DNA of 64,000 nt, taken from Naegleria gruberi (lineage: Eukaryota). How positions within the stretch are numbered: position 1 is the stretch's first letter; the number at the start of each line of letters is the position of its first letter. Both the position numbers and the translations under genes were made by a program. Under the pieces are notes generated by a model, which worked only from the letters and a program-made list of their open reading frames with translations, did no database searches and was not told where the DNA came from. Shown piece after piece: positions 1-64,000 of this stretch. The stretch is taken from NCBI GenBank assembly GCA_000004985.1, contig GG738853.1; one strand, written 5' to 3'.

Positions 1-1659
1 AATTCTATCCAAAAAGCTGGACAGTGCTCTTTCCTTCAAATACAAAGCAATTAATAATTTTACAAATGCACTATAGTTGGCATACCTATACTTTGGGAAT
101 AAATATTGCTTAGGGTAAACTAAAAAGAGAATACCAGAAATCTTTTCTAATGAATCTAAAATCCAAGAATCAATAGTATCCAATTCCAAAATAATATTTG
201 CAAAAGCAGACAAAAATGAAGGAATATGAGAAACTGATTCTTCTAATTGTTCTTGACTTCTAGTTAATAATTGATCACTCAATTTCATTAGTTGTCTCAA
301 AATCATCTTAGTATCACTTTGAGTTAGGAATTTTTTCATTGGTAATGCAAATTGTCCAAAACTTCTAATAGCAATGCTTAGGTAGTATTTGTTAAAGGTT
401 GGATTGGTAGTTGGAGGTGAGGAAGTTCCACTTCCTTGAGTCATTGTAATATCTGCAAAATTGAGTGATAATAAAGATTTGAATTTTTGCATCAGATTTT
501 TAAATGTCCTCAAGTTGGATTCTAATTTTCTCCCTCCTTCACGTACAAGTTCATAGGAAATTTGAGCTAAAAAGCTTTCAAGTGCTGGAAATGAATTCTT
601 TCTAACCTTGTCATTTCTGTGAGAACATAGAGTTGACAATCTGTCAAACATCTTTTCAGCATCAACAGTGAGATATTCCTTAAATTGATAAGCATGTTTT
701 GAAATCATAATTAGAGCTGCTTTAGGTACATCATATCTTGTTTCATTGACAAGTTCCAAACTTGTACAAATTAATTGATAAAGTGGTTTAATATATGATG
801 ATCCTTCCTCTACAGAGCCACCAAATTGTGACAAGAAATGAGAAAGCCCTCTAAATGTTGATGCAATAAGTTGTGGTTCTGGTTTAGCCTTTTTTGATTG
901 ATTCAATAATGTATTCATCAAGAGTGATAACATTTGTTGTTGATACATGTGAGTTTCTCCTGGGAAGTACTCACACAATACACCTAACAAATGCAAAATT
1001 GCTCCTTTTACAGATTGATTTCCACTATTTGTCATTCTTTGAAACTCTTTGAAATAAACTTGAAATACTTCCTTGATGTTTAAACTTGTTTCGGATTCGG
1101 CTGGTGATCTTGTTATTGTTGTTTCATTATTATTGTTATTATCATCCTCCATCAAATCACCTTCCTGTTGTTGTTGGTTAGCAGCTGTTGTTAAAGATGA
1201 CGATGAAGATGATTTGATTAAACTTGATCCATTTTCCATCAAAATAATTAATAATTTAATCAGTGGTGCTATTGTTGATAATCTAACTTGGTTCGAACTT
1301 TCACGTCTAAAAACATTGACACACCACCGTTTAATGATGAGAGCCTGTTCTAAAATTCTCTCCCGAGCAATCTTGATATAATTTAAAAGAAAATCAAAGA
1401 TGGCCTTCCTACTCAATGTCATTGTCTTGTTACCTTGTGTGCTTGGATAGAGTGTTATTGATTGATGAACATAGGCAAATATACCCTTTTCCTCATGAAA
1501 TAAAACACTCGAACACAGACCAATGTCATCGGGTGATAATCTACTAACAAAATCATTCATATCTGATATGATCGATATTGGGTTCAATAGAGCCATTGAC
1601 TTTTCTCCATCTTGCAACACAATGTGAAGATCAGAGAGATTTCTCTCAAGGGCTTGCAT
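1..1659 (-). CDS. Large uncharacterised protein, N-terminal ~553 codons (partial; the 3' end lies beyond the window start). Predicted helical/ARM-HEAT-like. Family not recognised.
   Basis: I reverse-complemented 1..1659 by hand and found an uninterrupted reading frame. It starts at the ATG at 1659..1657, which is preceded by an in-frame TAA: MQALERNLSDLHIVLQDGEKS...ILHLLGVLCEYFPGETHMYQQQ...LFPKYRYANYSAFVKLLIALYLKERALSSFLDRI. An open frame this long would not occur by chance in AT-rich DNA. It was absent from the supplied ORF track, presumably because it has no stop inside the window. The antisense ORF 1073..1381(+) is rejected. Confidence 0.7.
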   Translation of the reverse strand, partial: MQALERNLSDLHIVLQDGEKSMALLNPISIISDMNDFVSRLSPDDIGLCSSVLFHEEKGIFAYVHQSITLYPSTQGNKTMTLSRKAIFDFLLNYIKIARERILEQALIIKRWCVNVFRRESSNQVRLSTIAPLIKLLIILMENGSSLIKSSSSSSLTTAANQQQQEGDLMEDDNNNNNETTITRSPAESETSLNIKEVFQVYFKEFQRMTNSGNQSVKGAILHLLGVLCEYFPGETHMYQQQMLSLLMNTLLNQSKKAKPEPQLIASTFRGLSHFLSQFGGSVEEGSSYIKPLYQLICTSLELVNETRYDVPKAALIMISKHAYQFKEYLTVDAEKMFDRLSTLCSHRNDKVRKNSFPALESFLAQISYELVREGGRKLESNLRTFKNLMQKFKSLLSLNFADITMTQGSGTSSPPTTNPTFNKYYLSIAIRSFGQFALPMKKFLTQSDTKMILRQLMKLSDQLLTRSQEQLEESVSHIPSFLSAFANIILELDTIDSWILDSLEKISGILFLVYPKQYLFPKYRYANYSAFVKLLIALYLKERALSSFLDRI

Positions 1660-1844
1660 GATGGTAAAATAAATTAATTTTTTTTTGATTTAAAATTTGG
1701 AGGGAAATGATTTTATCCAGAATGTGATTGAATCTTTGAGATTATGGAGCCATTTGCAAAAGAAAGTCTCAGTGTTGTTAAATAATAATAATTATTGTTT
1801 GGTACAATTTAATATCACAGAGAATTTACAAAATAGTTACAAGT

Positions 1845-4405
1845 TTAGAATTTGAGCAAATTAGAAGTAGAGGCCTTCTTTGGTGGTGGTAAGAATTCTT
1901 CTTCCTCTTCTTCCTCTTCCTCCTCTTCTTCTTCTTCTTCCTCCTCTTCTTCCTCTTCCTCTTCCTCTTCACCTTCAAGTTCTTCACCCTCTTCCTCTTC
2001 TTCTTCTTCCTCCTCTTCCTCTTCTTCCTCTTCACTGTCATAGAAGTTGTCGATATTATCATCGTCACCTTCTTCTTCCTCTTCTTCGGACTCGTATTCT
2101 TCACTTTCTTCCTCTTCTTCTTCTCCATAGAAATCATCAATATCTCCAGTGAAAAGTTCAGAAGATGTTTCTCCAATAGCACCAACATCAGCTTGACCAT
2201 CAGTAGCAGCCACGACATTTCTTTCCTCATAGTTGAGTGTTTCAACTGGGAAATCGGGCAGAGGAGTGTATCCTGATGTTGAGTGGTTGAGTATGTGTGA
2301 TAATGAACCCAATAAGAATCTAGCACGATCTTCAACGAATTTACTGTTAAGAGAAACAGAATTCTTCTTTCCTGATGACCCAAAGATTTCGTCCGACTTT
2401 TCATGAAGTGTACTTGTTGTTCCCTTTGGATTAAACAAGATATTTCTCATAAATCTGGCACGATCACGAACATCGTAACTTTGATCGTAACGAGCCAAAT
2501 TCAATACGTATTGAATTAACATGTTAATTTGTTCTGATTTCTTATCTCCAGTACTTTCTAAACTCAAATAAAGTTTTGTACTCAAATTCAATGCTTGCAA
2601 TTTAACCAAGTCATCTTCTTTAACAAAGTCTTTAGCTAAAATACGAAGAGCATCAGCAGCAACACCAATACCAACACCTCCTGATGGAAGATATTCAATA
2701 TATTCACCAATCATATAAGCAATACTTGCTCTAGCAATTGGAACCTTAATATCATCCAAAAGAATAGCCATTTGAAGAATAATCTTCTTGTTATCTTCTG
2801 GGTTTTGTTGAAGCAATTGGTGAATAGCAATAATAGATTCAGCAACAATGTGTTCAGAACCTTTGGTAATCAAATTCATGAGAGTTCCAATACAAGATTC
2901 AACAACTTCTGGAATCTTTGAAGCAACTCTGCCCATAGCTTTGATAGTATTATTAACAAAATCTTGTTCTGGGAATTTAACATATGTTCTAAATTCCTTC
3001 AAAATACTATGAACAGTTTCGTCTGTGGCAAGAAGTGACAAAATTTCCAATTTCAAATTTCTTACATAGGCTGGATCACTAGCATAAATAAAGAAATCCT
3101 TCAAATGGTTACCAAAAACTTCTGGTCTTTCTCTAGCAATTGTTGAAACTGACATTAAAACAATGTAAGCATTTTCACGATATGATCTCAAAATTCTCAA
3201 AAGTGGAGTAACACATTTCAATGAAAATTCTTGTCTTGGTGACAAGTAGAAATGTAAATTAACAACCATTAAAACAACTGCAGAGTTTCTAGTTCTTAAA
3301 AGTGGTGCAGTAGATCTGAGTAATAATCTGTGATCTTGATCAAGTTCCATTTCTGCTCCTGGTTCATATCCATCATCGAAAATTTCCTTGTTTCCATCAT
3401 GATCTCCTTCTTCATCATCTTCGTCATCATAGAAAGCACGTTTCTTATAAGTTTCTCCCTTGAATGGTGATTGGAAATGAGTACGACCATATCTCAACAA
3501 CATTTGCATAATAGAACATTGTCCCCATTCATCACAATCAACCAAATATCTACATAACTTTCTAAATACAGGGTGAATCAATTCATAATTTGTTGGACAA
3601 ACTTCATTGAAAGCGTGAACAGCAGCTCCCAAAACCATTGTGTTATTATCCTTTAACAATTCTCCAATTAGTTCGGCACATTCAACAGCCAATTCTTCAG
3701 GAGATTGTCTAAATACTTTAATAATACCAAGAGCAGCAGCCTTTCTAACATATGGACTCATATCATGGAGACACTTTTTGATTCCGACAAGAATAACTGT
3801 GGTAATATCTTGTACGTTCAAACTGGACATGACTCTCAAAGCCAAAGCTCTCAAGAATTGATTCTTATCATCAAGATCCTTTTGGAAGTTGTTAATTGAA
3901 AGCAATGCTTCTTCTTGTTTTTGTTCAGCAAAGTGAACAAGATACATGTACACTAACTTTTTCAATTCAACATTCTTTGTAATACAATTCTTGACAACGT
4001 ATGGGAAGAGAGGTTCGACTTCCTTGCCTGATGAAGCCATCTATATATTTTAATTATTATTTAAATTGTTGTTGTTTGATGAACAATTAAATTATATATT
4101 GTTGTTAACACGATATATAAATATCACCAAGATCATCAATAACAAGATCCAAAACGATAAAGTACAATTAGTCATCAGTCAAATTATCATATTATCCACA
4201 ATCATCATCAAAAAATCCACACAAAAGCACCATCATCAAAAAAACCATCTAAAAAATCTTCACTTACAGCAATAACCTTCTTCATACCAACCAACTTGTC
4301 TCTGAAATTATTAGAATCCAATTGTTTGGTAATCTCATCGAACTTGGCTGTATTCGATTCCTTAAAGTATTTACTATCACCTCCCAAAACTCCTGTGTAA
4401 GACAT
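1845..4405 (-). CDS. AP-3 adaptor complex beta subunit (AP3B-like). Two exons: complement(4268..4405) + complement(1845..4040), 777 aa. Ends in the acidic hinge with no C-terminal appendage domain.
   Basis: Exon 1 encodes MSYTGVLGGDSKYFKESNTAKFDEITKQLDSNNFRDKLVGMKKVIA. It is followed by a GTAAGT donor (plus 4267..4262) and a 227-nt intron ending TATATAG. Exon 2 starts MASSGKEVEPLFPYVVKNCITKNVELKKLVYMYLVHFAEQ. Close matches to human AP3B1 from memory include [75 protein letters not shown] and LGTLSHTLN. The coding sequence totals 2334 nt, which is divisible by 3. Confidence 0.9.
1878..2150 (-). repeat. Coding (GAA/GAG)n trinucleotide low-complexity tract (plus strand TTC/CTC) encoding the poly-Glu tail of the AP-3 beta gene; long homopurine.homopyrimidine stretch
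   Basis: The plus strand from ~1884 to ~1966 consists almost entirely of T and C (ttcttcctcttcttcctcttcctcctc...). The translation is EEEEEEEE... with occasional G/S/L/Y/D. Reading the same DNA in the other frames produces poly-S, poly-L/P and poly-K/R pseudo-ORFs. Confidence 0.9.
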
Positions 4406-4902
4406 TTTTTAAAAACTGATAATTATTAAAAAATAAATCTTTGCTGATGCAACACGACTCCGCTTCCAACTCCCAATTCTAACGACTAGAAAATTTTGCC
4501 ACTTGGCAATAGCCAATTAGAAGATAAGTGCTGGCTGCCTAAGGTGAAAGATTTTTCAACATTGCCTGAGAACATGTTTATTGTTAGATGAAATATTGTT
4601 CTTCCGAAAGTTGAAGGAAGAGATAACAAATATTAGCAAACTAAATTAACAACCAGAACTGTTTATAAAGAACAATGAGAAAGCTGTGCTTCAAACAGAT
4701 AATCATGAATTAATTCATTAATATTTTGAAGAATGAGTAGGAAATATTGTTGACCTAAGATAATTGTGTTCAGGGTTGCCAGGTTTAGATTATCCATTGT
4801 TAAACTGCTGTGCTTGTTTAACATAACTGTTTGGCTGACAATAACATCGTATTAATTGAGTCACTTGTCAAACATAATGACCCAATAATCATTAAAAAAT
4901 AA

Positions 4903-5302
4903 ATGCCAACACAATCAACCTCCTCTAATGATGCTTCCAATAACTATGAACCCATCCTGCAACAAGCAGAACAAATCATCCAAAAACGTTTTCTCATTCC
5001 CTACCAAGAGAAACTCAATCAATTATTAGGAGATAGAGGAAGTATTTCTCCAAACAATTCAACTTCGTCAAATCCATCTACATCTTCAGCAACACTTCCT
5101 CCACTCCAATTAATAGTAAATTGGTCTAGTATTAGAGATTTAATCAGAGAATATCCTGTTAATGGTCTTTCCATTGCTGAGAATGCTATTCAAATATTAC
5201 AAGAACCATCTTTATATGAAAATATGAGGAAAGGTGTGATGAGATACATTTCCGAAGATAAATTACAGAGAACTATATTTAATGATCAGGTAGATGTTAT
5301 TT
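4903..5302 (+). CDS. Hypothetical protein, 5' ORF/exon. Probably exon 1 of the gene that continues at 5743..7262 (see findings). It may instead be an independent gene ending at the in-frame stop at 5380-5382.
   Basis: The ORF starts at ATG 4903 (MPTQSTSSNDASNNYEPILQQAEQIIQKRF...). A strong GTAAGT donor lies at 5303-5308, directly after codon ...DVI plus one base (phase 1). Amino-acid composition is non-random and the ORF lies in the divergent promoter context opposite the AP-3 beta gene. Confidence 0.5.
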
Positions 5303-5742
5303 GTAAGTGTTGCTGTGCTTATCTAATATATTCAATGATTGCGAATTGTCTTTCTGATGATTTATATTTGATGATTCTGTGAAAATGTGGTTGTCTATTA
5401 TTGATAATGTATTGCTGTGCAAAACACATGATTCTCGAAACAAAATTGTTGAAACACTGATTTTATTGGCATGACAATTTACAAATCGGTATTGTGAAAT
5501 TTGATGGAATTTTTTAACAACAATAACCTCGTCTCTAATACCTTTACTCTCTATATTGAAATATCATCATTGACACATTCTATTCACAAACATTTAACAA
5601 CTATTCCAATTTGAATCACAATTGTGGATAATGACACCATTTACTTGTTACTTCTCTTGATTATAATGATGACAATGAATGGTTGACAAATAATAATAAT
5701 AACAACACACTAACTAAACCATATCACAATAACAAACAACAG

Positions 5743-7262
5743 GTATTGACTTTTTTGCAGGAGGACTCAAGAGAGGAGATCAAGGATCTGAAGAGGAAAC
5801 ACTCGGAGAGGAAACAATGGTTGGTCTCTCTGATGAACATGAAGGTCATTTACTGTATATGATTAATGCCAGTACTCAGGAAATACTTGCATCGAGTACA
5901 TTTTATGAACATATTGAGGAGAGTTTTGATGAATTGTTGGAAACTCATCAACAAATATTGGAAAAACAAACAAGTAGTATTTCAAATCAAAAACAAAAAA
6001 CCAATCAATCCATGAAATCCATGCCAATTCAAAGTGGGATTGGAGGAGTAGCTTCAAAATCAAGCCCTCAACTCTCCACTTCACCACTCAGTAGAGGTAG
6101 CAGTGTCATTTTGAGCTCTTCACCAAATGCTCAACAGAGAAGTGCTCTCTCCAGACAAACATTTATGAGCTCTCCAAATTCAGCCACCACTCCAATCTCT
6201 CCTAATGATTTAACAACTGGAAAATCCAAGCCACCACTAAGAAGAATGTCATACGTCTATGATCCTAAGCATTTGGATGATGACGATTTGATTGGAAGTT
6301 CTACCTCAATGTCACACATTAATCCTGATACATTGGCTAGTGATTCGGATTTGGATAAAATTGAACAATTGAGACGTGTATGTCTTCATCCACATATTTG
6401 GGAAAAGAGAGATGTTTCCAAGTTGATTAGAATTTTACAAAATGAGGATCTTCGTTATTGGAAACCAAATTCTGAGCAATCAGTCATGATTGAAAAATCA
6501 GTTGAACAATTGGAAGCTAGATTTAAGAAATTTGCATCCAATGAAAAAATTGTCAAGGCGTGGATGATTACAAAGATTAATAGAAAGAGTTTGAAACAGG
6601 AGAGAGTTTTCGTCTTGACTGATTCCAAATTCTATACAATGAAATTCTCAAAGGATATTGATGAAAAGCATATCAAGATGTATCCTCTGAGTGCTGTAGC
6701 CATGATGGATTGTGCCAGATTTATTCCAAATAAGGATAAGAAGAAGAAACCATACGGTCTGGCAGTTTATATGGATGAAGAAAAAGTATCATCCGGTTCC
6801 AAAGTTAATGGAGATGAAGCTGAAACACATACCTATCTTTCACATGATGATAAGAAAAAGAAGAAGAATCTCTCTCAAAAAGTCATGGGTAAACTCCGTA
6901 AGGAAAAGACTCTCCAGACCAACTATGATGATTCCTTCGATGATGATGGTGATAGCTCTTCTATGGATGCTTCTCGTAGAGGAACAATTGTGGAAGAAAT
7001 CTCTCTCGAAGAAAAGTCACAACTCAGACCAGACACTAGTAATTTGGTAGCTCAATATTTCATGTCATGCAATACTGTTCACCAAAGTGAAGACCAACGT
7101 GAATTCCTGATGGAAATTTCATGGGCTATCTTTGCCTGTTGTAGTGCATTGAAAGGTGAACAACAACTCGTGCCATTCACACAACATCAAATCAAGAGAC
7201 CAAAGAAGGATTTGGTTGGCACCTACTTGTATAATAAGCTCAGTATTGGTATGAAGAAATAA
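5743..7262 (+). CDS. Hypothetical protein with a PH-like domain segment (KAWMITKINRKSLKQERVFVLTDSKFYTMKF...MYPLSAVAMM). The ORF starts at ATG 5817 if it is an independent gene, or at the 5743 acceptor if it is joined to 4903..5302.
   Basis: The ORF 5817..7262 is 481 aa long. It contains Ser-rich and Lys/Asp-rich low-complexity segments plus globular segments. The in-frame upstream extension back to 5743 has no stop, so it can be joined in phase to the 5302 donor. The combined length 400+1520=1920 nt is divisible by 3. Confidence 0.65.
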
Positions 7263-7693
7263 ACAAGCACCAATTTTTTTCAACAAGTCTTTACCACAGT
7301 AGCATAATTTGAACTAATCTTGATATCTCTTAATAATAAAAAACTTCTCTTCATGTTCCACTACAATCCCTCCTCACAAACCATCAACCTTCCAGTAGTA
7401 ACATCACAATGAAAATTAAACTGTTTATCTCAATCGACAAATTCATAGAGAATCTCTTCAACAAATTTCTCAAACTCTTTTCAAGTCCCCACCTCTCTGA
7501 GGAAAACGAGAAATTAATTTGTACATCGTGATGGCTGTTTTGGTCCGAAAAAAATCCTCACTCACAACTCTCTCTCACGCAGCACACGGAGGCAGTAGAA
7601 GACGAAGTTAGTTCTTCTTTTTTGAATTTCCCCCTTTGGTCTATTTGCCGTTACATCATCATACCCCCAAAAGACAACATCTTTTTGTTTTTT

Positions 7694-7705
7694 ATATATA
7701 TTTAA
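7694..7705 (+). promoter_or_regulatory. TATA-like element (tatatatattta) ~125 bp upstream of the pfkB-kinase ATG
   Basis: TATATATA motif in the intergenic region 7263-7824. No other supporting evidence. Confidence 0.25.
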
Positions 7706-7824
7706 TATAACTACTCGACTACTAATACTGCTACTAGTTTGATAAGCTAAGAAGAATTGTACATTTTCTCCATAATATAATATCGTCATCTTTTAAACCC
7801 GAATAATATTTACATCATCATACA

Positions 7825-9454
7825 ATGACAACCGTTCCAAATATTGCTTCATCATCCCATAAACAACCATATAATGTTTTGGGTCTCGGACAGCCTTTAC
7901 TGTAAGTATTAATACTTTGCAAAGTAGTAGAATGAATTTGTGGTTTATTTCAATGCCATATCATGATATGTTATTATACAATGGCAACAATAACATTATT
8001 AAAATCAAAGTGACAAGATGTTCTTTGTCACTGAACAAACTCTTCAAGCTCTCGGTATTAAAGAAAAAGGTGGTTCACAACTCATTGAAACTCAACAAGA
8101 ATTAGAAGCATTTTTACAAAAACTTTCAGAATTACTTCAATATGACTGTAATCATTGTTTAGATCACCCAAATATATCTCCTAGTGGAAATAATATGTTT
8201 ACCAACTCTTCCGTGAAATCAGGAGTTAAAATTCCAAATGGAACACCAACAAAAGATAGTAATAATCATTTGATTGCTGCATATTCACCAAAGACAGCTA
8301 ATTTCCATCGTAGTTTGAGTCAATATCCACGTGGTTATATCTGTAGTGGTGGTTCTTGTTGTAATACAATTAAGGGAATGTCTGGATTGGGAGAATCATG
8401 TGCTCTTGTCGGAAAGATTGGTAATGATCCACTTGGTGTTCTTTACAGAAACCACTTGACTAAACGTCACGTATTCCCACTCATGTCTATGTCACCTCTT
8501 ACTAGAACAGGAGAAGTCATTTGTCTTATTACTCCTGACGGCCAACGTACCATGAGAGCCTTCTTGGGTTCATCATTGGAAATGACTGCTGATGATTTAG
8601 TTCCAAGTGATTTCCAAGGAATTAAATTATTACACGTAGAAGGTTATGCCATTTATAATCAACCATTAACATTGAGAGCTATTCAATTAGCTAAAAATGC
8701 TGGTGCTATGATTAGTTTCGATTTGGGAAGCTTTGAATTGGCTAGAGGATTTAAACCATTGATTTTGGAATATCTTTCCAATTATGTGGATATTGTTTTT
8801 TGTAACTCTGAGGAAGCTCGTGAATTACTTGGATATGAGGATGCAGAAGGAGCTGTTGATTATTTGGCAAGTTTCTGTCGTGTAGCTATTGTAATGATGG
8901 GCAAGGATGGTTGTTGGGTCAAGGAAGGAACCACATCAGGTAAAACATCAGGGAAAGGAGAAAAATATAGACACCAATTGTCTGAGGAAGAAGTTGTTTT
9001 ACACCCATTGGATACAACTGGTGCTGGTGACTTGTTTGCTGCTGGCTTTTTGTATGGATATATTCAAGGATATAGTATGGAACAATGTGCTCGTTTAGGT
9101 AGCTTGAATGCTCGTGAAGTTGTTCAAGTTATGGGCGCAGAAGTTCCAGCTGATAAATTCAAGGAAATTAAGGGTGGTGTTAATAAGGATTTCCGTGTAC
9201 GATCATCAAGTAATGCTGGTACTGGTAAATCAGTTCCAATTAGAAAGAAGGAAGGTACAAGTGCTAGTTCCTCATTAGCTGGTAGTTTTGAAGAATTCAA
9301 ACATCAAAAGATTGGAAGTGCTAATTTTGAATATGAAATTGCATTTGAACATGATGAAGAATATGAAGAATATGAAGAAGAAGAAACAGAAGAAGATTTG
9401 GATGATTTGGATGAAACCGATTCAAAGAATGATGCCTTGTTTGCCCTCGAATAA
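7825..9454 (+). CDS. pfkB-family carbohydrate/nucleoside kinase (adenosine-kinase/ribokinase-like). Two exons: 7825..7901 + 8011..9454, 506 aa.
   Basis: Exon 1 encodes MTTVPNIASSSHKQPYNVLGLGQPL(L). It ends at a GTAAGT donor (7902-7907, phase 2). Acceptor ...CAAAG ends the intron at 8010, which restores LGQPLLD, matching the adenosine-kinase N-terminal GMGNPLLD motif. Exon 2 carries a GGSCCN glycine motif. It also carries the pfkB signature-2 DTTGAGDLFAAGFLYG near the C-terminus. Total coding length 1521 nt (507 codons including the stop) is divisible by 3. Confidence 0.85.
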
Positions 9455-9535
9455 TTTCCTCCAACAAAAATTAATTATTAAATAAAATAAAAAGTAAATA
9501 ATTTAAATTCAAATGTAAATCACAATTTAAAAAAA

Positions 9536-9781
9536 ATGATACCAGTCAATAACAGCTTTTTGCAAAAGCTCATCAATATGGGCATTTCCGTTCTGAAGAA
9601 GGAAGCAGCAAATAGATTGGCTGCAAATCAAAAATTTCAAGAATTTGTCCACAAGACTGAAACACAAAAAGTGAACATGACCAAACCTGAAAATATAGGG
9701 AAGGTGAAGGATTTCGGAGGACACTTTTTTACTGAATTAAAAACCATCTTGAGAGAGATGAATCCTTTTGCTAGAAAATAA
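9536..9781 (+). CDS. Small hypothetical protein (81 aa). Family not recognised.
   Basis: The ORF has balanced, non-low-complexity composition (MIPVNNSFLQKLINMGISVLKKEAANRLAANQKFQEFVHKTE...). It lies ~80 bp downstream of the pfkB stop on the same strand. It could equally be 3'UTR, so confidence is low. Confidence 0.35.
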   Translation: MIPVNNSFLQKLINMGISVLKKEAANRLAANQKFQEFVHKTETQKVNMTKPENIGKVKDFGGHFFTELKTILREMNPFARK

Positions 9782-10070
9782 TTATATTGTCACACAGTCA
9801 CGTAAAATTATTATCGAACGGAAATTGTTGGATGTAGTAGCATCAGTAAATTAGAAATTATTTGTCTCCTGTGATGAGAACAATAAAGTTAAATAATCGG
9901 AAGGTTGGTTTAATTAATTTGGAATGATAGATAGTTTGCACATCACTCTATCATTTTAATCTTAATATTCCTTCCACAAGTAATAATGGAAATTATAGAT
10001 TATCATATCTCATTAGTAATGTCTAATTTCTTGTTCGCAATTATCAAGCTCTTCTTGGTAATTAATCCAT

Positions 10071-11368
10071 TTAATGTGTTGCTGCTTTATTCTTGTTTTC
10101 TTTCCTCTTTCTTTTCCAAACATTGAACTTTTTCTTAATGCTGTGAATCCAATCGACGATAACTTCTGCAATTAATCCAATCATGATAGATTCAAACCCA
10201 AGTCCAATAATAGCAAAGAACATGAAGAATATCTTGCCTCCTTGAGTTGTAGGATAGAAATCACCATATCCAATTGTTGCCAAGGTCACAAAGACATACC
10301 ACGCAGATTCATTATAAGTCCATCCTTCGAGTGCCATCATAATTGCAGCACAAGTAAAGGCATAGGCCAACCAGAAAAATGTATAGTATCCTAATTGAAC
10401 TGATGAACTGAAAAGAATTCTATAAACCAAATCAGTTTTCTTCATTTTCACGTCTGTTTTCCTTATGAGTCCAACAAGTGCGTAAATTCCCATAGAAATT
10501 AACAAGAGAATGTTCTTTACAAATCCTGTAGTGGTTTTACCTACTGTTACAAGCAAGGTACCCATAATTGCAATACCAATTAATCCAAAGAAACCAATAT
10601 AAATTCTGCCACCTGTCAAACTGTTAAGAATTAAATGTAAAATTAATACATACCAGCTGTTTTGTAAAATTGTCATCCCTAACTTTAAACTATGAAATAC
10701 TTACGAGTTGAAGCTGCCATATCACCATAACCAATTGTAGTAAATGTCACAAGACAATAGTAAACAGAATTTCCATATGTCCACTTATCCAATCTCACCA
10801 AAGTACCATTTTCAACTAAGGTCGACCCGTTATTTCGAATTCTCTCCAAATATTCATTTCCACCTTCAATTGCCCAAATAGGCAAAGCAGAAAGCAATAA
10901 AAATCCAATAATTAAAAGCGTCATGCCAAGTAAAATTCCAACATTTGTTAAACCTTCTCGATAATGATAAGTGGCATATTTATCCTGAGCGTGATACTTT
11001 TTAAATCTTCTCTCCACAAACTCGAATGTAAAATCAGCCACTCTCAACTTTTTTTCTTTCATCTGATCTTTCAGACCATCATCTGGATCAAAATTATCAA
11101 TCACAGCTTTAAACATTGCATAATTCTCTTCATTCAATTCATAACTTTGCAAGAATTGTTTTTCTCCCAATTCTTCCTCATTCACCACACAATAATATCC
11201 ATCACTACCACCATTACCATTATCATTACCATCACCAATATTATTCTTATTCTTATTAGTATCATCATCTTCAATGGAATTTGTATTCTGATGATCCTTC
11301 AATTCAACATTCTGATCATCTTGCTGAGTTGTTGATCCATCCAACCCACCCGACATTGATCCATCCAT
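10071..11368 (-). CDS. Two-pore-domain potassium channel (K2P/KCNK-like, 4TM/2P). Two exons: complement(10705..11368) + complement(10071..10612), 401 aa.
   Basis: There are two pore signatures: VTFTTIGYGDMAAST and VTLATIGYGDFYPTTQGGKIFFMFFAIIGLGF. Hydrophobic M1-M4 segments are present. A GTAAGT donor (plus 10704..10699) lies immediately after the first filter (phase 1). The 92-nt intron ends ...TTTGACAG. The reconstituted junction reads ...YGDMAAST-R-GRIYIGFFGLIGIAIMGTLL, which is the expected M2 helix. Total coding length 1206 nt is divisible by 3. Confidence 0.9.
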
Positions 11369-11929
11369 AATTGTTTAAACTGTTTTTTCTCAATTTATCT
11401 TTTACCGAAAAATGATGAAAAAAAACCTCAGTAAGCCAGAGTTTGATGTTTTTCTATTTTTTTTGGTTTGTTGAGAGCGGGAATCTAAAGCTGAGTTTGT
11501 GGGATTTTGAAGAGTTTCGGAAGCAATTCAATTGGTTGAGTAGAAGGGTTGGTTCCTTGGCAGTGATTCGTTTTGCATGTTCATGGGGTGATTTTAGTTT
11601 ACAATGTTTTTTATCCGCTATTAATTAGGAAAAGTCCGAAATGTTTGCTGATTTCTGTTCTCTAATTTTGTAAAATGTCTACAGTAAAAGCTTCAAAATA
11701 CAGGTTTTGATTCGTCCTAAGTGAAATTAATAATTAGTTTCGAATTTTGTTACAATAATTCCTATTACTTATTAGAAATAATTCAATGCTGTGTTCGGTT
11801 TTTAATCGGAAATATTTTTGACGGAAACTGTATTTTAATCAAGTTAACACACTTAATAACGGAAAGAGAAAAGTTTCGAACGATTTCGAATAACAAACCA
11901 CATATTCCACCAACATTGGTATTGCTAGT

Positions 11930-13357
11930 ATGTTGCTATACTGTAGCTTGTTACATCTCTTGCAAAGATCATCACAATATTTCCCACAAATATTTAATAT
12001 TTTAAAATGGGAATCAAAAGAAGCAAGTGGTCACCTTGAAAGGTATTCGAATTGTAAAAACCACCAATTTAAACCAATAAAAAAAAACAATGCCTCCAAA
12101 CAAACAACTTGTCAGCTTCTTGCTGTACTACTCTTGGTTTCGCTCTTTAATTTTTCCCTTTTCACAGCAGGAGCAGCAACGCAAAGTTCAATGGTCAATT
12201 TACCAATTTCTTCATCATTGACATTGTCAACTACACCATTTCTTCACAATCATTATAAGAATCGTCATTCACTTGTAATTACATTGGAAGAACAAGTTAA
12301 TGCTTTAATCCAAAATGAAAAGATTATTCATCTTCCTGCATCAATTTTTCAATTCGCCACAGATGGCAATTTTTGGCAGACATATGGTAATTTGGTTATT
12401 GTGATTATTGTACTTTCAGTGTTTATTCTGTTTTTGGTATGTCTTGTGCTGCCAATGATTTTGAGTTGTGGTGCCTTGTGGATTTTTAAATGTTGCCTTC
12501 ATTCGGCTAATTTAGGACCTCGTGAAGAGAGTGAACTAATTGACCAACAGTATTCACGTCTTGCGCAGGTTACTCTTGATCCAGGATGGAAAACTCGTGT
12601 CAGGTATAGACTATTCGATGTCAATTTTACAGATTGTGCTATTTTAATATTTTGGTTATTGTTTTGGCCATTTAGAAAACTTAGTTGTGGAATATTTGAC
12701 AGTTGTTTCATATTGAGAATGACAAGATTCAATGTAAGAAGAATGAGGGTTGGAAACAGAAGGTTGGATTTGCATATTTCAGACGCATGTTGCACCATCC
12801 CATTCATTCACTTTTTAAATAATTTTTGTAATTTTTACACGTTTGGATTGTGGAGAGCACTTGGACTCTATCATCGATTCTATCTTTCAAGAATTGATGA
12901 AAGAATTTATTGGAAACCAATCGAAAATGATGGAAGATATGAATCACAAGTAGTGTGGCAAAACTTTTCAGAAAAAAACTCATTCAGATGGTTTAGTATT
13001 TATTGTGGTTTGTATACAGAATTGCTGTATTGGTTTTTGAAAGTTATCAATGTTTTCGCTTTATTCCTCCTTGGACCATTCATTGAGGCATGGTATATAA
13101 GAAAACGAGTTCAGTATTCCAAATTTGGTGGAGTTGGATCATTTGCAGTGTACAGTAATGGATCTTTACAAGCATTGGTTGCGAATTCTCCAAAGGTTTT
13201 GACCCTGTCCAATTCAATCAGTGGATGTTCCTATTTTACAAGAATTTTAATTTATAGATTGTTGAATTTAATTACTCTGGGAATATTTGGATGCGTTGTT
13301 GGTGGAGATCGATATTTTCTTGGATTTATCGATGAGCATTTGTATCTATCAATGTAA
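11930..13357 (+). CDS. Hypothetical Cys/Trp-rich integral membrane protein. Start uncertain: the alternative start is Met88 at 12191.
   Basis: Long ORF of 475 aa. It contains a signal-peptide-like or TM segment (LLAVLLLVSLFNFSLFTAGAATQ), a clear TM segment (LVIVIIVLSVFILFLVCLVLPMILSCGALWIF) and further hydrophobic stretches. It lies in divergent orientation to the K2P gene. Confidence 0.6.
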   Translation: MLLYCSLLHLLQRSSQYFPQIFNILKWESKEASGHLERYSNCKNHQFKPIKKNNASKQTTCQLLAVLLLVSLFNFSLFTAGAATQSSMVNLPISSSLTLSTTPFLHNHYKNRHSLVITLEEQVNALIQNEKIIHLPASIFQFATDGNFWQTYGNLVIVIIVLSVFILFLVCLVLPMILSCGALWIFKCCLHSANLGPREESELIDQQYSRLAQVTLDPGWKTRVRYRLFDVNFTDCAILIFWLLFWPFRKLSCGIFDSCFILRMTRFNVRRMRVGNRRLDLHISDACCTIPFIHFLNNFCNFYTFGLWRALGLYHRFYLSRIDERIYWKPIENDGRYESQVVWQNFSEKNSFRWFSIYCGLYTELLYWFLKVINVFALFLLGPFIEAWYIRKRVQYSKFGGVGSFAVYSNGSLQALVANSPKVLTLSNSISGCSYFTRILIYRLLNLITLGIFGCVVGGDRYFLGFIDEHLYLSM

Positions 13358-13553
13358 TTAGTATTTCAAAGGTTACTTGGAATACGAAACTATCCTAAAC
13401 TACCTTTTATTGTAACTGATAAATCAATTAGCAATATAGAATAGTTAGGGAGGAATTCTTCTGGAGCAGTTATGGAGCTTGATTATTGGTCAAGAAGAGC
13501 TTGAACCATTTATAAAACCTTTCAATTCACTGGAGTGTTGGATCATTACGAAT

Positions 13554-14681
13554 TCAGAATGTTATGAATGAAAGATCGTAAAATGTTGAATTACTCAATT
13601 GACGTCTAAGTAGTGAAAAGAAAAATATTTCTTCTGGAGATTTAGCAACTGTGAAAGTTTTTCTATAGATATAGCCATGCCAAGGACCACATACAATAAT
13701 TTCCTGTTCATCATTAATTGCTTCTTGTGGAATTTGAGCAATACAAAAATGAGTATCCGTTTTTACACCAGTTGACACACTAGTACAGTACACATCTTTG
13801 AATGGCCCCTCAATTTGAATACGTTGAAATTCTTTTACTGGACCAGACGCTCCAACCGATAATCCACATTGATTACTAGAATTTAGACCTCGACAGAATA
13901 TTTGGCCATCTTCCAATAGTAGAGCAATGTGAGCAAATCCTGTATCAATCTTTTTGATTTCACAAGTGAACGATAATTTAAGCTCTTTCGTTTGGTACGC
14001 GTTTCCTTCGTTCATAAATCCAAATCCAATATTTCTAATGAACAATCTATTGTTTTTTAAGAGAATGAATTGGGCTGTACCATTTGAGCAACAAGAAAAT
14101 TGTTTCACTTGGTAATCAGGAAGTGGGAATCCGATGTCGAATGCTTCAGTATCAACTTCTTTTTCATAAATAGTTCCATCAATTGTCTGAACTAACCAAC
14201 AGGTTGACATGATTCCACTTCCAACACAATGAATTAATGAACTGTGCGAGATAAAGAATTTGTTCATTTTCAATGCTTGAGTATCGAATTCAAACAAAGA
14301 TCCGTCCATCATTTCAAATAATATGAATCTTGCATTATTTGAAACAACTCTCTTCATCAATTGACCTCTTTTACAGTTGCTCAACTCGGGTAACAGTGAA
14401 CTAAACTTCATTTTCTCTCCCATTATCACAAAATATTCACTCTCCTCTCCTTCAAACAGAAACATTGAATAATTAGGGGCTTGATTACTTCCACCACAAC
14501 AAATATACGAAACTCGTATTAATTCATTTGCTTCAATCTCGGAAGGAGAAAAATTATTTTCTGGATGAGGAAATATTAAAGGCCTAATTTCCACAACATC
14601 CCATTCGTATTCAATCCCATCTGTCCACACTTTAGAGTCATTAAATTTTGTGTGGGATTTCATTCCGAAGGCTTTGATCAT
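13554..14681 (-). CDS. Hypothetical protein with degenerate RCC1-like (beta-propeller) repeats, 375 aa
   Basis: It has repeated G-x-N-x-x-x-Q-C/L-G-like units ([49 protein letters not shown]) at the spacing typical of RCC1 blades. It is intronless. Its ATG at 14681 faces the cenH3 gene across a 74-bp promoter. Confidence 0.6.
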
Positions 14682-14716
14682 TTTTTTTGTTTTTGTTAAT
14701 TAAAGAGTTAATAAAT

Positions 14717-14730
14717 TTTTGGCGCCAAAA
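14717..14730. promoter_or_regulatory. Perfect 14-bp palindrome TTTTGGCGCCAAAA (E2F-type site TTTGGCGCCAAA) in the bidirectional promoter between the RCC1-like gene and the cenH3 gene
   Basis: Read directly in the sequence. It matches the consensus of the palindromic E2F/DP site. It lies 35 bp from one ATG (14681) and 26 bp from the other (14756). Confidence 0.5.
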
Positions 14731-14755
14731 TTTTGAAAAAATCAATACAGAAAAA

Positions 14756-15575
14756 ATGGCTCAAAAGATGAAAGAGTGTTTGAGGGAACCTCAGTTGAGC
14801 ACAACTGATCAACAATTTGGTGAGCAAGGCTTTGAAAGGTTTGATGTAGAGTTTTTTGGTGAGAATGAAGTTTCGGAGAGGGCTTTTGAGGAATTATTCG
14901 AAGATGATTTGGATATGAGTGAGAATAATTCAATGATTTCTTCATTCCCTGTATCCGATCAGCACCAAGAAGATGAGAAAGGAAAGCAAGCCATTGCAGA
15001 AGAAGAACAGCAAGAACCATTGGAAACAAGAAGGCATGGAGAGATTGTCACTCAACCAAAGAATAATCAGATCGGGTTAAAGACAAGGTTATTATATGCT
15101 CAGAAGGCTCCTAGAAAATCTATCAAACAATTTCCTCAGAAGGCCCCAAAGAAATCAATTAATTGCAGAGGGAAACCTGTGAAGAAGCCTCGAAAGTGGA
15201 AGAAAGGTACAGTAGCTTTGAGAGAAATCAAAAAGTATCAGAAAGGAGTCGAATTGTTAATTCCTAAAGCTAATTTTGTTAGGCTTGTGAGAGAAATTGC
15301 AAACTCTAAGAGACAAGATGATCCTCTCAGATTCAGTGCAGAGTAAGTTTCTAATTATTATAATATCCTATAATGAGTTATGAAGTGCCTTGTTAGCTCT
15401 GCAAGAAGCTGCAGAACATTACCTTGTAAATTTGCTTGAGGACTCTTATTTGTGTGTAAGTTTTTCTAAATTATTAAAATAATTTCTTAATGATCCTTCT
15501 TAGGCTCTTCATGCAGGTAGAGTAACATTGATGAAAAAAGATATTCAACTCATAAAAAGATTATTGGGCTTGTAG
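14756..15575 (+). CDS. Centromeric-type histone H3 variant (cenH3/CENP-A-like). Three exons: 14756..15342 + 15386..15455 + 15504..15575, 242 aa.
   Basis: The ~170-aa N-terminal tail is divergent and acidic/Gln-rich. It is followed by an H3 histone fold: [100 protein letters not shown]. Loop 1 is 2 aa longer than in canonical H3, a cenH3 hallmark. The two introns are 43 nt and 48 nt, each GTAAGT...AG. Total coding length 729 nt is divisible by 3. The first ATG of the supplied ORF (14687) is rejected in favour of 14756 (AAAATGG) because 14687 lies 6 bp from the neighbouring gene's start codon. Confidence 0.8.
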
Positions 15576-15576
15576 T

Positions 15577-16941
15577 TTACTTTCTGGATGAAAGACAAAC
15601 AAGACCATAATCGCCACTATATCTCCAATTGCTGACAGTTTCCTTGACGCTATTAAACTTTTCCATATCCTTAATACCAATCAGTGAGTAACTCTTAATT
15701 GTTCTCAAACTGCAAATACCATTCTTGGCAGGGAAATATTGCAAAGTTTGATTAAAATCTTGTTCGATTGGCAATTTGGCATCATTGATTGTTCTTCTAT
15801 AGTTTGCATCTCCCTTGATGAAAATAAATTCAAAGTCATTTCTCAATTCATTGGCCAAATCTTGTGGTATTTGGGTATATTCGAGTGGAGAAGTAAAGAA
15901 GGTATGCTTTTTGAATTTCCATTGTTGATTATCAATATATTGAGAGAATCGCTTGCCATATTCACCAATAATACCTTCATGATCTACGAATCGTGAGATA
16001 GTTTGTTGGAAATCTCTTTCAGTAACATCACTCACAAAGACTGGTTGATATTTACCAAAGAATGTAACACTGTCAATAAAGTCCAATCTCAATAAGGTAT
16101 CAGCCATGAACATGTCACTCACAAGTTCTAAACCAACATTATCAAGAATGATGGCCAAATGTCTTGTTCCCTTCTCCTTCAATTTGATATTGTCCAAAAT
16201 TTTAACAACCTCTGTCAAATCATTTGACAAGATATTTTCCTCTAAACTCTTCTTAAACTTTTCGGTATGATTTTGAAGTCCAGTTGACAAGCTTAAATCG
16301 GCTTGATTTCCCCACAAACTCAATACAATACTTTCTCTCACAAGACTCAATATCTTATCTCCTTCGGTTGGCAATTCACTCAACAGCTCACAAAATTGTT
16401 GAGCGACAGTCTTTTCAGACTTGGAGTTAAAAACAACATCTAAAGACTTTTTCTTTTGATTACCGAAAGGATCCCATCTCAACAATGGTGAATCAGCTTT
16501 CCAAAATTCAGTAATATCCAAAATCAATCTATAAAAGTAATTCTCCACGAAGAACCAAGTCATTTCCAACCAATTTTTATCCTCAACACCAAACATCTTT
16601 TCATATTTGGCCCAATTTTCCAAATCAGCCCTCACATTCTCATCATCAACAGCTTGATCAGCCTTTAGAGAAATTCTCAACTTGGTACAAACATCTCCTT
16701 CAACTAATTCCTCTTCCAATGCTTTTAACTTGTGCAATATTTCGGGATGTTGTTGTAGTAACTGTTCCTCCTTGTTGGATTCAATCATGGATTGAAGAAT
16801 CTTTGGCAAACGTTCAATGATGGAAATGTAGGTAAAACCTCCATCCATGCCGATCAATGGTTTCCCATCATCATTATGATTTTCCCATGAGAGTAGATGT
16901 TCACGATCGGAAGGTGAAAGACGATGTTGTTGTGTTGCCAT
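15577..16941 (-). CDS. ARMT1/DUF89-family protein (damage-control sugar-phosphate phosphatase / C6orf211-like), 454 aa, intronless
   Basis: DUF89 motifs are recognised: ...DYF.., SLWGNQADLSLS, AIILDNVGLELVSDMFMADTLL (the metal-binding D-N...E...D), FFGKYQPVFVSDVTERDF, IFIKGDANYRRT and CSLRTIKS. The length is similar to human ARMT1. Confidence 0.8.
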   Translation of the reverse strand: MATQQHRLSPSDREHLLSWENHNDDGKPLIGMDGGFTYISIIERLPKILQSMIESNKEEQLLQQHPEILHKLKALEEELVEGDVCTKLRISLKADQAVDDENVRADLENWAKYEKMFGVEDKNWLEMTWFFVENYFYRLILDITEFWKADSPLLRWDPFGNQKKKSLDVVFNSKSEKTVAQQFCELLSELPTEGDKILSLVRESIVLSLWGNQADLSLSTGLQNHTEKFKKSLEENILSNDLTEVVKILDNIKLKEKGTRHLAIILDNVGLELVSDMFMADTLLRLDFIDSVTFFGKYQPVFVSDVTERDFQQTISRFVDHEGIIGEYGKRFSQYIDNQQWKFKKHTFFTSPLEYTQIPQDLANELRNDFEFIFIKGDANYRRTINDAKLPIEQDFNQTLQYFPAKNGICSLRTIKSYSLIGIKDMEKFNSVKETVSNWRYSGDYGLVCLSSRK

Positions 16942-16996
16942 TTTTTTTGTATTATTTTAATATTTAAATAGTTAATATTTATAAATATATTTAATA

Positions 16997-17575
16997 TTAA
17001 TTTTTGGATAAAATCTTCACTGGTCGATTATTCTCCTTCTTTCTTGGACACGCATATCGTGTAACAATCTTAAATTCATGAGTAAATTCCTTCTTAAAAG
17101 TCTTTTTACTCGTTCCAATGTAAAATCCCTTAAATTCTGAATCCTCATCACAAACCAGGAAACATTTGGCTCCATGTAATTCACCTGCCAAACTCACAAA
17201 CATATCAAATTCAACAATGACTCCATTTTGAATATGTTTAGGATCGAAAAGTGAAATTCTGGGTCCAGGTTTTCCAATACCAAAACATCGATCAAAATAA
17301 TTGTCAATGAAAGCAATTTGAAATTGTCCTTGATTGGTGGTGGCATAGCATGAGGCATTGGTGGAAGTTACTGGCTTACACAAATTAAGCATGTAATAAT
17401 TTCCTGGCAAGTGAAGAGTGTCAATAATTTTGTGGCCAGTGGTGCCATTGTCAGCTTTGGAAAAATCAATGATCATTCCATCCTTTTCAATGAAACAATT
17501 CTGAGAGAAGACAGTTGTGGAGATGAAGATGAGTAATATGCAGAAAGAACAGATGAATAAGTGTGAGAAATGCAT
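16997..17575 (-). CDS. Small secreted protein (192 aa) with an N-terminal signal peptide and a Cys pattern reminiscent of an MRH (mannose-6-phosphate-receptor-homology)-like domain. Family assignment is tentative.
   Basis: MHFSHLFICSFCILLIFISTTVFSQ has a signal-peptide shape. Conserved-looking Cys/Gly/aromatic positions follow (LNLCKP...CYATT...FDRCFGIG...CFLVCDEDSEF...YACP). The ORF lies 55 bp downstream of the ARMT1 start on the same strand. Confidence 0.55.
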   Translation of the reverse strand: MHFSHLFICSFCILLIFISTTVFSQNCFIEKDGMIIDFSKADNGTTGHKIIDTLHLPGNYYMLNLCKPVTSTNASCYATTNQGQFQIAFIDNYFDRCFGIGKPGPRISLFDPKHIQNGVIVEFDMFVSLAGELHGAKCFLVCDEDSEFKGFYIGTSKKTFKKEFTHEFKIVTRYACPRKKENNRPVKILSKN

Positions 17576-18056
17576 GCTTTTTTTTTCAGTTTTTGAGTAT
17601 GAGATCCATGGATCTGCTGAAACGTTCGCTTCTTTCGAATGTAATTGCTACTTGCCAAATTTAAAAGATTTTGGATTCAATGGACGAGCTGCATTAGAAA
17701 GTTTACCAATCATATTATAATCAATGTAAATAATTGATTACAATGAGTAATTGGTTGCAGTTAGAAAGAGAATAAGTTTTTGAGTTTCATCTTGATGGAC
17801 TTTTTCTTTTTGAAAAGCTGGTTATGGGACATACTTGTGACTTTCGAACAGGAGAAAATATGAGGTTGTGATGGTGTTAACACTAACTGTTCCAATGTTG
17901 TTGAATTTCTATTCTTTTTGAATAAATTCAGTTTAGACGAAGATCTATTCGAAACATTGGGCGAGAAGAAATCCATTCCCTTACTCGTTCCAATTCTCAA
18001 TTTCAAAATAATATCCATTAAATTTGAAATATCTTTTGCAATATTTTGATCTTTGG

Positions 18057-18106
18057 NNNNNNNNNNNNNNNNNNNNNNNNNNNNNNNNNNNNNNNNNNNN
18101 NNNNNN
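18057..18106. other. Scaffold gap (50 N)
   Basis: Run of exactly 50 n characters. Confidence 1.
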
Positions 18107-18214
18107 GGATTTGTATTGACTATTTCATTGGCTGGTTATTCCATTTTTTGCATTATCTTTGTGGAAGATAATTTCCAAAATTAGTAATTTTTATAAATAT
18201 TAAATTTGTGATTC

Positions 18215-18760
18215 TTAATATTTAATAATATAATTAAGAACCAATGATGGTTGCATATTTTCATGAGCTGAATTTCCACCAACTTCATTGGTTGTGAAAT
18301 TGTGAGTATGATTGGCTCCTGTAAAATTATCGTCATCCTTATGAGTAGCTGGACCTCCACACCATCCTGGAGTATGGAAAACATCAGAAATTGGTCCAGA
18401 TTGATGAACTATAATGTAAGGTTGTTTGTTGGCTTTTCCAGTGGTTCCTGAGTGTGAATGACTTGGTAGTTCACTAATTTGCAATTGGTGAGATTCTTCT
18501 CCAACTTTTTGAGCTAGAGTTCTATTGGAAAGTCCAGCTCCGTGACCAATTCCAACAACTGCTCTTCCCCTGAGGTCGGGAACATTGAATGAGTGAGGTC
18601 CTCCTGTACTTCCATATGCATTTCCAATAGTTTGAAACAATCGAATATAATCTGGATGACTATTCGGATAGGTGGCTCCATCACACAATAACCAACCTGC
18701 TGGTATAGTTGTTCCAGCAAATGCATTCACAATACCAACAGGAATTATAATTTGAGATTC
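18215..18760 (-). CDS. Phage tail-collar-domain protein (PF07484-like; MdpB / T4 gp12-like short tail fibre C-terminal region). 5'-partial: the ORF is still open where it meets the N-gap at 18761.
   Basis: Translation: ...ESQIIIPVGIVNAFAGTTIPAGWLLCDGATYPNSHPDYIRLFQTIGNAYGSTGGPHSFNVPDLRGRAVVGIGHG...SHQLQISELPSHSH...ENMQPSLVLNYIIKY*. It has the canonical tail-collar motifs: P.G.I..(F/W)AG...P.GWLLCDG, (L/Y)F..IG..YG, (F)N(L/V)PDLRGR...G and C-terminal QP..(L)NYII. The frame is open across all 546 nt up to the gap. Codon usage is AT3-biased like neighbouring genes. Confidence 0.75.
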   Translation of the reverse strand, partial: ESQIIIPVGIVNAFAGTTIPAGWLLCDGATYPNSHPDYIRLFQTIGNAYGSTGGPHSFNVPDLRGRAVVGIGHGAGLSNRTLAQKVGEESHQLQISELPSHSHSGTTGKANKQPYIIVHQSGPISDVFHTPGWCGGPATHKDDDNFTGANHTHNFTTNEVGGNSAHENMQPSLVLNYIIKY

Positions 18761-21700
18761 NNNNNNNNNNNNNNNNNNNNNNNNNNNNNNNNNNNNNNNN
18801 NNNNNNNNNNNNNNNNNNNNNNNNNNNNNNNNNNNNNNNNNNNNNNNNNNNNNNNNNNNNNNNNNNNNNNNNNNNNNNNNNNNNNNNNNNNNNNNNNNNN
18901 NNNNNNNNNNNNNNNNNNNNNNNNNNNNNNNNNNNNNNNNNNNNNNNNNNNNNNNNNNNNNNNNNNNNNNNNNNNNNNNNNNNNNNNNNNNNNNNNNNNN
19001 NNNNNNNNNNNNNNNNNNNNNNNNNNNNNNNNNNNNNNNNNNNNNNNNNNNNNNNNNNNNNNNNNNNNNNNNNNNNNNNNNNNNNNNNNNNNNNNNNNNN
19101 NNNNNNNNNNNNNNNNNNNNNNNNNNNNNNNNNNNNNNNNNNNNNNNNNNNNNNNNNNNNNNNNNNNNNNNNNNNNNNNNNNNNNNNNNNNNNNNNNNNN
19201 NNNNNNNNNNNNNNNNNNNNNNNNNNNNNNNNNNNNNNNNNNNNNNNNNNNNNNNNNNNNNNNNNNNNNNNNNNNNNNNNNNNNNNNNNNNNNNNNNNNN
19301 NNNNNNNNNNNNNNNNNNNNNNNNNNNNNNNNNNNNNNNNNNNNNNNNNNNNNNNNNNNNNNNNNNNNNNNNNNNNNNNNNNNNNNNNNNNNNNNNNNNN
19401 NNNNNNNNNNNNNNNNNNNNNNNNNNNNNNNNNNNNNNNNNNNNNNNNNNNNNNNNNNNNNNNNNNNNNNNNNNNNNNNNNNNNNNNNNNNNNNNNNNNN
19501 NNNNNNNNNNNNNNNNNNNNNNNNNNNNNNNNNNNNNNNNNNNNNNNNNNNNNNNNNNNNNNNNNNNNNNNNNNNNNNNNNNNNNNNNNNNNNNNNNNNN
19601 NNNNNNNNNNNNNNNNNNNNNNNNNNNNNNNNNNNNNNNNNNNNNNNNNNNNNNNNNNNNNNNNNNNNNNNNNNNNNNNNNNNNNNNNNNNNNNNNNNNN
19701 NNNNNNNNNNNNNNNNNNNNNNNNNNNNNNNNNNNNNNNNNNNNNNNNNNNNNNNNNNNNNNNNNNNNNNNNNNNNNNNNNNNNNNNNNNNNNNNNNNNN
19801 NNNNNNNNNNNNNNNNNNNNNNNNNNNNNNNNNNNNNNNNNNNNNNNNNNNNNNNNNNNNNNNNNNNNNNNNNNNNNNNNNNNNNNNNNNNNNNNNNNNN
19901 NNNNNNNNNNNNNNNNNNNNNNNNNNNNNNNNNNNNNNNNNNNNNNNNNNNNNNNNNNNNNNNNNNNNNNNNNNNNNNNNNNNNNNNNNNNNNNNNNNNN
20001 NNNNNNNNNNNNNNNNNNNNNNNNNNNNNNNNNNNNNNNNNNNNNNNNNNNNNNNNNNNNNNNNNNNNNNNNNNNNNNNNNNNNNNNNNNNNNNNNNNNN
20101 NNNNNNNNNNNNNNNNNNNNNNNNNNNNNNNNNNNNNNNNNNNNNNNNNNNNNNNNNNNNNNNNNNNNNNNNNNNNNNNNNNNNNNNNNNNNNNNNNNNN
20201 NNNNNNNNNNNNNNNNNNNNNNNNNNNNNNNNNNNNNNNNNNNNNNNNNNNNNNNNNNNNNNNNNNNNNNNNNNNNNNNNNNNNNNNNNNNNNNNNNNNN
20301 NNNNNNNNNNNNNNNNNNNNNNNNNNNNNNNNNNNNNNNNNNNNNNNNNNNNNNNNNNNNNNNNNNNNNNNNNNNNNNNNNNNNNNNNNNNNNNNNNNNN
20401 NNNNNNNNNNNNNNNNNNNNNNNNNNNNNNNNNNNNNNNNNNNNNNNNNNNNNNNNNNNNNNNNNNNNNNNNNNNNNNNNNNNNNNNNNNNNNNNNNNNN
20501 NNNNNNNNNNNNNNNNNNNNNNNNNNNNNNNNNNNNNNNNNNNNNNNNNNNNNNNNNNNNNNNNNNNNNNNNNNNNNNNNNNNNNNNNNNNNNNNNNNNN
20601 NNNNNNNNNNNNNNNNNNNNNNNNNNNNNNNNNNNNNNNNNNNNNNNNNNNNNNNNNNNNNNNNNNNNNNNNNNNNNNNNNNNNNNNNNNNNNNNNNNNN
20701 NNNNNNNNNNNNNNNNNNNNNNNNNNNNNNNNNNNNNNNNNNNNNNNNNNNNNNNNNNNNNNNNNNNNNNNNNNNNNNNNNNNNNNNNNNNNNNNNNNNN
20801 NNNNNNNNNNNNNNNNNNNNNNNNNNNNNNNNNNNNNNNNNNNNNNNNNNNNNNNNNNNNNNNNNNNNNNNNNNNNNNNNNNNNNNNNNNNNNNNNNNNN
20901 NNNNNNNNNNNNNNNNNNNNNNNNNNNNNNNNNNNNNNNNNNNNNNNNNNNNNNNNNNNNNNNNNNNNNNNNNNNNNNNNNNNNNNNNNNNNNNNNNNNN
21001 NNNNNNNNNNNNNNNNNNNNNNNNNNNNNNNNNNNNNNNNNNNNNNNNNNNNNNNNNNNNNNNNNNNNNNNNNNNNNNNNNNNNNNNNNNNNNNNNNNNN
21101 NNNNNNNNNNNNNNNNNNNNNNNNNNNNNNNNNNNNNNNNNNNNNNNNNNNNNNNNNNNNNNNNNNNNNNNNNNNNNNNNNNNNNNNNNNNNNNNNNNNN
21201 NNNNNNNNNNNNNNNNNNNNNNNNNNNNNNNNNNNNNNNNNNNNNNNNNNNNNNNNNNNNNNNNNNNNNNNNNNNNNNNNNNNNNNNNNNNNNNNNNNNN
21301 NNNNNNNNNNNNNNNNNNNNNNNNNNNNNNNNNNNNNNNNNNNNNNNNNNNNNNNNNNNNNNNNNNNNNNNNNNNNNNNNNNNNNNNNNNNNNNNNNNNN
21401 NNNNNNNNNNNNNNNNNNNNNNNNNNNNNNNNNNNNNNNNNNNNNNNNNNNNNNNNNNNNNNNNNNNNNNNNNNNNNNNNNNNNNNNNNNNNNNNNNNNN
21501 NNNNNNNNNNNNNNNNNNNNNNNNNNNNNNNNNNNNNNNNNNNNNNNNNNNNNNNNNNNNNNNNNNNNNNNNNNNNNNNNNNNNNNNNNNNNNNNNNNNN
21601 NNNNNNNNNNNNNNNNNNNNNNNNNNNNNNNNNNNNNNNNNNNNNNNNNNNNNNNNNNNNNNNNNNNNNNNNNNNNNNNNNNNNNNNNNNNNNNNNNNNN

Positions 21701-24700
21701 NNNNNNNNNNNNNNNNNNNNNNNNNNNNNNNNNNNNNNNNNNNNNNNNNNNNNNNNNNNNNNNNNNNNNNNNNNNNNNNNNNNNNNNNNNNNNNNNNNNN
21801 NNNNNNNNNNNNNNNNNNNNNNNNNNNNNNNNNNNNNNNNNNNNNNNNNNNNNNNNNNNNNNNNNNNNNNNNNNNNNNNNNNNNNNNNNNNNNNNNNNNN
21901 NNNNNNNNNNNNNNNNNNNNNNNNNNNNNNNNNNNNNNNNNNNNNNNNNNNNNNNNNNNNNNNNNNNNNNNNNNNNNNNNNNNNNNNNNNNNNNNNNNNN
22001 NNNNNNNNNNNNNNNNNNNNNNNNNNNNNNNNNNNNNNNNNNNNNNNNNNNNNNNNNNNNNNNNNNNNNNNNNNNNNNNNNNNNNNNNNNNNNNNNNNNN
22101 NNNNNNNNNNNNNNNNNNNNNNNNNNNNNNNNNNNNNNNNNNNNNNNNNNNNNNNNNNNNNNNNNNNNNNNNNNNNNNNNNNNNNNNNNNNNNNNNNNNN
22201 NNNNNNNNNNNNNNNNNNNNNNNNNNNNNNNNNNNNNNNNNNNNNNNNNNNNNNNNNNNNNNNNNNNNNNNNNNNNNNNNNNNNNNNNNNNNNNNNNNNN
22301 NNNNNNNNNNNNNNNNNNNNNNNNNNNNNNNNNNNNNNNNNNNNNNNNNNNNNNNNNNNNNNNNNNNNNNNNNNNNNNNNNNNNNNNNNNNNNNNNNNNN
22401 NNNNNNNNNNNNNNNNNNNNNNNNNNNNNNNNNNNNNNNNNNNNNNNNNNNNNNNNNNNNNNNNNNNNNNNNNNNNNNNNNNNNNNNNNNNNNNNNNNNN
22501 NNNNNNNNNNNNNNNNNNNNNNNNNNNNNNNNNNNNNNNNNNNNNNNNNNNNNNNNNNNNNNNNNNNNNNNNNNNNNNNNNNNNNNNNNNNNNNNNNNNN
22601 NNNNNNNNNNNNNNNNNNNNNNNNNNNNNNNNNNNNNNNNNNNNNNNNNNNNNNNNNNNNNNNNNNNNNNNNNNNNNNNNNNNNNNNNNNNNNNNNNNNN
22701 NNNNNNNNNNNNNNNNNNNNNNNNNNNNNNNNNNNNNNNNNNNNNNNNNNNNNNNNNNNNNNNNNNNNNNNNNNNNNNNNNNNNNNNNNNNNNNNNNNNN
22801 NNNNNNNNNNNNNNNNNNNNNNNNNNNNNNNNNNNNNNNNNNNNNNNNNNNNNNNNNNNNNNNNNNNNNNNNNNNNNNNNNNNNNNNNNNNNNNNNNNNN
22901 NNNNNNNNNNNNNNNNNNNNNNNNNNNNNNNNNNNNNNNNNNNNNNNNNNNNNNNNNNNNNNNNNNNNNNNNNNNNNNNNNNNNNNNNNNNNNNNNNNNN
23001 NNNNNNNNNNNNNNNNNNNNNNNNNNNNNNNNNNNNNNNNNNNNNNNNNNNNNNNNNNNNNNNNNNNNNNNNNNNNNNNNNNNNNNNNNNNNNNNNNNNN
23101 NNNNNNNNNNNNNNNNNNNNNNNNNNNNNNNNNNNNNNNNNNNNNNNNNNNNNNNNNNNNNNNNNNNNNNNNNNNNNNNNNNNNNNNNNNNNNNNNNNNN
23201 NNNNNNNNNNNNNNNNNNNNNNNNNNNNNNNNNNNNNNNNNNNNNNNNNNNNNNNNNNNNNNNNNNNNNNNNNNNNNNNNNNNNNNNNNNNNNNNNNNNN
23301 NNNNNNNNNNNNNNNNNNNNNNNNNNNNNNNNNNNNNNNNNNNNNNNNNNNNNNNNNNNNNNNNNNNNNNNNNNNNNNNNNNNNNNNNNNNNNNNNNNNN
23401 NNNNNNNNNNNNNNNNNNNNNNNNNNNNNNNNNNNNNNNNNNNNNNNNNNNNNNNNNNNNNNNNNNNNNNNNNNNNNNNNNNNNNNNNNNNNNNNNNNNN
23501 NNNNNNNNNNNNNNNNNNNNNNNNNNNNNNNNNNNNNNNNNNNNNNNNNNNNNNNNNNNNNNNNNNNNNNNNNNNNNNNNNNNNNNNNNNNNNNNNNNNN
23601 NNNNNNNNNNNNNNNNNNNNNNNNNNNNNNNNNNNNNNNNNNNNNNNNNNNNNNNNNNNNNNNNNNNNNNNNNNNNNNNNNNNNNNNNNNNNNNNNNNNN
23701 NNNNNNNNNNNNNNNNNNNNNNNNNNNNNNNNNNNNNNNNNNNNNNNNNNNNNNNNNNNNNNNNNNNNNNNNNNNNNNNNNNNNNNNNNNNNNNNNNNNN
23801 NNNNNNNNNNNNNNNNNNNNNNNNNNNNNNNNNNNNNNNNNNNNNNNNNNNNNNNNNNNNNNNNNNNNNNNNNNNNNNNNNNNNNNNNNNNNNNNNNNNN
23901 NNNNNNNNNNNNNNNNNNNNNNNNNNNNNNNNNNNNNNNNNNNNNNNNNNNNNNNNNNNNNNNNNNNNNNNNNNNNNNNNNNNNNNNNNNNNNNNNNNNN
24001 NNNNNNNNNNNNNNNNNNNNNNNNNNNNNNNNNNNNNNNNNNNNNNNNNNNNNNNNNNNNNNNNNNNNNNNNNNNNNNNNNNNNNNNNNNNNNNNNNNNN
24101 NNNNNNNNNNNNNNNNNNNNNNNNNNNNNNNNNNNNNNNNNNNNNNNNNNNNNNNNNNNNNNNNNNNNNNNNNNNNNNNNNNNNNNNNNNNNNNNNNNNN
24201 NNNNNNNNNNNNNNNNNNNNNNNNNNNNNNNNNNNNNNNNNNNNNNNNNNNNNNNNNNNNNNNNNNNNNNNNNNNNNNNNNNNNNNNNNNNNNNNNNNNN
24301 NNNNNNNNNNNNNNNNNNNNNNNNNNNNNNNNNNNNNNNNNNNNNNNNNNNNNNNNNNNNNNNNNNNNNNNNNNNNNNNNNNNNNNNNNNNNNNNNNNNN
24401 NNNNNNNNNNNNNNNNNNNNNNNNNNNNNNNNNNNNNNNNNNNNNNNNNNNNNNNNNNNNNNNNNNNNNNNNNNNNNNNNNNNNNNNNNNNNNNNNNNNN
24501 NNNNNNNNNNNNNNNNNNNNNNNNNNNNNNNNNNNNNNNNNNNNNNNNNNNNNNNNNNNNNNNNNNNNNNNNNNNNNNNNNNNNNNNNNNNNNNNNNNNN
24601 NNNNNNNNNNNNNNNNNNNNNNNNNNNNNNNNNNNNNNNNNNNNNNNNNNNNNNNNNNNNNNNNNNNNNNNNNNNNNNNNNNNNNNNNNNNNNNNNNNNN

Positions 24701-27700
24701 NNNNNNNNNNNNNNNNNNNNNNNNNNNNNNNNNNNNNNNNNNNNNNNNNNNNNNNNNNNNNNNNNNNNNNNNNNNNNNNNNNNNNNNNNNNNNNNNNNNN
24801 NNNNNNNNNNNNNNNNNNNNNNNNNNNNNNNNNNNNNNNNNNNNNNNNNNNNNNNNNNNNNNNNNNNNNNNNNNNNNNNNNNNNNNNNNNNNNNNNNNNN
24901 NNNNNNNNNNNNNNNNNNNNNNNNNNNNNNNNNNNNNNNNNNNNNNNNNNNNNNNNNNNNNNNNNNNNNNNNNNNNNNNNNNNNNNNNNNNNNNNNNNNN
25001 NNNNNNNNNNNNNNNNNNNNNNNNNNNNNNNNNNNNNNNNNNNNNNNNNNNNNNNNNNNNNNNNNNNNNNNNNNNNNNNNNNNNNNNNNNNNNNNNNNNN
25101 NNNNNNNNNNNNNNNNNNNNNNNNNNNNNNNNNNNNNNNNNNNNNNNNNNNNNNNNNNNNNNNNNNNNNNNNNNNNNNNNNNNNNNNNNNNNNNNNNNNN
25201 NNNNNNNNNNNNNNNNNNNNNNNNNNNNNNNNNNNNNNNNNNNNNNNNNNNNNNNNNNNNNNNNNNNNNNNNNNNNNNNNNNNNNNNNNNNNNNNNNNNN
25301 NNNNNNNNNNNNNNNNNNNNNNNNNNNNNNNNNNNNNNNNNNNNNNNNNNNNNNNNNNNNNNNNNNNNNNNNNNNNNNNNNNNNNNNNNNNNNNNNNNNN
25401 NNNNNNNNNNNNNNNNNNNNNNNNNNNNNNNNNNNNNNNNNNNNNNNNNNNNNNNNNNNNNNNNNNNNNNNNNNNNNNNNNNNNNNNNNNNNNNNNNNNN
25501 NNNNNNNNNNNNNNNNNNNNNNNNNNNNNNNNNNNNNNNNNNNNNNNNNNNNNNNNNNNNNNNNNNNNNNNNNNNNNNNNNNNNNNNNNNNNNNNNNNNN
25601 NNNNNNNNNNNNNNNNNNNNNNNNNNNNNNNNNNNNNNNNNNNNNNNNNNNNNNNNNNNNNNNNNNNNNNNNNNNNNNNNNNNNNNNNNNNNNNNNNNNN
25701 NNNNNNNNNNNNNNNNNNNNNNNNNNNNNNNNNNNNNNNNNNNNNNNNNNNNNNNNNNNNNNNNNNNNNNNNNNNNNNNNNNNNNNNNNNNNNNNNNNNN
25801 NNNNNNNNNNNNNNNNNNNNNNNNNNNNNNNNNNNNNNNNNNNNNNNNNNNNNNNNNNNNNNNNNNNNNNNNNNNNNNNNNNNNNNNNNNNNNNNNNNNN
25901 NNNNNNNNNNNNNNNNNNNNNNNNNNNNNNNNNNNNNNNNNNNNNNNNNNNNNNNNNNNNNNNNNNNNNNNNNNNNNNNNNNNNNNNNNNNNNNNNNNNN
26001 NNNNNNNNNNNNNNNNNNNNNNNNNNNNNNNNNNNNNNNNNNNNNNNNNNNNNNNNNNNNNNNNNNNNNNNNNNNNNNNNNNNNNNNNNNNNNNNNNNNN
26101 NNNNNNNNNNNNNNNNNNNNNNNNNNNNNNNNNNNNNNNNNNNNNNNNNNNNNNNNNNNNNNNNNNNNNNNNNNNNNNNNNNNNNNNNNNNNNNNNNNNN
26201 NNNNNNNNNNNNNNNNNNNNNNNNNNNNNNNNNNNNNNNNNNNNNNNNNNNNNNNNNNNNNNNNNNNNNNNNNNNNNNNNNNNNNNNNNNNNNNNNNNNN
26301 NNNNNNNNNNNNNNNNNNNNNNNNNNNNNNNNNNNNNNNNNNNNNNNNNNNNNNNNNNNNNNNNNNNNNNNNNNNNNNNNNNNNNNNNNNNNNNNNNNNN
26401 NNNNNNNNNNNNNNNNNNNNNNNNNNNNNNNNNNNNNNNNNNNNNNNNNNNNNNNNNNNNNNNNNNNNNNNNNNNNNNNNNNNNNNNNNNNNNNNNNNNN
26501 NNNNNNNNNNNNNNNNNNNNNNNNNNNNNNNNNNNNNNNNNNNNNNNNNNNNNNNNNNNNNNNNNNNNNNNNNNNNNNNNNNNNNNNNNNNNNNNNNNNN
26601 NNNNNNNNNNNNNNNNNNNNNNNNNNNNNNNNNNNNNNNNNNNNNNNNNNNNNNNNNNNNNNNNNNNNNNNNNNNNNNNNNNNNNNNNNNNNNNNNNNNN
26701 NNNNNNNNNNNNNNNNNNNNNNNNNNNNNNNNNNNNNNNNNNNNNNNNNNNNNNNNNNNNNNNNNNNNNNNNNNNNNNNNNNNNNNNNNNNNNNNNNNNN
26801 NNNNNNNNNNNNNNNNNNNNNNNNNNNNNNNNNNNNNNNNNNNNNNNNNNNNNNNNNNNNNNNNNNNNNNNNNNNNNNNNNNNNNNNNNNNNNNNNNNNN
26901 NNNNNNNNNNNNNNNNNNNNNNNNNNNNNNNNNNNNNNNNNNNNNNNNNNNNNNNNNNNNNNNNNNNNNNNNNNNNNNNNNNNNNNNNNNNNNNNNNNNN
27001 NNNNNNNNNNNNNNNNNNNNNNNNNNNNNNNNNNNNNNNNNNNNNNNNNNNNNNNNNNNNNNNNNNNNNNNNNNNNNNNNNNNNNNNNNNNNNNNNNNNN
27101 NNNNNNNNNNNNNNNNNNNNNNNNNNNNNNNNNNNNNNNNNNNNNNNNNNNNNNNNNNNNNNNNNNNNNNNNNNNNNNNNNNNNNNNNNNNNNNNNNNNN
27201 NNNNNNNNNNNNNNNNNNNNNNNNNNNNNNNNNNNNNNNNNNNNNNNNNNNNNNNNNNNNNNNNNNNNNNNNNNNNNNNNNNNNNNNNNNNNNNNNNNNN
27301 NNNNNNNNNNNNNNNNNNNNNNNNNNNNNNNNNNNNNNNNNNNNNNNNNNNNNNNNNNNNNNNNNNNNNNNNNNNNNNNNNNNNNNNNNNNNNNNNNNNN
27401 NNNNNNNNNNNNNNNNNNNNNNNNNNNNNNNNNNNNNNNNNNNNNNNNNNNNNNNNNNNNNNNNNNNNNNNNNNNNNNNNNNNNNNNNNNNNNNNNNNNN
27501 NNNNNNNNNNNNNNNNNNNNNNNNNNNNNNNNNNNNNNNNNNNNNNNNNNNNNNNNNNNNNNNNNNNNNNNNNNNNNNNNNNNNNNNNNNNNNNNNNNNN
27601 NNNNNNNNNNNNNNNNNNNNNNNNNNNNNNNNNNNNNNNNNNNNNNNNNNNNNNNNNNNNNNNNNNNNNNNNNNNNNNNNNNNNNNNNNNNNNNNNNNNN

Positions 27701-30700
27701 NNNNNNNNNNNNNNNNNNNNNNNNNNNNNNNNNNNNNNNNNNNNNNNNNNNNNNNNNNNNNNNNNNNNNNNNNNNNNNNNNNNNNNNNNNNNNNNNNNNN
27801 NNNNNNNNNNNNNNNNNNNNNNNNNNNNNNNNNNNNNNNNNNNNNNNNNNNNNNNNNNNNNNNNNNNNNNNNNNNNNNNNNNNNNNNNNNNNNNNNNNNN
27901 NNNNNNNNNNNNNNNNNNNNNNNNNNNNNNNNNNNNNNNNNNNNNNNNNNNNNNNNNNNNNNNNNNNNNNNNNNNNNNNNNNNNNNNNNNNNNNNNNNNN
28001 NNNNNNNNNNNNNNNNNNNNNNNNNNNNNNNNNNNNNNNNNNNNNNNNNNNNNNNNNNNNNNNNNNNNNNNNNNNNNNNNNNNNNNNNNNNNNNNNNNNN
28101 NNNNNNNNNNNNNNNNNNNNNNNNNNNNNNNNNNNNNNNNNNNNNNNNNNNNNNNNNNNNNNNNNNNNNNNNNNNNNNNNNNNNNNNNNNNNNNNNNNNN
28201 NNNNNNNNNNNNNNNNNNNNNNNNNNNNNNNNNNNNNNNNNNNNNNNNNNNNNNNNNNNNNNNNNNNNNNNNNNNNNNNNNNNNNNNNNNNNNNNNNNNN
28301 NNNNNNNNNNNNNNNNNNNNNNNNNNNNNNNNNNNNNNNNNNNNNNNNNNNNNNNNNNNNNNNNNNNNNNNNNNNNNNNNNNNNNNNNNNNNNNNNNNNN
28401 NNNNNNNNNNNNNNNNNNNNNNNNNNNNNNNNNNNNNNNNNNNNNNNNNNNNNNNNNNNNNNNNNNNNNNNNNNNNNNNNNNNNNNNNNNNNNNNNNNNN
28501 NNNNNNNNNNNNNNNNNNNNNNNNNNNNNNNNNNNNNNNNNNNNNNNNNNNNNNNNNNNNNNNNNNNNNNNNNNNNNNNNNNNNNNNNNNNNNNNNNNNN
28601 NNNNNNNNNNNNNNNNNNNNNNNNNNNNNNNNNNNNNNNNNNNNNNNNNNNNNNNNNNNNNNNNNNNNNNNNNNNNNNNNNNNNNNNNNNNNNNNNNNNN
28701 NNNNNNNNNNNNNNNNNNNNNNNNNNNNNNNNNNNNNNNNNNNNNNNNNNNNNNNNNNNNNNNNNNNNNNNNNNNNNNNNNNNNNNNNNNNNNNNNNNNN
28801 NNNNNNNNNNNNNNNNNNNNNNNNNNNNNNNNNNNNNNNNNNNNNNNNNNNNNNNNNNNNNNNNNNNNNNNNNNNNNNNNNNNNNNNNNNNNNNNNNNNN
28901 NNNNNNNNNNNNNNNNNNNNNNNNNNNNNNNNNNNNNNNNNNNNNNNNNNNNNNNNNNNNNNNNNNNNNNNNNNNNNNNNNNNNNNNNNNNNNNNNNNNN
29001 NNNNNNNNNNNNNNNNNNNNNNNNNNNNNNNNNNNNNNNNNNNNNNNNNNNNNNNNNNNNNNNNNNNNNNNNNNNNNNNNNNNNNNNNNNNNNNNNNNNN
29101 NNNNNNNNNNNNNNNNNNNNNNNNNNNNNNNNNNNNNNNNNNNNNNNNNNNNNNNNNNNNNNNNNNNNNNNNNNNNNNNNNNNNNNNNNNNNNNNNNNNN
29201 NNNNNNNNNNNNNNNNNNNNNNNNNNNNNNNNNNNNNNNNNNNNNNNNNNNNNNNNNNNNNNNNNNNNNNNNNNNNNNNNNNNNNNNNNNNNNNNNNNNN
29301 NNNNNNNNNNNNNNNNNNNNNNNNNNNNNNNNNNNNNNNNNNNNNNNNNNNNNNNNNNNNNNNNNNNNNNNNNNNNNNNNNNNNNNNNNNNNNNNNNNNN
29401 NNNNNNNNNNNNNNNNNNNNNNNNNNNNNNNNNNNNNNNNNNNNNNNNNNNNNNNNNNNNNNNNNNNNNNNNNNNNNNNNNNNNNNNNNNNNNNNNNNNN
29501 NNNNNNNNNNNNNNNNNNNNNNNNNNNNNNNNNNNNNNNNNNNNNNNNNNNNNNNNNNNNNNNNNNNNNNNNNNNNNNNNNNNNNNNNNNNNNNNNNNNN
29601 NNNNNNNNNNNNNNNNNNNNNNNNNNNNNNNNNNNNNNNNNNNNNNNNNNNNNNNNNNNNNNNNNNNNNNNNNNNNNNNNNNNNNNNNNNNNNNNNNNNN
29701 NNNNNNNNNNNNNNNNNNNNNNNNNNNNNNNNNNNNNNNNNNNNNNNNNNNNNNNNNNNNNNNNNNNNNNNNNNNNNNNNNNNNNNNNNNNNNNNNNNNN
29801 NNNNNNNNNNNNNNNNNNNNNNNNNNNNNNNNNNNNNNNNNNNNNNNNNNNNNNNNNNNNNNNNNNNNNNNNNNNNNNNNNNNNNNNNNNNNNNNNNNNN
29901 NNNNNNNNNNNNNNNNNNNNNNNNNNNNNNNNNNNNNNNNNNNNNNNNNNNNNNNNNNNNNNNNNNNNNNNNNNNNNNNNNNNNNNNNNNNNNNNNNNNN
30001 NNNNNNNNNNNNNNNNNNNNNNNNNNNNNNNNNNNNNNNNNNNNNNNNNNNNNNNNNNNNNNNNNNNNNNNNNNNNNNNNNNNNNNNNNNNNNNNNNNNN
30101 NNNNNNNNNNNNNNNNNNNNNNNNNNNNNNNNNNNNNNNNNNNNNNNNNNNNNNNNNNNNNNNNNNNNNNNNNNNNNNNNNNNNNNNNNNNNNNNNNNNN
30201 NNNNNNNNNNNNNNNNNNNNNNNNNNNNNNNNNNNNNNNNNNNNNNNNNNNNNNNNNNNNNNNNNNNNNNNNNNNNNNNNNNNNNNNNNNNNNNNNNNNN
30301 NNNNNNNNNNNNNNNNNNNNNNNNNNNNNNNNNNNNNNNNNNNNNNNNNNNNNNNNNNNNNNNNNNNNNNNNNNNNNNNNNNNNNNNNNNNNNNNNNNNN
30401 NNNNNNNNNNNNNNNNNNNNNNNNNNNNNNNNNNNNNNNNNNNNNNNNNNNNNNNNNNNNNNNNNNNNNNNNNNNNNNNNNNNNNNNNNNNNNNNNNNNN
30501 NNNNNNNNNNNNNNNNNNNNNNNNNNNNNNNNNNNNNNNNNNNNNNNNNNNNNNNNNNNNNNNNNNNNNNNNNNNNNNNNNNNNNNNNNNNNNNNNNNNN
30601 NNNNNNNNNNNNNNNNNNNNNNNNNNNNNNNNNNNNNNNNNNNNNNNNNNNNNNNNNNNNNNNNNNNNNNNNNNNNNNNNNNNNNNNNNNNNNNNNNNNN

Positions 30701-33700
30701 NNNNNNNNNNNNNNNNNNNNNNNNNNNNNNNNNNNNNNNNNNNNNNNNNNNNNNNNNNNNNNNNNNNNNNNNNNNNNNNNNNNNNNNNNNNNNNNNNNNN
30801 NNNNNNNNNNNNNNNNNNNNNNNNNNNNNNNNNNNNNNNNNNNNNNNNNNNNNNNNNNNNNNNNNNNNNNNNNNNNNNNNNNNNNNNNNNNNNNNNNNNN
30901 NNNNNNNNNNNNNNNNNNNNNNNNNNNNNNNNNNNNNNNNNNNNNNNNNNNNNNNNNNNNNNNNNNNNNNNNNNNNNNNNNNNNNNNNNNNNNNNNNNNN
31001 NNNNNNNNNNNNNNNNNNNNNNNNNNNNNNNNNNNNNNNNNNNNNNNNNNNNNNNNNNNNNNNNNNNNNNNNNNNNNNNNNNNNNNNNNNNNNNNNNNNN
31101 NNNNNNNNNNNNNNNNNNNNNNNNNNNNNNNNNNNNNNNNNNNNNNNNNNNNNNNNNNNNNNNNNNNNNNNNNNNNNNNNNNNNNNNNNNNNNNNNNNNN
31201 NNNNNNNNNNNNNNNNNNNNNNNNNNNNNNNNNNNNNNNNNNNNNNNNNNNNNNNNNNNNNNNNNNNNNNNNNNNNNNNNNNNNNNNNNNNNNNNNNNNN
31301 NNNNNNNNNNNNNNNNNNNNNNNNNNNNNNNNNNNNNNNNNNNNNNNNNNNNNNNNNNNNNNNNNNNNNNNNNNNNNNNNNNNNNNNNNNNNNNNNNNNN
31401 NNNNNNNNNNNNNNNNNNNNNNNNNNNNNNNNNNNNNNNNNNNNNNNNNNNNNNNNNNNNNNNNNNNNNNNNNNNNNNNNNNNNNNNNNNNNNNNNNNNN
31501 NNNNNNNNNNNNNNNNNNNNNNNNNNNNNNNNNNNNNNNNNNNNNNNNNNNNNNNNNNNNNNNNNNNNNNNNNNNNNNNNNNNNNNNNNNNNNNNNNNNN
31601 NNNNNNNNNNNNNNNNNNNNNNNNNNNNNNNNNNNNNNNNNNNNNNNNNNNNNNNNNNNNNNNNNNNNNNNNNNNNNNNNNNNNNNNNNNNNNNNNNNNN
31701 NNNNNNNNNNNNNNNNNNNNNNNNNNNNNNNNNNNNNNNNNNNNNNNNNNNNNNNNNNNNNNNNNNNNNNNNNNNNNNNNNNNNNNNNNNNNNNNNNNNN
31801 NNNNNNNNNNNNNNNNNNNNNNNNNNNNNNNNNNNNNNNNNNNNNNNNNNNNNNNNNNNNNNNNNNNNNNNNNNNNNNNNNNNNNNNNNNNNNNNNNNNN
31901 NNNNNNNNNNNNNNNNNNNNNNNNNNNNNNNNNNNNNNNNNNNNNNNNNNNNNNNNNNNNNNNNNNNNNNNNNNNNNNNNNNNNNNNNNNNNNNNNNNNN
32001 NNNNNNNNNNNNNNNNNNNNNNNNNNNNNNNNNNNNNNNNNNNNNNNNNNNNNNNNNNNNNNNNNNNNNNNNNNNNNNNNNNNNNNNNNNNNNNNNNNNN
32101 NNNNNNNNNNNNNNNNNNNNNNNNNNNNNNNNNNNNNNNNNNNNNNNNNNNNNNNNNNNNNNNNNNNNNNNNNNNNNNNNNNNNNNNNNNNNNNNNNNNN
32201 NNNNNNNNNNNNNNNNNNNNNNNNNNNNNNNNNNNNNNNNNNNNNNNNNNNNNNNNNNNNNNNNNNNNNNNNNNNNNNNNNNNNNNNNNNNNNNNNNNNN
32301 NNNNNNNNNNNNNNNNNNNNNNNNNNNNNNNNNNNNNNNNNNNNNNNNNNNNNNNNNNNNNNNNNNNNNNNNNNNNNNNNNNNNNNNNNNNNNNNNNNNN
32401 NNNNNNNNNNNNNNNNNNNNNNNNNNNNNNNNNNNNNNNNNNNNNNNNNNNNNNNNNNNNNNNNNNNNNNNNNNNNNNNNNNNNNNNNNNNNNNNNNNNN
32501 NNNNNNNNNNNNNNNNNNNNNNNNNNNNNNNNNNNNNNNNNNNNNNNNNNNNNNNNNNNNNNNNNNNNNNNNNNNNNNNNNNNNNNNNNNNNNNNNNNNN
32601 NNNNNNNNNNNNNNNNNNNNNNNNNNNNNNNNNNNNNNNNNNNNNNNNNNNNNNNNNNNNNNNNNNNNNNNNNNNNNNNNNNNNNNNNNNNNNNNNNNNN
32701 NNNNNNNNNNNNNNNNNNNNNNNNNNNNNNNNNNNNNNNNNNNNNNNNNNNNNNNNNNNNNNNNNNNNNNNNNNNNNNNNNNNNNNNNNNNNNNNNNNNN
32801 NNNNNNNNNNNNNNNNNNNNNNNNNNNNNNNNNNNNNNNNNNNNNNNNNNNNNNNNNNNNNNNNNNNNNNNNNNNNNNNNNNNNNNNNNNNNNNNNNNNN
32901 NNNNNNNNNNNNNNNNNNNNNNNNNNNNNNNNNNNNNNNNNNNNNNNNNNNNNNNNNNNNNNNNNNNNNNNNNNNNNNNNNNNNNNNNNNNNNNNNNNNN
33001 NNNNNNNNNNNNNNNNNNNNNNNNNNNNNNNNNNNNNNNNNNNNNNNNNNNNNNNNNNNNNNNNNNNNNNNNNNNNNNNNNNNNNNNNNNNNNNNNNNNN
33101 NNNNNNNNNNNNNNNNNNNNNNNNNNNNNNNNNNNNNNNNNNNNNNNNNNNNNNNNNNNNNNNNNNNNNNNNNNNNNNNNNNNNNNNNNNNNNNNNNNNN
33201 NNNNNNNNNNNNNNNNNNNNNNNNNNNNNNNNNNNNNNNNNNNNNNNNNNNNNNNNNNNNNNNNNNNNNNNNNNNNNNNNNNNNNNNNNNNNNNNNNNNN
33301 NNNNNNNNNNNNNNNNNNNNNNNNNNNNNNNNNNNNNNNNNNNNNNNNNNNNNNNNNNNNNNNNNNNNNNNNNNNNNNNNNNNNNNNNNNNNNNNNNNNN
33401 NNNNNNNNNNNNNNNNNNNNNNNNNNNNNNNNNNNNNNNNNNNNNNNNNNNNNNNNNNNNNNNNNNNNNNNNNNNNNNNNNNNNNNNNNNNNNNNNNNNN
33501 NNNNNNNNNNNNNNNNNNNNNNNNNNNNNNNNNNNNNNNNNNNNNNNNNNNNNNNNNNNNNNNNNNNNNNNNNNNNNNNNNNNNNNNNNNNNNNNNNNNN
33601 NNNNNNNNNNNNNNNNNNNNNNNNNNNNNNNNNNNNNNNNNNNNNNNNNNNNNNNNNNNNNNNNNNNNNNNNNNNNNNNNNNNNNNNNNNNNNNNNNNNN

Positions 33701-36700
33701 NNNNNNNNNNNNNNNNNNNNNNNNNNNNNNNNNNNNNNNNNNNNNNNNNNNNNNNNNNNNNNNNNNNNNNNNNNNNNNNNNNNNNNNNNNNNNNNNNNNN
33801 NNNNNNNNNNNNNNNNNNNNNNNNNNNNNNNNNNNNNNNNNNNNNNNNNNNNNNNNNNNNNNNNNNNNNNNNNNNNNNNNNNNNNNNNNNNNNNNNNNNN
33901 NNNNNNNNNNNNNNNNNNNNNNNNNNNNNNNNNNNNNNNNNNNNNNNNNNNNNNNNNNNNNNNNNNNNNNNNNNNNNNNNNNNNNNNNNNNNNNNNNNNN
34001 NNNNNNNNNNNNNNNNNNNNNNNNNNNNNNNNNNNNNNNNNNNNNNNNNNNNNNNNNNNNNNNNNNNNNNNNNNNNNNNNNNNNNNNNNNNNNNNNNNNN
34101 NNNNNNNNNNNNNNNNNNNNNNNNNNNNNNNNNNNNNNNNNNNNNNNNNNNNNNNNNNNNNNNNNNNNNNNNNNNNNNNNNNNNNNNNNNNNNNNNNNNN
34201 NNNNNNNNNNNNNNNNNNNNNNNNNNNNNNNNNNNNNNNNNNNNNNNNNNNNNNNNNNNNNNNNNNNNNNNNNNNNNNNNNNNNNNNNNNNNNNNNNNNN
34301 NNNNNNNNNNNNNNNNNNNNNNNNNNNNNNNNNNNNNNNNNNNNNNNNNNNNNNNNNNNNNNNNNNNNNNNNNNNNNNNNNNNNNNNNNNNNNNNNNNNN
34401 NNNNNNNNNNNNNNNNNNNNNNNNNNNNNNNNNNNNNNNNNNNNNNNNNNNNNNNNNNNNNNNNNNNNNNNNNNNNNNNNNNNNNNNNNNNNNNNNNNNN
34501 NNNNNNNNNNNNNNNNNNNNNNNNNNNNNNNNNNNNNNNNNNNNNNNNNNNNNNNNNNNNNNNNNNNNNNNNNNNNNNNNNNNNNNNNNNNNNNNNNNNN
34601 NNNNNNNNNNNNNNNNNNNNNNNNNNNNNNNNNNNNNNNNNNNNNNNNNNNNNNNNNNNNNNNNNNNNNNNNNNNNNNNNNNNNNNNNNNNNNNNNNNNN
34701 NNNNNNNNNNNNNNNNNNNNNNNNNNNNNNNNNNNNNNNNNNNNNNNNNNNNNNNNNNNNNNNNNNNNNNNNNNNNNNNNNNNNNNNNNNNNNNNNNNNN
34801 NNNNNNNNNNNNNNNNNNNNNNNNNNNNNNNNNNNNNNNNNNNNNNNNNNNNNNNNNNNNNNNNNNNNNNNNNNNNNNNNNNNNNNNNNNNNNNNNNNNN
34901 NNNNNNNNNNNNNNNNNNNNNNNNNNNNNNNNNNNNNNNNNNNNNNNNNNNNNNNNNNNNNNNNNNNNNNNNNNNNNNNNNNNNNNNNNNNNNNNNNNNN
35001 NNNNNNNNNNNNNNNNNNNNNNNNNNNNNNNNNNNNNNNNNNNNNNNNNNNNNNNNNNNNNNNNNNNNNNNNNNNNNNNNNNNNNNNNNNNNNNNNNNNN
35101 NNNNNNNNNNNNNNNNNNNNNNNNNNNNNNNNNNNNNNNNNNNNNNNNNNNNNNNNNNNNNNNNNNNNNNNNNNNNNNNNNNNNNNNNNNNNNNNNNNNN
35201 NNNNNNNNNNNNNNNNNNNNNNNNNNNNNNNNNNNNNNNNNNNNNNNNNNNNNNNNNNNNNNNNNNNNNNNNNNNNNNNNNNNNNNNNNNNNNNNNNNNN
35301 NNNNNNNNNNNNNNNNNNNNNNNNNNNNNNNNNNNNNNNNNNNNNNNNNNNNNNNNNNNNNNNNNNNNNNNNNNNNNNNNNNNNNNNNNNNNNNNNNNNN
35401 NNNNNNNNNNNNNNNNNNNNNNNNNNNNNNNNNNNNNNNNNNNNNNNNNNNNNNNNNNNNNNNNNNNNNNNNNNNNNNNNNNNNNNNNNNNNNNNNNNNN
35501 NNNNNNNNNNNNNNNNNNNNNNNNNNNNNNNNNNNNNNNNNNNNNNNNNNNNNNNNNNNNNNNNNNNNNNNNNNNNNNNNNNNNNNNNNNNNNNNNNNNN
35601 NNNNNNNNNNNNNNNNNNNNNNNNNNNNNNNNNNNNNNNNNNNNNNNNNNNNNNNNNNNNNNNNNNNNNNNNNNNNNNNNNNNNNNNNNNNNNNNNNNNN
35701 NNNNNNNNNNNNNNNNNNNNNNNNNNNNNNNNNNNNNNNNNNNNNNNNNNNNNNNNNNNNNNNNNNNNNNNNNNNNNNNNNNNNNNNNNNNNNNNNNNNN
35801 NNNNNNNNNNNNNNNNNNNNNNNNNNNNNNNNNNNNNNNNNNNNNNNNNNNNNNNNNNNNNNNNNNNNNNNNNNNNNNNNNNNNNNNNNNNNNNNNNNNN
35901 NNNNNNNNNNNNNNNNNNNNNNNNNNNNNNNNNNNNNNNNNNNNNNNNNNNNNNNNNNNNNNNNNNNNNNNNNNNNNNNNNNNNNNNNNNNNNNNNNNNN
36001 NNNNNNNNNNNNNNNNNNNNNNNNNNNNNNNNNNNNNNNNNNNNNNNNNNNNNNNNNNNNNNNNNNNNNNNNNNNNNNNNNNNNNNNNNNNNNNNNNNNN
36101 NNNNNNNNNNNNNNNNNNNNNNNNNNNNNNNNNNNNNNNNNNNNNNNNNNNNNNNNNNNNNNNNNNNNNNNNNNNNNNNNNNNNNNNNNNNNNNNNNNNN
36201 NNNNNNNNNNNNNNNNNNNNNNNNNNNNNNNNNNNNNNNNNNNNNNNNNNNNNNNNNNNNNNNNNNNNNNNNNNNNNNNNNNNNNNNNNNNNNNNNNNNN
36301 NNNNNNNNNNNNNNNNNNNNNNNNNNNNNNNNNNNNNNNNNNNNNNNNNNNNNNNNNNNNNNNNNNNNNNNNNNNNNNNNNNNNNNNNNNNNNNNNNNNN
36401 NNNNNNNNNNNNNNNNNNNNNNNNNNNNNNNNNNNNNNNNNNNNNNNNNNNNNNNNNNNNNNNNNNNNNNNNNNNNNNNNNNNNNNNNNNNNNNNNNNNN
36501 NNNNNNNNNNNNNNNNNNNNNNNNNNNNNNNNNNNNNNNNNNNNNNNNNNNNNNNNNNNNNNNNNNNNNNNNNNNNNNNNNNNNNNNNNNNNNNNNNNNN
36601 NNNNNNNNNNNNNNNNNNNNNNNNNNNNNNNNNNNNNNNNNNNNNNNNNNNNNNNNNNNNNNNNNNNNNNNNNNNNNNNNNNNNNNNNNNNNNNNNNNNN

Positions 36701-39700
36701 NNNNNNNNNNNNNNNNNNNNNNNNNNNNNNNNNNNNNNNNNNNNNNNNNNNNNNNNNNNNNNNNNNNNNNNNNNNNNNNNNNNNNNNNNNNNNNNNNNNN
36801 NNNNNNNNNNNNNNNNNNNNNNNNNNNNNNNNNNNNNNNNNNNNNNNNNNNNNNNNNNNNNNNNNNNNNNNNNNNNNNNNNNNNNNNNNNNNNNNNNNNN
36901 NNNNNNNNNNNNNNNNNNNNNNNNNNNNNNNNNNNNNNNNNNNNNNNNNNNNNNNNNNNNNNNNNNNNNNNNNNNNNNNNNNNNNNNNNNNNNNNNNNNN
37001 NNNNNNNNNNNNNNNNNNNNNNNNNNNNNNNNNNNNNNNNNNNNNNNNNNNNNNNNNNNNNNNNNNNNNNNNNNNNNNNNNNNNNNNNNNNNNNNNNNNN
37101 NNNNNNNNNNNNNNNNNNNNNNNNNNNNNNNNNNNNNNNNNNNNNNNNNNNNNNNNNNNNNNNNNNNNNNNNNNNNNNNNNNNNNNNNNNNNNNNNNNNN
37201 NNNNNNNNNNNNNNNNNNNNNNNNNNNNNNNNNNNNNNNNNNNNNNNNNNNNNNNNNNNNNNNNNNNNNNNNNNNNNNNNNNNNNNNNNNNNNNNNNNNN
37301 NNNNNNNNNNNNNNNNNNNNNNNNNNNNNNNNNNNNNNNNNNNNNNNNNNNNNNNNNNNNNNNNNNNNNNNNNNNNNNNNNNNNNNNNNNNNNNNNNNNN
37401 NNNNNNNNNNNNNNNNNNNNNNNNNNNNNNNNNNNNNNNNNNNNNNNNNNNNNNNNNNNNNNNNNNNNNNNNNNNNNNNNNNNNNNNNNNNNNNNNNNNN
37501 NNNNNNNNNNNNNNNNNNNNNNNNNNNNNNNNNNNNNNNNNNNNNNNNNNNNNNNNNNNNNNNNNNNNNNNNNNNNNNNNNNNNNNNNNNNNNNNNNNNN
37601 NNNNNNNNNNNNNNNNNNNNNNNNNNNNNNNNNNNNNNNNNNNNNNNNNNNNNNNNNNNNNNNNNNNNNNNNNNNNNNNNNNNNNNNNNNNNNNNNNNNN
37701 NNNNNNNNNNNNNNNNNNNNNNNNNNNNNNNNNNNNNNNNNNNNNNNNNNNNNNNNNNNNNNNNNNNNNNNNNNNNNNNNNNNNNNNNNNNNNNNNNNNN
37801 NNNNNNNNNNNNNNNNNNNNNNNNNNNNNNNNNNNNNNNNNNNNNNNNNNNNNNNNNNNNNNNNNNNNNNNNNNNNNNNNNNNNNNNNNNNNNNNNNNNN
37901 NNNNNNNNNNNNNNNNNNNNNNNNNNNNNNNNNNNNNNNNNNNNNNNNNNNNNNNNNNNNNNNNNNNNNNNNNNNNNNNNNNNNNNNNNNNNNNNNNNNN
38001 NNNNNNNNNNNNNNNNNNNNNNNNNNNNNNNNNNNNNNNNNNNNNNNNNNNNNNNNNNNNNNNNNNNNNNNNNNNNNNNNNNNNNNNNNNNNNNNNNNNN
38101 NNNNNNNNNNNNNNNNNNNNNNNNNNNNNNNNNNNNNNNNNNNNNNNNNNNNNNNNNNNNNNNNNNNNNNNNNNNNNNNNNNNNNNNNNNNNNNNNNNNN
38201 NNNNNNNNNNNNNNNNNNNNNNNNNNNNNNNNNNNNNNNNNNNNNNNNNNNNNNNNNNNNNNNNNNNNNNNNNNNNNNNNNNNNNNNNNNNNNNNNNNNN
38301 NNNNNNNNNNNNNNNNNNNNNNNNNNNNNNNNNNNNNNNNNNNNNNNNNNNNNNNNNNNNNNNNNNNNNNNNNNNNNNNNNNNNNNNNNNNNNNNNNNNN
38401 NNNNNNNNNNNNNNNNNNNNNNNNNNNNNNNNNNNNNNNNNNNNNNNNNNNNNNNNNNNNNNNNNNNNNNNNNNNNNNNNNNNNNNNNNNNNNNNNNNNN
38501 NNNNNNNNNNNNNNNNNNNNNNNNNNNNNNNNNNNNNNNNNNNNNNNNNNNNNNNNNNNNNNNNNNNNNNNNNNNNNNNNNNNNNNNNNNNNNNNNNNNN
38601 NNNNNNNNNNNNNNNNNNNNNNNNNNNNNNNNNNNNNNNNNNNNNNNNNNNNNNNNNNNNNNNNNNNNNNNNNNNNNNNNNNNNNNNNNNNNNNNNNNNN
38701 NNNNNNNNNNNNNNNNNNNNNNNNNNNNNNNNNNNNNNNNNNNNNNNNNNNNNNNNNNNNNNNNNNNNNNNNNNNNNNNNNNNNNNNNNNNNNNNNNNNN
38801 NNNNNNNNNNNNNNNNNNNNNNNNNNNNNNNNNNNNNNNNNNNNNNNNNNNNNNNNNNNNNNNNNNNNNNNNNNNNNNNNNNNNNNNNNNNNNNNNNNNN
38901 NNNNNNNNNNNNNNNNNNNNNNNNNNNNNNNNNNNNNNNNNNNNNNNNNNNNNNNNNNNNNNNNNNNNNNNNNNNNNNNNNNNNNNNNNNNNNNNNNNNN
39001 NNNNNNNNNNNNNNNNNNNNNNNNNNNNNNNNNNNNNNNNNNNNNNNNNNNNNNNNNNNNNNNNNNNNNNNNNNNNNNNNNNNNNNNNNNNNNNNNNNNN
39101 NNNNNNNNNNNNNNNNNNNNNNNNNNNNNNNNNNNNNNNNNNNNNNNNNNNNNNNNNNNNNNNNNNNNNNNNNNNNNNNNNNNNNNNNNNNNNNNNNNNN
39201 NNNNNNNNNNNNNNNNNNNNNNNNNNNNNNNNNNNNNNNNNNNNNNNNNNNNNNNNNNNNNNNNNNNNNNNNNNNNNNNNNNNNNNNNNNNNNNNNNNNN
39301 NNNNNNNNNNNNNNNNNNNNNNNNNNNNNNNNNNNNNNNNNNNNNNNNNNNNNNNNNNNNNNNNNNNNNNNNNNNNNNNNNNNNNNNNNNNNNNNNNNNN
39401 NNNNNNNNNNNNNNNNNNNNNNNNNNNNNNNNNNNNNNNNNNNNNNNNNNNNNNNNNNNNNNNNNNNNNNNNNNNNNNNNNNNNNNNNNNNNNNNNNNNN
39501 NNNNNNNNNNNNNNNNNNNNNNNNNNNNNNNNNNNNNNNNNNNNNNNNNNNNNNNNNNNNNNNNNNNNNNNNNNNNNNNNNNNNNNNNNNNNNNNNNNNN
39601 NNNNNNNNNNNNNNNNNNNNNNNNNNNNNNNNNNNNNNNNNNNNNNNNNNNNNNNNNNNNNNNNNNNNNNNNNNNNNNNNNNNNNNNNNNNNNNNNNNNN

Positions 39701-42700
39701 NNNNNNNNNNNNNNNNNNNNNNNNNNNNNNNNNNNNNNNNNNNNNNNNNNNNNNNNNNNNNNNNNNNNNNNNNNNNNNNNNNNNNNNNNNNNNNNNNNNN
39801 NNNNNNNNNNNNNNNNNNNNNNNNNNNNNNNNNNNNNNNNNNNNNNNNNNNNNNNNNNNNNNNNNNNNNNNNNNNNNNNNNNNNNNNNNNNNNNNNNNNN
39901 NNNNNNNNNNNNNNNNNNNNNNNNNNNNNNNNNNNNNNNNNNNNNNNNNNNNNNNNNNNNNNNNNNNNNNNNNNNNNNNNNNNNNNNNNNNNNNNNNNNN
40001 NNNNNNNNNNNNNNNNNNNNNNNNNNNNNNNNNNNNNNNNNNNNNNNNNNNNNNNNNNNNNNNNNNNNNNNNNNNNNNNNNNNNNNNNNNNNNNNNNNNN
40101 NNNNNNNNNNNNNNNNNNNNNNNNNNNNNNNNNNNNNNNNNNNNNNNNNNNNNNNNNNNNNNNNNNNNNNNNNNNNNNNNNNNNNNNNNNNNNNNNNNNN
40201 NNNNNNNNNNNNNNNNNNNNNNNNNNNNNNNNNNNNNNNNNNNNNNNNNNNNNNNNNNNNNNNNNNNNNNNNNNNNNNNNNNNNNNNNNNNNNNNNNNNN
40301 NNNNNNNNNNNNNNNNNNNNNNNNNNNNNNNNNNNNNNNNNNNNNNNNNNNNNNNNNNNNNNNNNNNNNNNNNNNNNNNNNNNNNNNNNNNNNNNNNNNN
40401 NNNNNNNNNNNNNNNNNNNNNNNNNNNNNNNNNNNNNNNNNNNNNNNNNNNNNNNNNNNNNNNNNNNNNNNNNNNNNNNNNNNNNNNNNNNNNNNNNNNN
40501 NNNNNNNNNNNNNNNNNNNNNNNNNNNNNNNNNNNNNNNNNNNNNNNNNNNNNNNNNNNNNNNNNNNNNNNNNNNNNNNNNNNNNNNNNNNNNNNNNNNN
40601 NNNNNNNNNNNNNNNNNNNNNNNNNNNNNNNNNNNNNNNNNNNNNNNNNNNNNNNNNNNNNNNNNNNNNNNNNNNNNNNNNNNNNNNNNNNNNNNNNNNN
40701 NNNNNNNNNNNNNNNNNNNNNNNNNNNNNNNNNNNNNNNNNNNNNNNNNNNNNNNNNNNNNNNNNNNNNNNNNNNNNNNNNNNNNNNNNNNNNNNNNNNN
40801 NNNNNNNNNNNNNNNNNNNNNNNNNNNNNNNNNNNNNNNNNNNNNNNNNNNNNNNNNNNNNNNNNNNNNNNNNNNNNNNNNNNNNNNNNNNNNNNNNNNN
40901 NNNNNNNNNNNNNNNNNNNNNNNNNNNNNNNNNNNNNNNNNNNNNNNNNNNNNNNNNNNNNNNNNNNNNNNNNNNNNNNNNNNNNNNNNNNNNNNNNNNN
41001 NNNNNNNNNNNNNNNNNNNNNNNNNNNNNNNNNNNNNNNNNNNNNNNNNNNNNNNNNNNNNNNNNNNNNNNNNNNNNNNNNNNNNNNNNNNNNNNNNNNN
41101 NNNNNNNNNNNNNNNNNNNNNNNNNNNNNNNNNNNNNNNNNNNNNNNNNNNNNNNNNNNNNNNNNNNNNNNNNNNNNNNNNNNNNNNNNNNNNNNNNNNN
41201 NNNNNNNNNNNNNNNNNNNNNNNNNNNNNNNNNNNNNNNNNNNNNNNNNNNNNNNNNNNNNNNNNNNNNNNNNNNNNNNNNNNNNNNNNNNNNNNNNNNN
41301 NNNNNNNNNNNNNNNNNNNNNNNNNNNNNNNNNNNNNNNNNNNNNNNNNNNNNNNNNNNNNNNNNNNNNNNNNNNNNNNNNNNNNNNNNNNNNNNNNNNN
41401 NNNNNNNNNNNNNNNNNNNNNNNNNNNNNNNNNNNNNNNNNNNNNNNNNNNNNNNNNNNNNNNNNNNNNNNNNNNNNNNNNNNNNNNNNNNNNNNNNNNN
41501 NNNNNNNNNNNNNNNNNNNNNNNNNNNNNNNNNNNNNNNNNNNNNNNNNNNNNNNNNNNNNNNNNNNNNNNNNNNNNNNNNNNNNNNNNNNNNNNNNNNN
41601 NNNNNNNNNNNNNNNNNNNNNNNNNNNNNNNNNNNNNNNNNNNNNNNNNNNNNNNNNNNNNNNNNNNNNNNNNNNNNNNNNNNNNNNNNNNNNNNNNNNN
41701 NNNNNNNNNNNNNNNNNNNNNNNNNNNNNNNNNNNNNNNNNNNNNNNNNNNNNNNNNNNNNNNNNNNNNNNNNNNNNNNNNNNNNNNNNNNNNNNNNNNN
41801 NNNNNNNNNNNNNNNNNNNNNNNNNNNNNNNNNNNNNNNNNNNNNNNNNNNNNNNNNNNNNNNNNNNNNNNNNNNNNNNNNNNNNNNNNNNNNNNNNNNN
41901 NNNNNNNNNNNNNNNNNNNNNNNNNNNNNNNNNNNNNNNNNNNNNNNNNNNNNNNNNNNNNNNNNNNNNNNNNNNNNNNNNNNNNNNNNNNNNNNNNNNN
42001 NNNNNNNNNNNNNNNNNNNNNNNNNNNNNNNNNNNNNNNNNNNNNNNNNNNNNNNNNNNNNNNNNNNNNNNNNNNNNNNNNNNNNNNNNNNNNNNNNNNN
42101 NNNNNNNNNNNNNNNNNNNNNNNNNNNNNNNNNNNNNNNNNNNNNNNNNNNNNNNNNNNNNNNNNNNNNNNNNNNNNNNNNNNNNNNNNNNNNNNNNNNN
42201 NNNNNNNNNNNNNNNNNNNNNNNNNNNNNNNNNNNNNNNNNNNNNNNNNNNNNNNNNNNNNNNNNNNNNNNNNNNNNNNNNNNNNNNNNNNNNNNNNNNN
42301 NNNNNNNNNNNNNNNNNNNNNNNNNNNNNNNNNNNNNNNNNNNNNNNNNNNNNNNNNNNNNNNNNNNNNNNNNNNNNNNNNNNNNNNNNNNNNNNNNNNN
42401 NNNNNNNNNNNNNNNNNNNNNNNNNNNNNNNNNNNNNNNNNNNNNNNNNNNNNNNNNNNNNNNNNNNNNNNNNNNNNNNNNNNNNNNNNNNNNNNNNNNN
42501 NNNNNNNNNNNNNNNNNNNNNNNNNNNNNNNNNNNNNNNNNNNNNNNNNNNNNNNNNNNNNNNNNNNNNNNNNNNNNNNNNNNNNNNNNNNNNNNNNNNN
42601 NNNNNNNNNNNNNNNNNNNNNNNNNNNNNNNNNNNNNNNNNNNNNNNNNNNNNNNNNNNNNNNNNNNNNNNNNNNNNNNNNNNNNNNNNNNNNNNNNNNN

Positions 42701-45700
42701 NNNNNNNNNNNNNNNNNNNNNNNNNNNNNNNNNNNNNNNNNNNNNNNNNNNNNNNNNNNNNNNNNNNNNNNNNNNNNNNNNNNNNNNNNNNNNNNNNNNN
42801 NNNNNNNNNNNNNNNNNNNNNNNNNNNNNNNNNNNNNNNNNNNNNNNNNNNNNNNNNNNNNNNNNNNNNNNNNNNNNNNNNNNNNNNNNNNNNNNNNNNN
42901 NNNNNNNNNNNNNNNNNNNNNNNNNNNNNNNNNNNNNNNNNNNNNNNNNNNNNNNNNNNNNNNNNNNNNNNNNNNNNNNNNNNNNNNNNNNNNNNNNNNN
43001 NNNNNNNNNNNNNNNNNNNNNNNNNNNNNNNNNNNNNNNNNNNNNNNNNNNNNNNNNNNNNNNNNNNNNNNNNNNNNNNNNNNNNNNNNNNNNNNNNNNN
43101 NNNNNNNNNNNNNNNNNNNNNNNNNNNNNNNNNNNNNNNNNNNNNNNNNNNNNNNNNNNNNNNNNNNNNNNNNNNNNNNNNNNNNNNNNNNNNNNNNNNN
43201 NNNNNNNNNNNNNNNNNNNNNNNNNNNNNNNNNNNNNNNNNNNNNNNNNNNNNNNNNNNNNNNNNNNNNNNNNNNNNNNNNNNNNNNNNNNNNNNNNNNN
43301 NNNNNNNNNNNNNNNNNNNNNNNNNNNNNNNNNNNNNNNNNNNNNNNNNNNNNNNNNNNNNNNNNNNNNNNNNNNNNNNNNNNNNNNNNNNNNNNNNNNN
43401 NNNNNNNNNNNNNNNNNNNNNNNNNNNNNNNNNNNNNNNNNNNNNNNNNNNNNNNNNNNNNNNNNNNNNNNNNNNNNNNNNNNNNNNNNNNNNNNNNNNN
43501 NNNNNNNNNNNNNNNNNNNNNNNNNNNNNNNNNNNNNNNNNNNNNNNNNNNNNNNNNNNNNNNNNNNNNNNNNNNNNNNNNNNNNNNNNNNNNNNNNNNN
43601 NNNNNNNNNNNNNNNNNNNNNNNNNNNNNNNNNNNNNNNNNNNNNNNNNNNNNNNNNNNNNNNNNNNNNNNNNNNNNNNNNNNNNNNNNNNNNNNNNNNN
43701 NNNNNNNNNNNNNNNNNNNNNNNNNNNNNNNNNNNNNNNNNNNNNNNNNNNNNNNNNNNNNNNNNNNNNNNNNNNNNNNNNNNNNNNNNNNNNNNNNNNN
43801 NNNNNNNNNNNNNNNNNNNNNNNNNNNNNNNNNNNNNNNNNNNNNNNNNNNNNNNNNNNNNNNNNNNNNNNNNNNNNNNNNNNNNNNNNNNNNNNNNNNN
43901 NNNNNNNNNNNNNNNNNNNNNNNNNNNNNNNNNNNNNNNNNNNNNNNNNNNNNNNNNNNNNNNNNNNNNNNNNNNNNNNNNNNNNNNNNNNNNNNNNNNN
44001 NNNNNNNNNNNNNNNNNNNNNNNNNNNNNNNNNNNNNNNNNNNNNNNNNNNNNNNNNNNNNNNNNNNNNNNNNNNNNNNNNNNNNNNNNNNNNNNNNNNN
44101 NNNNNNNNNNNNNNNNNNNNNNNNNNNNNNNNNNNNNNNNNNNNNNNNNNNNNNNNNNNNNNNNNNNNNNNNNNNNNNNNNNNNNNNNNNNNNNNNNNNN
44201 NNNNNNNNNNNNNNNNNNNNNNNNNNNNNNNNNNNNNNNNNNNNNNNNNNNNNNNNNNNNNNNNNNNNNNNNNNNNNNNNNNNNNNNNNNNNNNNNNNNN
44301 NNNNNNNNNNNNNNNNNNNNNNNNNNNNNNNNNNNNNNNNNNNNNNNNNNNNNNNNNNNNNNNNNNNNNNNNNNNNNNNNNNNNNNNNNNNNNNNNNNNN
44401 NNNNNNNNNNNNNNNNNNNNNNNNNNNNNNNNNNNNNNNNNNNNNNNNNNNNNNNNNNNNNNNNNNNNNNNNNNNNNNNNNNNNNNNNNNNNNNNNNNNN
44501 NNNNNNNNNNNNNNNNNNNNNNNNNNNNNNNNNNNNNNNNNNNNNNNNNNNNNNNNNNNNNNNNNNNNNNNNNNNNNNNNNNNNNNNNNNNNNNNNNNNN
44601 NNNNNNNNNNNNNNNNNNNNNNNNNNNNNNNNNNNNNNNNNNNNNNNNNNNNNNNNNNNNNNNNNNNNNNNNNNNNNNNNNNNNNNNNNNNNNNNNNNNN
44701 NNNNNNNNNNNNNNNNNNNNNNNNNNNNNNNNNNNNNNNNNNNNNNNNNNNNNNNNNNNNNNNNNNNNNNNNNNNNNNNNNNNNNNNNNNNNNNNNNNNN
44801 NNNNNNNNNNNNNNNNNNNNNNNNNNNNNNNNNNNNNNNNNNNNNNNNNNNNNNNNNNNNNNNNNNNNNNNNNNNNNNNNNNNNNNNNNNNNNNNNNNNN
44901 NNNNNNNNNNNNNNNNNNNNNNNNNNNNNNNNNNNNNNNNNNNNNNNNNNNNNNNNNNNNNNNNNNNNNNNNNNNNNNNNNNNNNNNNNNNNNNNNNNNN
45001 NNNNNNNNNNNNNNNNNNNNNNNNNNNNNNNNNNNNNNNNNNNNNNNNNNNNNNNNNNNNNNNNNNNNNNNNNNNNNNNNNNNNNNNNNNNNNNNNNNNN
45101 NNNNNNNNNNNNNNNNNNNNNNNNNNNNNNNNNNNNNNNNNNNNNNNNNNNNNNNNNNNNNNNNNNNNNNNNNNNNNNNNNNNNNNNNNNNNNNNNNNNN
45201 NNNNNNNNNNNNNNNNNNNNNNNNNNNNNNNNNNNNNNNNNNNNNNNNNNNNNNNNNNNNNNNNNNNNNNNNNNNNNNNNNNNNNNNNNNNNNNNNNNNN
45301 NNNNNNNNNNNNNNNNNNNNNNNNNNNNNNNNNNNNNNNNNNNNNNNNNNNNNNNNNNNNNNNNNNNNNNNNNNNNNNNNNNNNNNNNNNNNNNNNNNNN
45401 NNNNNNNNNNNNNNNNNNNNNNNNNNNNNNNNNNNNNNNNNNNNNNNNNNNNNNNNNNNNNNNNNNNNNNNNNNNNNNNNNNNNNNNNNNNNNNNNNNNN
45501 NNNNNNNNNNNNNNNNNNNNNNNNNNNNNNNNNNNNNNNNNNNNNNNNNNNNNNNNNNNNNNNNNNNNNNNNNNNNNNNNNNNNNNNNNNNNNNNNNNNN
45601 NNNNNNNNNNNNNNNNNNNNNNNNNNNNNNNNNNNNNNNNNNNNNNNNNNNNNNNNNNNNNNNNNNNNNNNNNNNNNNNNNNNNNNNNNNNNNNNNNNNN

Positions 45701-48700
45701 NNNNNNNNNNNNNNNNNNNNNNNNNNNNNNNNNNNNNNNNNNNNNNNNNNNNNNNNNNNNNNNNNNNNNNNNNNNNNNNNNNNNNNNNNNNNNNNNNNNN
45801 NNNNNNNNNNNNNNNNNNNNNNNNNNNNNNNNNNNNNNNNNNNNNNNNNNNNNNNNNNNNNNNNNNNNNNNNNNNNNNNNNNNNNNNNNNNNNNNNNNNN
45901 NNNNNNNNNNNNNNNNNNNNNNNNNNNNNNNNNNNNNNNNNNNNNNNNNNNNNNNNNNNNNNNNNNNNNNNNNNNNNNNNNNNNNNNNNNNNNNNNNNNN
46001 NNNNNNNNNNNNNNNNNNNNNNNNNNNNNNNNNNNNNNNNNNNNNNNNNNNNNNNNNNNNNNNNNNNNNNNNNNNNNNNNNNNNNNNNNNNNNNNNNNNN
46101 NNNNNNNNNNNNNNNNNNNNNNNNNNNNNNNNNNNNNNNNNNNNNNNNNNNNNNNNNNNNNNNNNNNNNNNNNNNNNNNNNNNNNNNNNNNNNNNNNNNN
46201 NNNNNNNNNNNNNNNNNNNNNNNNNNNNNNNNNNNNNNNNNNNNNNNNNNNNNNNNNNNNNNNNNNNNNNNNNNNNNNNNNNNNNNNNNNNNNNNNNNNN
46301 NNNNNNNNNNNNNNNNNNNNNNNNNNNNNNNNNNNNNNNNNNNNNNNNNNNNNNNNNNNNNNNNNNNNNNNNNNNNNNNNNNNNNNNNNNNNNNNNNNNN
46401 NNNNNNNNNNNNNNNNNNNNNNNNNNNNNNNNNNNNNNNNNNNNNNNNNNNNNNNNNNNNNNNNNNNNNNNNNNNNNNNNNNNNNNNNNNNNNNNNNNNN
46501 NNNNNNNNNNNNNNNNNNNNNNNNNNNNNNNNNNNNNNNNNNNNNNNNNNNNNNNNNNNNNNNNNNNNNNNNNNNNNNNNNNNNNNNNNNNNNNNNNNNN
46601 NNNNNNNNNNNNNNNNNNNNNNNNNNNNNNNNNNNNNNNNNNNNNNNNNNNNNNNNNNNNNNNNNNNNNNNNNNNNNNNNNNNNNNNNNNNNNNNNNNNN
46701 NNNNNNNNNNNNNNNNNNNNNNNNNNNNNNNNNNNNNNNNNNNNNNNNNNNNNNNNNNNNNNNNNNNNNNNNNNNNNNNNNNNNNNNNNNNNNNNNNNNN
46801 NNNNNNNNNNNNNNNNNNNNNNNNNNNNNNNNNNNNNNNNNNNNNNNNNNNNNNNNNNNNNNNNNNNNNNNNNNNNNNNNNNNNNNNNNNNNNNNNNNNN
46901 NNNNNNNNNNNNNNNNNNNNNNNNNNNNNNNNNNNNNNNNNNNNNNNNNNNNNNNNNNNNNNNNNNNNNNNNNNNNNNNNNNNNNNNNNNNNNNNNNNNN
47001 NNNNNNNNNNNNNNNNNNNNNNNNNNNNNNNNNNNNNNNNNNNNNNNNNNNNNNNNNNNNNNNNNNNNNNNNNNNNNNNNNNNNNNNNNNNNNNNNNNNN
47101 NNNNNNNNNNNNNNNNNNNNNNNNNNNNNNNNNNNNNNNNNNNNNNNNNNNNNNNNNNNNNNNNNNNNNNNNNNNNNNNNNNNNNNNNNNNNNNNNNNNN
47201 NNNNNNNNNNNNNNNNNNNNNNNNNNNNNNNNNNNNNNNNNNNNNNNNNNNNNNNNNNNNNNNNNNNNNNNNNNNNNNNNNNNNNNNNNNNNNNNNNNNN
47301 NNNNNNNNNNNNNNNNNNNNNNNNNNNNNNNNNNNNNNNNNNNNNNNNNNNNNNNNNNNNNNNNNNNNNNNNNNNNNNNNNNNNNNNNNNNNNNNNNNNN
47401 NNNNNNNNNNNNNNNNNNNNNNNNNNNNNNNNNNNNNNNNNNNNNNNNNNNNNNNNNNNNNNNNNNNNNNNNNNNNNNNNNNNNNNNNNNNNNNNNNNNN
47501 NNNNNNNNNNNNNNNNNNNNNNNNNNNNNNNNNNNNNNNNNNNNNNNNNNNNNNNNNNNNNNNNNNNNNNNNNNNNNNNNNNNNNNNNNNNNNNNNNNNN
47601 NNNNNNNNNNNNNNNNNNNNNNNNNNNNNNNNNNNNNNNNNNNNNNNNNNNNNNNNNNNNNNNNNNNNNNNNNNNNNNNNNNNNNNNNNNNNNNNNNNNN
47701 NNNNNNNNNNNNNNNNNNNNNNNNNNNNNNNNNNNNNNNNNNNNNNNNNNNNNNNNNNNNNNNNNNNNNNNNNNNNNNNNNNNNNNNNNNNNNNNNNNNN
47801 NNNNNNNNNNNNNNNNNNNNNNNNNNNNNNNNNNNNNNNNNNNNNNNNNNNNNNNNNNNNNNNNNNNNNNNNNNNNNNNNNNNNNNNNNNNNNNNNNNNN
47901 NNNNNNNNNNNNNNNNNNNNNNNNNNNNNNNNNNNNNNNNNNNNNNNNNNNNNNNNNNNNNNNNNNNNNNNNNNNNNNNNNNNNNNNNNNNNNNNNNNNN
48001 NNNNNNNNNNNNNNNNNNNNNNNNNNNNNNNNNNNNNNNNNNNNNNNNNNNNNNNNNNNNNNNNNNNNNNNNNNNNNNNNNNNNNNNNNNNNNNNNNNNN
48101 NNNNNNNNNNNNNNNNNNNNNNNNNNNNNNNNNNNNNNNNNNNNNNNNNNNNNNNNNNNNNNNNNNNNNNNNNNNNNNNNNNNNNNNNNNNNNNNNNNNN
48201 NNNNNNNNNNNNNNNNNNNNNNNNNNNNNNNNNNNNNNNNNNNNNNNNNNNNNNNNNNNNNNNNNNNNNNNNNNNNNNNNNNNNNNNNNNNNNNNNNNNN
48301 NNNNNNNNNNNNNNNNNNNNNNNNNNNNNNNNNNNNNNNNNNNNNNNNNNNNNNNNNNNNNNNNNNNNNNNNNNNNNNNNNNNNNNNNNNNNNNNNNNNN
48401 NNNNNNNNNNNNNNNNNNNNNNNNNNNNNNNNNNNNNNNNNNNNNNNNNNNNNNNNNNNNNNNNNNNNNNNNNNNNNNNNNNNNNNNNNNNNNNNNNNNN
48501 NNNNNNNNNNNNNNNNNNNNNNNNNNNNNNNNNNNNNNNNNNNNNNNNNNNNNNNNNNNNNNNNNNNNNNNNNNNNNNNNNNNNNNNNNNNNNNNNNNNN
48601 NNNNNNNNNNNNNNNNNNNNNNNNNNNNNNNNNNNNNNNNNNNNNNNNNNNNNNNNNNNNNNNNNNNNNNNNNNNNNNNNNNNNNNNNNNNNNNNNNNNN

Positions 48701-51700
48701 NNNNNNNNNNNNNNNNNNNNNNNNNNNNNNNNNNNNNNNNNNNNNNNNNNNNNNNNNNNNNNNNNNNNNNNNNNNNNNNNNNNNNNNNNNNNNNNNNNNN
48801 NNNNNNNNNNNNNNNNNNNNNNNNNNNNNNNNNNNNNNNNNNNNNNNNNNNNNNNNNNNNNNNNNNNNNNNNNNNNNNNNNNNNNNNNNNNNNNNNNNNN
48901 NNNNNNNNNNNNNNNNNNNNNNNNNNNNNNNNNNNNNNNNNNNNNNNNNNNNNNNNNNNNNNNNNNNNNNNNNNNNNNNNNNNNNNNNNNNNNNNNNNNN
49001 NNNNNNNNNNNNNNNNNNNNNNNNNNNNNNNNNNNNNNNNNNNNNNNNNNNNNNNNNNNNNNNNNNNNNNNNNNNNNNNNNNNNNNNNNNNNNNNNNNNN
49101 NNNNNNNNNNNNNNNNNNNNNNNNNNNNNNNNNNNNNNNNNNNNNNNNNNNNNNNNNNNNNNNNNNNNNNNNNNNNNNNNNNNNNNNNNNNNNNNNNNNN
49201 NNNNNNNNNNNNNNNNNNNNNNNNNNNNNNNNNNNNNNNNNNNNNNNNNNNNNNNNNNNNNNNNNNNNNNNNNNNNNNNNNNNNNNNNNNNNNNNNNNNN
49301 NNNNNNNNNNNNNNNNNNNNNNNNNNNNNNNNNNNNNNNNNNNNNNNNNNNNNNNNNNNNNNNNNNNNNNNNNNNNNNNNNNNNNNNNNNNNNNNNNNNN
49401 NNNNNNNNNNNNNNNNNNNNNNNNNNNNNNNNNNNNNNNNNNNNNNNNNNNNNNNNNNNNNNNNNNNNNNNNNNNNNNNNNNNNNNNNNNNNNNNNNNNN
49501 NNNNNNNNNNNNNNNNNNNNNNNNNNNNNNNNNNNNNNNNNNNNNNNNNNNNNNNNNNNNNNNNNNNNNNNNNNNNNNNNNNNNNNNNNNNNNNNNNNNN
49601 NNNNNNNNNNNNNNNNNNNNNNNNNNNNNNNNNNNNNNNNNNNNNNNNNNNNNNNNNNNNNNNNNNNNNNNNNNNNNNNNNNNNNNNNNNNNNNNNNNNN
49701 NNNNNNNNNNNNNNNNNNNNNNNNNNNNNNNNNNNNNNNNNNNNNNNNNNNNNNNNNNNNNNNNNNNNNNNNNNNNNNNNNNNNNNNNNNNNNNNNNNNN
49801 NNNNNNNNNNNNNNNNNNNNNNNNNNNNNNNNNNNNNNNNNNNNNNNNNNNNNNNNNNNNNNNNNNNNNNNNNNNNNNNNNNNNNNNNNNNNNNNNNNNN
49901 NNNNNNNNNNNNNNNNNNNNNNNNNNNNNNNNNNNNNNNNNNNNNNNNNNNNNNNNNNNNNNNNNNNNNNNNNNNNNNNNNNNNNNNNNNNNNNNNNNNN
50001 NNNNNNNNNNNNNNNNNNNNNNNNNNNNNNNNNNNNNNNNNNNNNNNNNNNNNNNNNNNNNNNNNNNNNNNNNNNNNNNNNNNNNNNNNNNNNNNNNNNN
50101 NNNNNNNNNNNNNNNNNNNNNNNNNNNNNNNNNNNNNNNNNNNNNNNNNNNNNNNNNNNNNNNNNNNNNNNNNNNNNNNNNNNNNNNNNNNNNNNNNNNN
50201 NNNNNNNNNNNNNNNNNNNNNNNNNNNNNNNNNNNNNNNNNNNNNNNNNNNNNNNNNNNNNNNNNNNNNNNNNNNNNNNNNNNNNNNNNNNNNNNNNNNN
50301 NNNNNNNNNNNNNNNNNNNNNNNNNNNNNNNNNNNNNNNNNNNNNNNNNNNNNNNNNNNNNNNNNNNNNNNNNNNNNNNNNNNNNNNNNNNNNNNNNNNN
50401 NNNNNNNNNNNNNNNNNNNNNNNNNNNNNNNNNNNNNNNNNNNNNNNNNNNNNNNNNNNNNNNNNNNNNNNNNNNNNNNNNNNNNNNNNNNNNNNNNNNN
50501 NNNNNNNNNNNNNNNNNNNNNNNNNNNNNNNNNNNNNNNNNNNNNNNNNNNNNNNNNNNNNNNNNNNNNNNNNNNNNNNNNNNNNNNNNNNNNNNNNNNN
50601 NNNNNNNNNNNNNNNNNNNNNNNNNNNNNNNNNNNNNNNNNNNNNNNNNNNNNNNNNNNNNNNNNNNNNNNNNNNNNNNNNNNNNNNNNNNNNNNNNNNN
50701 NNNNNNNNNNNNNNNNNNNNNNNNNNNNNNNNNNNNNNNNNNNNNNNNNNNNNNNNNNNNNNNNNNNNNNNNNNNNNNNNNNNNNNNNNNNNNNNNNNNN
50801 NNNNNNNNNNNNNNNNNNNNNNNNNNNNNNNNNNNNNNNNNNNNNNNNNNNNNNNNNNNNNNNNNNNNNNNNNNNNNNNNNNNNNNNNNNNNNNNNNNNN
50901 NNNNNNNNNNNNNNNNNNNNNNNNNNNNNNNNNNNNNNNNNNNNNNNNNNNNNNNNNNNNNNNNNNNNNNNNNNNNNNNNNNNNNNNNNNNNNNNNNNNN
51001 NNNNNNNNNNNNNNNNNNNNNNNNNNNNNNNNNNNNNNNNNNNNNNNNNNNNNNNNNNNNNNNNNNNNNNNNNNNNNNNNNNNNNNNNNNNNNNNNNNNN
51101 NNNNNNNNNNNNNNNNNNNNNNNNNNNNNNNNNNNNNNNNNNNNNNNNNNNNNNNNNNNNNNNNNNNNNNNNNNNNNNNNNNNNNNNNNNNNNNNNNNNN
51201 NNNNNNNNNNNNNNNNNNNNNNNNNNNNNNNNNNNNNNNNNNNNNNNNNNNNNNNNNNNNNNNNNNNNNNNNNNNNNNNNNNNNNNNNNNNNNNNNNNNN
51301 NNNNNNNNNNNNNNNNNNNNNNNNNNNNNNNNNNNNNNNNNNNNNNNNNNNNNNNNNNNNNNNNNNNNNNNNNNNNNNNNNNNNNNNNNNNNNNNNNNNN
51401 NNNNNNNNNNNNNNNNNNNNNNNNNNNNNNNNNNNNNNNNNNNNNNNNNNNNNNNNNNNNNNNNNNNNNNNNNNNNNNNNNNNNNNNNNNNNNNNNNNNN
51501 NNNNNNNNNNNNNNNNNNNNNNNNNNNNNNNNNNNNNNNNNNNNNNNNNNNNNNNNNNNNNNNNNNNNNNNNNNNNNNNNNNNNNNNNNNNNNNNNNNNN
51601 NNNNNNNNNNNNNNNNNNNNNNNNNNNNNNNNNNNNNNNNNNNNNNNNNNNNNNNNNNNNNNNNNNNNNNNNNNNNNNNNNNNNNNNNNNNNNNNNNNNN

Positions 51701-54700
51701 NNNNNNNNNNNNNNNNNNNNNNNNNNNNNNNNNNNNNNNNNNNNNNNNNNNNNNNNNNNNNNNNNNNNNNNNNNNNNNNNNNNNNNNNNNNNNNNNNNNN
51801 NNNNNNNNNNNNNNNNNNNNNNNNNNNNNNNNNNNNNNNNNNNNNNNNNNNNNNNNNNNNNNNNNNNNNNNNNNNNNNNNNNNNNNNNNNNNNNNNNNNN
51901 NNNNNNNNNNNNNNNNNNNNNNNNNNNNNNNNNNNNNNNNNNNNNNNNNNNNNNNNNNNNNNNNNNNNNNNNNNNNNNNNNNNNNNNNNNNNNNNNNNNN
52001 NNNNNNNNNNNNNNNNNNNNNNNNNNNNNNNNNNNNNNNNNNNNNNNNNNNNNNNNNNNNNNNNNNNNNNNNNNNNNNNNNNNNNNNNNNNNNNNNNNNN
52101 NNNNNNNNNNNNNNNNNNNNNNNNNNNNNNNNNNNNNNNNNNNNNNNNNNNNNNNNNNNNNNNNNNNNNNNNNNNNNNNNNNNNNNNNNNNNNNNNNNNN
52201 NNNNNNNNNNNNNNNNNNNNNNNNNNNNNNNNNNNNNNNNNNNNNNNNNNNNNNNNNNNNNNNNNNNNNNNNNNNNNNNNNNNNNNNNNNNNNNNNNNNN
52301 NNNNNNNNNNNNNNNNNNNNNNNNNNNNNNNNNNNNNNNNNNNNNNNNNNNNNNNNNNNNNNNNNNNNNNNNNNNNNNNNNNNNNNNNNNNNNNNNNNNN
52401 NNNNNNNNNNNNNNNNNNNNNNNNNNNNNNNNNNNNNNNNNNNNNNNNNNNNNNNNNNNNNNNNNNNNNNNNNNNNNNNNNNNNNNNNNNNNNNNNNNNN
52501 NNNNNNNNNNNNNNNNNNNNNNNNNNNNNNNNNNNNNNNNNNNNNNNNNNNNNNNNNNNNNNNNNNNNNNNNNNNNNNNNNNNNNNNNNNNNNNNNNNNN
52601 NNNNNNNNNNNNNNNNNNNNNNNNNNNNNNNNNNNNNNNNNNNNNNNNNNNNNNNNNNNNNNNNNNNNNNNNNNNNNNNNNNNNNNNNNNNNNNNNNNNN
52701 NNNNNNNNNNNNNNNNNNNNNNNNNNNNNNNNNNNNNNNNNNNNNNNNNNNNNNNNNNNNNNNNNNNNNNNNNNNNNNNNNNNNNNNNNNNNNNNNNNNN
52801 NNNNNNNNNNNNNNNNNNNNNNNNNNNNNNNNNNNNNNNNNNNNNNNNNNNNNNNNNNNNNNNNNNNNNNNNNNNNNNNNNNNNNNNNNNNNNNNNNNNN
52901 NNNNNNNNNNNNNNNNNNNNNNNNNNNNNNNNNNNNNNNNNNNNNNNNNNNNNNNNNNNNNNNNNNNNNNNNNNNNNNNNNNNNNNNNNNNNNNNNNNNN
53001 NNNNNNNNNNNNNNNNNNNNNNNNNNNNNNNNNNNNNNNNNNNNNNNNNNNNNNNNNNNNNNNNNNNNNNNNNNNNNNNNNNNNNNNNNNNNNNNNNNNN
53101 NNNNNNNNNNNNNNNNNNNNNNNNNNNNNNNNNNNNNNNNNNNNNNNNNNNNNNNNNNNNNNNNNNNNNNNNNNNNNNNNNNNNNNNNNNNNNNNNNNNN
53201 NNNNNNNNNNNNNNNNNNNNNNNNNNNNNNNNNNNNNNNNNNNNNNNNNNNNNNNNNNNNNNNNNNNNNNNNNNNNNNNNNNNNNNNNNNNNNNNNNNNN
53301 NNNNNNNNNNNNNNNNNNNNNNNNNNNNNNNNNNNNNNNNNNNNNNNNNNNNNNNNNNNNNNNNNNNNNNNNNNNNNNNNNNNNNNNNNNNNNNNNNNNN
53401 NNNNNNNNNNNNNNNNNNNNNNNNNNNNNNNNNNNNNNNNNNNNNNNNNNNNNNNNNNNNNNNNNNNNNNNNNNNNNNNNNNNNNNNNNNNNNNNNNNNN
53501 NNNNNNNNNNNNNNNNNNNNNNNNNNNNNNNNNNNNNNNNNNNNNNNNNNNNNNNNNNNNNNNNNNNNNNNNNNNNNNNNNNNNNNNNNNNNNNNNNNNN
53601 NNNNNNNNNNNNNNNNNNNNNNNNNNNNNNNNNNNNNNNNNNNNNNNNNNNNNNNNNNNNNNNNNNNNNNNNNNNNNNNNNNNNNNNNNNNNNNNNNNNN
53701 NNNNNNNNNNNNNNNNNNNNNNNNNNNNNNNNNNNNNNNNNNNNNNNNNNNNNNNNNNNNNNNNNNNNNNNNNNNNNNNNNNNNNNNNNNNNNNNNNNNN
53801 NNNNNNNNNNNNNNNNNNNNNNNNNNNNNNNNNNNNNNNNNNNNNNNNNNNNNNNNNNNNNNNNNNNNNNNNNNNNNNNNNNNNNNNNNNNNNNNNNNNN
53901 NNNNNNNNNNNNNNNNNNNNNNNNNNNNNNNNNNNNNNNNNNNNNNNNNNNNNNNNNNNNNNNNNNNNNNNNNNNNNNNNNNNNNNNNNNNNNNNNNNNN
54001 NNNNNNNNNNNNNNNNNNNNNNNNNNNNNNNNNNNNNNNNNNNNNNNNNNNNNNNNNNNNNNNNNNNNNNNNNNNNNNNNNNNNNNNNNNNNNNNNNNNN
54101 NNNNNNNNNNNNNNNNNNNNNNNNNNNNNNNNNNNNNNNNNNNNNNNNNNNNNNNNNNNNNNNNNNNNNNNNNNNNNNNNNNNNNNNNNNNNNNNNNNNN
54201 NNNNNNNNNNNNNNNNNNNNNNNNNNNNNNNNNNNNNNNNNNNNNNNNNNNNNNNNNNNNNNNNNNNNNNNNNNNNNNNNNNNNNNNNNNNNNNNNNNNN
54301 NNNNNNNNNNNNNNNNNNNNNNNNNNNNNNNNNNNNNNNNNNNNNNNNNNNNNNNNNNNNNNNNNNNNNNNNNNNNNNNNNNNNNNNNNNNNNNNNNNNN
54401 NNNNNNNNNNNNNNNNNNNNNNNNNNNNNNNNNNNNNNNNNNNNNNNNNNNNNNNNNNNNNNNNNNNNNNNNNNNNNNNNNNNNNNNNNNNNNNNNNNNN
54501 NNNNNNNNNNNNNNNNNNNNNNNNNNNNNNNNNNNNNNNNNNNNNNNNNNNNNNNNNNNNNNNNNNNNNNNNNNNNNNNNNNNNNNNNNNNNNNNNNNNN
54601 NNNNNNNNNNNNNNNNNNNNNNNNNNNNNNNNNNNNNNNNNNNNNNNNNNNNNNNNNNNNNNNNNNNNNNNNNNNNNNNNNNNNNNNNNNNNNNNNNNNN

Positions 54701-57700
54701 NNNNNNNNNNNNNNNNNNNNNNNNNNNNNNNNNNNNNNNNNNNNNNNNNNNNNNNNNNNNNNNNNNNNNNNNNNNNNNNNNNNNNNNNNNNNNNNNNNNN
54801 NNNNNNNNNNNNNNNNNNNNNNNNNNNNNNNNNNNNNNNNNNNNNNNNNNNNNNNNNNNNNNNNNNNNNNNNNNNNNNNNNNNNNNNNNNNNNNNNNNNN
54901 NNNNNNNNNNNNNNNNNNNNNNNNNNNNNNNNNNNNNNNNNNNNNNNNNNNNNNNNNNNNNNNNNNNNNNNNNNNNNNNNNNNNNNNNNNNNNNNNNNNN
55001 NNNNNNNNNNNNNNNNNNNNNNNNNNNNNNNNNNNNNNNNNNNNNNNNNNNNNNNNNNNNNNNNNNNNNNNNNNNNNNNNNNNNNNNNNNNNNNNNNNNN
55101 NNNNNNNNNNNNNNNNNNNNNNNNNNNNNNNNNNNNNNNNNNNNNNNNNNNNNNNNNNNNNNNNNNNNNNNNNNNNNNNNNNNNNNNNNNNNNNNNNNNN
55201 NNNNNNNNNNNNNNNNNNNNNNNNNNNNNNNNNNNNNNNNNNNNNNNNNNNNNNNNNNNNNNNNNNNNNNNNNNNNNNNNNNNNNNNNNNNNNNNNNNNN
55301 NNNNNNNNNNNNNNNNNNNNNNNNNNNNNNNNNNNNNNNNNNNNNNNNNNNNNNNNNNNNNNNNNNNNNNNNNNNNNNNNNNNNNNNNNNNNNNNNNNNN
55401 NNNNNNNNNNNNNNNNNNNNNNNNNNNNNNNNNNNNNNNNNNNNNNNNNNNNNNNNNNNNNNNNNNNNNNNNNNNNNNNNNNNNNNNNNNNNNNNNNNNN
55501 NNNNNNNNNNNNNNNNNNNNNNNNNNNNNNNNNNNNNNNNNNNNNNNNNNNNNNNNNNNNNNNNNNNNNNNNNNNNNNNNNNNNNNNNNNNNNNNNNNNN
55601 NNNNNNNNNNNNNNNNNNNNNNNNNNNNNNNNNNNNNNNNNNNNNNNNNNNNNNNNNNNNNNNNNNNNNNNNNNNNNNNNNNNNNNNNNNNNNNNNNNNN
55701 NNNNNNNNNNNNNNNNNNNNNNNNNNNNNNNNNNNNNNNNNNNNNNNNNNNNNNNNNNNNNNNNNNNNNNNNNNNNNNNNNNNNNNNNNNNNNNNNNNNN
55801 NNNNNNNNNNNNNNNNNNNNNNNNNNNNNNNNNNNNNNNNNNNNNNNNNNNNNNNNNNNNNNNNNNNNNNNNNNNNNNNNNNNNNNNNNNNNNNNNNNNN
55901 NNNNNNNNNNNNNNNNNNNNNNNNNNNNNNNNNNNNNNNNNNNNNNNNNNNNNNNNNNNNNNNNNNNNNNNNNNNNNNNNNNNNNNNNNNNNNNNNNNNN
56001 NNNNNNNNNNNNNNNNNNNNNNNNNNNNNNNNNNNNNNNNNNNNNNNNNNNNNNNNNNNNNNNNNNNNNNNNNNNNNNNNNNNNNNNNNNNNNNNNNNNN
56101 NNNNNNNNNNNNNNNNNNNNNNNNNNNNNNNNNNNNNNNNNNNNNNNNNNNNNNNNNNNNNNNNNNNNNNNNNNNNNNNNNNNNNNNNNNNNNNNNNNNN
56201 NNNNNNNNNNNNNNNNNNNNNNNNNNNNNNNNNNNNNNNNNNNNNNNNNNNNNNNNNNNNNNNNNNNNNNNNNNNNNNNNNNNNNNNNNNNNNNNNNNNN
56301 NNNNNNNNNNNNNNNNNNNNNNNNNNNNNNNNNNNNNNNNNNNNNNNNNNNNNNNNNNNNNNNNNNNNNNNNNNNNNNNNNNNNNNNNNNNNNNNNNNNN
56401 NNNNNNNNNNNNNNNNNNNNNNNNNNNNNNNNNNNNNNNNNNNNNNNNNNNNNNNNNNNNNNNNNNNNNNNNNNNNNNNNNNNNNNNNNNNNNNNNNNNN
56501 NNNNNNNNNNNNNNNNNNNNNNNNNNNNNNNNNNNNNNNNNNNNNNNNNNNNNNNNNNNNNNNNNNNNNNNNNNNNNNNNNNNNNNNNNNNNNNNNNNNN
56601 NNNNNNNNNNNNNNNNNNNNNNNNNNNNNNNNNNNNNNNNNNNNNNNNNNNNNNNNNNNNNNNNNNNNNNNNNNNNNNNNNNNNNNNNNNNNNNNNNNNN
56701 NNNNNNNNNNNNNNNNNNNNNNNNNNNNNNNNNNNNNNNNNNNNNNNNNNNNNNNNNNNNNNNNNNNNNNNNNNNNNNNNNNNNNNNNNNNNNNNNNNNN
56801 NNNNNNNNNNNNNNNNNNNNNNNNNNNNNNNNNNNNNNNNNNNNNNNNNNNNNNNNNNNNNNNNNNNNNNNNNNNNNNNNNNNNNNNNNNNNNNNNNNNN
56901 NNNNNNNNNNNNNNNNNNNNNNNNNNNNNNNNNNNNNNNNNNNNNNNNNNNNNNNNNNNNNNNNNNNNNNNNNNNNNNNNNNNNNNNNNNNNNNNNNNNN
57001 NNNNNNNNNNNNNNNNNNNNNNNNNNNNNNNNNNNNNNNNNNNNNNNNNNNNNNNNNNNNNNNNNNNNNNNNNNNNNNNNNNNNNNNNNNNNNNNNNNNN
57101 NNNNNNNNNNNNNNNNNNNNNNNNNNNNNNNNNNNNNNNNNNNNNNNNNNNNNNNNNNNNNNNNNNNNNNNNNNNNNNNNNNNNNNNNNNNNNNNNNNNN
57201 NNNNNNNNNNNNNNNNNNNNNNNNNNNNNNNNNNNNNNNNNNNNNNNNNNNNNNNNNNNNNNNNNNNNNNNNNNNNNNNNNNNNNNNNNNNNNNNNNNNN
57301 NNNNNNNNNNNNNNNNNNNNNNNNNNNNNNNNNNNNNNNNNNNNNNNNNNNNNNNNNNNNNNNNNNNNNNNNNNNNNNNNNNNNNNNNNNNNNNNNNNNN
57401 NNNNNNNNNNNNNNNNNNNNNNNNNNNNNNNNNNNNNNNNNNNNNNNNNNNNNNNNNNNNNNNNNNNNNNNNNNNNNNNNNNNNNNNNNNNNNNNNNNNN
57501 NNNNNNNNNNNNNNNNNNNNNNNNNNNNNNNNNNNNNNNNNNNNNNNNNNNNNNNNNNNNNNNNNNNNNNNNNNNNNNNNNNNNNNNNNNNNNNNNNNNN
57601 NNNNNNNNNNNNNNNNNNNNNNNNNNNNNNNNNNNNNNNNNNNNNNNNNNNNNNNNNNNNNNNNNNNNNNNNNNNNNNNNNNNNNNNNNNNNNNNNNNNN

Positions 57701-60700
57701 NNNNNNNNNNNNNNNNNNNNNNNNNNNNNNNNNNNNNNNNNNNNNNNNNNNNNNNNNNNNNNNNNNNNNNNNNNNNNNNNNNNNNNNNNNNNNNNNNNNN
57801 NNNNNNNNNNNNNNNNNNNNNNNNNNNNNNNNNNNNNNNNNNNNNNNNNNNNNNNNNNNNNNNNNNNNNNNNNNNNNNNNNNNNNNNNNNNNNNNNNNNN
57901 NNNNNNNNNNNNNNNNNNNNNNNNNNNNNNNNNNNNNNNNNNNNNNNNNNNNNNNNNNNNNNNNNNNNNNNNNNNNNNNNNNNNNNNNNNNNNNNNNNNN
58001 NNNNNNNNNNNNNNNNNNNNNNNNNNNNNNNNNNNNNNNNNNNNNNNNNNNNNNNNNNNNNNNNNNNNNNNNNNNNNNNNNNNNNNNNNNNNNNNNNNNN
58101 NNNNNNNNNNNNNNNNNNNNNNNNNNNNNNNNNNNNNNNNNNNNNNNNNNNNNNNNNNNNNNNNNNNNNNNNNNNNNNNNNNNNNNNNNNNNNNNNNNNN
58201 NNNNNNNNNNNNNNNNNNNNNNNNNNNNNNNNNNNNNNNNNNNNNNNNNNNNNNNNNNNNNNNNNNNNNNNNNNNNNNNNNNNNNNNNNNNNNNNNNNNN
58301 NNNNNNNNNNNNNNNNNNNNNNNNNNNNNNNNNNNNNNNNNNNNNNNNNNNNNNNNNNNNNNNNNNNNNNNNNNNNNNNNNNNNNNNNNNNNNNNNNNNN
58401 NNNNNNNNNNNNNNNNNNNNNNNNNNNNNNNNNNNNNNNNNNNNNNNNNNNNNNNNNNNNNNNNNNNNNNNNNNNNNNNNNNNNNNNNNNNNNNNNNNNN
58501 NNNNNNNNNNNNNNNNNNNNNNNNNNNNNNNNNNNNNNNNNNNNNNNNNNNNNNNNNNNNNNNNNNNNNNNNNNNNNNNNNNNNNNNNNNNNNNNNNNNN
58601 NNNNNNNNNNNNNNNNNNNNNNNNNNNNNNNNNNNNNNNNNNNNNNNNNNNNNNNNNNNNNNNNNNNNNNNNNNNNNNNNNNNNNNNNNNNNNNNNNNNN
58701 NNNNNNNNNNNNNNNNNNNNNNNNNNNNNNNNNNNNNNNNNNNNNNNNNNNNNNNNNNNNNNNNNNNNNNNNNNNNNNNNNNNNNNNNNNNNNNNNNNNN
58801 NNNNNNNNNNNNNNNNNNNNNNNNNNNNNNNNNNNNNNNNNNNNNNNNNNNNNNNNNNNNNNNNNNNNNNNNNNNNNNNNNNNNNNNNNNNNNNNNNNNN
58901 NNNNNNNNNNNNNNNNNNNNNNNNNNNNNNNNNNNNNNNNNNNNNNNNNNNNNNNNNNNNNNNNNNNNNNNNNNNNNNNNNNNNNNNNNNNNNNNNNNNN
59001 NNNNNNNNNNNNNNNNNNNNNNNNNNNNNNNNNNNNNNNNNNNNNNNNNNNNNNNNNNNNNNNNNNNNNNNNNNNNNNNNNNNNNNNNNNNNNNNNNNNN
59101 NNNNNNNNNNNNNNNNNNNNNNNNNNNNNNNNNNNNNNNNNNNNNNNNNNNNNNNNNNNNNNNNNNNNNNNNNNNNNNNNNNNNNNNNNNNNNNNNNNNN
59201 NNNNNNNNNNNNNNNNNNNNNNNNNNNNNNNNNNNNNNNNNNNNNNNNNNNNNNNNNNNNNNNNNNNNNNNNNNNNNNNNNNNNNNNNNNNNNNNNNNNN
59301 NNNNNNNNNNNNNNNNNNNNNNNNNNNNNNNNNNNNNNNNNNNNNNNNNNNNNNNNNNNNNNNNNNNNNNNNNNNNNNNNNNNNNNNNNNNNNNNNNNNN
59401 NNNNNNNNNNNNNNNNNNNNNNNNNNNNNNNNNNNNNNNNNNNNNNNNNNNNNNNNNNNNNNNNNNNNNNNNNNNNNNNNNNNNNNNNNNNNNNNNNNNN
59501 NNNNNNNNNNNNNNNNNNNNNNNNNNNNNNNNNNNNNNNNNNNNNNNNNNNNNNNNNNNNNNNNNNNNNNNNNNNNNNNNNNNNNNNNNNNNNNNNNNNN
59601 NNNNNNNNNNNNNNNNNNNNNNNNNNNNNNNNNNNNNNNNNNNNNNNNNNNNNNNNNNNNNNNNNNNNNNNNNNNNNNNNNNNNNNNNNNNNNNNNNNNN
59701 NNNNNNNNNNNNNNNNNNNNNNNNNNNNNNNNNNNNNNNNNNNNNNNNNNNNNNNNNNNNNNNNNNNNNNNNNNNNNNNNNNNNNNNNNNNNNNNNNNNN
59801 NNNNNNNNNNNNNNNNNNNNNNNNNNNNNNNNNNNNNNNNNNNNNNNNNNNNNNNNNNNNNNNNNNNNNNNNNNNNNNNNNNNNNNNNNNNNNNNNNNNN
59901 NNNNNNNNNNNNNNNNNNNNNNNNNNNNNNNNNNNNNNNNNNNNNNNNNNNNNNNNNNNNNNNNNNNNNNNNNNNNNNNNNNNNNNNNNNNNNNNNNNNN
60001 NNNNNNNNNNNNNNNNNNNNNNNNNNNNNNNNNNNNNNNNNNNNNNNNNNNNNNNNNNNNNNNNNNNNNNNNNNNNNNNNNNNNNNNNNNNNNNNNNNNN
60101 NNNNNNNNNNNNNNNNNNNNNNNNNNNNNNNNNNNNNNNNNNNNNNNNNNNNNNNNNNNNNNNNNNNNNNNNNNNNNNNNNNNNNNNNNNNNNNNNNNNN
60201 NNNNNNNNNNNNNNNNNNNNNNNNNNNNNNNNNNNNNNNNNNNNNNNNNNNNNNNNNNNNNNNNNNNNNNNNNNNNNNNNNNNNNNNNNNNNNNNNNNNN
60301 NNNNNNNNNNNNNNNNNNNNNNNNNNNNNNNNNNNNNNNNNNNNNNNNNNNNNNNNNNNNNNNNNNNNNNNNNNNNNNNNNNNNNNNNNNNNNNNNNNNN
60401 NNNNNNNNNNNNNNNNNNNNNNNNNNNNNNNNNNNNNNNNNNNNNNNNNNNNNNNNNNNNNNNNNNNNNNNNNNNNNNNNNNNNNNNNNNNNNNNNNNNN
60501 NNNNNNNNNNNNNNNNNNNNNNNNNNNNNNNNNNNNNNNNNNNNNNNNNNNNNNNNNNNNNNNNNNNNNNNNNNNNNNNNNNNNNNNNNNNNNNNNNNNN
60601 NNNNNNNNNNNNNNNNNNNNNNNNNNNNNNNNNNNNNNNNNNNNNNNNNNNNNNNNNNNNNNNNNNNNNNNNNNNNNNNNNNNNNNNNNNNNNNNNNNNN

Positions 60701-63700
60701 NNNNNNNNNNNNNNNNNNNNNNNNNNNNNNNNNNNNNNNNNNNNNNNNNNNNNNNNNNNNNNNNNNNNNNNNNNNNNNNNNNNNNNNNNNNNNNNNNNNN
60801 NNNNNNNNNNNNNNNNNNNNNNNNNNNNNNNNNNNNNNNNNNNNNNNNNNNNNNNNNNNNNNNNNNNNNNNNNNNNNNNNNNNNNNNNNNNNNNNNNNNN
60901 NNNNNNNNNNNNNNNNNNNNNNNNNNNNNNNNNNNNNNNNNNNNNNNNNNNNNNNNNNNNNNNNNNNNNNNNNNNNNNNNNNNNNNNNNNNNNNNNNNNN
61001 NNNNNNNNNNNNNNNNNNNNNNNNNNNNNNNNNNNNNNNNNNNNNNNNNNNNNNNNNNNNNNNNNNNNNNNNNNNNNNNNNNNNNNNNNNNNNNNNNNNN
61101 NNNNNNNNNNNNNNNNNNNNNNNNNNNNNNNNNNNNNNNNNNNNNNNNNNNNNNNNNNNNNNNNNNNNNNNNNNNNNNNNNNNNNNNNNNNNNNNNNNNN
61201 NNNNNNNNNNNNNNNNNNNNNNNNNNNNNNNNNNNNNNNNNNNNNNNNNNNNNNNNNNNNNNNNNNNNNNNNNNNNNNNNNNNNNNNNNNNNNNNNNNNN
61301 NNNNNNNNNNNNNNNNNNNNNNNNNNNNNNNNNNNNNNNNNNNNNNNNNNNNNNNNNNNNNNNNNNNNNNNNNNNNNNNNNNNNNNNNNNNNNNNNNNNN
61401 NNNNNNNNNNNNNNNNNNNNNNNNNNNNNNNNNNNNNNNNNNNNNNNNNNNNNNNNNNNNNNNNNNNNNNNNNNNNNNNNNNNNNNNNNNNNNNNNNNNN
61501 NNNNNNNNNNNNNNNNNNNNNNNNNNNNNNNNNNNNNNNNNNNNNNNNNNNNNNNNNNNNNNNNNNNNNNNNNNNNNNNNNNNNNNNNNNNNNNNNNNNN
61601 NNNNNNNNNNNNNNNNNNNNNNNNNNNNNNNNNNNNNNNNNNNNNNNNNNNNNNNNNNNNNNNNNNNNNNNNNNNNNNNNNNNNNNNNNNNNNNNNNNNN
61701 NNNNNNNNNNNNNNNNNNNNNNNNNNNNNNNNNNNNNNNNNNNNNNNNNNNNNNNNNNNNNNNNNNNNNNNNNNNNNNNNNNNNNNNNNNNNNNNNNNNN
61801 NNNNNNNNNNNNNNNNNNNNNNNNNNNNNNNNNNNNNNNNNNNNNNNNNNNNNNNNNNNNNNNNNNNNNNNNNNNNNNNNNNNNNNNNNNNNNNNNNNNN
61901 NNNNNNNNNNNNNNNNNNNNNNNNNNNNNNNNNNNNNNNNNNNNNNNNNNNNNNNNNNNNNNNNNNNNNNNNNNNNNNNNNNNNNNNNNNNNNNNNNNNN
62001 NNNNNNNNNNNNNNNNNNNNNNNNNNNNNNNNNNNNNNNNNNNNNNNNNNNNNNNNNNNNNNNNNNNNNNNNNNNNNNNNNNNNNNNNNNNNNNNNNNNN
62101 NNNNNNNNNNNNNNNNNNNNNNNNNNNNNNNNNNNNNNNNNNNNNNNNNNNNNNNNNNNNNNNNNNNNNNNNNNNNNNNNNNNNNNNNNNNNNNNNNNNN
62201 NNNNNNNNNNNNNNNNNNNNNNNNNNNNNNNNNNNNNNNNNNNNNNNNNNNNNNNNNNNNNNNNNNNNNNNNNNNNNNNNNNNNNNNNNNNNNNNNNNNN
62301 NNNNNNNNNNNNNNNNNNNNNNNNNNNNNNNNNNNNNNNNNNNNNNNNNNNNNNNNNNNNNNNNNNNNNNNNNNNNNNNNNNNNNNNNNNNNNNNNNNNN
62401 NNNNNNNNNNNNNNNNNNNNNNNNNNNNNNNNNNNNNNNNNNNNNNNNNNNNNNNNNNNNNNNNNNNNNNNNNNNNNNNNNNNNNNNNNNNNNNNNNNNN
62501 NNNNNNNNNNNNNNNNNNNNNNNNNNNNNNNNNNNNNNNNNNNNNNNNNNNNNNNNNNNNNNNNNNNNNNNNNNNNNNNNNNNNNNNNNNNNNNNNNNNN
62601 NNNNNNNNNNNNNNNNNNNNNNNNNNNNNNNNNNNNNNNNNNNNNNNNNNNNNNNNNNNNNNNNNNNNNNNNNNNNNNNNNNNNNNNNNNNNNNNNNNNN
62701 NNNNNNNNNNNNNNNNNNNNNNNNNNNNNNNNNNNNNNNNNNNNNNNNNNNNNNNNNNNNNNNNNNNNNNNNNNNNNNNNNNNNNNNNNNNNNNNNNNNN
62801 NNNNNNNNNNNNNNNNNNNNNNNNNNNNNNNNNNNNNNNNNNNNNNNNNNNNNNNNNNNNNNNNNNNNNNNNNNNNNNNNNNNNNNNNNNNNNNNNNNNN
62901 NNNNNNNNNNNNNNNNNNNNNNNNNNNNNNNNNNNNNNNNNNNNNNNNNNNNNNNNNNNNNNNNNNNNNNNNNNNNNNNNNNNNNNNNNNNNNNNNNNNN
63001 NNNNNNNNNNNNNNNNNNNNNNNNNNNNNNNNNNNNNNNNNNNNNNNNNNNNNNNNNNNNNNNNNNNNNNNNNNNNNNNNNNNNNNNNNNNNNNNNNNNN
63101 NNNNNNNNNNNNNNNNNNNNNNNNNNNNNNNNNNNNNNNNNNNNNNNNNNNNNNNNNNNNNNNNNNNNNNNNNNNNNNNNNNNNNNNNNNNNNNNNNNNN
63201 NNNNNNNNNNNNNNNNNNNNNNNNNNNNNNNNNNNNNNNNNNNNNNNNNNNNNNNNNNNNNNNNNNNNNNNNNNNNNNNNNNNNNNNNNNNNNNNNNNNN
63301 NNNNNNNNNNNNNNNNNNNNNNNNNNNNNNNNNNNNNNNNNNNNNNNNNNNNNNNNNNNNNNNNNNNNNNNNNNNNNNNNNNNNNNNNNNNNNNNNNNNN
63401 NNNNNNNNNNNNNNNNNNNNNNNNNNNNNNNNNNNNNNNNNNNNNNNNNNNNNNNNNNNNNNNNNNNNNNNNNNNNNNNNNNNNNNNNNNNNNNNNNNNN
63501 NNNNNNNNNNNNNNNNNNNNNNNNNNNNNNNNNNNNNNNNNNNNNNNNNNNNNNNNNNNNNNNNNNNNNNNNNNNNNNNNNNNNNNNNNNNNNNNNNNNN
63601 NNNNNNNNNNNNNNNNNNNNNNNNNNNNNNNNNNNNNNNNNNNNNNNNNNNNNNNNNNNNNNNNNNNNNNNNNNNNNNNNNNNNNNNNNNNNNNNNNNNN

Positions 63701-64000
63701 NNNNNNNNNNNNNNNNNNNNNNNNNNNNNNNNNNNNNNNNNNNNNNNNNNNNNNNNNNNNNNNNNNNNNNNNNNNNNNNNNNNNNNNNNNNNNNNNNNNN
63801 NNNNNNNNNNNNNNNNNNNNNNNNNNNNNNNNNNNNNNNNNNNNNNNNNNNNNNNNNNNNNNNNNNNNNNNNNNNNNNNNNNNNNNNNNNNNNNNNNNNN
63901 NNNNNNNNNNNNNNNNNNNNNNNNNNNNNNNNNNNNNNNNNNNNNNNNNNNNNNNNNNNNNNNNNNNNNNNNNNNNNNNNNNNNNNNNNNNNNNNNNNNN
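18761..64000. other. Unsequenced gap: 45,240 consecutive N to the end of the window
   Basis: All characters are n. No biological content can be inferred. Confidence 1.

Follow-up and report, generated by a model that had tools for sequence, protein, structure and literature searches.

The last eukaryotic common ancestor is inferred to have already had E2F, DP and Rb. Most of the mapping of their targets concerns animals and plants, and almost nothing is known about cis-regulation in the Heterolobosea. Human bidirectional promoters, short promoters shared by head-to-head genes less than 1 kb apart, are rich in E2F sites. The mammalian DHFR promoter contains overlapping inverted E2F sites (TTTCGCGCCAAA) that form a near-palindrome near the start of a TATA-less cell-cycle gene. 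Among the genes for centromeric H3, CENH3 of Arabidopsis is an E2F target according to Heckmann 2011 (Plant J 68:646), as cited in PMC4110626 and PMC5464667. Human CENP-A is classed among the CDE/CHR (DREAM/MuvB) targets and not among the genes with classical E2F sites, and the CDE/CHR element in its promoter is bound by DREAM and MMB-FOXM1 (PMC6314538). Lastly, a palindromic E2F/DP1 motif, [C/G]GCGC[G/C], is enriched genome-wide upstream of co-expressed clusters in Cryptosporidium parvum (Oberstaller 2013, as cited in PMC7840661). The prediction from which this work started had appealed to E2F control of centromeric H3 in both animals and plants; the plant part stands on the Arabidopsis gene (PMC4110626, which cites the original study), and the human gene is described as controlled by a CDE/CHR element instead (PMC6314538).

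The window analyzed here is a stretch of 64,000 positions, of which positions 1-18,760 alone are real sequence, interrupted at 18057-18106 by 50 N; the remainder is N. It is the terminal part of a Naegleria gruberi NEG-M scaffold, and two ORF products encoded in it are identical to the NEG-M proteins EFC47810.1 and EFC47811.1. Our interest was in the head-to-head intergenic region at 14682-14755, a putative bidirectional promoter of 74 bp with 19% G+C, which separates a minus-strand gene with an RCC1 repeat from the cenH3 gene on the plus strand. All coordinates given in the original prediction were exact: the ATG of the minus-strand gene (read as CAT) lies at 14679-14681, the plus-strand ATG at 14756-14758, and the two genes do have the 74-bp gap between them in common. 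This is the shortest of the divergent gaps in the window, the others measuring 862 and 561 bp. Since both GenBank models flanking the gap are truncated, so that the annotated intergenic distance is about 800 bp, the figure of 74 bp needed checking. The analysis led us to correct both models, cenH3 EFC47663.1 and NAEGRDRAFT_64106.

The corrected cenH3 gene (14756..15575, plus strand) has its coding sequence at 14756-15342, 15386-15455 and 15504-15575, interrupted by introns of 43 and 48 nt (GTAAGT...AG), and encodes 242 amino acids, of which EFC47663.1 ("histone H3, partial") comprises only the final 125. Its N terminus, MAQKMKE, aligns with the MSQKQKE of the homologs in Naegleria lovaniensis (C9374_006153), Naegleria fowleri (FDP41_000195) and a metagenomic relative, and position 14756 is therefore supported as the true start. 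These homologs were found by searching cluster representatives with an exon-1 query and then running a three-sequence profile search; a full-length query was swamped by canonical and duplicated H3. The protein scan and the profile scan found no further cenH3 locus in metagenomes. One candidate, L008 (P0272), was rejected as a Naegleria cenH3, being a GC-rich duplicated H3 that adjoins a retroelement.

The product matches the Pfam Histone family (E = 1.2e-12), and its histone fold is 61% identical to H3, while the long, divergent N-terminal tail, about 140 amino acids ahead of the histone-fold region, can be aligned with nothing but the tails of cenH3 proteins from other Naegleria. A long loop 1 and the loss of Gln68 and Thr107 are the hallmarks of cenH3 set out by Malik and Henikoff. 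Loop 1 exceeds that of H3 by two residues in each of the three Naegleria sequences, which also carry Val or Cys in place of Gln68 of H3 and Ser or Ala in place of Thr107. The plus-strand gene thus carries the sequence hallmarks of cenH3, in agreement with the identity originally assigned to it, and we regard it as the probable centromeric histone gene. On its downstream side, cenH3 is convergent with an ARMT1-like damage-control phosphatase gene (15577..16941, minus strand; EFC47810.1), which serves here as context. The stop codons of cenH3 (TAG, 15573-15575) and of the ARMT1-like gene (TTA, 15577-15579) are separated by 1 base, and because of this the 3' UTR of each gene must overlap the coding region of its neighbor.

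On the other side of the gap, the minus-strand ORF (13554..14681) encodes 375 amino acids with one detectable RCC1 repeat and extends NAEGRDRAFT_64106 (EFC47809.1), which is annotated at 251 amino acids. The extended protein is 61% identical to a paralog aligned over 99% of its length, including the N terminus, where the first 16 residues match the MLKVYGEIFHTKF of the paralog. Furthermore, the gene as called independently in a sister strain of N. gruberi has its end at the position corresponding to 14681, and the substitutions between the two strains in this ORF fall mainly at third codon positions. The two starts are thus each backed by homologs, and with 74 bp between them the pair falls within the usual definition of a bidirectional promoter, that is, head-to-head protein-coding genes less than 1 kb apart.

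The name "RCC1-like" given to this minus-strand gene rests on one repeat, while seven RCC1 repeats make up the beta-propeller of RCC1. A single repeat exceeds the Pfam cutoff (RCC1_2, 26.3 bits versus 22), whereas the whole-domain model WD40_RLD reaches 24.5 against a cutoff of 150. The best PDB matches are stretches of about 37 amino acids in SRM1/RCC1, HERC1 and UVR8 (E = 0.002-0.1); the match to SRM1 covers 37 amino acids with an E value of 0.0017, and that to human RCC1 has an E value of about 0.1. Among 5.8 billion proteins, we found no homolog outside the N. gruberi lineage, the only hits being the protein itself and its one paralog. Judging from its sequence, the product is a lineage-restricted RCC1-repeat protein and not an ortholog of the RanGEF RCC1/SRM1. 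With one repeat, no RanGEF orthology and no homolog outside the lineage, a role in chromosome condensation cannot be inferred for it. The region upstream of the paralogous gene (L009) has no E2F motif.

The 74-bp gap contains the sequence TTTTGGCGCCAAAA at 14717-14730, which is, as had been predicted, a perfect 14-bp palindrome and an exact match to the E2F/DP consensus: TTTSSCGC is present on both strands, with TTTGGCGC at 14718-14725 (plus strand) and at 14722-14729 (minus strand), so that the palindrome consists of two overlapping inverted E2F consensus sites. These two are the only matches to TTTSSCGC in the 18.7 kb of real sequence, and the 14-mer itself occurs once in the window, even when one mismatch is allowed. 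The gap is 81% A+T, and the GGCGCC core accounts for 6 of its 14 G/C bases; given that the gap has only 19% G+C, the core stands out. The palindrome does lie between the two starts, 35 bp from the ATG of the minus-strand gene and 25 bp from that of cenH3, but it is not strictly centered, its midpoint being 5 bp to the right of the center of the gap.

A lack of E2F/DP homologs had been named as a reason to give up the idea of an E2F site. Both are present in N. gruberi, together with DEL and Rb; Medina et al. 2016 (PMC4862756) give the sequences NgruE2F, NgruDP, NgruDEL and NgruRB in their source data. Against Pfam, NgruE2F shows E2F_TDP and E2F_CC-MB domains, and NgruDP shows E2F_TDP and DP domains. 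The DNA-binding domain of NgruE2F matches human E2F4 in the DNA cocrystal 1CF7 with an E value of 7e-25, including a stretch of 24 identical residues, and NgruDP matches the DP2 of the same structure with an E value of 1e-28, NIRRRVYDALNVLMA being identical. In their RRxYD recognition helices, the N. gruberi factors do not differ from the E2F4 and DP2 of 1CF7. By sequence, the DNA-binding domains of the N. gruberi E2F and DP are nearly identical to those of the human E2F4-DP2 pair crystallized on DNA, and their specificity should therefore be the canonical TTTSSCGC.

Taken together, the quality of the match, the conservation of the factors, the position of the site and the Arabidopsis CENH3 precedent lead us to favor, with modest confidence, the reading that the palindrome is a functional, lineage-specific binding site of the E2F family in the cenH3 promoter, which may also serve the divergent gene. 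The palindrome would be bound by the N. gruberi E2F family, that is, by an E2F-DP heterodimer, by a two-domain factor of the DEL/E2F7-8 type, or by both. Placed in the putative proximal promoter, it would tie the transcription of cenH3 to cell-cycle entry through the Rb-E2F pathway. The same palindrome may also act on the divergent RCC1-repeat gene, an action on both genes being possible because the palindrome is symmetrical and lies only 35 and 25 bp from the two starts. That the site is bound by E2F, that it affects transcription and which of the two genes would respond are all points that we infer from sequence. Because the site is not conserved and the reading derives from sequence, we present it as a prediction.

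In its architecture, the Naegleria palindrome resembles the arrangement in the DHFR promoter, since in both cases two E2F half-consensus sites overlap in inverted orientation. It differs from DHFR, whose core is CGCGCC, by its GGCGCC core, by a symmetry that is perfect over 14 bp and by its occurrence in a heterolobosean amoeba. The locus has in common with A. thaliana CENH3 (HTR12) a centromeric H3 target, a canonical E2F consensus in the proximal promoter, which in Naegleria is a putative one, and a host equipped with E2F, DP and Rb. However, the Arabidopsis sites were tested experimentally, whereas the Naegleria site is a prediction; in addition, and unlike in Arabidopsis, there is a single palindromic double site, located in a 74-bp shared gap and absent from congeners. 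The likeness to C. parvum (as cited in PMC7840661) consists in a palindromic motif of the E2F/DP type, found where a protist with a compact genome has very little DNA between its genes. The Cryptosporidium motif was identified through its genome-wide enrichment, the Naegleria site from a single locus.

To see how far the arrangement extends within the genus, the cenH3 loci of N. lovaniensis (L002), N. fowleri (L003-L005), a metagenomic Naegleria-like organism (L006 and L007) and the sister strain of N. gruberi (L001) were compared. In N. lovaniensis, N. fowleri and L006/L007, cenH3 is flanked on the divergent side by a PAP2 phosphatase gene and downstream by NCA2; in these three more distant taxa it adjoins neither the RCC1-repeat gene nor the ARMT1-like one. 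Similarly, TTTSSCGC, with up to one mismatch, was not found in the upstream regions (135-190 bp) of the cenH3 genes from N. lovaniensis, N. fowleri and L006, and the cenH3 promoters of the relatives align with that of N. gruberi only at the start context AAAAAATG. Since both are missing in three distant taxa, neither the site nor the gene pairing extends beyond the N. gruberi lineage, and the proposed E2F site is accordingly not a conserved part of Naegleria cenH3 promoters. Like the E2F-rich bidirectional promoters of human genes, the locus has an E2F-type site in a short gap between head-to-head genes; it differs from them in that only 74 bp separate the two ATGs and that other members of the genus do not have the pair. 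The suggestion of a compact cell-cycle coregulation module, in which cenH3 would be joined to a regulator of chromosome condensation, is not supported, the partner of cenH3 being PAP2 elsewhere and the upstream site missing in three taxa.

The sister strain (metagenomic, 99% identical) differs at 29 of 2,846 positions (1%), and its palindrome is identical. Four of the 29 differences fall within 13 bp directly to the left of the palindrome, in a variable patch at 14702-14714, and none falls between the palindrome and the cenH3 ATG. The unchanged site beside these four changes gives weak support to the E2F reading; as the divergence is only 1%, the identity of the palindrome is uninformative on constraint. 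Among about 42 kb of fetched Naegleria-type loci, there was one other TTTSSCGC match, TTTTCCCGCCAA in L006, and with just one further match there is no sign yet of a wide use of the motif in the genus.

The first alternative to be weighed is that the palindrome arose by chance and does not regulate anything: it would be a GC-containing palindrome that came up in a spacer rich in A+T, perhaps during the rearrangement that juxtaposed the genes, and that E2F does not bind in vivo. This is in line with the absence of the site from three other Naegleria-type cenH3 promoters, and in the original prediction the motif was chosen with the sequence already in view, out of the many known motifs that could have been considered. 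When the window was shuffled with dinucleotide composition preserved, at least one E2F 8-mer was found somewhere in 29% of the shuffled windows (mean of 0.32 TTTSSCGC matches per window in 300 shuffles). Moreover, palindromes are generally in excess in the window, which counts against the E2F reading: we found 9 perfect palindromes of at least 14 bp, mostly intergenic, versus 2.1 expected from dinucleotide shuffles (maximum, 7). However, chance produces the double site much less often than one 8-mer, since at least two matches occurred in only 2.3% of the 300 shuffles, and the 14-mer with up to one mismatch occurred in 0 of 100. Extrapolated from the shuffle mean, the expectation for TTTSSCGC is about 1e-3 per 74-bp stretch, and the palindrome falls precisely in the 74 bp upstream of a gene known as an E2F target in plants. 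In addition, the cognate factors are present, with DNA-binding domains nearly identical to the human ones crystallized on DNA. Considering both sides, we regard a chance origin as unlikely, while giving it appreciable weight.

Alternatively, TTGGCGCCAA might be read by an unrelated dimeric transcription factor of Naegleria or, as a symmetric element of the core promoter, might set initiation in both directions without any tie to the cell cycle. The perfect dyad symmetry would fit any homodimeric factor, the 74-bp gap has to house two core promoters, and perfect palindromes of at least 14 bp are found in other intergenic regions of the window as well. On the other hand, neither the window nor the related loci contain a second palindrome of the GGCGCC type, and the flanking T and A runs, which would be superfluous for a reader of GGCGCC, complete the E2F consensus exactly. 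We thus consider a different factor improbable.

The case of human CENP-A suggests another possibility, namely, that the GC core and a nearby TTTGAA form a tandem element of the CDE/CHR type, which would be read by a DREAM/MuvB-like complex and would confer G2/M expression like that of human CENP-A, itself a CDE/CHR gene (PMC6314538). A CHR-like hexamer, TTTGAA, is indeed found at 14732-14737 (plus strand), 5 nt after GGCGCC on the cenH3 side, although its assignment is speculative. A similar layout occurs in L006 at 3511-3540 (L007, 2265-2294), where TTTTCCCGCCAA is followed after 8 nt by TTTGAA directly upstream of a gene for an EB1-like CH-domain protein. N. lovaniensis and N. fowleri do not have this arrangement in the orthologous regions, and we take it as a lead and not as evidence. 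The canonical spacing is 4 nt, as opposed to 5 nt from GGCGCC here and 8 nt in L006; it becomes 4 nt in N. gruberi if the CDE is read as GCGCCA. Furthermore, TTTGAA/TTCAAA is common in the window (2.7 per kb), with a 17% chance of at least one occurrence per 74 bp, and the hexamer is therefore not significant alone. The locus would share with human CENP-A, under the proposed E2F reading, a centromeric histone under Rb/E2F-related cell-cycle control, and it has a TTTGAA adjoining the GC core, but it differs in a spacing that is not the canonical 4 nt and in a TTTGAA that lacks statistical significance. A CDE/CHR-type element at this position is, in our view, very improbable.

Finally, that the self-complementary sequence would serve as an RNA hairpin in the 5' UTR or as a DNA cruciform rather than as a protein-binding site is scarcely credible, given that a 14-nt palindrome allows at most a 5-bp A/U-rich stem and that the RNA folds of the two strands (-2.8 and -1.6 kcal/mol) are weaker than those of shuffled sequences (z = +0.64 and +0.73), on which ground the hairpin was rejected.

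In kind, the proposed E2F family site would be a promoter element of the ordinary E2F type, in an understudied lineage. If the site works, it would provide a first candidate E2F target for Naegleria and a very small promoter for dissection, as well as an example of regulatory turnover, with sister species that do not have the site. A bolder version, which we hold to be improbable, is that the 74-bp bidirectional promoter depends mainly on this one symmetric E2F site as its sequence-specific element and that the site arose de novo via rearrangement. If so, this would be among the smallest eukaryotic cell-cycle promoters, and a rearrangement in the N. gruberi lineage would have brought a young RCC1-repeat gene beside cenH3. 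E2F control of the centromeric histone would then occur in Discoba and in plants, as an ancestral wiring that turns over rapidly or as one that was repeatedly reinvented. For N. gruberi, RNA-seq time courses of mitotic synchrony and of differentiation exist (PMC10802493).

Several other features of the window deserve mention. The overall composition is 34% G+C, with an observed/expected ratio of 0.44 for CpG and 0.82 for GpC. The depletion of CpG over positions 1-18760 is consistent with cytosine methylation in N. gruberi, and the palindrome retains a CpG, which speaks for the E2F reading. The nine palindromes of at least 14 bp include those at 2498-2529, 4705-4718, 7904-7970, 16975-16988 and 17602-17615, and three cluster upstream of a pfkB kinase gene. 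An E2F-like word matching 7 of 8 positions, GCGGGAA (TTCCCGC on the minus strand), was found at 11477-11483, in the 561-bp divergent gap between a K+ channel gene and an ORF for a 475-amino-acid membrane protein. This channel, of the two-pore type (Ion_trans_2; 10071-11368, minus strand), is encoded in two adjacent ORFs (10071-10676 and 10685-11368), which probably represent a single gene with a short intron or a frameshift. At the end of the scaffold, just past the N gap, an ORF at 18215-18730 (minus strand) matches the Pfam "Phage Tail Collar Domain" (E = 1e-16) and the baseplate domain "Gp10_C"; its G+C content of 36% is Naegleria-like, and it could be horizontally acquired, virus derived or a contamination.

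Follow-up and report, generated by a model that had tools for sequence, protein, structure and literature searches.

A tail-collar gene of bacterial, phage or giant-virus ancestry, probably acquired horizontally, in the genome assembly of the amoeba Naegleria gruberi

Proteins with a phage tail collar domain are known from phages, bacteria, giant viruses and at least one group of animals. In bacteriophage T4, gp12 (PDB 1OCY, 1PDI, 5IV5) is a 527-aa part of the baseplate with a long N-terminal triple beta-helix shaft; its collar domain comprises residues 342-397, and H445 and H447 from each of its three chains coordinate zinc on the three-fold axis of the head (PMC3004832). Bacteria encode stand-alone collar proteins of ~170-300 aa, the COG4675/MdpB group. 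The name MdpB reflects an expression phenotype in Microcystis rather than any known activity, and microcystin-dependent expression is irrelevant to an amoeba. Giant viruses of protist and algal hosts also encode collar proteins, with examples in Cafeteria roenbergensis virus (CroV; E3T4R8), Orpheovirus (a collagen-like protein) and Chlorella virus XW01; these have additional N-terminal parts, consisting of collagen-like or pentapeptide repeats or of ~95 extra residues. Lastly, the rotifer Rotaria magnacalcarata has stand-alone PF07484 proteins of 183-211 aa (A0A816NWK8 and others), several of which (P0147 and P0151-P0154, found through a search that started from the environmental protein P0016) are encoded on contigs of 121-335 kb in several assemblies, and which are presumably horizontal acquisitions.

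Our analysis concerns a 64,000-nt stretch of N. gruberi contig GG738853.1 (referred to below as the window), in which 18,710 bases, at positions 1-18056 and 18107-18760, are readable. The second of these segments is an island of 654 bp with N on both sides, exactly as delimited in a first-pass annotation made from the sequence alone. Its minus strand carries a partial collar-domain coding sequence (18215-18760) of 181 codons followed by a TAA stop codon (18215-18217); the 5' end is cut by N, and the frame is still open at 18760. The 181-aa, intronless, partial ORF that had been proposed is real, and the chance of 181 stop-free codons at the base composition of the island is ~2e-6. The translation shows 100% identity with residues 11-191 of an N. 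gruberi NEG-M protein (XP_002680548.1 / EFC47804.1 / D2V5I7) recorded on a 695,587-bp scaffold, and the gene is thus already known and annotated, having been in databases since the 2010 genome. NCBI calls the protein "microcystin-dependent protein", as JGI does many of its relatives; no NCBIfam model matches the collar ORF. A literature search returned no paper linking Naegleria with "tail collar" or "microcystin-dependent protein" and none naming D2V5I7, and the protein is not named in the supplements of the ContScout and methylation papers.

Flanking ORFs in the window correspond exactly to the N. gruberi proteins EFC47810 and EFC47811 and to part of EFC47662, all from the same 695,587-bp scaffold. 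Since both the collar ORF and its flanks are identical to N. gruberi proteins, the host is a heterolobosean amoeba and not an animal, and we rejected the earlier suggestion of a compact, bdelloid-like animal genome. The description of the neighbouring genes as clearly eukaryotic was sound: other ORFs in the window have ordinary eukaryotic domains, namely Adaptin_N, hSac2, PfkB, two Ion_trans_2 halves, RCC1, histone and ARMT1-like. The analogy with rotifers survives in part, in that R. magnacalcarata does have collar genes on large contigs, although the host here is an amoeba. The Rotaria proteins resemble the Naegleria protein in being stand-alone PF07484 proteins in a eukaryote, but they are only 37-40% identical to it and lack both its NP..Y..V...GW.GG insert and its HTHNF motif, which suggests that the two were acquired independently.

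Some of the neighbouring genes have features of their own. The ORF with the Adaptin_N domain (1845-4040, minus strand), of the AP-complex beta type, has a very long acidic tail that includes more than 30 consecutive Glu residues in runs, and the opposite strand of this tail contains spurious Leu/Pro-rich and Lys/Arg-rich ORFs. At 10071-11368 (minus strand), two adjoining ORFs separated by 8 bases each have an Ion_trans_2 pore domain; these are probably a single two-pore K+ channel gene, broken by a short intron or a frame change. An ORF at 14687-15346 (plus strand) encodes a histone fold (H3-like) preceded by ~145 additional N-terminal residues, and its frame is lost at the 3' end; this is consistent with the cenH3 assignment made in the first-pass annotation together with a downstream exon. 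An environmental metagenome contig of 4,280 bp (L146; ERR1078381, PRJEB11402) is 99.1% identical to positions 5377-9630 of the window and encodes two proteins identical to window ORFs, the hSac2-like protein and the PfkB kinase. This match indicates that an N. gruberi-like amoeba was present in the sample; the collar gene itself was not recovered from it.

The translated ORF matches the Phage Tail Collar Domain (PF07484), as had been anticipated, over residues 9-67 (18560-18736, minus strand) with E=1.6e-17 and 63.6 bits against a cut-off of 24, covering profile positions 1-56 of 57. The remainder of the protein (residues 65-175; 18236-18568, minus strand) resembles the head or needle of phage fibres, with a match to PF21939 (Gp10_C) that narrowly misses the threshold (26.1 bits against a cut-off of 27, E=1.9e-5); some relatives carry a precomputed match to the same family. 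This C-terminal part includes a low-confidence variable insert (residues ~110-150) and a conserved terminal strand, ...QPSLVLNYIIKY. Twenty-four PHROG families match the protein, most of them tail, tail-fibre or tail-collar families (best 2.9e-26). In an alignment with 119 relatives, all 35 of the positions conserved in at least 80% of the family are kept in the Naegleria protein. Two HxH motifs stand out. The first, H101-S-H103 (18452-18460, minus strand), occupies positions that are conserved in 97% of the 119 relatives, and the second, H151-T-H153 (18302-18310, minus strand), lies within an HTHNF motif common to the closest subfamily; HTHNF occurs in P0002 and P0004-P0009, and P0003 has HTH only.

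The likeness to T4 gp12 extends from the collar domain to the first HxH pair. A profile alignment (hhalign, probability 96.8%) places residues 4-110 on gp12 339-455, such that H101 and H103 fall on the zinc ligands H445 and H447, and residues 4-82 align with gp12 339-414, a segment that spans the gp12 collar domain. An AlphaFold2 monomer model has a pLDDT of 82.1 and is weak only in the variable insert, where residues 128-143 score below 50. Its best matches among solved structures are the tail fibre of cyanophage A-1(L), the T4 gp12 tip (Foldseek E 7e-5 to 9e-5), the bacterial protein C24 of Bizionia argentinensis (PDB 6OV6) and the needle tip of T4 gp37. Nonetheless, identity to gp12 is only ~24-32% over the aligned part, the N-terminal region of the Naegleria protein would, by analogy with its relatives, be short at most where gp12 has its shaft, and the Naegleria gene adjoins eukaryotic genes rather than tail genes. 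With the bacterial stand-alone proteins, the Naegleria protein shares PF07484, a similar length, the C-terminal ...QPSLVLNYIIK and the same set of conserved residues; it differs from them in its identity (51% at most), in its lack of an NCBIfam match, and in being encoded in a eukaryotic genome with eukaryote-like codons.

In a search of 5.8 billion proteins, the best relative after the protein itself is 51% identical (in the best 120 of 859 matches), and the 90% cluster of the collar protein has a single member. As judged by sequence comparison, its closest relatives belong to bacteria, phages or giant viruses or are environmental sequences without assignment, and no other named Naegleria or other eukaryote sequence occurs in the best 120 of the 859 matches. 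Among the matches listed, the closest come from environmental contigs: P0002 (51%), P0003 (48%) and P0012 (47%). P0012 has bacterial surroundings (ExbD, DksA/TraR) on a contig of 67% GC, P0002 is on a contig of 66% GC, and the P0004-P0011 group has a bacterial context with McdB and transposases. Where the context of the nearest relatives could be read, it was bacterial in two cases (L003 and L004-L006); P0002, P0003 and P0016 are on environmental contigs of 1 kb. Named bacterial genomes reach at most 43% identity (Bacteroidetes, Patescibacteria and Verrucomicrobiota MAGs). Over the full length, identity does not exceed 41% for viral contigs and 44% for metagenome contigs, and values of 51-53% occur only on short partial segments; all cultured phages fall below 39%, and a plasmid DNA search returned no match. 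These scans for a donor, which covered viral, metagenome and bacterial genome sequences, cultured phages and plasmids, found nothing closer than the protein search had. The comparisons thus point clearly to an ancestry of bacterial, phage or giant-virus type, and we name no donor.

A neighbour-joining tree, built without bootstrap support, puts the Naegleria protein beside P0016, followed by P0002, P0012 and P0022, whereas BLAST ranks P0003 and P0002 first. P0016 is a protein of 185 aa from a very AT-rich, 1.1-kb environmental contig (L147, 1-1099). Its gene (GC3 0.11) is alone on this contig apart from the end of a convergent, GC-richer ORF, and has 306 nt of AT-rich non-coding sequence upstream. 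P0003 is likewise alone on a contig of ~1 kb (L002, 1-1064), with 162 nt upstream.

The third codon positions of the collar ORF are AT-biased, as had been noted at first sight: GC3 is 0.176, compared with 0.21-0.34 in the flanking ORFs. We modelled host codon usage on nine flanking ORFs (3,614 codons) and scored the collar ORF, which offers only 181 codons, against this model and a low-GC bacterial model. The collar ORF scores a log-likelihood ratio of +0.079 per codon in favour of the host; the leave-one-out scores of host ORFs range from -0.027 to +0.116, and those of the 29 bacterial ORFs all lie below zero. A second contrast used 137 non-host ORFs with GC3 <0.25, taken from loci with collar homologues. 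Here the collar ORF scores +0.065 and the host ORFs 0.007 to 0.171, whereas none of the 137 ORFs reaches +0.065, and two collar homologues whose GC3 is the same or lower have scores of -0.142 and -0.112. Moreover, the fraction of Leu codons that are TTG is 0.40 in the collar ORF and 0.41 in the host. The codon choice is specifically Naegleria-like, beyond mere AT-richness. Since these host-like codons are unmatched among 137 non-host ORFs that are equally rich in AT at third positions, a resident, acquired gene is favoured over contamination; the earlier proposal of an ameliorated acquired gene rather than raw contamination is borne out to this extent, the collar ORF scoring above all 29 bacterial and all 137 other non-host ORFs. 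If the codons were remodelled in the host, then the intact frame and the full set of conserved residues imply purifying selection there, an argument that fails if the donor shared the codon preferences of Naegleria.

We therefore consider it probable, though by no means assured, that the collar gene is a genuine nuclear gene of N. gruberi NEG-M that was acquired horizontally and has since adapted to host codon usage. The source would have been of bacterial or phage type, and the gene may have been handed on by a giant virus. For residency of the gene in the Naegleria genome by whatever route, with the larger viral insertion considered below counted in, our confidence is high. Against residency, the gene is a singleton without an independent copy in other datasets, even though neighbouring genes recur in an environmental assembly.

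The physical linkage of the island to the scaffold has to be weighed separately. To its left, a gap of 50 N (18057-18106) separates it from the N. gruberi contig that contains the upstream end of the EFC47811 gene (16997-17575). To its right, where the first-pass annotation had placed a second gap, there is no short gap; instead, a single run of 45,240 N (18761-64000) continues to the end of the window and hides the 5' end of the collar gene, its promoter and the whole of its right side. The caution that the island is attached to the eukaryotic genes only through scaffolding gaps was correct: with a 50-N join on the left and only N on the right, linkage of the 654-bp island rests on unseen mate-pair data. 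A contig of 654 bp is, by our estimate, about the size of a single Sanger read. The Sanger libraries made for the N. gruberi genome had inserts no larger than fosmids, ~40 kb, and a native scaffold gap that exceeds 45 kb would be out of the ordinary.

The public gene model is relevant here. It is 191 aa long, and nothing readable in the window codes for MELGFAFQLT, the ten residues with which it starts. The annotated protein must thus bridge the N run, and we do not trust this N-terminus. Either the public scaffold contains readable bases beyond 18760, or an intron of >45 kb, which is implausible, would have to be assumed. Given the limit that fosmids set on insert size, and given that the first exon of the public model must lie in readable sequence past 18760, we suggest that the 45,240 N in the window are not simply a single assembly gap. 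As for the true N-terminus, several relatives total only ~172-195 aa, with ~20 residues ahead of the collar domain, and the missing part of the Naegleria protein may thus be short. A shaft is not obligatory in such proteins, and the earlier worry that a tail-fibre shaft had been lost in the gap is not required by the data. Of the features that would mark a tail fibre, a shaft or attachment domain would fall in the 5' end, which is N, and tail-gene neighbours are not seen, the right flank being N and the left neighbours eukaryotic.

An alternative, which we regard as unlikely, is that the 654 readable bases mark the margin of a larger foreign insertion, such as an endogenous giant virus, virophage or Polinton-like element, with the remainder concealed in the N run of 45 kb. 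On this view the collar gene would encode a structural or fibre protein of the virus and would not be a domesticated gene of the host. The CroV collar-domain protein E3T4R8 is the top match of our model among predicted viral structures (E=2.3e-15, 36% identity, TMq 0.67), and a collar domain also occurs in a collagen-like protein of Orpheovirus. Chlorella virus XW01 protein P0019 is 43% identical to the Naegleria protein, and a chlorovirus-like relative is found on a 748-kb contig. A GC3 of 0.18 would fit AT-rich giant viruses, and a region that is repeated or foreign might go unassembled and leave a long stretch of this kind beside the gene. Naegleria is cited as a giant-virus host (Arthofer et al., 2024, via PMC12344493). 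However, the giant-virus proteins, at 36-43% identity over the whole length, are no closer to the Naegleria protein than its bacterial and environmental relatives; among the matches listed, the latter have 47-51% identity, a little above the 43% of the closest named virus. The codons of the collar ORF are host-like, whereas giant viruses reportedly mismatch the codon usage of their hosts (PMC11702301). The left neighbours are ordinary amoeba genes, the right side is only N, and no viral gene context is visible at the locus. A literature search on endogenous viral elements in N. gruberi found nothing specific.

We also considered a scaffolding error, in which a chimeric clone or a false mate-pair link would have brought a foreign read from the culture or library, be it of a bacterium, a phage or another source, into the Naegleria scaffold. 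A 654-bp contig with N on either side is as weakly placed as a contig can be, the gene is without an independent copy, and contamination of this assembly is documented, since ContScout found 135 bacterial contaminant proteins in it (PMC10831095 supplement). A weak hint that the public record orders the gene differently is that EFC47804/D2V5I7 is numbered before EFC47810/D2V5J9 and EFC47811/D2V5K0 (15577-17575) and yet is positioned after them in the window; we rejected accession order as evidence of misplacement, as the numbering is not strictly positional for other genes either. Several observations make a misjoin improbable in our judgement. The host-like codon usage is equalled by none of the 137 similarly AT-rich non-host ORFs. 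Sequenced bacteria, phages and plasmids are all distant, with protein identity of at most 51% among the matches listed and no DNA match, and, with no match above 51% in the 5.8-billion protein set, no laboratory contaminant that has been sequenced can have supplied the island. No bacterial intrinsic terminator follows the stop codon of the collar gene in its 3' flank (18107-18214, downstream on the minus strand), which has 24% GC, compared with 31% in the intergenic DNA of the window, and is thus as AT-rich as its surroundings or more so. Furthermore, axenic culture of N. gruberi is possible (PMC12344493). The same flank has no unusual structure (z = -0.15), and scans for tRNAs and Rfam families over the 18.7 kb that can be read found nothing.

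That the gene is resident but a dead-on-arrival relic, untranscribed and functionless in the amoeba, we consider very improbable: there is no orthologue in other named Naegleria and no paralogue among the matches listed, and the 5' end and promoter are hidden by N, but against this the 181-codon frame is open, all 35 family-conserved positions are intact, and so much synonymous change without damage, if it occurred in the host, would imply purifying selection.

Returning to the reading that we prefer, a resident and horizontally acquired gene, we propose that the complete protein is small and stands alone, probably at ~190-200 aa, and that a short C-terminal part resembling a fibre head or needle comes after its collar domain. 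On the model of the T4 gp12 receptor-binding tip, three chains may intertwine round a three-fold axis, with a metal ion held by H101 and H103 of each chain locking the trimer; the second HxH (H151/H153) and the conserved C-terminal strand could then complete a compact head. Such a rigid trimer would bind surface glycans or saccharides such as lipopolysaccharide. A trimeric, metal-stabilised glycan binder is, on this comparison, the likely function. In a bacterivorous amoeba, the most economical role would be that of a secreted or surface lectin for bacterial envelopes, for example in prey recognition. A more specific proposal is that a receptor-binding tip of phage or bacterial origin was domesticated in the amoeba as a trimeric, metal-locked module with affinity for LPS or other glycans, serving either as a lectin, soluble or on the cell surface, by which bacterial prey is recognised, or as an antiviral decoy. 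This proposal is speculative, and we hold it to be rather unlikely as stated. If it is true, the short, AT-rich, environmental proteins P0016, P0134, P0135 and P0003, together with the rotifer genes, would point to repeated eukaryotic capture of the module.

At present, the collar gene is a database-annotated orphan on a read-sized contig, from a known family of very large size, and it serves in practice mainly as a caution, given that the public N-terminus is stitched over a gap and that the scaffold placement should be treated as provisional. If the gene is resident and expressed, it would be a clean case of the capture, by a free-living bacterivorous amoeba, of a receptor-binding module of phage type. 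It would join the little-noticed eukaryotic PF07484 genes, alongside those of bdelloid rotifers and of the giant viruses of protists, and it would provide a simple protein with which to ask whether eukaryotes reuse phage adhesins against bacterial surfaces.
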